Shown one piece after another: positions 1 through 64,000 of a stretch of DNA of 64,000 nt (the stretch's first letter is position 1; the number at the start of each line of letters is the position of its first letter). The notes beneath the pieces were generated by a model that was not told the origin of the DNA, did not search any database, and saw nothing but the letters and a program-made list of their open reading frames with translations. This stretch comes from Octopus vulgaris (lineage: Eukaryota), in contig OX597835.1 in NCBI GenBank assembly GCA_951406725.2, forward strand, positions 6,262,001 to 6,326,000, in the 5' to 3' direction. A program made the translations under genes and the position numbers.

Positions 1-5015
<5,015 letters not shown>

Positions 5016-5384
5016 TCAGAAAAAGAGACAGACAGTTCTAGAAAGATCAAGGAATCTAGATAGATCAAGAAAACAAAAGGAAGGAGAAACGAGATAAAGA
5101 AATTCCTATTTCTGAGTCCATGATTTGAAACTAAATAAACGAATAGTATTCTTTATTACGTACCTCTATGTTCTGAGTTCAAACTCCGTCAAAGTCGAAT
5201 ATATTTTCCATCTTCCCAAAGTTAACAAAATAAACTTCCTGTCTGTAGTCGATTTAATATTCCTATAAAAAAAAAGTTCCTTGGGATTGAAATATATTCG
5301 ATTATTAAAACTTAACGGACAAGAACAATTGCGAAATTAGAAATCATTTCGAAACTGCAAACAAATAAATTTATCAGAGAAGGA

Positions 5385-6900
5385 AAAACGGAAACGTAAT
5401 GAAGGAAACTTAGTGGCGAAAGCATGATAGCGAAAATATGGTGGCGAAACGTATTGACAACAAACTGATGGCGAAAGTATAATGGCAAAAATGTTATGGC
5501 AAAAATGTAATGGCGGAAATATAATGGCAAAAATATAATGGCAAAAATGTAATGGCGAAAATATAATGGCAAAAATATAATGGCAAAAATGTAATGGCGA
5601 AAATATAATGGCAAAAATATAATGGCAAAAATGTAATGGCGAAAATATAATGGCAAAAATTTAATGGCAAAAATGTAATGGCGAAAATATAATGGCAAAA
5701 ATATAATGGCAAAAATGTAATGGCGAAAATATAATGGCAAAAATATAATGGCAAAAATGTAATGGCGAAAATATAATGGCAAAAATATAATGGCAAAAAT
5801 GTAATGGCGAAAATATAATGGCGAAAATATAATGGCAAAAATGTAATGGCGAAAATATAATGGCAAAAATTTAATGGCGAAAATATAATGGCAAAAATTT
5901 AATGGCGAAAATATAATGGCAAAAATTTAATGGCAAAAATATAATGGCAAAAATGTAATGGCGAAAATATAATGGCAAAAATATAATGGCAAAAATGTAA
6001 TGGCGAAAATATAATGGCAAAAATTTAATGGCAAAAATGTAATGGCGAAAATATAATGGCAAAAATATAATGGCAAAAATGTAATGGCGAAAATATAATG
6101 GCAAAAATATAATGGCAAAAATGTAATGGCGAAAATATAATGGCAAAAATATAATGGCAAAAATGTAATGGCGAAAATATAATGGCAAAAATATAATGGC
6201 AAAAATGTAATGGCGAAAATATAATGGCAAAAATTTAATAGCGAAAATATAATGGCAAAAATTTAATGGCGAAAATATAATGGCAAAAATTTAATGGCGA
6301 AAATATAATGGCAAAAATTTAATGGCGAAAATATAATAGCGGAAACGTACTGACGGAAACGTATGAACGAAAACGTAGTGGGAAAACGTATTAGTGAAAA
6401 TGTCATGACTAAAGCGTAAAGGCAAAAGAGTGATGGTAAAAATGTAGCAGGGAAAACGTGATGGAAAACGTAATGGTGGAAACGTAATGATAAAAATGTA
6501 ATGGCGACAACATAATGAGGAGAATGAAAAGGTCGAAACGTGATGGCGAAAAGGTAATGGCAAAAATCTATTGGCGAAATTATGATGGCAAAAACGTTAT
6601 CGGGAACGTAATGATGGAAACGTAATAGAAAATACGTGATGAAAATATAATGGCAAAAACATATTAGCGAAAACGTATTTGCGAAAATGTATTACGAAAA
6701 CTTACTGGGGAAAACGTGATAGCGAAAACGTAATGGTGAGAACGTAATGGCGAAAATGTAATGACGAAAATGTGGTGGCAAAAACATTATAGCGAAAATA
6801 TATTAGCGAAAACATATTGACGAAAATCTAGTGGCGATAATTTAATGGCGAATATGTAATGGCGACAATGTGATGGTGAAAAACGTAATGGCGAAATGGT
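5385..6900. repeat. 14-bp minisatellite TAATGGC(A/G)AAAAT(A/G/T) with a 42-bp higher-order unit
   Basis: Homogeneous core about 5480-6335 cycling three monomer variants; degenerate monomers on both flanks. Confidence 0.95.
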
Positions 6901-6925
6901 AATCGAGAGTTGGTTTTCTTAACAT

Positions 6926-7745
6926 TGTCACAACTGACGGCTAATTTTTAAGGTCTCTTTTTATTTTATCTTACTTAATCTTCTGATTCTTGACCTCGTC
7001 ATTTAGCATGAATTTCGGCCAAAAGAAAATGAAACGGAAAGGTTCTTCTATGTTAAGCGTTGAGGTACATCAAAGGAGAGAGAAAGAGTTCCAATCCCCT
7101 AAGTTGATTAGCTGCAATAAAAGGGAGAGGGTGCACAGCAGTTTAGTAATGATTGTTGGTTGCTGTCGGGGATTGAGGTGTTAGCGGGATTTTTACGGGG
7201 ACGAAGTTCCTATAAATAAGAACGTAGATATAAGAACCGCAACAGTATTGGACGTTGATTGGTGGAGAGTTGATTCGGAATGGGACGTATGAGTCGCTGA
7301 TTGGTGGAAAGATGATGCAAACTTGCAGACGATTGTGTTAGTTAATAGCTGACGTTGATTTGATCGAGAGTAGGCAGAGACTAAATCAGAACTTAAGAGT
7401 AAATGAAGAGGCTATTAATGAAGAGGTTAATTAAAGTAACTATTAAAAGGAAATTTAATTAAAGTATGCCGTGTCTAGTTGTATGACTTTATTGTAACCA
7501 GATAGTTGTCTATCAAATGTCGCTTTTCCATTAATTATACGTATGGAGATTTTCAGTAATGAGTTCGCTGTGCTTATATTCTGTAATTAAGTACGACATT
7601 TTGCTATTTGCTAATTTCTGTTACGCTTGTGTCTATTTTCTATGAACAATATAATAATAAACCAGCTTTTCTGCATCATTGATTTTTTTCCAATACCAGC
7701 CAAAATTCGGAAACTTGCTTTACCTTTTGTAACAATTGGTGCGGT
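6926..7745 (+). mobile_element. Putative LTR (about 809 bp) with primer-binding site
   Basis: Begins TGTCACAA (6926), ends TTGTAACA (7734); internal TATAAATA near 7211 and AATAAA near 7655; followed by TGGTGCGG, a PBS-like sequence. Confidence 0.55.
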
Positions 7746-7779
7746 ATTAAAGTGCACTAAATAAATGGCTTTTGTTTTT

Positions 7780-8355
7780 GTTGAAATTGTTGGCGGTGGC
7801 GATGGTTCTCGTGTTGGTGGTGGCGGTCGTGGGGTTGCTGTTGTTGTTGTTGTTGTGGTAGCGGGAAGTGGTGGGGTTACTAATCATGGTGGCGATAGGA
7901 GTAGCTGTGGTGGCGATAGGGGTAGTGGGTCACTAGTTGTGGAAGTCGTCATAGTGATGTTGGTGATAGGGGTGATGGTGGTCGTTTTGGTGGTAGAGCC
8001 AGTAGTGGTGCGGTGATGTTGTTGGTGGTGATGATGGTGGTGGTGGTGGAAGTTGAGACTAAATTTGATGATAGTGGCTATTGATTATCGTAGTGTAGGT
8101 TGCTATTGGCGGTGCTGTTTAGTAGAGGTGGTGGTGGTGGTGGTGGTCGTCGTCGTCGTCGTGGTCATCGTGGTGCTGGTGGTCGTCGTGGTAGTGGTCG
8201 TCGTAGTGGTGCTGGTGGTCGTGGTCGTGGTGGTGCTGGTGGTGGTGCTAGTGGTGGTACTGGTGGCGGTGGCGGAGGTGGCAGCGGTGGTTTGAGGTGG
8301 CAGCGGTAGTGGTGGCGGTGGCGGCAGCTACAACTGTGGTGCTGCTGCTGTGGTT
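7780..8355. repeat. (GGT)n/(CGT)n low-complexity tract
   Basis: Visible trinucleotide runs; source of the poly-V and poly-G ORFs. Confidence 0.9.
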
Positions 8356-8374
8356 TGCAGTGATGCTCTGATGG

Positions 8375-8631
8375 TTACTGTATTGAAAGTGTTCTGCGTA
8401 GGATGTGTGTAGTGCCCAGTAGTGCAATTTTCACTATGTTATATGTGTTTGTAAGTCCTGGTGTTTTTGTTATGTATTTGTCTGAATATTTCTTTATCAT
8501 ACCTAATGCGCCAATTATGATAGGAATTGTTTCTGTTTTTAGATTCCACATTCGAGTTACCTCTATTTCCAGGTCTTTTTATTTTGAAAGTTTTTCCATT
8601 TCTTTTAGAGAAACGTTGTCATCTGTTGGTT
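8375..8631 (-). mobile_element. R4/Dong-like LINE 3' fragment (restriction-like endonuclease C-terminus)
   Basis: Translates as DDNVSLKEMEKLSK*KDLEIEVTRMWNLKTETIPIIIGALG...KIALLGTTHILRRTLSIQ*. Confidence 0.8.
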
Positions 8632-8873
8632 GGGCTTTGTATTTTTCGTAGATCCCATGGTTACCGAAATAATCTACTGTAATAATACTCTTGTGTTTAT
8701 GAATGAGGAAGGGGTGATAGATGAATTAGGAAGGAAGGGGTGATGGCATACTTGATAGTGTGATGATGAAAATTGCATGCTGAAAAAATAAATCAAACAG
8801 CGTTTCAACTCTGTGTGAATATATGTGTGTGTATGCAAAAGGAGGGTATGTGAATGTGTGTGTGTGTGCGTGC

Positions 8874-8925
<52 letters not shown>

Positions 8926-9174
8926 ATGTGCCCGCGTAATGCAAGTGGGATGGTTCACCTTTGTTCGCTTAGTATTTGGGTTTATTTTTTTATTTGGTTG
9001 GCTTTTTTGTTGTTGCTGGTCAGTTATTTTTAGCGTTTTGACAAAAAAGTCATTCTAAAATTGTTAATTATTTTTTTAACGTAAGCGAGCCCAAGCAAGT
9101 TGAATGCTTACACAGAGCAGGTTTTACAGCCACATCATCCAAACCGATCGAGTGAAACCGAGATTAGCTGCTAG

Positions 9175-9238
<64 letters not shown>

Positions 9239-9272
9239 CACTATATATTCTAATAATAGTTTATATATATTC

Positions 9273-9327
<55 letters not shown>

Positions 9328-9350
9328 TAATAATAGTTTAACACAGCTCC

Positions 9351-9402
9351 ATATGACGTTAAGTTTCGAGGACGCGTAGGACGAACCCATCTCATGAGAT
9401 AT
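9351..9402 (-). ncRNA. Degenerate minimal type-I hammerhead motif
   Basis: atat-CTCATGA-gatgg...cctc-GAAA-cttaacg-TC-atat; G5 is changed to C, so probably inactive. Confidence 0.45.
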
Positions 9403-9534
9403 TTGAATAGTAACAGATTTGGTTTCTAAATGTTAGGTTTCTAGTAGTCACTTCAGATTTCGTGATGCTAATACTGTGGAACCGACAGCAGTTTTTACTC
9501 TATTCTTAAGCGAACATGCTCGGACAGCATATGG

Positions 9535-13636
<4,102 letters not shown>

Positions 13637-14038
13637 GTTATTATTATTTAAATGTTCTGAGTTCAAATTCCGTCGAGGTCGATTTTACCTTTCATCCTTT
13701 AGGGGTCGTTTAAATAAGTACCAGTTACGCACTGGGGTCGATGTAATCGACTTAATCTCTGCAACCACATAACCCTGGTTTCTGTTACATGGGTGAGCAC
13801 CCATTAGATTGGTGACCCCGACGTTGGAATATTTCTTTCGGAAATATTCCCCCAAAAAAAAATAAACATAATAGGCACAGGAGTGGCTGTGTGGTAAGTA
13901 GCTTGTTTACCAACCACATGGTTCCGGGTTCAGTCCCACTGCGTGGCACCTTGGGCAAGTGTCTTCTACTATAGCCTCGGGCCGACCAAAGCCTTGTGAG
14001 TGGATTTGTAGACGGAAACTGAAAAGAAGCCCGTCGCA

Positions 14039-14100
<62 letters not shown>

Positions 14101-14439
14101 TGTGTGTGTTTGTGTGTCTGTGTTTGTCCCCCTAGCATTGCTTGACAACCGATGCTGGTGTGTTTATGTCCCCGTTACTTAGCGCTTCGGCAAAAGAGAC
14201 CGATAGAAGAAGTACTGGGCTTACAAAAGAATAAGTCCCGGGGTCGAGTTGCTCGATTAACGGCGGTGCTCCAGCATGGCCGCAGTCAAATGACTGAAAC
14301 AAGTAAAAGAATAAAAGAATAATTATTCTTACGAGACGAACACTTTAAAACTACATTTGCAGCATTCTACTTTGTGCGTACATTTACCTGTTTCCAAGAT
14401 GGCTACCCGTCTTGTCGATTCATCTTCTTCATGCGTAAC

Positions 14440-14895
14440 CTTGTGGTGCTTTATGCATGCGCACCGGTGCCAAACACACATGCCTTGCCTCGCTTCGGTT
14501 TAATTTTTTCCCGCTCATCGCCATTGGTCGCACCATTGCAGAAGATGGCCTTTGATTTTCACCAACGCTGCAGCCATTAAGGACCTGCCTCCTTCCATTT
14601 CTTTTCGACGGCCGCGCCATTTTCTTGGCTTATCGACGTTTCATCCTTCGCTGCCCTGGACTTTTGCTTCGACTCACTGAGCTTCTCCAGCTCTGCATTG
14701 TGAAGAGGATTCCGGCTCTTTTGCACCTGACAGACCTTGTTTTGTTTTTCGCGAGCGAAAAACTTTTGCTCTACATCATCGCGAGCGAAAAACTTTTGCT
14801 CAACATCGTCCCTCCTTGCACACTGTGTCTCCGATGCAAAGCTTTCGTTTGTGGTTAATGCATCAGACACTGCAATCGGTGCTGTATTACAGTCA
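14440..14895 (+). mobile_element. Ty3/Gypsy pol fragment (RT C-terminus to RNase H), degenerate
   Basis: YRRFILRCPGLLLRLTELL and LLAHCVSDAKLSFVVNASDTAIGAVLQ match Gypsy YRRFI and DAS..AIGAVLQ motifs; frameshifted, with an internal tandem duplication near 14748-14801. Confidence 0.8.
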
Positions 14896-15741
14896 TTTCA
14901 TCAGGATCTCGGGCATCCTCCATCCAATTGCGCTCAAAGTTGATATGTAGATACCGACGGTATCAGGGCGTGTATAAGTCTTGATAAAAATTACAAAAAT
15001 CGATTCCAGGTGAGAATGCGATCGATAAAGCCGTGGGAACGTGCATTTGTACGCGCAAGACATCAGTCGAAATCTGTCTTTTGCCGGTGTCTCAAATTTA
15101 GGTTAAATCAGTGTTTCTCAAAGGGGACGGTCGAACAAGTTGTTTTGAGAGAATTTGGTTTAAATGTTTGACAACTCAGCACCGTCCATTGGACGGGGGA
15201 GGGCGGTGCTCGTATATACATGCTTGTATATACATATGAACGTACATATGTAATGTATGTATATAAACGTTTATATGTGTGTGCATGCGCGCGCGTGCTC
15301 GTGCGTGTATGTGTACATATTCTCTCTTTCTCTCTTTTACTTGTTTCAGTCATTTGACTGCGGCCATGCTGGAGCACCGCCTTTAGTCGAGCAAATTGAC
15401 CCCGGGACTTATTCTTTGTAAGTCCAGTACTTATTCTATCGGTCTCCTTTGCCGAACCGTTAAGTGACGGCGACGTAAACACACCAGCATCGGTTGTCAA
15501 GCAATGTTGGGGGGACAAACACAGAAACACAAACATACACACACACATACATATATACATACATATATAGGACGGGCTTCTTTCAGTTTCCGTCTACCAA
15601 ATCCACTCACAAGGCTTTGGTCGGCCCGAGACTATAGTAGAAGACACTTGCCCAAGGTCCCACACAGTGAGACTGAACCCGGAACCATATGGCTGGTAAG
15701 CAAGCTACTTACCACACAACTGCTCCTGCGCCAATATTCAT

Positions 15742-15777
<36 letters not shown>

Positions 15778-16013
15778 TCACTTTATCTATATGTACGTGT
15801 GTGTGTCTCTCTCACTTTATGTAAATGTACATGTGTGCGCATGTACGTGTGTGTGCGCATGCGTGTGTGCTCGTGCGTATATAGCAAAAAGTTATACGTA
15901 GAAACATATACACCTTGCAAATGTGCCTGTCCGTCTCCGTCCGTTACTTGGCCGGCTCCAGCACAATTGGCTCAGTCACGCTCAATCACGCCTTTTTAAA
16001 TAAATGCATTAAT

Positions 16014-16437
16014 AGGCGCAGGAGTGGCTGTGTGGTAAGTAGCTTGCTTACCAACCACATGGTTCCGGGTTCAGTCCCACTGCGTGGCATCTTGGGCAAG
16101 TGTCTTCTACTATAGCCCCGGGCCGACCAATGCTTTGTGGGTGGATTTGGTAGACGGAAACTGAAAGAAGCCTGTCGTATATATGTATATACATATATAT
16201 ATGTGTGTGTATATATGTTTGTGTGTCTGTGTTTGTCCCCCTAGCATTGCTTGACAACCGATGCTGGTGTGTTCACGTCCCCGTCACTTAGCGGTTCGGC
16301 AAAAGAGACCAATAGAATAAGTACTGGGCTTACAAAAGAATAAGTCCCGGAGTCGATTTGCTCGACTAAAGGCGATGCTCCAGCATGGCCGCAGTCAAAT
16401 GACTGAAATGAGTAAAAGAGTAAAAGAATAAAAGAGT
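16014..16437 (+). mobile_element. tRNA-derived SINE family A, full-length representative
   Basis: A-box/B-box-like head, internal (TA/TG)n, (AAAAGAGT)n tail. Approximate other copies: 2057-2404+, 13873-14320+, 15335-15732-, 18917-19247-, 20745-20925-, 26620-27005-, 30046-30600+, 33119-33473-, 40474-40898+, 41779-42190+, 47401-47802+, 48183-48511+, 54604-55056-, 56049-56424+, 57534-57720-, 57724-58085+, 60466-60843-, 62738-62985-. Confidence 0.92.
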
Positions 16438-16469
16438 ATTAATATGTCCCTATTACAGGGCTGGTGGCT

Positions 16470-16519
<50 letters not shown>

Positions 16520-16628
16520 TATACCTTAATGTGTGTGTACCTGTAATTGCTGATCTTGCAAGTATTTTAAACGTATAAGCATATACATTATGAAATGCGT
16601 GCTTTACGAAGGTGAACAAATGCATGTA

Positions 16629-16667
<39 letters not shown>

Positions 16668-17786
16668 ATATGCTTTTCTATAAACAGCTTATTTCATATC
16701 CACATACATAGACATACGCACGCGCACGCACACACACATATATTTAGATATATGTGTGTATATCTATAAATGTATATGTGTATGTGTGTATATATATATA
16801 TATTTAGATGTGTGTGTGTGTATATATATATATATATTTAGATATATGTATATCTATATATGTATATGTGTGTATATATATATGTGTGTATATATATATA
16901 TATATATACATATATATATACACATATATATGTGTGTGTTTATATATATATATATAGGCATACACACATATACCTAAATTTACATATACATACTCACACG
17001 TACATGCACACGTACATACACACACACGCACACACGTACATACATAATATCTCTCTCTATATATATATATACACACACACAGAGTCGTCCAAATGTCAGT
17101 CTCTTACTAAAGCAATGACATACAATTCCAAGAAAGACTCGGTGATATGTGTGTGTATGTGTGCGTGGTTGTATGTGTGTATGTGTATGTGTGTGTGTGT
17201 GTGTGTGTTTCTGTTTGTATGTGAGCATGCGTGTGTGTGTGTGTGCGCGCACGCGTGTGTGTATGTGTGTGTATGTGTGTGCGTGTACACTCTGAATTCA
17301 CACTCGTATCTAAACTTCGAAGCCTCGTCTCCCTGGTCGCCTCTATGTCTGCGCGCGTAAATGGCTGTGTTTTATCCAGGGGTGCTTGTGCATGTGCGTG
17401 TGTGTGTACATATGTGTGCATATGTGTGTTTTTGTGTTTGTTGCATGTGTCTGAATGTATGTGCATGTTTGCCTGTACGTCTATGCATTTGTGTTATATT
17501 CGTATGCTGTGTTCGCAGATTCTATTCTCGCCTCTACCCCCACTACTCCTCCTTCACTATTTCTTTCTTTCACATTTGATGACCCGATTGTTTCACAAAT
17601 ACCTTCTATTTTAGAATTAAGTATTCTAGGCACGATATATGCCAAGACTAAATCTCCAGCATATTAACAGAACTTAGCACTCTTTAGCATTGAACATATC
17701 TGTAGTGGTTGCATATAACAATGTCTGTGTGTACGCATCTGTAAATGTAAATATATGTACCTGTGTGCGTTTAGACTGATATATAG

Positions 17787-17880
<94 letters not shown>

Positions 17881-18106
17881 CTTTACTACCCACAAGGGGC
17901 TAAACACAGAGGGGACAAACAAGGACAGACAAAGGGATTAAGTCGATTACATCGACCCCAGTGCGTAACTGGTACTTAATTTATCGACCCCGAAAGGATG
18001 AAAGGCAAAGTCGACCTCGGCGGAATTTGAACCCAGAACGTAACGGAGACGAAATACGGCTACGCATTTCGCCCGGCGTGCTAACGTTTCTGCCAGCTCG
18101 CCGCCT

Positions 18107-18108
<2 letters not shown>
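17881..18108 (-). mobile_element. SINE family B with Nin-like central domain, representative
   Basis: Head GGCGGCGAGCTGGCAG, B-box GAGTTCAAATTCC, core GCCTTTCATCCTTTCGGGGTCGATAAATTAAGTACC. Other copies near 13652, 38441-39046, 42270, 44619, 47850, 50795-51540, 53345-53753, 55570-55793, 61684-62008. Confidence 0.88.
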
Positions 18109-18158
<50 letters not shown>

Positions 18159-18452
18159 ACACACACACACAAGCACACATACACAAGTGTGTGGGTGTAT
18201 AGATATTTACGTATATATAGGATAATAACTGAATGTGGTGTTTTAAACCACGTGGCCTTTTCTTCTTCTCGCTCGGTAATACGTTATTGTAATATTTGAT
18301 TATTTCTTATATCTTACTGTATTGAATTACTGCCATCATGTGGAATGAATCTGTATCATATCGATGGAACTTACCAACACGTGTGGGTACATTCCTGTGA
18401 ACGCATTGTTGATGGTTGGGCTTGTGATCCATAGAAGACAATTCGATCAACG

Positions 18453-20689
18453 CTAATATTCTGATTTTGAAAAATATCTTTACATCTTGTAAAATAGCAT
18501 TTCCCTCCTAAACATAATTATAGTAAAATATAGCTTCAACCCAGACTCACACGAAAGAAACAACTCAACACTAATAACCTTCTGTCTGCCAATACTTTTA
18601 AAAATAATGAATAATTCTAATTATAAGAACATGAATATCATTAATGCACCAAAATACAACTGTCATTCACAAAACGCGATTCTCTAGGAAAATCAATTAT
18701 CTGTGCAGCAACTGTCACATCTAATATTAATCGGTATTATTAACCTTAATTGACAGTAAATCAATTTAATGTTAGGTATTATCAGCATAATTATACCTTT
18801 ACAGCATTACAAAAACGATTCGATACAATTTTCGTGATTTACACGTGTCTTTTTTTTTCAAACCATTTCTATTTTAAAATAAATAAAAACAGATTCATTA
18901 TTTATTTAGCTTATGTACTCTTTACTCTCTTTTACTCTTTTACTTGTTTCAGTCTTTTGACTGCGGCCATGCTGGAGCACCGCCTTTAATCGAGCAACTC
19001 GACCCCGGGACTTATTCTTTTGTAAGCTCAGTACTTATTCTATCGGTCTATTTTGCCGAACCGCTAAGTAACGGGGACATAAACACACCAGCATCGGTTG
19101 TCAAGCAATGCTAGGGGGACAAACACACACACGCATATATATATACATACATATATACGACGGGCTTCTTTCAGTTTCCGTCTACCAAATCCACTCACAA
19201 GGCTTTGGTCGGCCCGAGGCTATAGTAGAAGACACTTACCCAAGGTGCTCTTGAGGAAATCTTCGTTTTAAAACACTGAAAGATCTCAATGAGCTAATTT
19301 CTTCATGTATAGATATAACAAAATAGCTACTGAGGTACCAATAATTGCATCCTTAAACAGTGACAAAACACATGGCATTAGAGCACTTATATGCACACAC
19401 ACACAGAGAAACACCCACGCACATACACACACACACACACACACAGAGATAAACACCCACACACATATACACACACACACACAGAGAAACACCCACGCAC
19501 ATACACACACACACACACACACACAGAAACACCCACGCACATATACACACACACACACAGAGAAACACCCACGCACATATACACACACACACACACAGAG
19601 AAACACCCACGCAAATATACACACACACACACAGAAACACCCACGCACATATACACACACACACACAGAGAAACACCCACGCACATATACACACACACAC
19701 ACACAGAAACACCCACGCACATATACACACACACACACACACACAGAGAAACACCCACGCACATATACACACACACAGAGAGAAACACCCACGCACATAT
19801 ACACACACACACACACACACAGAGAAACACCCACGCACATATACACACACACACACAGAGAAACACCCACGCACATATACACACACACAGAGAAACACCC
19901 ACGCACATATACACACACACACACAGAGAAACACCCACGCACATATATACACACACACACACAGAGAAACACCCACGCATATACACACACACACACACAC
20001 AGAAACACCCACGCACATATACACACACACACACACACACAGAGAAACACCCACGCACATATACACACACAGAGAGATAAACACCCACACACACATACAT
20101 ACACTTACAAACCTGTGCGCACACTCATATAAATTTCCATCCAGTGGCCATACACTTAATTATAAAACATTTTTTAATTATAAACGATCTCTTAATTTAC
20201 GAGGGGAGTGCGCAGAATCATTACCACGTATTCTGTTGCATCACGAGTTGGCGAAACTTTAGCTTGTAACATGAGTACTCAATATCCAGCTATTCGTAAA
20301 AGAGTATCAAGTAAAATTTGTGCGGACAAGGACTTCATACATAGGTTAATTTTACTCATCCATCAGAAATACCAACAAGACAAATAAGAAAGGAAGCGAA
20401 GAATGAAGTACTCAGAAACGAGTAACAGTCAGCGAGGATGAGTAAAATAGATGGTACTCCGAGCAGAAGTACTGAATGGCAGTTGTATTTTGGTGCATTA
20501 ATGATATTCATGTTCTTATAATTAGAATTATTCATTATTTTTAAAAGTATTGGCAGACAGAAGGTTATTAGTGTTGAGTTGTTTCTTTCGTGTGAGTCTG
20601 GGTTGAAGCTATCTTTTACTATAATTATGTTTAGGAGGGAAATGCTATTTTACAAGATGTAAAGATATTTTTCAAAATCAGATTATTAG
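18453..20689 (+). mobile_element. Penelope-like element remnant (GIY-YIG endonuclease region) with an inverted partial copy
   Basis: Decayed reading KISLHLVK*HFPPKHNYSKI...KSIICAATVTSN..YY..LTVNQFNVRYYQHNYTF, and after a SINE LEEIFVLK...NELISSC; 18453-18669 is repeated in inverted orientation at 20473-20689. Confidence 0.75.
19393..20095. repeat. Compound minisatellite [AGAGAAACACCCACGCACATATA(CA)n], about 18-19 copies
   Basis: Directly visible; constant core with a variable CA run. Confidence 0.95.
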
Positions 20690-21560
20690 ATTGTTTTAAA
20701 TTTGTATGTGTTTGTGTATGTGTGTATTCACATATAGATATGCACACACACACACACACACACGACAGGCTTCTTACAGTTTCCGTCTACCAAATCCACT
20801 CACAAGGCTTTGGTCGGCTTAAGGCTATAATAGAAGACACTTGCTCAAGTCGTCACGCAGTGGGACTGAACCCAGAACCATGTTGCCTAGGAAGCAAGCT
20901 TCTTACCTCACAGTCACACCTGCTCCAATCAATATTTGATACACCTGCTTTCCTCGCGTTAATAAGGAATGCATTTAGAATATTTGCTGAATCAGCCTTC
21001 AATAATTACACCACACTGAATGCTTTATAGAATCCTACCTGGAATCGAACCTGCACTCTACTTTCCACTCTTTAAGTTTTCTGCTTTGGTTTCATTTTGT
21101 AGGAAAACAATTTCACTTTGCTGGGGGTATTTGTCTCCCCTTCGTAAATATAAAAAGGACACAGGAAAAAAATGTGTCGAAGCCGGCAGGAAGCGTCAAT
21201 GCTTCCTAGGGCTAAACAGCGGTGGTGTAGTCCCCTACTGTCACGTTAAATTGACAGTATACAACCATTCTATCGCCCCACCACCGTACATATCTCTATG
21301 AGATATTTAGAAATTTAATATTTCTAATTTCACTTTTTGACGTGGAAAATAACCGATTTTTTTGGCAAAGTAACTACTTTAGCACTTATTCAGTCCTGGA
21401 AACAATAAAGCGCCGCTCAAGTGTCCTATTTTCAACAATAGGTTTAATATTTTAACTAAACTTTTGAAAGATGTTGTTTAGTGGAATGAATAGGAAGTGG
21501 TTGTCACATCAGTTCAATCACATCTGAGCTTATATAAACGATAGATATTCATATAAATTA

Positions 21561-21600
<40 letters not shown>

Positions 21601-21859
21601 CACCACACGACACCATACGACATTACACATCACATTATACATACATATACACGTCCAGACCTTTCATACGCACATACATATTCTCTCATACACATACGCA
21701 CCCTTATGTTGGGGCGAGGTCATTTGACCCTGTTATCTCCCCTACTATCCCTCTTGCGTCTAACGTCTGATCTCTGACTTCTGGCCGAAATCAGACCGCC
21801 ATGTTGAATCGTTAGCTCCTGCACGCATTTTTTTTCTCTCCTTGTTTCTTTTCTGTGTA

Positions 21860-21897
21860 TCTTTCTGTTGAAGAGCGTAGGCTCGAAACGTAAAAGA
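21860..21897 (+). ncRNA. Minimal type-I hammerhead motif in a Penelope-type terminal repeat
   Basis: tcttt-CTGTTGA-A-GAGC gtag GCTC-GAA-ACGT-A-aaaga: 5-bp stem I, 4-bp stem II, palindromic ACGT stem III; A6 is changed to U. Confidence 0.65.
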
Positions 21898-22239
21898 CCT
21901 GTTCTATTTCTATTCCTGAGCGCCATACTAATACAATTGTTTGTTTGTACTCCACCTGCCTTCGTCTTTTGTTTATTTTCGTAAAGCTTCCCGTTATATA
22001 CAGCAGTACCTCGGTTTTCGAACGACTCTGATCACGAATAAATCGCTTTACGTCACGTATTCATACAACACCAGGAGAAAAGACAAAGAGACAAATAAAC
22101 TAGCAATAAAATTTTTCACTAGTTTATTTGTCTGTTTGTCTTTTCTCCTGGTGCTGTATGAATACATTGTGTGGTTTTAGAGTAAAGTTTTGGCTGCTAT
22201 CTCTAGCATGGTGGTATCTTTTAGATACTCTTAATTACA

Positions 22240-22301
<62 letters not shown>

Positions 22302-22381
22302 GATGTCGGTACGTACATATATGTTTGTATGTATGCATATATTTTATTTATTACATTATATATATATTGGAAGGTTTGGAG

Positions 22382-22737
22382 ATGATGTACATGTATTATA
22401 TATTAGAAGAAATGAGGTACTCAGAAGATCGGATGGTTTATATTTACAGATCTTTATTTATATATTACATTTTTATATATATATATATATCATATCACTT
22501 AGATCATTAGCGCTTTCTCCCATTCTAGAGGGGTTTTCAAATCAAACTAAGTTGTTTGATTTGACTTAGTTTGATTTGAAAACCCCACAAGAATGGCAGA
22601 AAGCGCTAATGATCGAAGTGATATGATATATATATATAAAAAGGCAATATATAAATAAATATCTGTAAATATAAACCATCCGATCTTCTGAGTACCTCAT
22701 TTCTTCTAATATATAATATATAATACCTGTACATCAT
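22382..22737. mobile_element. Foldback palindrome (about 175-bp arms) with hammerhead 3' halves
   Basis: Arms are reverse complements around about 22558; each arm carries GAA-AGCGCT-A-atgatc (plus copy 22599-22614). Confidence 0.8.
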
Positions 22738-22738
22738 A

Positions 22739-23014
22739 TTGCAGCGTGGAAGGTGTTTATAAGCCATTTAAGAAACACACAAAATCCATTAGATTCACTT
22801 CAACATTTAAATTTGGTTTTTCAAAATATTTTTGTCGCTTTGAGACCGCGACATATTCACTGACAAAATTCAGATGCAGCACGAAGATTTGTCACTGAAC
22901 AGGTCGCGGTCTCAAAGCGACGAAAATATTTTGACAAATCAAATTTAAATGTTGAAGTGAATCTAAAGGATTTTGTGTTTCTTAAACGGCTTATAAACAC
23001 CTTTGATGCTACAA
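22739..23014. mobile_element. Foldback palindrome with two hammerhead motifs, same family as 44201-44490
   Basis: Plus motif 22886-22940: gatttgtca-CTGAACA-g-gtcgc..gcgac-GAA-AATATT-T-tgacaaatc. Confidence 0.8.
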
Positions 23015-23049
23015 CTGTTTATATATATATATATACATATATATATACA

Positions 23050-23701
23050 TTGGCACGTAAACAGCACCATCCGTTCGTGGCTGTTGCCAGCCTCACCTGG
23101 CCTCCGTGCCGGTGGCACGTAGCACCATCCGTTTGTGGCCGCTGCCAGCCTCGCCTGGCCCCCGTGCCGGTGGCATGTAAAAGCACCATCCGTTCGTGGC
23201 CGCTGCCAGCCTCGCCTGGCCCCCGTGCCGGTGGCACGTAAAAAGCACCATCCATTCGTGGCCATTGCCAGCCTCACCTGGCCCCCGTGCCGGTGGCACA
23301 TAGCACCATACGTTCGTGGCCGTTGCCAGCCTCGCCTGGCCCCCATGCCGGTGGCACGTAAAAGCACCATCCGTTCGTGGCCGATGCCAGCGTCGCTTGA
23401 CCCCCGTGCCGGTGGCACGTAAAAAGCACCATCCGATCGTGGCTGTTGCCAGCCTCGCCTGGCCCCCGTGCCGGTGGCACGTAAAAAGCTCCATCCGTCC
23501 GTGGCCATTTGCCAGCTCCGTCTGGCACCTGTGCGGGTGGCACGTAAAAAGCACGCACTACACTCACGGAGTGGTTGGCGTTAGGAAGGGCATCCAGCCG
23601 TAGAAACACTGCCAGATCAGACTGGGCCTGATGAAGCCTTCCAGCTTCACAGACCCCAGTTGAACCGTCCAACCCATGCTAGTATGGAAAGCGGACGCTA
23701 A

Positions 23702-23735
<34 letters not shown>
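23050..23735 (+). mobile_element. (GAT)n-tailed retroposon family C with an internal ~60-bp tandem array
   Basis: About 8 tandem units, conserved GGCGTTAGGAAGGGCATCCAGC, (GAT)n tail. Other copies near 28392-28512-, 32020-32346+, 34400-34612+, 35060-35313+, 35690-36068+, 49069-49476-, 50060-50208+, 50399-50780-, 50821-51230-, 60141-60380-. Confidence 0.85.
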
Positions 23736-23736
<1 letters not shown>

Positions 23737-24660
23737 ATATATATATATATATATATATAAATGAAAGAGGCAGGCAACAGGTTGCTTAGCCACATACCGA
23801 AAAATTAGTAATAGCAGTCAAAGACTGTTTATTTCTATTTTCTACAAAGGAGACTCCACATACGACATATCCCTGTAATTCACATATGCAAAACAGAAAG
23901 CAAAGTCTAGATTAGGAATATAAATTCCATATATACATATATATATATATAGCGACTGGATCGTCATGGTCAAAATTACACTGCTATTCCTTTTTACAGT
24001 AGGTTATTGAAACTCGAGCAATATTCGAAGAAGTGAAAAAGCAACGTGTATATATCTGTTACAAATAATAGAACAATTATTGCTGTTGTTATTATTCGAA
24101 ATAATTTATGTGAGATTATAATGATTCTTAGTCACAAAATTGTCCACCAACTGCGTCCTTTGTTTCACGAGCATCGCCGGGTAATATTCTGGTTCTTACA
24201 TCTATATACTTTTGAGATGCTACGATTTGTGTACGAAAAGCGAAAGAGAGCAGCCACTATATTGTGCACGGTATATTGTTTATTTAAGCTGAATTACGTT
24301 TCTCGTGGCCTGCGCGTCACGCCGACCCGATCGTCAGTCGTCGCCTGAAGATCGCGTTGGCAGGAAACACAGGTGGAGATAATTAAAATAATTCAATGTT
24401 AAATAAACTACACACATACACACACGCACACGCACGCATGCATACACATACACACATACGCACACACACATATATACACACACACACACATACACACACA
24501 CACACGTGCGTATCTCTTATGATAATTTATATATATATATGTGTGTGTGTGTGTGAAAATATACATACTCATACATATATATATATGTATGTATATATCT
24601 TATATATATATGTGTGTGTGTGTGCTTAACTATATATATATAATATACTTAACAAATATC

Positions 24661-24708
<48 letters not shown>

Positions 24709-25408
24709 TACAGACACACACACACGTGTATATATATATATATAATGTATAATGTTCAGTAAATTAACACATTTGTCGTCCGTCAGCACTAACAAAATGC
24801 TTTCAAGAACAAAATTGTCCAAGACTCAGAAGGCAGAAATCTCTTCAGAAACTACTGATAGTGAAGGGGGAGGGGAAAAACATGCTATGATAGCCTGGGA
24901 GAGTAGAGAGTCTTTTCACAGCTTCAGTTACAGCAGCAATGGCAGCGGGGGGGGGAGTACCAGTGGTGGTCTTCATCGTTGTTGTGGTTGTCATGGTGGT
25001 TGCAGAAGTACTGGTGGTGGTGGTGTTGGTGTTTGTGGCGGTAATGGTTGTGACAGCAGTGATGATGGTGGTGGCATTGGTGTCGTCGGGGGGAGTGTGG
25101 ATGGGGGTGGTTATGGTGATGGTGATGGTGGGAGCAGTAATGGTGTTGGTAGTGGTGGTGGTGGTGGCGGTGGTGGTACTGCTGCTGATGGTTGTATTAA
25201 CATGGAGAATGATTCAATGAGTAAAGTGTAGTTGCTGGAGGGGAGGGAGGGATGACTGGGTGGGGGTTTAATGCTGGCGGTGGTGGCGGTGGTGGTCGTT
25301 GTCGTGGTCTTGGTGATGCTAAAAGGTCGTGGTTTTACTACTACAGATGTACAAAACTTTCAGGATGTCACTATAACGGCTGTCCATTGCATGTATAGAT
25401 TTTACTTT

Positions 25409-25447
<39 letters not shown>

Positions 25448-25611
25448 CTTCTCTCCATCTCTCTCTCCATCTCTCTCTCCATCTCTCTCTCCCTATCTCT
25501 CCATCTCTCTCTCTCTCTTAAAACAATCTTTTTCTGCCAATTTACCAAATTTCGCAACGAAATACTCAGCAGTTGGCCACATACATAAAATCTCCACTAA
25601 AACCATTCTCT

Positions 25612-25725
25612 TCATTTCTTCTTTGATGAGCCTTGCATAGGCATTTGGTTATACATGTTACAGAGGTCATTGATTTTATTAATCAACTGAATCTCCTGTT
25701 CCCGAATCTGATCAGCAATCTCCTC
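25612..25725 (-). CDS. CABCOCO1: CABCOCO1-like exon 8 (terminal, coiled-coil)
   Basis: TTGCAG acceptor; EEIADQIREQEIQLINKINDLCNMYNQMPMQGSSKKK then TGA. The eight exons sum to 963 nt, i.e. 320 aa plus stop. Confidence 0.88.
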   Translation of the reverse strand, partial: EEIADQIREQEIQLINKINDLCNMYNQMPMQGSSKKK

Positions 25726-26326
25726 CTGCAACAAAGAAAATATATGCTTACAAATAATAATAATAATGATAATAATGATTCCATTTATGGGGACAATACA
25801 AAGGCAGACACAAAGTGTTGGGGCTTACATATAATGAAATGATTTTTAAAAATATTGTTATATTTCAGAATGGTCATTTTGCCAGTTTAGCCAATAAAAA
25901 CACACGCACTATATATTTGGTGTTATTTTGCTTCAGTGTTATTTATTTTTTACATTAATCTTAATCTTATTCCGGCCAGAGTTCTTTCGTCACATTCCTG
26001 TGACCGCATCAGTGGTCCTTTGTTTTCTTCTTTCTTATTTGTGTCTCTCCTTACTAACCGTCAGCCATTTTGTATTTCTATTGTATGTCTTCATTTGCGC
26101 ATGCTTATATCTCTATGTGCGTTTATGTTTATTTAGTGTGTGTGTGGGGGGGTGCCTGTAATATTTGTATCTTCTGTTTATATATGTTCATGTAATTTGT
26201 TTTTGTTGTTGTTGTTTTTGTTCATTCTTATTTTGTTCATGTGTTTACATCCACTTATTATTATCATTACATATGCTTGTATGTATGTATGTATAACAAC
26301 AATACTAGTAATAATAATAATAAATC

Positions 26327-26380
<54 letters not shown>

Positions 26381-27731
26381 TTTTAAAAATGAAAAAGAGA
26401 AAGTAAGTGTACCTGGCATACACTGTAAAAGAAGGGACACACGCACAATCTACAACGGTAAAAAAAAAAGTGGTGGGGAGGATGATAGAGTGTGGCCCTC
26501 CTGATACAGGAAGGCCTCTAGGGATAATCGAGGAATGCCACAGTCCAAGATCTCCCTGAAACCCCAGGAGCAAGTGCCCTCTCCGGACTCACAGATCAAC
26601 ACTCAGAGAGGTACCATCCACTCTTTTACTTGTGTCAGTCATTTGACTGTGGCCATGCTGGAGCACCACCTTTAGTCGAGCAAATCGACCCCAGGACTTA
26701 TTCTTTGTAAGCCTAGTACTTATTCTATCGGTATCTTTTGCCACACCACTAGGTTTCGGGGACATAAACACACCAGCATCGGTTGTCAAGCAATGCTAGG
26801 GGGACAAACACAGACACACAAACACACACACATACATATATACGACAGGCTTCTTTCAGTTTCCGTCTACCAAATCCACTCACAAGGCATTGGTCAGCCT
26901 GGGGCTATAGCAGAAGACACTTGCCCAAGATGTCATGCAGTGGGACTGAACCCGGAACCATGTAGTTGATTAGCAAGCTACTTACCACACAGCCACTCCT
27001 GCGCCACTCTTGCCATTTTCACAACTTCCACCCACCTTTCAATAAACTCGCTTGAGGACAGCACTTGTCTCTCCACTCTCAATTTCCGTTTTTGAGTGTA
27101 AAACTTGAAGAAGTCAATAAGAGCTCAACCAAAGAGGAATGTATCTATCCTCCTGCCTTTCAGCCTTGACCACCAAACAACCTCTTTCACCACAACCACC
27201 AGGCAAAGGAAAACTGCCTTGCCTCCTCAAATGAAGGAGGGCGACGGTGCGATCATCACTACAGGCTTGGTTGACAGATGGATCTGTCCCACAAGTTACA
27301 GCAGCTGTTCAACATAACCCCACAAATCAGCAATGCCCAGGCACTGAACGAGGACATTCTAAACAGTTTCATCACCCTGCATGCACCTTGGACAAGCCCA
27401 TCTGACCGCACATCCGTACCTGTAGAGGTTATCTCGAACCAGCAGCATCCCCCTGGTGTTGCTCGCCGGTAGCACTGCCAGGCCAAGGGCATCTGGGAAT
27501 TACCCATGATAGTTCCTGACCAGAAAGTCCTCCAGAAAAGACTAGCCAATTCATTCTTGTCGGCACCCAGGGACTCCCCAAAAACATCGTCGCACTTCCC
27601 CACCACTAATCCTCTATAAATTTCTAAAGCAGAACATCCTAATAATAATAATAATAATAATAATAACAATAATAACAACAACAACAACAACAACAATAAC
27701 AACAACAACAACAACGACGACGACGACGACG

Positions 27732-27766
<35 letters not shown>

Positions 27767-28074
27767 AATAATAATAACAATAATAATAATAATAATAGTA
27801 ATAATAATAATAATAAAAATAAAAACCAAAACAGTAAAACAATAGACAAATACATATTCTCTTTTTATATCCTGTAAATCCCATGTTTAGAGTAAAAATC
27901 CTTGATCCCTGCAGATCATAAGGGGCAATGGAAGGAGTAAGTAACACGTTGCCCAGCTTCCCAGAAAATATTTCCTAAAAAAAACTCATCCAACCCAAGC
28001 CAGCATGGAAAATCAGATCTAGAAACAATCAATGTGATATGCTCCCATTCAGTTTCAGAGATTTTTTATTTGTG

Positions 28075-28585
28075 TGGAAGCACTCCGTCGGTAACGACGA
28101 TGAGGGTTCCGGTTGATCCGCTCAACGGAACGGCCTGCTCGTGAAATTAATGTGTAAGTGGCTGAGCACTCCACAGACACGTGTACCCTTAACGTAGTTC
28201 TCGGGGATATTCAGCGTGACACAGAGAGTGACAAGGCCGGCCCTTTGAAATACAGGTACATCAGAAACAGGAAGAAAGAGTGAGAGAAAGTTGTGGTGAA
28301 AGAGTACAGCAGGGATCACCACCATCCGCTGCCGGAGCCTCGTGGAGCTTTTAGGTGTTTTCGCTCAATAAACACTCACAACGCCCGGTCTCATCATCAT
28401 CATCATCATCATCGTTTAACGTCCATTCTCCATGCTAGCATGGGTTGGACGGTTCGACCGGGGATCTGGGAAGCCAGAAGGCTGCACCAGGCTCCAGTCT
28501 TATCTGGCAGTGTTTCTGGGAATCGAAACCACGATCCTATGACCGCGAGTCCGCTGCCCTAACCACTGGGCCATTGCGCCTCCAC
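28075..28585 (-). mobile_element. tRNA-derived SINE family D with a nested family C fragment
   Basis: Head GTGGAGGCGCAATGGCCCAGTGGTTAGG...GGTTTCGATTCCC; near-identical copy at 36178-36564 and a partial one at 44718-44884. Confidence 0.85.
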
Positions 28586-28662
28586 ATAGATTTTTTATTT
28601 ACACAACAGACAAAGAAAAAGAACACAAACGAATATGCTTGGTTAAGATTTCACCAATTTAC

Positions 28663-28782
28663 CTGAACATGTGGTAGGAGTTCGTCAGCTACACTTTGAA
28701 ATATCTCCTCCACCTCCTCCTTAGTGATACTGTTCAGGAAACTCATATCAGGTCCTGCAAGAATTTCTTCTTCAACCAGTAA
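28663..28782 (-). CDS. CABCOCO1: CABCOCO1-like exon 7
   Basis: CAACAG acceptor; LLVEEEILAGPDMSFLNSITKEEVEEIFQSVADELLPHVQ; GTAAAT donor; 120 nt, phase 0 to 0. Confidence 0.88.
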
Positions 28783-28982
28783 CTGTTGGCCAAGAATAAA
28801 TACATGAACACATAATATCACATTTACATATATATATCTATATTTATTTATATAAATATAAGGATAGGTAGATAGATAGATTTTTCTATTTTGGATATAT
28901 TTGGGGTACTTAGGTCTCCTCAGGACTTGGTGTTTGCTTTTTCCAAGGGTATGAGTAAGTATTTCCCTTATATCTCGCGTAT

Positions 28983-29043
28983 TTGCCGCTGAAGGGGGGA
29001 AAATTTCTTATCAATTAACCCCGAAATTGGACCAATACGGTAA
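28983..29043 (+). ncRNA. Type-I hammerhead motif (A9 to G), antisense in CABCOCO1 intron 6
   Basis: ttgccg-CTGAAGG-gggg...cccc-GAA-ATTGG a CCAAT-A-cggtaa: all three stems pair by inspection. Confidence 0.65.
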
Positions 29044-29286
29044 TAACAAATTTTTTAGAAATATCTATCGGTTTGTTTCGAGACACATAAATTATAATGG
29101 TTATTGAAAAGTTTTGTCTTTTATTTCGGCATATTTGGCATTAGAATTTTTCTTTTGCCCTTATCTTGTAAATTATTTATAAATTTAACCTTTAAAGGTA
29201 TTTTTTGATATGCTGGCCATTGATAAAATTTTTTTCCCGAAAAAAATTTTTATCCTATATTAGTTATATATACATATATACATATA

Positions 29287-29340
<54 letters not shown>

Positions 29341-29362
29341 CTAATATATTAGTTATATGTAC

Positions 29363-29427
<65 letters not shown>

Positions 29428-29450
29428 ACTAATATATTAGTTATATGTAC

Positions 29451-29528
<78 letters not shown>

Positions 29529-29585
29529 ATATAACTAATATAGGATAAAAATTTTATATATATATATGTATATGGTATATGTGTA

Positions 29586-29627
<42 letters not shown>

Positions 29628-29817
29628 ATGAATGAAAATGCCAATAGAAAGTGACAAAAGAAAGAAAATAATTTTAAAGAAAAAAGAAGGAAGGAAGGAG
29701 AAGTTTTGAAAGAAAGGAGAAAAGGAAAGAAAGTTTTGTTCCAAAGTACAACCCCAGCCCCAAACCCCACCAAAGAGTTCTGGCCAGTTCCTTAAAAGAA
29801 GAAAAATGTCCTCTTAC

Positions 29818-29949
29818 CTCTCCTCTGTCTGTCTCCAGTTCTGTTTCTGGGGGAAGATTAATGTAGTTTGTATAAGAATCTTCCAAAACCCCTTCAATTA
29901 ATGGCGGTGCAAAACATGGGCCAAGGCCAATTACTGGTACAATTTTTAA
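29818..29949 (-). CDS. CABCOCO1: CABCOCO1-like exon 6
   Basis: TTACAG acceptor; LKIVPVIGLGPCFAPPLIEGVLEDSYTNYINLPPETELETDRGE (FxxPLxEG motif); GTAAGA donor; 132 nt, phase 0 to 0. Confidence 0.9.
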
Positions 29950-30353
29950 CTGTAAAATAGTTTGGGAGCAGAAACAGAAATCAAAATGGTGAAAATCTTG
30001 CAAAATCAATCAAGTGTCTTCAATGTTTGCATAAATCTTTAACTAGGCACAGGCATGGCTGTGAAGGAAGAAGCCCGCTTCCTAACCACATGGTTCCAGG
30101 TTCAGTCCCACTGCATGGCACCTTGGACAAGTGTCTTCTACTATTGACTTGAACCAACCAAAGCCTTGTGAGCGGATTTGGTAGACAGAAACTGAAAGAA
30201 GCCTGTTATATACATACATGTGTGTGTCTGAGTGTGTGTGTGTGTGTGTCTGAGTGTGTGTGTGTGTGTGTGTGTCTGAGTGTGTCTGAGTGTGTGTGTG
30301 TGTGTGTCTGAGTGTGTGTGTGTGTGTGTCTGAGTGTGTGTGTGTGTGTGTCT

Positions 30354-30386
<33 letters not shown>

Positions 30387-30607
30387 TGACTCACCCACCA
30401 TTGACAACCAATGTTGGTGTGCTTGCATCCCTGTAACTTAGCAGTTTGGCAAAAGAGACTAACTCTTACTGTACGAGGCTTACAAAGAATAAGTCCCGGG
30501 ATCGATTTCTTTGACCAAAAAGAAAACCTTTACGGCAGTGCTCCAGCATGACCATAGTCAAACATGACTGAAACAAATCAAAGAATTAAAGAATAAAAGA
30601 AAAGTCC

Positions 30608-30642
<35 letters not shown>

Positions 30643-30938
30643 CACATTTATTTATTTATTTATTTATTCTGTTATTGCAATCTGTGGAGTAAAGTGTGTT
30701 TTTGGTCAGAGGTTACCACGGGGACAGTCACTTGTTCATTGAATTTCTGACAGTCATATAAATGCATTGGAGTGTTAAACTCGATGCAGAACTAACATCT
30801 CAAGGGAGTCCATTTACAGAGTGTTTTTCGCATTTTTTTTTGTTTTGTTTTGTTTAGTTTTCTCAATGAAGTTCATATTACTATGCAATTTACATCAGTG
30901 AAAGATATATATATATATATATAAAAGAAAAGTCCTTC

Positions 30939-30977
<39 letters not shown>

Positions 30978-31432
30978 ATACATTTATTTATGTATTTATT
31001 TATTTATTCTCTTATTGCAATCTGTCACTTTATCTTTTATTAAACTTTTAATACTTTTGATATATATTTAAAATAATATAAATTAATTAATTTTATGCAT
31101 TGGGTTATGTTTTTCATTGTTTGATTTGCCTAATAGTGGTTTTATCTCTAATTTAATACAATATAATATAATATATTTATACTATAAAATTGGATTTAAT
31201 CCTAAATCTGATTTTTCCCTGTAAGTTTGGATTTATTCCCTAATATTTTATTATTAATTATATATATATATATATATAGAATTTAGAGACAAACCGCTAT
31301 CTAGTTATTCCATCAATAGTGAAAAGATATTATCTATAATAACCACATAGATATTAATTAAATATCTTATAATTATTATTCTAAAAATCTCATAACAAAT
31401 CAAACATTAAACTGACTACCCAATATACATAC

Positions 31433-31495
<63 letters not shown>

Positions 31496-31774
31496 TTGTT
31501 AAGGTGATCTTTACAAATTTTCTTTAGAGATTATAGAAATTATGTTTTTAATACAGCAAGTGCTTAAGAGATGTCATCTCAGGACAGATACTATAGTAAT
31601 TGGCCTATTGCCAGTATATATATAAATTAATTGTGATTATGCAAATGGTTATTTATGTGTAGAGGTAACCTTAACAAGTGATGTAAAAGCACTGCTAACA
31701 CAGCAGTAGGAAGTATTGATGAATGCCTCCAATAATTTAAGCAACTGATCTGGTAAAAATTCCCAAACACTTAC

Positions 31775-31847
31775 ATCTGTGCCGATGATTTGTTCAGCCT
31801 GCATGTGAGTATATATATACTCATAAAGGCAATAATGCTGGAATAAA
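31775..31847 (-). CDS. CABCOCO1: CABCOCO1-like exon 5
   Basis: TTGCAG acceptor; LFQHYCLYEYIYTHMQAEQIIGTD (LFQHYxLYE family motif); GTAAGT donor; 73 nt, phase 2 to 0. Confidence 0.92.
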
Positions 31848-33662
31848 CTGCAAAATAAATAAATAAAACGACGAAAGAGATATTACGAAAAATGTTAATC
31901 ATTTGATATTTTGTTAATTAAATATCATTTTGCTTGCTTAAACTAGTTAAATGAATCTCATGGTTTTTCATAACTCAATACTTTTTGGTATCGAAATCGA
32001 AATCAACCAGCCAGGACCCCTGGACTGGTGGTACATAGAAAGCACTATCCGACTCATGGCCGATGCCAGCGCCGCCTCAACTGGCTTCCGTGCCGGTGGC
32101 ACGTAAAATGCACCAATCCGACCATGGCCGCTGCCAGCCTCGCCTGGCACCTGTGCAGGTGGCACGTAAAAAGCACCCACTACACTCACGGAGTGGTTGG
32201 CGTTAGGAAGGGCATCCAGCTGTAGAAACATTGCCAGATAAGACTGGAGCCTGGTGCAGCCTTCTGGCTTCCCAGATCCCCGGTCGAACCGTCCAACCCA
32301 TGCTAGCATGGAGAACGGACGTTAAATGATGATGATGATGATGATGAACTGAAGCAGTATTTCATTCAAATAGCAATCTATATGTCACAATTAACATATA
32401 TACATTGTCGATAGGTCAGTTATTCTGAGATAGCATCTCTTAAGGGCGTTCTGTGTTAAAAACATCATAGATCAGAAAGAGACGAGATGTTATCTCAGAA
32501 CAAATACAGAGGTAACTGGTCAATCAAGAGTGTGTATGCATTAAGTCTGATATACAGATGGCTGTTTTAGTCTTTTTGTTTAGTCTCCAGCAGATGACAC
32601 CACAAGACAAATAAAGCATTACACTGTCACATGATAACATTAAATGTATCATAAAATACTTTGGACTCAGCTCAGGGCAAAACTGCACTTTATATATATG
32701 GATTCATAACTACAAACCATGGATCCTTTATGCAGTCATTCAGTCTGCTAGAAATAGCAGCCAGATATCATACAAATCACACTCCAGCTCTCTAAGAAAA
32801 GGAAGCCTACATAGGACAACATTAAATCAAGGCATTCATATAGAATTTGTTTGATGGGGATACCTGAAATGCTTATCCGTCTTCATCTCTACCACACTTC
32901 TTGACCTTTGGCCCTTGTTATCATTACTATTAATACCAACCTACAACACTTAGTAAGAAATGTGGTCCTTATTAAACTCAAGCCCCAATCATCCCAGTAT
33001 AGAATCATATATTGGTGTCTCCCATTTAAGTAATTCATTGGGATTCATAATCTTGACAGAATCCACCTTCTCTCCAAGAGATTGGTGCCATCAGTCTTAA
33101 AACATCATTCATCTATCTTTACTCTTTTACTCTTTTACTTGTTTCAGTCATTTGACTGCGGCCATGCTGGAGCACCGCCTTTAGTCGAGCAAATCGACCC
33201 CGGGACTTATTCTTTGTAAGCCCAGTACTTATTCTATCGGTCTCTTTTGCCGAACCGCTAAGTGACGGGGACGTAAACACACCAGCATCGGTTGTCAAGC
33301 AATGCTATGGGGACAAACACAGACACACAAATATATATATATATACATATATACGACAGGCTTCTTTCAGTTTCCGTCTACCAAATCCACTCACAAGGCA
33401 TTGGTCGGCCCGGGGCTATAGCAGAAGACACTTGCCCAAGATGCCACGCAGTGGGACTGAACCCGGAACCATGTTATACAAACCATCTATAACAGGTTTT
33501 AGTTTTTTCATCCACATTCTTGTCAATTCAGGCCCAGTAAAAGGTGAGTTAAGTTGTTGACCCCACAACCATTGAGCTGGTAGTGTTATATTGCATGTAA
33601 CAGGTTCCCGTAGTCTGTGAGTATATGTGAATCACTTGGGTTGCGATTCAAATGCCACTTAC

Positions 33663-33810
33663 GTTACTTGAAAATATTCAATGATCTTTTTTGCAGCATT
33701 CAGGTTAAAGAACAGCATCCCTCCACAATCAGTTATTATATCAGAAACTGCAATGCCAGCCAAAGATTTCCGCAGTTCCTGTAAATTGTTTCCAATTGAG
33801 AGATGTTTGT
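33663..33810 (-). CDS. CABCOCO1: CABCOCO1-like exon 4
   Basis: TTTCAG acceptor; DKHLSIGNNLQELRKSLAGIAVSDIITDCGGMLFFNLNAAKKIIEYFQVT; GTAAGT donor; 148 nt, phase 1 to 2. Confidence 0.9.
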
Positions 33811-35283
33811 CTGAAAGACAGCAGAAACAGAATTGTCTGACAAGAAAAACAGAACAGATTACAGAAAAGACCATAAATTAGAATAATTACTTCATAGCAT
33901 TAACTTGAGAATAATTACAACATTGTGTTCAACTGAGGTTGTTGAGTCCACATAAAATTAATGTTACATGAAAACCTGTAAAGTCAGAGTAAAAAATATA
34001 TTTTAACATTAAAAATATACCCTAAACCCATTGTTGACAAGTTCAATATAAACCTGCTCAAAAAAAGTCCCTGGTTTTAGCTATAGAAATAACCCAAGGC
34101 CTCCCTTGAGCCTAATTTACTTACTGACCTAAGATAGACCATATCCTATCTTACCAATTCATCAAAGACCACCTATTTTGCCAAACCAACCTGCCCAAAG
34201 ACCACTGAGTTCATATCTTACCAACTGACCCAATACTGCTTCTTATCTCTTTAGCATTCGGATTATTTATTCAAATGTAATACTTGTTGATTCACTCAAT
34301 TTTGAATTAATCATGCATCATTTCATGGCTTCAAGATGTCAATGATGAGCATGGAGGCAATGACAATTGACCAAGACCAAGGGAAATCGTAGTTGTGTCA
34401 TGTAACTGGCACCTGTGCCAGTGGAACATAAAAGCACTCATGCTTAGTACCCACAACACTCTTGGAGTGGTTGGCATTAAGAAGGGCATCCATCTGCAGA
34501 AACCGGACCAAATAAGACTGGAACTTGATGCAGCTCTCCGGTTTACAAGTTTCAGTCAAACTGTCTAAACCATGCCAGCATGGAAAGCAGACATCAAATG
34601 ATGATGATGATGAATATTATAGGATAGATGTGAGAGGCCACATCTAACCAGATTGTACATAAAAGAGGCAGAATAAATGGGCCGGATATGGCCAGTTTAA
34701 ATGTAAAAGGGTTAACCCCACCTTACCAACTCAACCAAGATTTCCTCTGATATTACATTACCAGCCTAACCTATGCTACCTTAATCCTACCATACCAGCC
34801 TAACTATTAATGATCCTATCTTACTAACCCATCCAGACCATCCCTGCTCTTACTAATAACTACCAGTGTTATCCAAGGGAAAGGCAAAGGGGCCGATACA
34901 GCTTGGCACCTGTGGCGTCACAACTCATTTCTACAGCTGAGTGAACTGGAGCAACGTGAAATAAAGTGTCTTGCTCAAGAACACAACACGCAGCCCGGTC
35001 CGTGATTCGAGCTCATAACCTCATGAAAGAAACACAGAGCATCTCAACAGAAATACGGATGGTAAAAAGCACCATCCGATCGTGGCTGTCTGCCAGCCTC
35101 GTCTGGCACTTGTGCCGGTGGCACGTAAAAAGCACCCACTACACTCAAGGAGTTGTTGGCGTTAGGAAGGGCATCCAGCTGTAGAAACACTGCCAGATCA
35201 GACTGGAGCCTGGTGCAGCCTTCTGGCTTCCCAGACCCCAGTTGAACTGTCCAACCCATGCCCGCATGGAAAGCGGACGTTAA

Positions 35284-35315
<32 letters not shown>

Positions 35316-35365
35316 GGGTTTTCCAAGGGAAAAAAAAAGGAAGAATTTAAAGAAAAGGGACAAAC

Positions 35366-35535
35366 CTTTGACGTTGCATAAGAGATCATAGAGTAAAGAA
35401 AAGAAACCAGAAAACTGCTCGTTGCTGTAGGATTGGTTGTGGGCCCAGTAAATACCTGCCACAAAATAATCTAACATTACTGCTTCCTTCAGGTCCACAG
35501 ATGGTTGAGTCAGCTTCAGGAATGAAATCATCTTC
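35366..35535 (-). CDS. CABCOCO1: CABCOCO1-like exon 3
   Basis: KMISFLKLTQPSVDLKEAVMLDYFVAGIYWAHNQSYSNEQFSGFFSLLYDLLCNVK resembles the recalled LKxAxLLDYYVxGFxWA motif of CABCOCO1; 170 nt, phase 2 to 1; donor GTTTGT. Confidence 0.9.
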
Positions 35536-36742
35536 CTTGCAAAAACAAACAAAGGAAAAGATTGGATTTGTTTACAGTTTTTTTAACATTTTTTTCAAAA
35601 TTCAGTGTAATAATATTGGGGACTGTTGTTGTTGTTGTTGTTGTTATTGTTGTTTACCTACAGGGCAGCCCTAATCAAGCAGACCTGAACGCCATGCAAA
35701 AGCATCCGTGCAGCAACATGCAAAAGTGCTCTCATGTGGCATCACGTAAAAGTGCCCATGTGGTGCCATGTAAAAACGATCATGGAGTGCTACATAAAAG
35801 CACTCATGAGGTATCACATAAAAGCATCCATGTAGCCACATGTGAAAGTGCCTGTGTGGTGTCATGCAAAAGCACCTGTGCAGTGTAAGACCACCCAAGA
35901 CACTCTGTAAAGTGGTTGGCATGTTAGGAAGGGCATCCAACTGTAGGAACCATGCCAAATCAGACTGGAGTCTTGTGCAGCTCCCCCCAGCTTACCAGCT
36001 CTGGTCAAACCTTCCAACCCATGCCAGCATGGACAACAGATATTAAATGATGCTGATGATGATGATGATATATTTGTTGTGCAAGATTTTTTATGTGAAG
36101 TCGTGTGTTGAAACAAATATTGTTATATTTCGGAATGGTCATTTTGCCAGTTTAGCCAATAAAAACACACGCACTATATGGAAGCACTCCGTCGGTTACG
36201 ACGATGAGGGTTCCGGTTGATCCGAATCAACGGAACAGCCTGCTCGTGAAATTAACATGCAAGTGGCTGAGCACTCCACAGACACGTGTACCCTTAACGT
36301 AGTTCTTGGGGATATTCAGCGTGACACAGAGAGTGACAAGGCCGGCCCTTTGAAATACAGGTACAACAGAAACAGGAAGTAAGAGTGAGAGAAGGTTGTG
36401 GTGAAAGAGTACAGCAGGGATCACCACCATCCCCTGCCGGAGCCTCATGGAGCTTTTAGGTGTTTTCGCTCAATAAACACTTACAACGCCCAGTCTGGGA
36501 ATCGAAACCGCGATCCTATGACTGCGAGTCCGCTGCCCTAACCACTGGGCCATTGCGCCTCCACAGGAAACAGATATAGCAACATACAGATTGAATTAGA
36601 CTGAATGGGGTTATAAGCAATAAGTTGGGATGGGGGACAGAGGGATAGACAGACAAATTTTGAGTAAAAAAAGAGAGACAGATAGGTAGACAGCTAGATA
36701 ATAAAATGACATCACTATCTATATACGTATATATGAAAAAGG

Positions 36743-36778
<36 letters not shown>

Positions 36779-36850
36779 GAAAAGACAGACGGACAGAAAG
36801 AGACAAGACTGAGTTTCAGGAAGGCCCCTGACTTTTAGAAACTGACTTAC

Positions 36851-36948
36851 TTTTCTACTTCAGATAAGGAAGCCTTCAGCAGCTGCTGTGTCATTTCGTA
36901 GTTAAGGTATCTGTAAGCCTGCCAGGTTTTAGCAATTTGTACTTCGCT
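36851..36948 (-). CDS. CABCOCO1: CABCOCO1-like exon 2
   Basis: Long polypyrimidine tract then AAG acceptor; SEVQIAKTWQAYRYLNYEMTQQLLKASLSEVE; donor GTAAGT; 98 nt, phase 0 to 2. Confidence 0.8.
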
Positions 36949-37410
36949 CTTTGCAGAAGAAGCAGAACAGAAAAGAGAAGAAATAATCAATGAGAAAATA
37001 CTTCACAAAGTTTTGCCATTAAAGCCTGCAACGACGTAAAGAGCTCCTTAGCCATATACATACACACAAACATACATACATACATACATACATACATACA
37101 TACATACATACAAACATACATACATACATACATACATACATGCATACATGCATACATACATACATACATACACACAAACATACATACATACATACATACA
37201 TACATACAAGCATGCATGCATACATACATACATACATACACACAAACATACATACATACATACATACATACATACAAGCATGCATGCATACATGAATACA
37301 TACATACGTACAGATATACATGCATACATACATACATACATACATACACACATACATACATACATACATGCAAACTCATACATACATACATACATACATA
37401 CATACATACA

Positions 37411-37900
37411 TGGTTATCGAGTATGGCCATTGCACGAAGCTTAATCAATGTTGTTATTGTGCAATGCCTGTGCAAGAAGATTTTTTTTTAAAGTGAGGAA
37501 AGGCTGTGCACTGAGTCAATCCCACTCACTAAGCAACAGCAGCCATAATCCGAAAAGAAGAACAAGTCAACATCATCGGTAACCACTGAGCTGCAGGTTT
37601 TATGTCAGAGTTATCCCAGTTACCTGAGTTACCTTCTCCTAGAAGGATGCCCTAACAAAGGCTGGGAGTCCTTCACTCCCAATGGTTTAACCGCGCGATC
37701 GGGTATTCGGTCCGATTATTTCTATGTCCCCACGCGTGATATAGCCTTAAGACATTTATTGGATGGTTGTTGACTCTCAAGAGTTCCTCCGCCCTTTGAC
37801 GGGTTTTGTTTTTCATCTCGCATGGGTGTCCAATAAAGACCCTCCTCACCAAGCAAGCTTGGTGGGGTTGCCGGTTTAGTCGCTGACAACCTGACCATGC
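37411..37900 (-). mobile_element. Non-autonomous RTE-derived retroposon, apparently with a (TATG)n tail
   Basis: Contains ...CTAGGAGAAGGTAACTC..., resembling RTE 5' UTRs as I recall them; structured 5' end; 3' end runs into the (CATA)n array at 37055-37410. Confidence 0.5.
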
Positions 37901-37922
37901 AACATACATACATACAGACATA

Positions 37923-38141
37923 AAAGGGTGTGCTGAAAAGTTCTTGGCTTTGGGTAAGAGAAAAAAACAGGAGGATCCATTAATTATGATTTTATTCAAC
38001 ATATTTCCCCTCCTCTCAGATTCACACACTTAATGCAGTGGTCCTTCAGTTTTTCTAATCCCTGTAAAAAAAACTCGGAAGATTTGGCCTCCAACCAAAC
38101 ATTTTGTAATACTCTTAAACCAGGCACTTTTCAACACCTCT
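37923..38141. mobile_element. Mariner-type MITE
   Basis: Inverted termini GGTGTGCTGAAAAGTTC / CACTTTTCAACACC; a second copy at about 55959-56540 is split by a family A SINE. Confidence 0.65.
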
Positions 38142-39423
38142 CATCTGTGTATAGACTTTTTTTTAAAAACATTTTTGGATCCCTAATTTTGGATCCCTAA
38201 TTCCATGTCTTTTTCACTCCCATGTGATAGAGATATCCATTCCTAAACTCTGCAAATCTCTCGCTCTCTCCCCCTCCCCATCCTCTTTTGTCCACTTCCT
38301 CTCCTTTTCTCTACTTCTCTCTCTCTCTCTCTTTGCCTACCTGCTACTCTCTCTCTCTCTTGCCTTCATTTACCCACCTTTTCTGTTCTTCTATCCATAG
38401 TCTCTCTCTCTCTCTCATGTTCACTTTGTACCTTGAAGGTATACCTATTTCTTTACTACCCACAAGGGGCTAAACACAGAGAGGACAAACAAGGACAGAC
38501 AAGCGGATTAAGTCGATTACATCGACCCCAGTGTGTAACTGGTACTTAATTTATCGACCCCGAAAGGATGAAAGGCAAAGTCGACCTCAGCGGGATTTTA
38601 ACTCAGAATGTAACAGCAGATGAAATACCTATTTCTTTACTACCCACAAGGGGCTAAACACAGAGGGGACAAACATGGACAGACATAGGTATTAAGTCGA
38701 TTACATCGACCCCAGTGCGTAACTGGTACTTAATTTATCGACCCCGAAAGGATGAAAGGCAAAGTCGACCTCAGCGGAATTTGAACTCAGAACGTAACAG
38801 CAGATGAAATACCTATTTCTTTACTACCCACAAGGGGCTAAACACAGAGAGGACAAACAAAGACAGACAAATGGATTAAGTCGATTACATCGACCCCAGT
38901 GCGTAACTGGTACTTAATTTATCGACCCCGAAAGGATGAAAGGCGAAGTCGACCTCGGCGGGATTTGAACTCAGAACGTAACAGCAGACGAAATACCGCT
39001 AAGCATTTCGCCCGGCGTATTAACGCTTCTGCCAGCTCGCCACCTTATCGTATACCTTGAAAGTATACCATCACCATCTCTCTCTCACATTCTCCCTTTT
39101 TCCCAACAGCAGAAGCTAGGTGTCCACCTCTTCAGCAACAAGAATGTCCTTCGGCCATACTATACTCTCCCCAGTCAAGAAGGGTCCTGTCTTATGAATA
39201 CTTGGCAACCTCACTAGTGCTGGTGTTACAAAGAGAAAGGCACTCGGTGTGCTGTACGGTGGTTGGCGTTGGGAAGGATATTCATCTGTAGGGACCATGC
39301 CAGAGCAGGCGTTGGCAGCACTTGACACACCCCCTCTGGTTCATTGGTTCCTGTTGAATCATCCAACCTATACCAACATGGCAAATGGGACATCAAATGA
39401 AGAGGAGGGGACAAGAGGAGAAA

Positions 39424-39450
39424 GATGATGGTAAGGATGATGATGATGAA

Positions 39451-39484
<34 letters not shown>

Positions 39485-39912
39485 GATGATGATGATAGTG
39501 ATGATGATGGTGGTGGTGATGAGGAAGATGATGATAATGATGAAGACAATGATGATGATGATGATGGTGATGAGGAGGAGGAAGATGATAATGATGAAGA
39601 TGATGATGATAGTGATGATGATGAGGAAGATGATGATAATGATGAAGATGATGAAGATGAAGATGAAGAGGAGGTGGAGGATGGTGGTGATGATGATGAG
39701 GAAGATGATGATAATGAAGATAAAGATGGTGATGGTGATGAGGAAGATGATGATAATGATGAAGATGATGAAGAAGATGAAGAGGAAGCTGATGGGGATG
39801 AGGATGAGGATGATGAAGACGAGGAAGATTATGAGGATGATGATGATGATGAGGAGGAAAATGAGGAGGAGGCAGAGGAGGAAGAGGAGGAAGTGGAGGA
39901 AAAGGAGGAGGA
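39424..39912. repeat. (GAT)/(GAG)/(GAA) trinucleotide tract in CABCOCO1 intron 1
   Basis: Visible; extends the (GAT)n tail of an old family C copy at about 39170-39400. Confidence 0.9.
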
Positions 39913-40645
39913 TCGCATACACATATATATATATACATAATATATGTACACACACACACACATCGATAATATTTAATTGACTCCTTGAAATGACATAAAG
40001 AAAGTTAATCCGGGTGGAGTTTAAACTTGAAATACCCAAGAGATGATGGGAAAGGAAGAGCTGAACGAATGAAGAGAAATTCGTTGCAAAAGTTGGATGA
40101 GTTGGTTATGCCATAAGGTGAAGAGGAATGTCTTTGGGGACAGTCCTTTGTCCGAGAGAAAGAGAAGAAGAGGAAGGTGGAGAGAAAGGAAGAGATAGAA
40201 GATGAGGAGAGAGAGAGAGAGGCAAGCAAGTAAAGAGAGAAAGGAGAGTTGGAGAGAAGAAGAGTGAGTGAACAAGAGATGATGAGGAGGTGGGGAGAAA
40301 GAGAGAGAGAGAGAGAGAGAGATTTGCAGAGTTTAGGAATAGATATCCCCATCTCGTGGGAGTCGAAAAGATCACGGAATTAGGAATCCAAAAATGCTTT
40401 TTAAAAAAAATTGGAAATTTTGCGAAAGAAAAGTTTTTGTTTTGTTTTTTTTTTACTATCGTATGACACACATAGGCGCAGGAGTGGCTGTGTGGTAAGT
40501 AGCTTGCTTACCAACCACATGGTTCCGGGTTCACTCCCACTGCATGGCATCTTGGGCAAGTGTCTTCTACTATAGCCTCGGGCCGACCAGAGCCTTGTGA
40601 GTGGATTTGGTAGACGGAAACCGAAAGAAGCCCGTCGTAAATGTG

Positions 40646-40676
<31 letters not shown>

Positions 40677-41247
40677 TTGTGTGTCTGCGTTTGTCCCCCT
40701 AGCATTGCTTGACAACCGATGCTGGTGTGTATACGTCCCCGTCACTTAGCGGTTCGGCAAAAAGAGACCGATAGAATAAGTACTGGGCTTACAAAAAGAA
40801 TAAGTCCCGGGGTCGATTTGCTCGATTAAAAAGGTGGTGCTCCAGCATGGCCGCAGTCAAATGACTGAAACAAGTAAAACAGTAAAAGAGTAAAGAGTAC
40901 AGGAATACTAAAAAAAAAAAATAAGTAAATAAATAAGTAAACACAATTTAATTTCGTGTCCTTTTCTGTCCCCCATAAGGTAGGGGATAGCTATTCCAAA
41001 ATTTCGTTTTTTTTTTTTTGTTTTTTTTTTTTTTCGTCTGTCAAAGAATCCCAAAATGTCCGATTCTTCATCGATTCTTCATCGATTCTTCATCGATTCT
41101 CACCGCCGCATCCAACGTCCCGAACTTTTTGTACATTATTTTTTTAGGCCAACACTCATCACCATTAGTTTACTAATTAATTATCAATTAATCATTTACT
41201 TAATCATTTACTAATTAGCTATTAATTAAGTGGATTTCGTTACTCAC

Positions 41248-41355
41248 TTCATTAATCTTGGTCGAATCTTTCTTGACCGAAGTCGAAATGGAAGATGCAC
41301 TTAATCCCAGTCTGTTGCTTTTCTTATCTCGGCCAGAAGTCCTCTTCGAAGACAT
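41248..41355 (-). CDS. CABCOCO1: CABCOCO1 (C10orf107)-like ciliary protein, coding exon 1 of 8
   Basis: ATG at 41355; MSSKRTSGRDKKSNRLGLSASSISTSVKKDSTKINE; donor GTGAGT in phase 0, matching exon 2. This N-terminal exon is assigned from phase and position, not homology. Confidence 0.7.
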
Positions 41356-41449
41356 ATCTCAACAAATTGTCTCTTTCGCCAATGTTGTGTTCTTATATTC
41401 GTTGTTCTTGAAGTTACTGATGTTGTTGTTCTTGGTGTTGTTATTTTTT

Positions 41450-41566
41450 GTTGCTATGGTTTCAGCACCGGGTTGTCCATTCACTGCAGACCTGTGTTTT
41501 GTCGGGGTGGGATTTAAATAAATACAAGAACGCTTGAGGGACTCAAGGGAGGTAACTCTAGACAAC
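41450..41566 (-). promoter_or_regulatory. Putative CABCOCO1 promoter with RFX X-box-like sites
   Basis: GTTGCTATGGTTTC (41450-41463) and GTAACTCTAGACAAC (41552-41566) resemble RFX X-boxes; a minus-strand TATTTAAA lies at about 41513-41520; all 95-210 bp upstream of the ATG of a ciliary gene. Confidence 0.45.
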
Positions 41567-42448
41567 AAGCTTGGCTAAGGGAGGTGACTCTGGAAGATTA
41601 TTGATTTATTGTACAAGAGAATAAAAAATAGTATAAAACACTCCAAATAGGAAGAAATTCGAGGAGAGAACATGGTGGAGGATCTCCGTCGTTCAACGAT
41701 GAAGATTCATTTATTCATTTGCTCAATCAAGTGAAATTCCTGCTCTTGAATTAATGTGTGAGTTTTCCACAGATACGTAGGCGCAGGAGTGGCTGTGTGG
41801 TAAGTAGCTTGCTAAACAACCACATGGTTCCGGGTTCAGTTCTACTGCGTGGCACCTCGGGCAAGTGTCTTCTACTATAGCCTTGGGCCGACCAAAGCCT
41901 TGTGAGTGGATTTGGTAGACGGAAACTGAAAGAAGCCCGTCGTATATATGTACATATATATATATATGCGTATGTGTGTTTGTGTGTCTGTGTTTGTCCC
42001 CCTAGCATTGCTTGACAACCGATGCTGGTGTGTTTATGTCCCCGTTACTTAGCGGTTCGGCAAAAGAGTTCGATAGAATAAATACTGGGCTTACAAAGAA
42101 TAAGTCCCGGGGTTGAGTTGCTCGATTAAAGGCGGTGCTCCAGCATGGCCGCAGTCAAATGACTGAAACAAGTAAAAGAGTAAAGAGAGAGAGAGAAACA
42201 GAGGGAGGGAAAGAGAAAGAAAGAGAGAACTTTTCTTTTTAATCTGTCTCTGTAATATTGATTATAGATTTTGGCACAAGGCCAGCAATTTCGGGAGACT
42301 GGGTAAGTTGACCCCACTGCTCGACTGATGCTTATTTTATCGACCCCGTAAGAATCGCCGACAAAGTTGACCTCGGCGATATTGGAACTCAGAATGTAAA
42401 GACAGACGAAATGCCACGTCTCTGTAATATCAGTATGTCTATATTTTA

Positions 42449-42481
<33 letters not shown>

Positions 42482-42934
42482 AAGAAAGATTAAAAGTTTA
42501 TAGGTTTTATTCAAAAACACGTTATATTAGCAAGAAGCAGAATCGGAATTGCTGTGAGGTGAAGAAGTCCTGAATATCTACCATGACCACAGAAAGGAGG
42601 TAGGATTAAACATGACTGGATCGACACCCTTTGTAAACTGATTTGGCTGCTGTTTCAAGCAGGTCAAGTTACCACATAGAATGCCCCGTGGTAAATGTCA
42701 GTAGGCGTCAAACAAATGTGTAAAAAGAAGCATTGTAAAAAGAGAAGCAGAATTGTCAGATGTCAAAAGAGAAGCAAATTAGTTCGTTGGGATACGAAAT
42801 GTCAGGATTAGTACAGCTTCTGTAAACCAAATCCTCTGGAGACCTGCCCCTGTATGTTAGCAACCCATATTCTTGCCTTAAAGAAATTAGGTGACAACAG
42901 TGCTGTTGCTCCCAACATCGCAACTCTTCCAACC

Positions 42935-43085
42935 ATGTCTGGCATCCAAATTCTCAACCAAAACTATCCTCTTATGGATTCCATCAATTCTCATCTCTTG
43001 GATTGGTAGATTCCTATCAGATCACGTTATCACAGTTCTTTCTGTTTCCGTTCTCTACAAAATCTGGTGTACCCCAAGGTTTATC
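42935..43085 (+). mobile_element. LINE reverse-transcriptase fragment (CR1/Jockey-like)
   Basis: Frameshifted VWHPN..KLSSYGFH..ISWIGRFLSD..ITV..KSGVPQG. Confidence 0.7.
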
Positions 43086-44200
43086 TGTCACCCCATTTTT
43101 TGTAAAAGACACTTGTCAAGGTACCACATAGTGGGATTGAACCCGAAACCTCGTGGTTGGGAAGTATACTTCTAAAGCATACAGTCATGCCAGACTTAGA
43201 AGTCATCGTCATCATTTAATGTCTGTTGTCCTTGCTGACATGGGTTAGACAGTTTAACCAAGGGCTGGTAAACTAAGAGGCTGCACCAGACTCCAGTCTG
43301 ATTTGGTTGGATGCCCTTCCTAACGCCAATATTCAATATGTTATACAGAAACTATGAATCGAAGTGTATCATTGTACAAAACGATACACAAATGGTATTT
43401 CAAAAACATCAAAAGCAGACAAACGTACACTTAAAACATTATTGTTTTATTTGAACGGATTTCTGCACCAACATCTACACCTGTTTACTCCGACACTGCC
43501 AAACTAACAAAATATGAAAGTTGGGTCAAATCATAAGCATAATAATCCCCAACAAAAACACATGTAAAGGTCTCACCTTCATCGTGTATGCTCATCTCTA
43601 TAAACAAACAGTTACGACTTCCGATATGTCTGCACTTGATGCTTGGAATTGGCTAAAATTACATAAATTTAAATGCTTGTAACCTCTTCGTTTATTAATT
43701 TCTAGAAAAAGTAATGCGATTCTTTTCATTCGTATTCAAAACTGCATCAAAATCATATTTTTATATAATATGGTGAGATACTTCAAGCGGTTGGAAGAAA
43801 TTTATCAAAATCTAATTGTCCTGTCCATTTAACCATTTTCAAGACATTGTAGAATAGTAATTGAGGGAGATTTAGCTACAGTTTCTTAGAGGTCGAGAAA
43901 CTACATAGAGGCATTTTCTTTCTTGGTCCAAAACTGCAAATCCAATGGTGGACTACAGTAGTTAAGTGAGTCAGGACAGGAAGATAGTCCTGTAGATCAT
44001 ACTTCATCTTTCATCCAGCTACCGGTATGCCATAATAATTTAAAACTATACAAAAACAACGTTGAGAAAAGCGTAAACACTTTAAAGGATTCTCTATGAT
44101 GTTGTTCTACAAGGAGAGAAACTGCCAACAAAAACCACATTTTTTTGGAAATGTACTTGCATAGCAAGTGATTTGAGATGAGATCGTGTGCTGAAACGAA

Positions 44201-44490
44201 AACAATTGCAGCATGGAAGGTGTTTGTAAGCCATTTAAGAAACACACAAAAGACGTTCGATTTACTTCAACATTTAAGTTTAATTTGTCAAAATATTTTC
44301 GTTGCTATAAGACCGCGACCTGTTCACTGACAAAAATCCGTGCTGCAGCACGGATTTTTGTCAGTGAACAGGTCGCGGTCTTATAGCAACGAAAATATTT
44401 TGACAAATTAAACTTAAATGTTGAAGTAAATCGAACGTCTTTTGTGTGTTTCTTAAATGGCTTACAAACACCTTCCACGCTGCAATTGTT
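44201..44490. mobile_element. Spacerless 290-bp palindrome with one hammerhead motif per strand
   Basis: Centre CTG|CAG at 44345/44346; one mismatch seen in 145-bp arms; motifs at 44357-44407 (+) and 44284-44334 (-). Confidence 0.88.
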
Positions 44491-45174
44491 CACATTTTTT
44501 TGCCTTGTCAGTAATTTAAGTTTAGAATTATATCCCTTATTTATCACTTTAAGAAAAAGTCACGTCCCTTACATTCAGTTCGTATGGATTTTGTTGATGT
44601 GTTGGTAGAGTGGTTAGAAAGGCGGCGAGCTGGCAGAATCGTTAGCGCGCCGGGCGAAATGCTTAGCGGTATTTCGTCTGCCGTTACGTTCTGAGTTCAA
44701 ATTCCGCCGAGGAAAATTGTGGTGAAAGAGTACAGCAGGGATCACCACTACCCTCTGCCGGAGCCACGTGGAGCTTTAGGCGTTTCTGCTCAATAAACAC
44801 TCACAACGCCTGGTCTGGGAATCAAAACCGCGATCCTACGACTGCGAGTCCGCTGCCCTAACCACTGGGCCATTGAGCCTCCACGAATATGTATGTATGC
44901 ATCCACAAATAACTTTCTCAGCATCTTTCTTCCAGTTTCACTTACAAGCTATTTGTTGACTTGCAGAAATGTGCAGAACACTAGCTGAAAGTCCATCCAT
45001 GCACGGGGGATTGCACCCCTAACCACAGGGTCCCAAAGTTCCAAAAAAACTTCTTAACCACACAGCTATGCATCATAAAGAATTAGAGCAAACCAAGTTT
45101 ATTTAAATTTTTCAGTTTATTAAGAAAATTCACAAAAAATCTTAATGTCAAACATCAAAATAAAACAAAATAAA

Positions 45175-45359
45175 ATTATCAACAATCGTACAAACAATAA
45201 CTCTGAGCACCTTTTCAAACTCCACCCATCTAACACCCGTGGACATATTTACAAAGTCAGAAAACAGCACAGCTCCCATGACTTCAGGAAACATTTTTTC
45301 ACGCTGAGAGTTGCTGAAGCATGGAACAAACTGCCGGCATCAGTTGTTAGTTGTCGGAG
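45175..45359 (+). mobile_element. CR1-like LINE ORF2 3' fragment
   Basis: TRGHIYKVRKQHSSHDFRKHFFTLRVAEAWNKLPASVV; near-identical to the copy at 62157-62535. Confidence 0.85.
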
Positions 45360-45448
45360 AAATGATAGAATTATTAAATAAATCTTCCAAGCAAGAGAAT
45401 TAGTTCCTTCATGGGATATTTACAAAGTATCTTTCAAACCAGAATATA

Positions 45449-45659
45449 CGGGGTGTCCATAAATTCATTTGACAATTTGAGAAATTCATAAAAAGACATT
45501 TTTTTCTACTGCAGTTGTACCACTTGCAGCCAAGTTATTTTCTATGAAGATGGCGCACTGCCCATTAGGGGTTGAGTGTTTGGGAGTTTCTTGATGAAAC
45601 TTGCCCAAACCAGTGGATTAGAAGAGGCAATCCAGTTTAGATAATTTATGGACATCCTG
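45449..45659 (+). mobile_element. Internally deleted Tc1/mariner element
   Basis: TA then C(G)GGGTGTCCATAAATT ... AATTTATGGACATCCTG termini; relic EDGA.P and FLDET.PNQWIRRG transposase text. Confidence 0.75.
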
Positions 45660-45807
45660 TCTATGGTTATTCGCTTGTATAAAAACTATTCTGAGAGTAT
45701 TTTGTGTGAATGATTTAGTAGACTCTGCAATGATGAAGCTTTGAATCCCAAAGAACAGGTTTTTGTCTTGAAAGAATGATTAACCAATTAGTACAATGAT
45801 ATGGTTC

Positions 45808-46587
<780 letters not shown>

Positions 46588-47564
46588 TCAAAGACGTTGC
46601 AAAGATCGTAAGATGATTTTAGTAGAATACAATCATTTCTGAAATAACTACACCAAGATAGTTTACAATGATGGAATCTGTCTTATCTTTTGGTAAGAAA
46701 CCAACAAGTGAAATAGAGCTAAAAATAAATATATTTTTCAAAATATAATCCAGGTTTTTTTTTAATTTTGGCAGGGAAAACAATCATATCTTAATGATAA
46801 ATTCGTCCAAATGCAAAAATCATGGTGGACACATTCCACAGGGCGAAACAGAGAAAATCTGCAGTTAATCTCACAGATTAATAAAGTGATACGTGTTCTT
46901 CATAATCTCTTCTGTTGATCTTTAAAAGATGATGATGATGCATCTGAAATAAAAAATAAAAACAATTCTTTTAAGCCAATGTCAAATATTCTGAAATAAT
47001 TCTAGGCACAAGGCCTGAAATTTGAGAGGGGGTTAGTCAAATTCCTCAACTCTGGTGCTCAGTTAGTCCTTATTTTATCAAGACTGAAAGGCAAAGTCAA
47101 TTCTGGTGGCATCTGATCTCAGAATGTAAAGTTGGAAGAAGTACCACTAAACATTTTGTCTGACAAGCCAACTATTTTACCAGCTTACTACCTTAACCCT
47201 TTCGATACCAACCCGGCTCTGGGCTCTGAGTACAAATGCCTTGTTTTCATAAGCTTTGAATTAAAATCTTCCACCAAACCTTAGTTACAATTTATGTTCC
47301 TAACACTAGCTTAATGATAACTAAGTTTAATTACTAAATTCTTCGTTATATTTAAAGTAATTGAAAGAAACACAAGGCATCTCGAAATAAATACAGTAAT
47401 AGGCGCAGGAGTGGCTGTGTGGTAAGTAGCTTGTTTACCAACCACATGGTTCCGGGTTCAGTTCCACTGCGTGGCATCTTGGGCAAGTGTCTTCTGCTAT
47501 AGCCCCGGGCCGACCAATGACTTGTGAGTGGATTTGGTAGACGGAAACTGAAAGAAGCCTGTCG

Positions 47565-47599
<35 letters not shown>

Positions 47600-48286
47600 T
47601 TGTGTGTCTGTGTTTGTCCCCCTAGCATTGCTTGACAACCGATGCTGGTGTGTTTACATCCCCATCACTTAGCGGTTCGGCAAAAGAGACCGATAGAATA
47701 AGTACTGGGCTTACAAAGAATAAGTCCCGGGGTCGATTTGCTCGACTAAAGGCGGTGCTCCAGCATGGCCGCAGTCAAATGACTGAAACAAGTAAAAGAG
47801 TAATAAAAGGGTTAATAGTATTTCAGCTTCAGGCAATGAGCTGGGAGAACCATTAGCATGCCAAGCAGAATGCTTAGCAACAGTTCATCTGTCTTCACAT
47901 TCTGGGTTCAAATCCTGCTGAGGTTGACTTTGCCTTCCATCCTTTCAGGGTTAATAAAATAAGTACCAGTTAAACACTGGTGTCAATGTAATTGACTTAC
48001 CCTGTCCCTCAAAATTGCTGGCCTTGTGCCAAAATTTGAAACCAATATCATTTCACTTTAATATTATGAAATAATAGAAAAAAAAACAATACAACATAAC
48101 AAATTTACTTCAAACGCAGAGATTCAACAGTGGAAATTGTATGTTTTCATAGTGTAAAATGTAGATAAATTCTTTATCTGATCACTGCGTGGCATCTTGG
48201 GCAAGTGTCTTCTGCTATAGCCCCAGGCCGACCAATGCCTTGTGAGTGGATTTGGTAGACGGAAACTGAAAGAAGCCTGTCGTATA

Positions 48287-48321
<35 letters not shown>

Positions 48322-48712
48322 TTGTCCCCCTAGCATTGCTTGACAACCGATGCTGGTGTGTTTACGTCCTCGTCACTTAGCGGTTCAGCAAAAAGAGACC
48401 GATAGAATAAGTACTGGGCTTACAAAGAATAAGTCCAGGGGTCGATTTGCTTGACTAAAGGCAGTGCTCCAGCATGGCCACAGTCAAATGACTGAAACAA
48501 GTAAAAGAGTAACTAAATTTTACTTTTTTTCTTTGTAATTTAAGTAACATATAACTTTATGTAGAAGTATTGCTTTGGTACAACGGTAGGCTACCTGTCA
48601 TGTTTACAAAAGATGTGGGTTCGAATCTCACAAGTAGCATCAACATTTTATTACTCCTTTTATAACTTTTTGTAAAATTTATAGATTTGCAAACTACTAA
48701 GACACTCTAGAT

Positions 48713-48930
48713 CAGTGCTTTTCAACCTTTTGCAGGAGCGGAACCCCAAGAAAACATTTCACTGGCTCGAGGAACCCCTGTGCAATAATTTAATAGTCTT
48801 ATGCACACATATCTGCACAGGAGACTTAAAAATTACTGCCGATTTTAGCATTTTTGTAACTTCTTGCAGAACCCTTGGACTGTAATGGCGGAACCCTAAG
48901 GTTCCACAGAACCCTGGTTGAAAACCACTG
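48713..48930. mobile_element. hAT (Charlie/Buster-type) MITE
   Basis: Termini CAGTGCTTTTCAACC / GGTTGAAAACCACTG; exact 8-bp TSD CTCTAGAT. Confidence 0.92.
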
Positions 48931-49482
48931 CTCTAGATTAATCTTAGTTTTAACCACAGGCTTTCAGATTCAACCCCACTGTGTGGCAACTTGACCAAGT
49001 GTCTTCTATAGCCTTGAGACAACCAATATCTTGAGAGTGGAATTGGTAGGTGGAAATTGTGTAGTAATTCATCATCATCATCATCATTTAACGTCCGCTT
49101 TCCATGCTAGCATGGGTTGGACAGTTCGACTGAGGGCTGGTGAACCAGATGGCTGTGCCAGGCTTCAATCTTGATCTGGCAGTGTTTCTACAGCTGGATG
49201 CCCTTCCTAACGCCAACCACTCCGAGTGTGTAGTGGGTGCTTTTATGTGCCACTGGCACAAGTGCCAGTCAGGCAGTACTGGCAACGGCCTTGCTCAAAT
49301 CTTTTACACATGCCACCGGCACAGGTGCCAGTAAGGCGATGCTGGTAACGATCACACTCGAATGGTATCTTTTGTGCCACTGGCACAGAGGCCAGATAGC
49401 CACTCTGACAACAATCACGCTCGGATGGTGCTCTTAATACCCTACTAGCCCAGGGCTCAAGTGCCAGTAAGTGCCATATATA

Positions 49483-50001
49483 CAGGGTGTCCCAAAAAGA
49501 TGTACTCACTCTTTGACAGACGATGTATGGGCTTACCTTGATGCAACAAATACAAACAAATGGACTGGGAGGAGAGGCAGTGTTGAATTTTCTCCACATT
49601 CCCCAGACCTCACGCTAATGGATTTTTTTTTATGGGGACATCTCAAAGATAAGGTTTACGCTGCAAGACCAGTGACACTTGATGATTTGAAAAATGAAAT
49701 TCGAATACGATGTCTTGCAATTCCAAATGAAATGCTTGGCAATGTTGTCGAATCCATTGTTGGACGTTATCAGCTTTGGAAAATGAAAGAAGGCAGTTTG
49801 AATATTTGCGAACACACAGGAATGAGAGAGAACGTTAAATTATCCTAAATGACAATAAATAATCGTCTCTACAACAATTTATTTTCCTGAATCCAATTTA
49901 ACTTTTTAGGATTGTATGTATATCAATAAACATCTACTTGAACACAAAATGCAAGAGTACTGGGAAGTCAAAGAGTGAGTACATCTTTTTGAGACACCCT
50001 G
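49483..50001 (+). mobile_element. Internally deleted Tc1/mariner (maT/rosa-like) transposon
   Basis: About 35-bp TIR CAGGGTGTC(C/T)CAAAAAGATGTACTCACTCTTTGAC; ORF with WTGRRG..FSPHSPDLTLMDFFLWGHLKDKVY. Confidence 0.92.
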
Positions 50002-52003
50002 TGTATATATATATATATATATATATATCATCAACATTTTAATATCCACTTGTCCACGCATGGCATTAGGAAGGGCATCCAGCTGTAGAAACACTGCCAG
50101 ATCAGACTGGGCCTGGTGCAGCCTCCTGGCTTCCCAAACCCCGGCCGAACCGTCCATCCCATGCTAGCATGGAAAACGGACGTCAAACAATGATGATGAT
50201 GATGATGAATAGGTCAGACAAAATTTGATGTAGCTGATTTTCTACACCAGATGCCCTTCCTGTCTTGTCAGGACAGATATACATCAGTATTCATAAAAGT
50301 TCACTTTGCAAGCACAAAGTTTCAAGTTCAGTCCTACTGCACAGCTCCTAAGGCAAGTGCCATTTACCGTAGCCCCCAGCCCCAGGCCAATCAAAGCTTC
50401 ATCATCATCATTTAACGTCCGTTTTCCATGCTGGCATGGGTTGGACAGTTTGACTGGAAATTGGTAAGCTGGGGAACTGCAGCAGGTTCGAATCTGACTT
50501 GGTATGGTTTCTACGGCTGGATGCCTTTCCTGGCATTAACCACTCCAAGACTGTAGTGGATGTTTTCTATGTGCCACAGGCACAGGTGCCAGTTACTTGA
50601 AACCAGCAATTGGCACAACTACAATCTCACTTGGCTTGACAGGTTTCCTTAAGCACAGTATATTGCCAAAGGCCTCAATAACTTGTCACTGCCTCTGTGA
50701 GGCCCAAAGTTCAAAAGGAAGGTGCATTTCATGTGCAACTAACATGGGTGCCAGCTACATGACACTAGGTCATCGCAAGCACGGTATATCACCAAAGGTC
50801 GACTTTGCCTTTCATCCTTTCATCATCATCATCATCATCGTTTAGCGTCCGCTTTCCATGCTAGCATGGGTCGGACGGTTCAACTGGGGTCTGGGAAGCC
50901 AGAAGGCTGCACCAGGCCCAGTCTGATCTGGCAATGTTTCTACGGCTGGATGCCCTTCCTAACGCCAACCACTCCGTGAGTGTAGTGGGTGCGTTTTACG
51001 TGCCACCGGCACAGGTGCCAGACAAGTCTGGCAAACGGCCACGATCGGATGGTGCTTTTTACGTGCCACCGGCACGGGGGCCAGGCGAGGCTGGCAACGG
51101 CCACGAACGGATGGTGCTTTTTACGTGCCACCGGCACGAGGCCAGTCGGGGCGGCGCTGGCAACGGCCACATTCAGATGGTTGTCTTACGTGTCACCGGC
51201 ACTGGTATCTCAGCTGCAATTTCCATTGATTGATTTCGATTCTCAATGGAAATTGCAGCTGAGATACCAGGGTCGATAAATTAAGTACCAGTTACACACT
51301 GGGGTCGATGTAATCGACTTAATACCTATGTCTGTCTCTGTTTGTCCCCTTGTGGGTAATAAAGAAATAGGTATATCACCAAAGGTCGACTTTGCCTTTC
51401 ATCCTTTCAGGGTCGATAAATTAAGTACCAGTTACACACTGGGGTCGATGTAATCGACTTAATACCTATGTCTGTCTTTATTTGTCCCCTCTATGTTTAG
51501 CCCCTTGTGGGTAATAAAGAAATAGGTATATCACCAAAGGCCTTGGTCATTTGTCATTGCCTCCATGAGGCCCAACGTTCGAAGATCATGCTTCACCACC
51601 GTGTCCCTTGTCTTCCTGGGTCCTCCTTTTCCGCAGGTTCCCTCCACCATTAGAGATCGGCACGTCCCAACACAATGCGACAGCTAGTGTTGGTGTGTTT
51701 ACGTCCCAAGAATCTAGCAGCTCTACGAAACAGACTACTAACAGAATAAGAACCAAATAAGTACCTAAAATATATAGAGAGAGGGTAAACAAAACCCTTC
51801 GAGGTTGTGCCCCTGCACAGCCACAATCCAACGACCAAAACAGTCAAAAGACAAAAAATCAGGTTCCACTTTTATGTTTCGAGCCTTTAAGATATCCAAG
51901 TCATTTTTTATACATACTCCATTATTGGTGGTTTCGTTTTAAATGCCACAAATAAATTAATAAATGGAAAAGATCCGAAAAACAATGTAAGTAATGTTCT
52001 TGT

Positions 52004-52614
52004 GGCAATCTTTCGTCTCTAGTAGACCTTTCCGTCGATTTCCGTAAAAATTTTTTTTTTTTTTACATATGAGCTTGCGGGAACTTTTGAAATAATGCGA
52101 GCGAAAGAGACTAAGACAAAGCGATTGTATGACGAGGGAAGTTCTTTTGAAGTTACCGTGCATGGGAAGCATTGATGTACATGTGTGTGTGTGTGTGTTT
52201 GATGGGGTGTGGGAGACAGACAGTATGTTGTGTAAGTGAAGTGCTTCTGTTAGTGTGTGTGAAGAGACAGAGTAATGTGTGAAAGAAAGAGATAACTGAA
52301 ATTTTTTACTCGGTGTATTTGTATATGTATGTATGCATGTATGTGTGTGTGTGTATGTATCTATGTATGTATGTGTGTATGTATCTATGTATGTGTGTGT
52401 GTATGTATGTATGGTCGATTCAGTGTAATTTTTTACTCGGTGTATGTGTATATGTGCTTCGGTAACTTCAAAAGAAATTCCCTCGTCATAAAATCGCTTC
52501 CTCTTAGTCTCTTTCGCTCTCATTACTTCAAAAGTTCCCGCAAGCCCATATGTAAAAAACAAAAATTTTTTTACGGAAATCGACGGAAAGGTCTACTAGA
52601 GACGAAAGATCGCC
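52004..52614. mobile_element. Mutator/MULE-like MITE with ~155-bp TIRs
   Basis: GGCAATCTTTCGTCTCTAG ... CTAGAGACGAAAGATCGCC; exact 10-bp TSD ATGTTCTTGT (51994-52003 and 52615-52624). Confidence 0.88.
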
Positions 52615-53022
52615 ATGTTCTTGTTTATAACCCGTGCACACACAACAACAACAAAAAAAAAGGAGAGAAAAATTTACGCTTTTCCTTTCTCTTGAGTTTT
52701 GGGACTTCGAAGGGGAGCAATTCCAAAACCATGATTCCATGATTCCATTACGAATTGGAATCGGAAATCCAAAATGATTTTAAAAATTAATTTTAATTTT
52801 TTTGCACGACATAACGAAATAAATATTCGAAAATTTGTAAAAATAGAAATTTCTCAAATTAAAAACACAGCAAAAACTAAACGAGTGAAGAATAATGGTC
52901 AGGTCTGCGAGAAATAGCAGTAAAATCACACCAATTATGTCATTAAATGAAGGATATAGATTAAGATTAATGCCCTACTTGGAGTAAAAGATCGAACCAA
53001 GAATTTGATATATTCATAATAT

Positions 53023-54433
53023 ACTTACATATCAATCGAGTTGGAATTTGGAATCGGTCAAAAATCTTCAGAACAAGATAACAGAATACACGAAGACAAC
53101 AAACGAAGCTTCTGGTACTACTTTGTTCGGTGGCAGTCTGCGGAATGATATTACTACTATGGCTGTGCTGAGACCGGCGGAAGAATTATTTTTAAGTATG
53201 TGCTTCGGCCAGTTTGGTTTCCTTAGAAATTATATCACAGTTTTCTACAACACTGACCAACGGTCAAGTCTTGGGTCGCAACCACACCACACCAGTGTGA
53301 TTGCTTCCCAACACACACGGTTTAGAGTTTAGAGTCCTACTATACCTTTTTTTTTACTGCCCACAAGGGGCTAAACACAGAGGGGACAGACACACGGATT
53401 GAGTCGATTATATCGACCCCAGTGCGTAACTGGTACTTATTTAATCGACCCCGAAAGGATGAAAGGCAAAGTCGACCTCGGCGGAATTTGAACTCAGAAC
53501 GTAGAGGCAGATGAAATACCTATTTCTTTATTACCCACAAGGGGCCAAACATAGAGGAGACAAACATGGACAGACATAGGTATTAAGTCGATTATATCGG
53601 CTCCAGTGCGTAACTGGTACTTAATTTATCGACCCCGAAAGGATGAAAGGCAAAGTCGACCTCGACGGAATTTGAACTCACAACGTAGCGGCAGACGAAG
53701 TACCGCTAAGCATTTCACCCAACGTGCTAACGTTTCTGCCAGCTCGCCGCCTTACAGTCCCACTATACCTTGAACAAGTGTCTTCTTACTATAAGCACTG
53801 CATTCAACAAAGCCTTGTGAGTGGATTTAATAAATGGAAACTGAAAGAAGCCCGTCGCCTGTGCGTTTGGTTTGTCCCTCACCACTGAGTGTCGACCGGT
53901 GTTGGTCTGTTTACGTCACTTCAAAAACAGAGACCGATAGAACGGGCACCTGGCTTGAAATTTAAAAGGAGTAGAGTTATTTCTTTGGACTGAAACCCTT
54001 GATAGCAGCAATGTCCCAGCCTAGCTGTTCCAGCCCAATGCCTGGAACAAGTGGGAAAATAAAGGATTCTTCCGCCAGTCGCAACACAGCTGCAAAAGTA
54101 GAATTCTTCCGCCAATTCCAAACCTTTGTAATACCGGAAGTTATATTGAAATTAATTATTCTCTCTGTCTTTCATCTCTTTCACTCTACGACGACGTCTG
54201 ATGGCATTTTATTTTCTACTGTCTTTTATAGCAATGCCATTTATATTCGAGGAAGAATTATGAGAACATAAATCTTCTCCAGGCACTTAATTTTATCGAC
54301 CCCGGAACACTGAAATGCAAAATTGACCTCAGGAGGATTTGAACTCAGAACGTAGATGACCGTAACGAGAAACCACCAGAGTTTTTCTCCGAACTTGTCC
54401 ACTTTCTATTCTAATTACGCTTAATTTGTAAGT
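53023..54433. promoter_or_regulatory. Inferred bidirectional promoter and non-coding first exons of the two zinc-finger genes
   Basis: Minus-strand GTAAGT donor at 53023-53028 and plus-strand GTAAGT at 54428-54433, each downstream of a correspondingly oriented ATTCTTCCGCC motif (53176-53187 minus; 54066-54076 and 54102-54113 plus). Confidence 0.5.
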
Positions 54434-54807
54434 ACTATTAAAAGCATATTGAATTGTTTTTTTTATCTGAAGCATACTTTATATCAAGGGTAGAGATTAA
54501 TTTCATGTATGCTATTTTATATAACAGATTAACGTGATTTAGCTGCTATTTCTCGTCGCTCAAACTACGTTGCCCCCAGGTTGACTTTGGTAATTTTGTG
54601 GTTTACTCTTTTACTTGTTTCAGTCATTTGACTGCGGCCATGCTGGGGCACCGCCTTTAGTCGAGCAAATCGACCCCGGGACTTATTCTTTCTAAGCCCA
54701 GTGGTTATTCTATCGGTCTCTTTTTGCCGAACCGCTAAGTGACGGGGACGTAAGCACACCAGCATCGGTTGTCAAGCAATGCTAGGGGGACAAACACAGA
54801 CACACAA

Positions 54808-54880
<73 letters not shown>

Positions 54881-56568
54881 TATATACATATATACGATAG
54901 TCTTATTTCAGTTTCCGTCTACCAAATCCTCTCACAAGGCATTGGTCGGCCCGGGGCTATAGCAGAAGACACTTGCCCAAGATGCCACGCAGTGGGACTG
55001 AACCCGGAACCATGTGGTTGGTTAGCAAGCTACTTACCACACAGCCACTCCTGCGCGTTTGTTCAAAATATTCTAAGAAATACACCGAGACCTCCTGAAA
55101 TCAATCCATGTAAATTTTCAAATTCCCATCAAAACTAAAGACTACTTTTTTATAGCATAACTGGGAAGATTTTAATAAAAGTAGTCTGCAATTTTGAACT
55201 TGTGTACCTTTTAGATCACCAACTATTTACTAAAGTAACACTTTCGCACCTCAGCTAAGTTTCGCTTCAGCTCGACTCCCTCAACAGCAACACGTAAAAT
55301 TATGAGCTTCGCAATAAAATAATTTCGGTGTCAACAGCATTATAGATGAAGACCCCCTAAAACTACATAACAATTGCAGAAACCACCCATTCGTCAAAGA
55401 TCTGTTCAGTCAGGGCTGACTCGGGGTTAAACAACAAGAGCGAGTCGCTAAAGGCAACTTTGACTTCCTCGTAAAAGATATTTCCCTCAACTTACATCAT
55501 ATTAAAAAAAGAGGGACACATTTGATGATGAGCGCAGCAAGAGCTGGGCGATCCTTCGGTATAAGTACACACGTTAGCACGTCGGGCGAAAATGCGTAGC
55601 CGTATTTCGTCTGTCGTTACGTTGTGAGTTCAAATTCCGCCGAGGTCGACTTTGCCTTTCATCCTTTCGGGGTCGATAAATTAAGTACCAGTTACGCACT
55701 GGGGTCGATGTAACCGACTTAATTAATACCTGTGTCTGTCCTTGTTTGTTCCCTCTATGTTTAGCCCCTTGTGGGTAATAAAGAAATAGGTATAAGTACA
55801 CACGTGACTTTGTTTACATTTCTGAAGATAACAGAAACCCTTTTCTCCCATCCCTAGCCCTAACACAAACCCTAACCCTTATTGATTAGTTTCCTTCACA
55901 ATCACACAGTTCCAGGTTCAATACTGATGCACAGCATCTTATGTGTCTCCACTATATACAAGGGGGGGTGCTGAAAAATTCCTGGCTTTGGGTAAAAGAA
56001 AACACAGGAGGATCAGTTAATTATGATTTTATTCAACGTTTTCCCTGCCTACCAACCACATGGTTCTGGGTTCAGTCCCACTGCGTGGCATCTTGGGCAA
56101 GTGTCTTCTGCTATAGCCTCGGGCCGACCAATGCCTTGTGAGTGGATTTGGTAGACGGAAACTGAAAGAAGCCTGTCGTATATACGTATATATATATGTA
56201 TATGTGTGTGTGCGTGTATGTTTGTGTTTGTCCCCCTAGCATTGCTTGACAACCGATGCTGGTGTGTTTACGTCCCCGTCACTTAGCGGTTCGGCAAAAG
56301 AGACCGATAGAATAAGTACTGGGCTTACAAAGAATAAGTCCCGGGGTCGAGTTGCTCGACTAAAGGCGGTGCTCCAGCATGGCCGCAGTCAAATGACTGA
56401 AACAAGTAAAAGAGTAAAAGAGTATACTTGTTGCAGTGGTTCTTCATTTTCCTAAGCCCTGTAACAGAACTCGGAAGGTTGGGACTCCAACCAGGCCTTT
56501 CGCGACACCCTTAAAATCAGGAACTTTTCAGCACCCTTTCGTAGTCTCCTGATGTCCAATACCTAGAG

Positions 56569-56787
56569 CAGTGGTTTTCAACCAGGGTTCCGCGGAACCT
56601 TAGGCTACCGCCAGTACAGTGCAGGGGTTCCGCAAGAAGTTACAAAACTGCTAAAATCGGCAGTAATTTTTAAGTCTCCTGTGCAGATATGTGTGCATAA
56701 GACTATTAAATTATTGCACAGGGGTTCCTCGAGCCAGTGGAATGTTTCCTTGGGGTTCCGCTCCAGCAAAAAGTTTGAAAAGCACTG
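56569..56787. mobile_element. hAT MITE, second copy, inverted relative to 48713
   Basis: Same TIRs and body; exact 8-bp TSD ACCTAGAG. Confidence 0.92.
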
Positions 56788-57248
56788 ACCTAGAGAGTGC
56801 AATTTAATAGTGGAAACTGCAGCAGTTTAATTCTATTAGTGCATGTGTGTGTATGAGAGTGAGAGAGAGAGAACCGGTTTGTCTCTTAGTCTTGGCGGTG
56901 CGTAATAAGTTGTCAGTAAGTACTGCCGTCATACAAGTAATTTCATTTTTTTGCAATCTTCCACGAAAACATGTCTGTTTTCATGCTCAAAGAACTAGAG
57001 AAACTATTATATGTATATGTAAAAAAACACAAACTGGGACAAGAAAGCAAGACATTTAGAAGACAATACAAAAAACACGGACGGGACATTCAAAGCCTTC
57101 AATCTTCAGTCAAGAACCGGATCATCCTCGCAATTTTGGCTGGGGGAGCTCAGCAAATAAAGTCTGGCTCATGCAAACATAGAAAAATGGATGTTAAAAT
57201 AATGATGGTGGTGGGGGTGGGGGTTTATGTGTATGTCTATCAATAAAG

Positions 57249-57277
<29 letters not shown>

Positions 57278-57280
<3 letters not shown>

Positions 57281-57420
57281 CAAAATAAAAACATGATGCA
57301 AAGGATTTAGCGGTACATATGTTTCGGGCCTTTATCAATTATGCATTGATATAAACCGTCTAATAAAGGCCCGAAACATATGTACCGCTAAATCCTTTGC
57401 ATCATGTTTTTATTTTGATA
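57278..57420. mobile_element. Foldback with perfect 58-bp arms carrying hammerhead 3' halves
   Basis: 57278-57335 is the reverse complement of 57363-57420; each arm reads ggccc-GAA-ACATATGT-A-ccgc. Confidence 0.8.
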
Positions 57421-57496
57421 AATATACTTTATCACCGACACCACTAAATGGCATATACAGGTGCTTACAATTATCAAGCAATCACCCTGAATTTTT

Positions 57497-57535
<39 letters not shown>

Positions 57536-58160
57536 TCTTTTTATTTGTTTCAGTCATTTGACAGCAGCCATGCTTATTCTTTTGTAAGCCTAGTACTTAT
57601 TCTATTGATCTCTTTTGCCGAACTGCGAAGTTACGAGGACATAAACACACCAGCATCAGTTGTCAAACAATGTTGGGTGGGGGTGGACAAACACAGACAC
57701 ACAAACACACACAATATATATATAGGCGCAGGAGTGGCTGTGTGGTAAGTAGCTTGCTAACCAACCACATGGTTCCGGGTTCAGTCCCACTGCGTGGCAT
57801 CTTGGGCAAGTGTCTTCTGCTATAGCCCCGGGCCGACCAATGCCTTGTGAGTGGATTTGGTAGACGGAAATTGAAATAAGCCTGTTGTGTGTGTGTATGT
57901 GTGTGTGTATGTGTTTGTCCCCCTAGCATTGCTTAACAACCAATGCTGGTTTGTTTATGTCCCCGTTACTTAGCAGTTCGGCAAAAGAGACCTATAGAAT
58001 AAGTACTGGGCTTACAAAGATTTGCTCGACTAAAGGCGGTGCTCCAGCATGGCTGCAGTCAAATGACTGAAACAAATAAAAGAGTATACACTATAAAATT
58101 CAATGCATATAAGATAAGACTACAAATAGTTATTAAAAAAAATTGAATATAAATTATTAA

Positions 58161-58288
58161 AATCACTTACAGCTGTTTCAGCCTCCGGAAAATAGCAACT
58201 CTTTGTGCCTATATAAGTCAAGTGTATTGAGGTGGTAGGTAGTTGAAAATGAGGTACTTATATACATCCCTAGGCCTCGTCAGAGATT
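58161..58288 (-). ncRNA. Type-I hammerhead motif with intact core
   Basis: aatct-CTGACGA-ggcct..(about 90 nt)..aggct-GAA-ACAGCTGT-A-agtgatt; GUA cleavage triplet; stem I has a 2-nt bulge. Confidence 0.7.
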
Positions 58289-58704
58289 ATAATAGAATAT
58301 ATATAATATATATATAGAATCTCTGTTTTTAAGTATCTTCTGTGCCTTAAACTGTTTCTTTATTATTTCAGAATATCAGAGAATATTGGACTAAAATATT
58401 TGTATACCTCAGATGCAACATCAATATTTATGGAAGATGTACAGATGAGATGTAACCAAGAATTATTGTAAAGTATTTCCTCTGGGTGGGATTATTAGCA
58501 AAATTTCTCTGATGCCTAGAATGTGTACAAAATGATTTTTGGTATTCTAATTAAAAGTTGGAAACTTTTTACAAATGCATTAGCAGCATTTTCAGGTATC
58601 TACAAGGACTACTTTTGATTGGAGTAGAGTAACAGAACTGTTTCTTGTGGATTCAAATAAAACAATGAAAAGGGACTGTATACAGTGGTGAGAGAAGAAA
58701 TAAT

Positions 58705-59706
58705 ATGGAAAATGAATTATCTGAAATTCAATCTAAAAGGATTGGTTTTGTAGAAGAAACGGTAGAAGAAATTGGGAAAATATCATACAAATGTGATATC
58801 TGTAAAATGAATTTTTCTGAAAAGTATGACTTTACTATTCACAGATGTGCTCAGCCTGGAGGCAAACCATGTCACTGTAATATCTGTGGCGAAGCCTTTT
58901 CTCATGTGACTACATTAACTAACCACAGACATGTTCATACAGGAGAGAAGCCATATCAGTGTGATATTTGTGATAAGACATTCTCTCGTGTGATTACTCT
59001 AACAAACCACAAACGTATTCATACAGGAGAAAAACCATATCACTGTGATATCTGCGGGAAATCATTCTCTGATGGGTCTAACTTAACTAAACACAAACGC
59101 ATTCATACGGGAGAAAAACCATACGATTGCAACATCTGTGGTAAATCATTCTCTCAAACTAATAAGTTAGCTAGTCACATACATATTCATACAGGAGAGA
59201 AACCACATCACTGTGATATCTGTGGCAAGTCATTCTCTGAACCAGGTAACTTAACTAAACACAAACACATCCATACAGGAGAGAAACCATATCACTGTGA
59301 TATCTGTGGCAAATCATTCTCTCTTGTGACTACCTTAACTAACCACATATACATTCATACGGGAGAAAAACCGTATCGTTGTGATATCTGTGATAAGTCT
59401 TTCTCCCGTGTTATGACCTTAACTAACCACAGGCGTATTCACACGGGAGAGAAGCCATATCACTGTGATACTTGTGAGAAAGCTTTCTCTCAAAGAAGTC
59501 AATTAACCGAACACAAATACGTTCATACAGGAGAGAAGCCATGTCACTGTGAAATCTGTGGCAAATCGTTTTCTCGAAACAGTACTTTAACAAACCACAT
59601 ACGTATTCATACAGGAGAAAAACCATATCACTGTGATATCTGTAGAAAATCCTTCTCTCAAAGAAGCCACTTAAATAAACATTTGTGTGTTTCTACGGAA
59701 GAGTAA
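58705..59706 (+). CDS. C2H2 zinc-finger protein, 9 canonical plus 2 degenerate terminal fingers, 333 aa
   Basis: MENELSEIQ...; tandem C2H2 repeats with TGEKP linkers; acceptor candidates ending at 58371 and 58412; AATAAA near 59918. Confidence 0.95.
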   Translation: MENELSEIQSKRIGFVEETVEEIGKISYKCDICKMNFSEKYDFTIHRCAQPGGKPCHCNICGEAFSHVTTLTNHRHVHTGEKPYQCDICDKTFSRVITLTNHKRIHTGEKPYHCDICGKSFSDGSNLTKHKRIHTGEKPYDCNICGKSFSQTNKLASHIHIHTGEKPHHCDICGKSFSEPGNLTKHKHIHTGEKPYHCDICGKSFSLVTTLTNHIYIHTGEKPYRCDICDKSFSRVMTLTNHRRIHTGEKPYHCDTCEKAFSQRSQLTEHKYVHTGEKPCHCEICGKSFSRNSTLTNHIRIHTGEKPYHCDICRKSFSQRSHLNKHLCVSTEE

Positions 59707-59995
59707 CAGCGTCAATGTCGAAAATAATTCTGTGAGAAATTAAATATTCCATTTAACCAGAAACTTATTTATACATTAAAGAAGAATATTATTGTGTGAT
59801 ATCAACCTATCTACATATAAAATAATGTTCATGTAAATTTGCAAAAGAGTTTGCACATATGTAAATATCAACATGCATAACTTTGATGGAAATACAGTGG
59901 TAGAAATATTTGCTAAGAATAAAATAAATTTGTTTGAAATAAAAACAAAAAGAAAGAAGGCTATGTTTATATTATTGTGGTAAAATAAAAAAATT

Positions 59996-60143
59996 ATAGA
60001 AAATGAATTGTATGAGAATCATTCTCAAAGAATTGATTTTTCTGATGAGATGCTAAAGAGATTGAAAAATGTCATACCAGTGTGACATCTGGAAAAAGTC
60101 ATTCTCTGGAAAAGGTAATCTAATTATTCACAAACATATTCAT
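59996..60143 (+). pseudogene. Decayed C2H2 zinc-finger paralogue
   Basis: ATA GAA AAT GAA TTG reads (I)ENEL with the ATG lost; a frameshift, then SYQCDIWKKSFSGKGNLIIHKHIH (Cys to Trp); interrupted by a (CAT)n-tailed repeat. A TGEKPHH remnant recurs near 62128-62150. Confidence 0.8.
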
Positions 60144-60920
60144 CATCATCGTTTAACGTCCGGGTTCGACCGGGTCTGGGAAGCCAGATGGCTGCACCAG
60201 GCTCCAGTCTGATCTGGTAGTGTTTCTACAGCTGGATGCCCTTCCTAACGCCAACCTCTCCGTGAGTGTAGTGGACGCTTTTTACGTGCCAGGGGAGGCT
60301 CGCAACGGCCACGATCGGTTGGTGCTTTTTACATGCCACTGGCATGGAAGCCAGTCAAGGCAGCGCTAGCATCGGCCACATACGGACATAAATACAAATT
60401 GGATGATATAATTTGTGAATCATCCTCATCAATGTTTCCATGGCTGTTTTGCATGCTGGGGTGGGTTACTCTTTTACTTGTTTCAGTCATTTGATTGTGG
60501 CCATGCTGGAGCACCACCTTTAGTCTAGCAAATCGACCCCAGGACTTATTCTTTGGAAGCCCAGTACTTATTCTATTGGTCTCTTTTGCTGAACCGCTAA
60601 GTAACGGGGACATAAACACACCAGCATCGGTTGTCAAGCAATGCTAGGGGGACAAACACACACACATATACATATATACGACAGGCTTCTTTCAGTTTCC
60701 ATCTACCAAATCCACTCACAAGGCATTGGTCGGCCCGGGGCTATAGCAGAAGACACTTGCCCAAGATGCCACGCAGTGGGACTGAACCCGGAACCATGTG
60801 GTTGGTTAGCAAGCTACTTACCACACAGCCATTCCTGCGCCTATATGTCTAGCATACAGAATATCTCAGCTCTGAGATTTATATCTTCAGTTCTGACATC
60901 ATCATGACAATTTGTGAATA

Positions 60921-61205
60921 TCTTTATATGTAAAAGTGAAGTTGTGTGAGTGTCTGTCTCCTACGATTTAGATTCCTAACTACTCCCACATTTTGCGGTG
61001 CAGTGTAACCAAAAGCGGGTATCTTATAGTCATGATTCATATCGATCCCTTCTGGGATGAGTCTACGATTTTACAAAAAATTTACCATCATTTTTTCCCA
61101 TTTTTAATGCATTTTTTGGCTATTATATAAAGGAAGAAACTCTATAAAAATGCTTACATAGTTATTTCCCTTACAAACCCGAGCAACGCCGGGCGATACT
61201 GCTAG
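60921..61205 (+). mobile_element. Non-autonomous Helitron
   Basis: A|TC start, subterminal hairpin CCCGAGCAACGCCGGG, CTAG|T end, no TSD. Confidence 0.88.
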
Positions 61206-62156
61206 TCATTAATAATTAAATAAAGTTGGTTTACTCTTAAACTATTCTCCTATCTTTATATCTGCCCTTCCTAATATCAAACATTTTACCATCTGCATTA
61301 AGTGCTCTTTCCATACCATCAGCACAACCAATGTTGCCATGCAGCTTGCAAGACCCAAGCCCTGAAGAAGCAGAGTTGGCTTTATGCTAGGGGATGAGGG
61401 CTTAAAATGTGAGAGAGAAGAGGGTAGGGCAGATTTTTAACTTCTTTTACCTGTCTCAAATCATTGGACTGTGTCCATGCTGGGGCACTGCCATGCAGGG
61501 TTTAGTTTAACAAACTGGTCTTAGTACTTATTTTTTAAAATCTGGTACTTATTCTATCAGTCTTTTTTGCTGAGTTGCTAAGTTACAGGGATGTAAATAA
61601 ACCAACACTGGTTGTTAAATGGTATGGGAGAAGGGGACAAACACAAGCACAAAAAGATATTTACAACAGGCTTCCATACAGTTTCTTATTTCTTTATTGC
61701 CCACAAGGGGCTAAACACAGAGAGGACAGACAAATGGATTAAGTCGATTATATCGACCCCAGTGCATAACTGGTACTTAATTTATCGACCCCGAAAGGAT
61801 GAAAGGCAAAGTCGACCTTGGCGGAATTTGAACTCAGAACGTAAAGACAGACGAAATACCACTAGGCATTTCACCCGGTGTGCTAACGTTTCTGCCAGCT
61901 CGCCACCTTAATAAGTACCAGTTATGCACTGGGGTCAATGTAATCAACTTAATGTCCTTGTTTGTCCCCTCTATGTTTAGCCCCTTGTGGGCAATAAAGA
62001 AATAAGAATATTTTGGCCGGATATGGTCAGTTTAAATTCTAAAGAATTTAATAAATGTGGTGATTGTTGCTTGAGTATAAGATGTGACGAGTTTGTTGAT
62101 GGTAAATAGTCACAGACAGCTTATTTCTACTGGAGAAAAGCCACACCATAGCAAAA

Positions 62157-62535
62157 TATCAACCATCGAACAAACAATAACTCTGAGCACCTTTTCAAAC
62201 TCCACCCATCTAACACCCGTGGACATATTTACAAAGTCAGAAAACAGCACAGCTCCCATGACTTCAGGAAACATTTTTTCACGCTGAGAGTTGCTGAAGC
62301 ATGGAACAAACTGCCGGCATCAGTTGTTAGTTGTCGGAGCACTGCATCCTTCAAAACTTCCATGCTTCCTGAGATTCGCCAACACTACACCTGATTTTCT
62401 CCCCTCCGTACACACGCAAGCATGTATCTGACTCATGCATTGTTCGCTTTCCAGACATTTGTACATTACTGCATATACTCTGACAAGTTGTGGTGCACCT
62501 GAGCACTGTATACAATAATTTCATTATTATTATAT
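62157..62535 (+). mobile_element. CR1-like LINE 3' end with 3' UTR and (ATT)n tail
   Basis: Same ORF2 C-terminus as 45175, stop codon, UTR, ATTATTATT tail. Confidence 0.85.
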
Positions 62536-63462
62536 TAAAATGACTTCTGTGCCTGGATAACATTACAAATTTTTTAGCTTCATCTTATCCAGCTTCAACA
62601 TGGAAGCACAAACAGTATTTCCATTAAGGAAACTATCTGATGATGATATATACACATATATATACACAGACAGTAAGTGAGAGATATGCTCAATATAAAA
62701 TGCACGTAGTAGTGCTCAAGTGAATTTGAACTCAAAGTTCGGGGACGTAAACACACCAGCATCGGTTGTCAAGCAATGTTGGGGGGGACAAACACACACA
62801 CACACATATATATATACATACATATATACGACGGGCTTCTTTCAGTTTCCATCTACCAAATCCACTCACGAGGCTGTGGTCGGCCTGAGGCTACAGTAGA
62901 AGACACTTGGCCAAGGGTGCCACACAGTGGGACTGAACCCAGAACCATGTGGTTGGTAAGCAAGCTACTTACCAAACAACCACTGCGTAGGGTTTTTTTT
63001 TGTAGTAGAGCAGCATGGTTGGGGCAGTAGAGAATGATGAGGTGTTTAAGGGGCCATTTATCCCCCCCACCCCCGAAGTGAATAGAAGTGGGCAGGTAAA
63101 GGTTCGCAAGATTGTATGGGGAGCAGGAGATAAGGGGATAGGGGAGGCAGCCTGCATCTGTCAGAAAATAAGTTAAGTCGGGTTGAAGGGTGATGATCGA
63201 TAAGTCACGGGGTGGGGGAAGAATAGAGGGGTGCGGGAGGGAGTGGTTGGGGGGGATAGAATAATCATAATACAGATGATAGGGGTGGGTTGAGGGCAGG
63301 AGAGAGATGACAGGTGAGGTAGGTATTGAGTATGATGATGGGAGATAGTTCGGTTCTTTTCGCTATGAAGGCAAATTTAAATAATTAAAACACGGCAGTT
63401 CTAATTTCATTAATCTTTGAACAAATTAAGATACACAAATGCGGCTGCACAGGAAAAAATAT

Positions 63463-63888
63463 AGCAATCTTTCGTCTCTAGTAGACCTTTCCGTCGATTT
63501 CCGTAAAAAAATTTTTTTTTTTTACATATGGGCTTGCGGGAACTTTTGAAGTAATGAGAGCGAAAGAGACTAAGAGAAAGCGATTGTATGACGAGGGAAG
63601 TTCTTTTGAAGTTACCGTGCATGGGAAGCATTGATGTACATGTGTGTGTGTGTGTTTGATGGGGTGTGGGAGACAGACAGTATGTTGTGTAAGTGAAATG
63701 CTTCTGTTAGTGTGTGTGAAGAGACAGAGAGAGTAATGTGTGAAAGAAAGAGATAACTGAAATTTTTTACTCGGTGTATGTGTATATGTATGTATATTAC
63801 TTCAAAAGTTCCCGCAAGCCCATATGTAAAAAAAAAAAAAATTTTTACGGAAATCGACGGAAAGGTCTACCAGAGACGAAAGATCGCC
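63463..63888. mobile_element. MULE-like MITE, second copy with shortened right TIR
   Basis: Near-identical to 52004-52614; inner part of the right TIR is deleted; TSD only partial. Confidence 0.85.
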
Positions 63889-64000
63889 AAAAATAGCCAG
63901 TCCCTGATTCACAGCTGTGAAGAAGAGAAAAAAAAACAACACCGATTTTTCCTTTCGATCGCAGAATTCGTAAACTGGAAATTCTTCCGCCCGATCCAAG

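Follow-up and report, generated by a model that had tools for sequence, protein, structure and literature searches.

The window analysed here, a stretch of 64,000 nucleotides of Octopus vulgaris DNA (contig OX597835.1, positions 6,262,001 to 6,326,000, forward strand), contains a palindrome in which two complementary arms of 145 nt each adjoin without a spacer and pair throughout except at a single mismatch, 44213/44478. A spacerless palindrome of 290 bp with one mismatch is what the preliminary description of this locus had reported. It is the longest spacerless palindrome of the window, at 145 bp, and the runner-up measures 55 bp. The insertion is larger than the palindrome and runs from approximately 44147 to 44490, with a tail of 54 nt on the left arm only; the right arm is without a tail. 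Three departures from the family majority are common to both arms, one of them found in 0 of 27 other copies, and so the arms either derive from one source or have been homogenised. The features are listed in Table 1. At 1.2 kb to the right of the palindrome, on the minus strand (45709-46587), is an array of 84-bp repeats encoding C2H2 zinc fingers in an open frame of 259 aa.

Table 1. Coordinates of the insertion and its parts, in window positions, with the basis of each assignment
Feature	Positions	Strand	Basis or remark
Left target-site duplication	44136-44147		12 bp, identical to 44491-44502; the last G may be the terminal base of the element
54-nt element tail, left copy only, to the outer of two 3' end points	44147-44200	-	approximately 91-94% match to tails of other copies; 3' ends cluster at two points
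Left arm, 5'-truncated pLTR end of Penelope-like element	44201-44345	-	99% identity to right arm; family search
Mirror hammerhead-like motif, G3 44327, C8 44322	44284-44334	-	mirror of 44357-44407; the sole arm mismatch is outside the motif
Self-complementary TGCA at the junction	44344-44347		sequence; 1-4 nt inside the main 5' end hot spot of the family
Right arm, 5'-truncated pLTR end, reaching no further than the inner 3' end point	44346-44490	+	family search and clustering of 3' ends
Type I minimal hammerhead-like motif, predicted cut after 44400	44357-44407	+	sequence reading, fold prediction
First 11 ORF codons of the element (MAYKHLPRCNC)	44457-44490	+	same frame runs into RT/EN protein in full-length copy L262
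Right target-site duplication	44491-44502		identical to left

The arms belong to a Penelope-like element (PLE), as had been proposed. In long copies of the family, RT, a CX3CX2C linker and GIY-YIG are encoded on the strand of the arm and upstream of it, ending approximately 1 kb before the motif, so that the linked RT and GIY-YIG reading frames which the earlier description had suggested looking for are present. One copy, L241, has an open frame of 1,025 aa with a YVDD motif and a GIY-YIG match of 25.4 bits against a Pfam cut-off of 22.6; for Pfam RVT_1, a fragment gave only a weak match (E 0.052) and the full frame none, and it is by motifs and by 39-52% identity to RT-EN proteins that the RT is recognised. 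Comparison of the ORF with solved structures gave no match. A complete pLTR-ORF-pLTR unit is found in L262, which has direct repeats of 1,118 bp at 98.4% identity, with the motif in both, and an inverted truncated copy of 1,309 bp on its 5' side; its ORF opens with the same codons as the ORF fragment of the right arm. The distance from the motif to the first Met is approximately 100 nt in both pLTRs of this unit, the same layout occurs in L133 and L260, and the ORF begins 57 nt behind the predicted cut. As a separate observation, the first codons of the family at L046 (1892-2635) run on in frame into approximately 215 codons that the flanking DNA supplies and that belong to a fragment of an unrelated protein.

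Under the definitions given in excerpts of Craig et al. 2021 (PMC8557442), a CCHH endonuclease motif and a CX2-5CxxC linker can be read in the translations of L241 and L064. The same excerpts assign to EN+ PLEs of the Neptune/Nematis type a C-terminal GIY-YIG with CCHH, this linker, partial tandems, an inverted 5'-truncated copy, a tail at one end, insertion in TA repeats and TSDs (target-site duplications) of variable length, all of which the octopus family resembles. By its endonuclease, linker, pLTR, inverted copy, tail and TSD we class the element as an EN+ PLE of the Neptune/Nematis type, a likeness of features and not a placement against reference Neptune and Nematis sequences. The linker of the octopus family has a zinc-finger-like motif, which is absent from Penelope/Poseidon. 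The G3:C8 motif described below is not mentioned in the excerpted text of PMC8557442, where the hammerhead descriptors start from CUGANGA.

A search with one arm gave 1,154 candidates in the 2.8-Gb genome, and the 40 that were scored had 96-100% identity. A 21-nt pattern for the core matched 6,572 times and a 24-nt word 3' of the core 10,537 times, with 0 matches for the reversed controls, in agreement with the young, multi-copy family that had been proposed. An inverted partner lies within 300 nt at 38 of 66 loci sampled in genome order, and both cores are head to head at at least 10 of the first 90 loci, so the window locus is not special. At L145 and L165, one arm is of one subfamily and the other of another; not all inversions, therefore, were made from one template. 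The 3' ends of the copies fall at two points, unit positions 145-152 (50) and 199-206 (70), among 131 alignment ends; the outer point coincides with the end of the query, and the flanks nevertheless diverge there. TSDs of 8-14 bp were called at 35 of 93 loci, 3 loci have longer ones in TA repeats, and none was called at the other 55. The palindrome itself is an ordinary, routine insertion product of the family.

Two further observations concern these insertions. Target duplications are mostly 11-13 bp at head-to-head insertions versus 8-11 bp at single-orientation insertions, a difference which may point to two routes by which the second strand is resolved. Six loci (L152, L154, L189, L190, L193, L194) have a common inversion junction, and three of the six have the same called target duplication; here a head-to-head unit seems to have been re-amplified inside a larger repeat.

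A 290-bp palindrome could instead be a DNA transposon of the foldback or MITE type, or its locus could be under selection for a long hairpin RNA. Its arms are nearly perfect, have no spacer and are flanked by a TSD, and the plant microRNA hairpin model MIR7486 scores 66.1 bits, just below its threshold of 67. In addition, four probable RNA runs, flagged as possibly DNA, hold the family as assembled contigs in which opposite-strand joints occur at the same place of the family. We consider both possibilities very improbable. The outer ends of the insertion are unequal, with a tail on one side only, the TSDs measure 8-14 bp or more, and the same arm is also found single, with truncated partners and behind RT/EN ORFs; on these grounds (unequal ends, variable TSD, copies linked to RT) the MITE/foldback class was ruled out. 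The microRNA match was rejected as a reflection of perfect pairing only, and the number of head-to-head loci speaks against a particular role for this one, whether as a foldback element or as a hairpin locus. The family had been called a foldback family earlier, but the palindrome is the known 5'-inverted form of PLE insertion, present at 38/66 of the sampled loci. Fixed TSDs with TIR-transposase partners had also been named as the pattern that would speak against a Penelope-type element; TSDs are present but their length varies across copies and the partner is an RT, so a PLE fits. A non-LTR retrozyme, with head-to-tail tandems of short hammerhead units, was rejected as well, since 0 of 30 sampled loci have a second copy on the same strand.

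For the head-to-head PLE insertion we propose the following course. The template would be a short RNA whose 5' end lies a few bases upstream of the motif, and its reverse transcription from two start sites would give copies with or without the tail. Both strands would be nicked, at a distance of 12 bp, and would serve for priming; the cDNAs begun on opposite strands would then be joined by their ends at the self-complementary TGCA.

Each arm carries a hammerhead-like motif. On the plus strand, stem I is formed by 44357-44363 and 44401-44407 (7/7 pairs), and the core GUGAACA at 44364-44370, with G3 at 44364 and C8 at 44369, is followed by an extra G at 44371. Stem II (44372-44376 with 44386-44390) leads to GAA at 44391-44393, a self-complementary hexamer at 44394-44399 is stem III, and N17 is the U at 44400. 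The positions were re-read on both strands and the earlier account of a 7-bp stem I, GUGAACA, GAA and a palindromic stem III was confirmed. The stem II of that account is present, but each arm has one C-A mismatch in it, leaving 4 of 5 pairs; the pairing G is found at this position in 23 of 27 other close copies. A descriptor of the full motif matches once in the family unit and in 0 of 3,000 dinucleotide shuffles of that unit. In the predicted fold of the monomer, stems I and II form and the core is unpaired. The predicted duplex energy of stem III is only -0.2 kcal/mol, and a predicted fold of two molecules left its bases unpaired. A search of positions 42000-47000 against Rfam, at E values up to 10, returned 12 matches with no hammerhead model among them. 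The core, GUGAACA, departs from the literal CUGANGA and follows the 3-8 pairing rule behind it, and CUGANGA was found in none of the first 100 core matches; a search for that string therefore misses the motif, as had been predicted.

In RNA that reads through the palindrome, a hairpin of 142 bp and -246 kcal/mol is predicted. A read-through RNA of either direction meets the antisense arm first, so masking of the ribozyme in double-stranded RNA, which had been suggested, is the likely outcome both ways. For the same reason the further suggestion that the locus would yield a ribozyme whichever strand is transcribed is unlikely to hold. Because of the mismatch in stem II and the predicted masking, this palindromic copy is probably silent.

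The family as a whole has a core in which positions 3 and 8 are exchanged. When these positions were left free, the first 100 of the 6,572 matches were G:C in 93 cases, C:G in 0 and altered at one of the two positions in 7. Of 27 copies located by their upstream sequence, with the motif left unconstrained, 25 had G:C, and in the probable-RNA contigs of the four runs no variant listed was at position 3 or 8. The family majority has U4, G5, A6, A9, GAAA, U16.1-H17, G10.1:C11.1, the extra base, a palindromic stem III and stems I and II. Loop II varies between subfamilies within the family, with core and stems fixed, and the commonest variant of stem I (9 of 64 parsed copies) keeps a G-U pair. All copies come from a few source elements and, as a result, the 93/100 G:C represent one or a few events, not 93. 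One further locus, L068, was dropped as a probable chance match, having neither stem I nor the flanks of the family.

A sister family in the same genome has the canonical pair. It was located with the canonical pattern, which gave 360 matches versus 69 in the reversed control and samples only some of the C3:G8 families. The sister family itself has 469 matches, the first 100 of which are 89 C:G, 0 G:C, 1 U:A and 10 unpaired. Over 16 nt the two families, TGTC[A/G]-CUGAAGA-GGUC in the sister and TGTCA-GUGAACA-GGUC in the family, differ essentially only at 3 and 8. The sister sits behind the same kind of protein, with 55% protein identity over 815 aa in its intact subfamily, and C:G occupies 3:8 in sister families C, C2 and B. 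Many intact frames of 1,310-1,312 aa occur in one sister family (L260:1133-1176, L251-L261), the motif of which has C3:G8, a C at position 9, where A is conserved, and an imperfect stem III; on account of these frames, it is probably the one amplifying now. The C9 of this intact subfamily hints that the core of these elements may tolerate change.

Other relatives are found in metagenome loci, with the motif just behind the ORF. L133 has C3:G8, L129 has C3:G8 with G4, and L128 and L134 have U3:A8. The extra base and G10.1:C11.1 are common to the four; stem II measures 6 bp in each but differs in sequence, and stem III is fully palindromic in three of the four. These are the 4 that show a complete motif among 11 metagenome loci with related ORFs; none was found in L130, L131 and L138, and L132, L135, L136 and L137 are outside the count, their downstream DNA being lacking or left out. 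Enough downstream DNA was available for 6 relatives, 2 of which (L130, L131) have no complete motif. In L129 (approximately 1690-1730) the change from U4 to G stands in an otherwise complete motif, and L130 (approximately 1060-1095) has CUGACGA and a long stem II with no adjacent GAAA.

With G3:C8 and no C3:G8 in the family, C3:G8 and no G3:C8 in the sister, and C3:G8 or U3:A8 elsewhere, we read the core swap as a genuine compensatory change. The covarying G3:C8 core of the preliminary description is thus borne out, with G:C in the family, C:G in sisters C, C2, B, L133 and L129, and U:A in L128 and L134. The three Watson-Crick pairs at homologous 3:8 positions would represent few independent events. 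The pairs were read family by family, and not through an alignment-based covariation statistic, because MAFFT misaligned 2 of the 7 short motifs. A tree of 11 sequences, built with no named references, left the branching among G:C, C:G and U:A families without order, and so the direction of the change at 3:8 cannot be read from it. We infer that selection on the tertiary pair between 3 and 8 has maintained the swap.

Our principal reading, which we hold with a probability of about 0.7, is that the palindrome is a head-to-head insertion of two PLE 3' ends, each with a G3:C8 motif that is likely still a slow self-cleaving RNA. Published work on hammerheads of other elements bears on self-cleavage. 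Excerpts of PMC11167929 report that, in the element PAc, an engineered C3G/G8C double mutant partly restores hammerhead cleavage and that the PAc ribozyme cut only with the protein of the element; according to those of PMC4209133, cleavage by minimal PLE hammerheads is weak and requires multimers or a longer helix III. For a cut after U17, the octopus RNA would depend on a second copy to complete its weak palindromic stem III, or on assistance from the element's protein, in the way described for PLE hammerheads of other elements. Among 101 copies, 0 begin immediately 3' of the predicted cut and 2 begin within 4 nt of that position, so that cut RNA is not a visible template; in PAc, too, the uncut RNA is the main template (PMC11167929, in part).

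Alternatively, the motif may descend from a hammerhead and no longer cut, its fold being kept for another job (protein binding, RT pausing, or translation control of the ORF 57 nt behind) or G3:C8 being a founder accident of a successful element. The 0/101 copies starting at the cut would fit this, as would the C9 of the intact sister subfamily. Parts of PMC11167929 describe hammerhead mutants of the lizard element that insert normally in vitro and RNA-seq with no reads ending at the cut, and parts of PMC8557442 describe Naiad PLEs that spread without canonical hammerheads. We nevertheless regard a non-cutting motif as rather improbable. It is unlikely that two changes arose by chance which together restore the 3-8 pair exactly and leave U4, G5, A6, A9, GAAA and U16.1 unchanged, and in related families 3:8 is taken by three different Watson-Crick pairs. 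Moreover, the 3-8 pair is a contact of the catalytic core and not a general element of the fold (PMC3088659, in the portions available).

The 5' ends of the copies form a hot spot. Of the motif-bearing copies, 66/73 stop within approximately 20 nt 5' of stem I and 7/73 continue upstream. When copies were found by the downstream word, 33 of 101 ended from -3 to +4 of the first ATG; a peak at +14 among these 101 ends is probably an artefact of subfamily differences. Copies ending at AG-ATG have an extra G one base upstream, where the template has C or T, in 10 of 18 cases (p ~6e-4 at 19% G), and after three that could be explained by the inverted partner were dropped the count was 7/15 (p ~0.014). 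An extra upstream G is a signature of copying of the 5' cap, and the initiator has a sequence signature likewise. The hot spot and the extra G together suggest a short capped template RNA of approximately 205 nt that starts at an initiator-like site.

The hot spot could also be a splice acceptor, with a spliced RNA that has a very short first exon, or a place where RT stalls, and not a start of transcription. Sequence resembling a branch point, a pyrimidine tract and an AG lies just 5' of it, and the intron of Drosophila virilis Penelope ends at the 5' end of hammerhead helix I (PMC4209133, in part). The junction predicted from the most obvious donor has 0 genomic copies, however, and the extra G, in 10/18 of the AG-ATG copies and 7/15 without the ambiguous ones, fits cap copying. 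The probable-RNA contigs contained no splice joint, though that stretch was skipped as a repeat. We judge splicing or stalling to be unlikely, if still a serious contender beside a capped start. Taken jointly, the data allow a wider reading, held tentatively and at somewhat less than even odds: an animal family of more than 6,500 copies has a truly cleaving G3:C8 core beside a C3:G8 sister, most of its copies come from a capped RNA of approximately 205 nt that starts just 5' of the ribozyme, so that the pLTR acts as its own SINE, and censuses based on CUGANGA have missed high-copy families.

Much of this has parallels in known PLEs. The minimal, dimeric type I hammerheads of Cervera and de la Pena 2014 (PMC4209133, excerpts) are alike in pLTR position, type I topology, G10.1:C11.1, the extra base between 9 and 10.1, a palindromic stem III and frequent U17, and their elements, too, occur mostly as solitary truncated copies with some pairs on opposite strands. 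Of the traits named in the preliminary description, the base inserted after A9 and the U at 17 are therefore ordinary in PLE minimal hammerheads. In those excerpts the pair is C3:G8, with U3:A8 in Schistosoma, whereas the octopus family has G3:C8 throughout; its stem I (7 bp) and stem III (6-nt palindrome) are also longer than in most of their examples. In PAc, which Frangieh et al. 2024 (PMC11167929, excerpts) describe as a Poseidon element of the green anole, the hammerhead likewise adjoins the beginning of the ORF; RT starts at two points within the ORF, which determine whether the tail is present, the targets are AT-rich, and both strands undergo cutting and extension. The natural pair of PAc is C3:G8, and the octopus family has by nature what in PAc was engineered as the C3G/G8C mutant; the PAc ORF starts inside stem II, in contrast to 57 nt behind the predicted cut, and the PAc tail is 30-40 nt versus approximately 55 nt in the octopus family. 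Among natural core variants, Perreault et al. 2011 (PMC3088659) also describe compensatory change at 3:8, and the portions of the text available name only U3:A8. In the available parts of PMC3884650 and PMC11167929, G3:C8 appears only as a laboratory variant.

What is new in the octopus family is a PLE minimal hammerhead with G3:C8 across the family; the extra base, palindromic stem III, U17 and inverted insertion were already known. Lunse et al. 2017 is said to be the largest census of PLE hammerheads. Our full-text literature search, which covered neither that census, where a G3:C8 motif could be listed, nor Przybilski and Hammann 2007, returned no report of a natural G3:C8 hammerhead, nor of one in this host group.

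A family-wide G3:C8 together with a C3:G8 sister in the same genome would be natural evidence that selection in PLE hammerheads keeps the pair and not the identity of the bases. The kept pair argues that a catalytically shaped core is still required in these slow motifs, a point of relevance to what PLE hammerheads do, and the two families are a ready pair for comparison at the bench. Descriptors based on CUGANGA undercount animal hammerhead motifs by thousands in the octopus genome alone. Hammerhead-like motifs of the canonical CUGANGA form, in which stem III is palindromic and an extra base follows A9, are themselves present in at least three further repeat families of this genome (L098-L127 and others).
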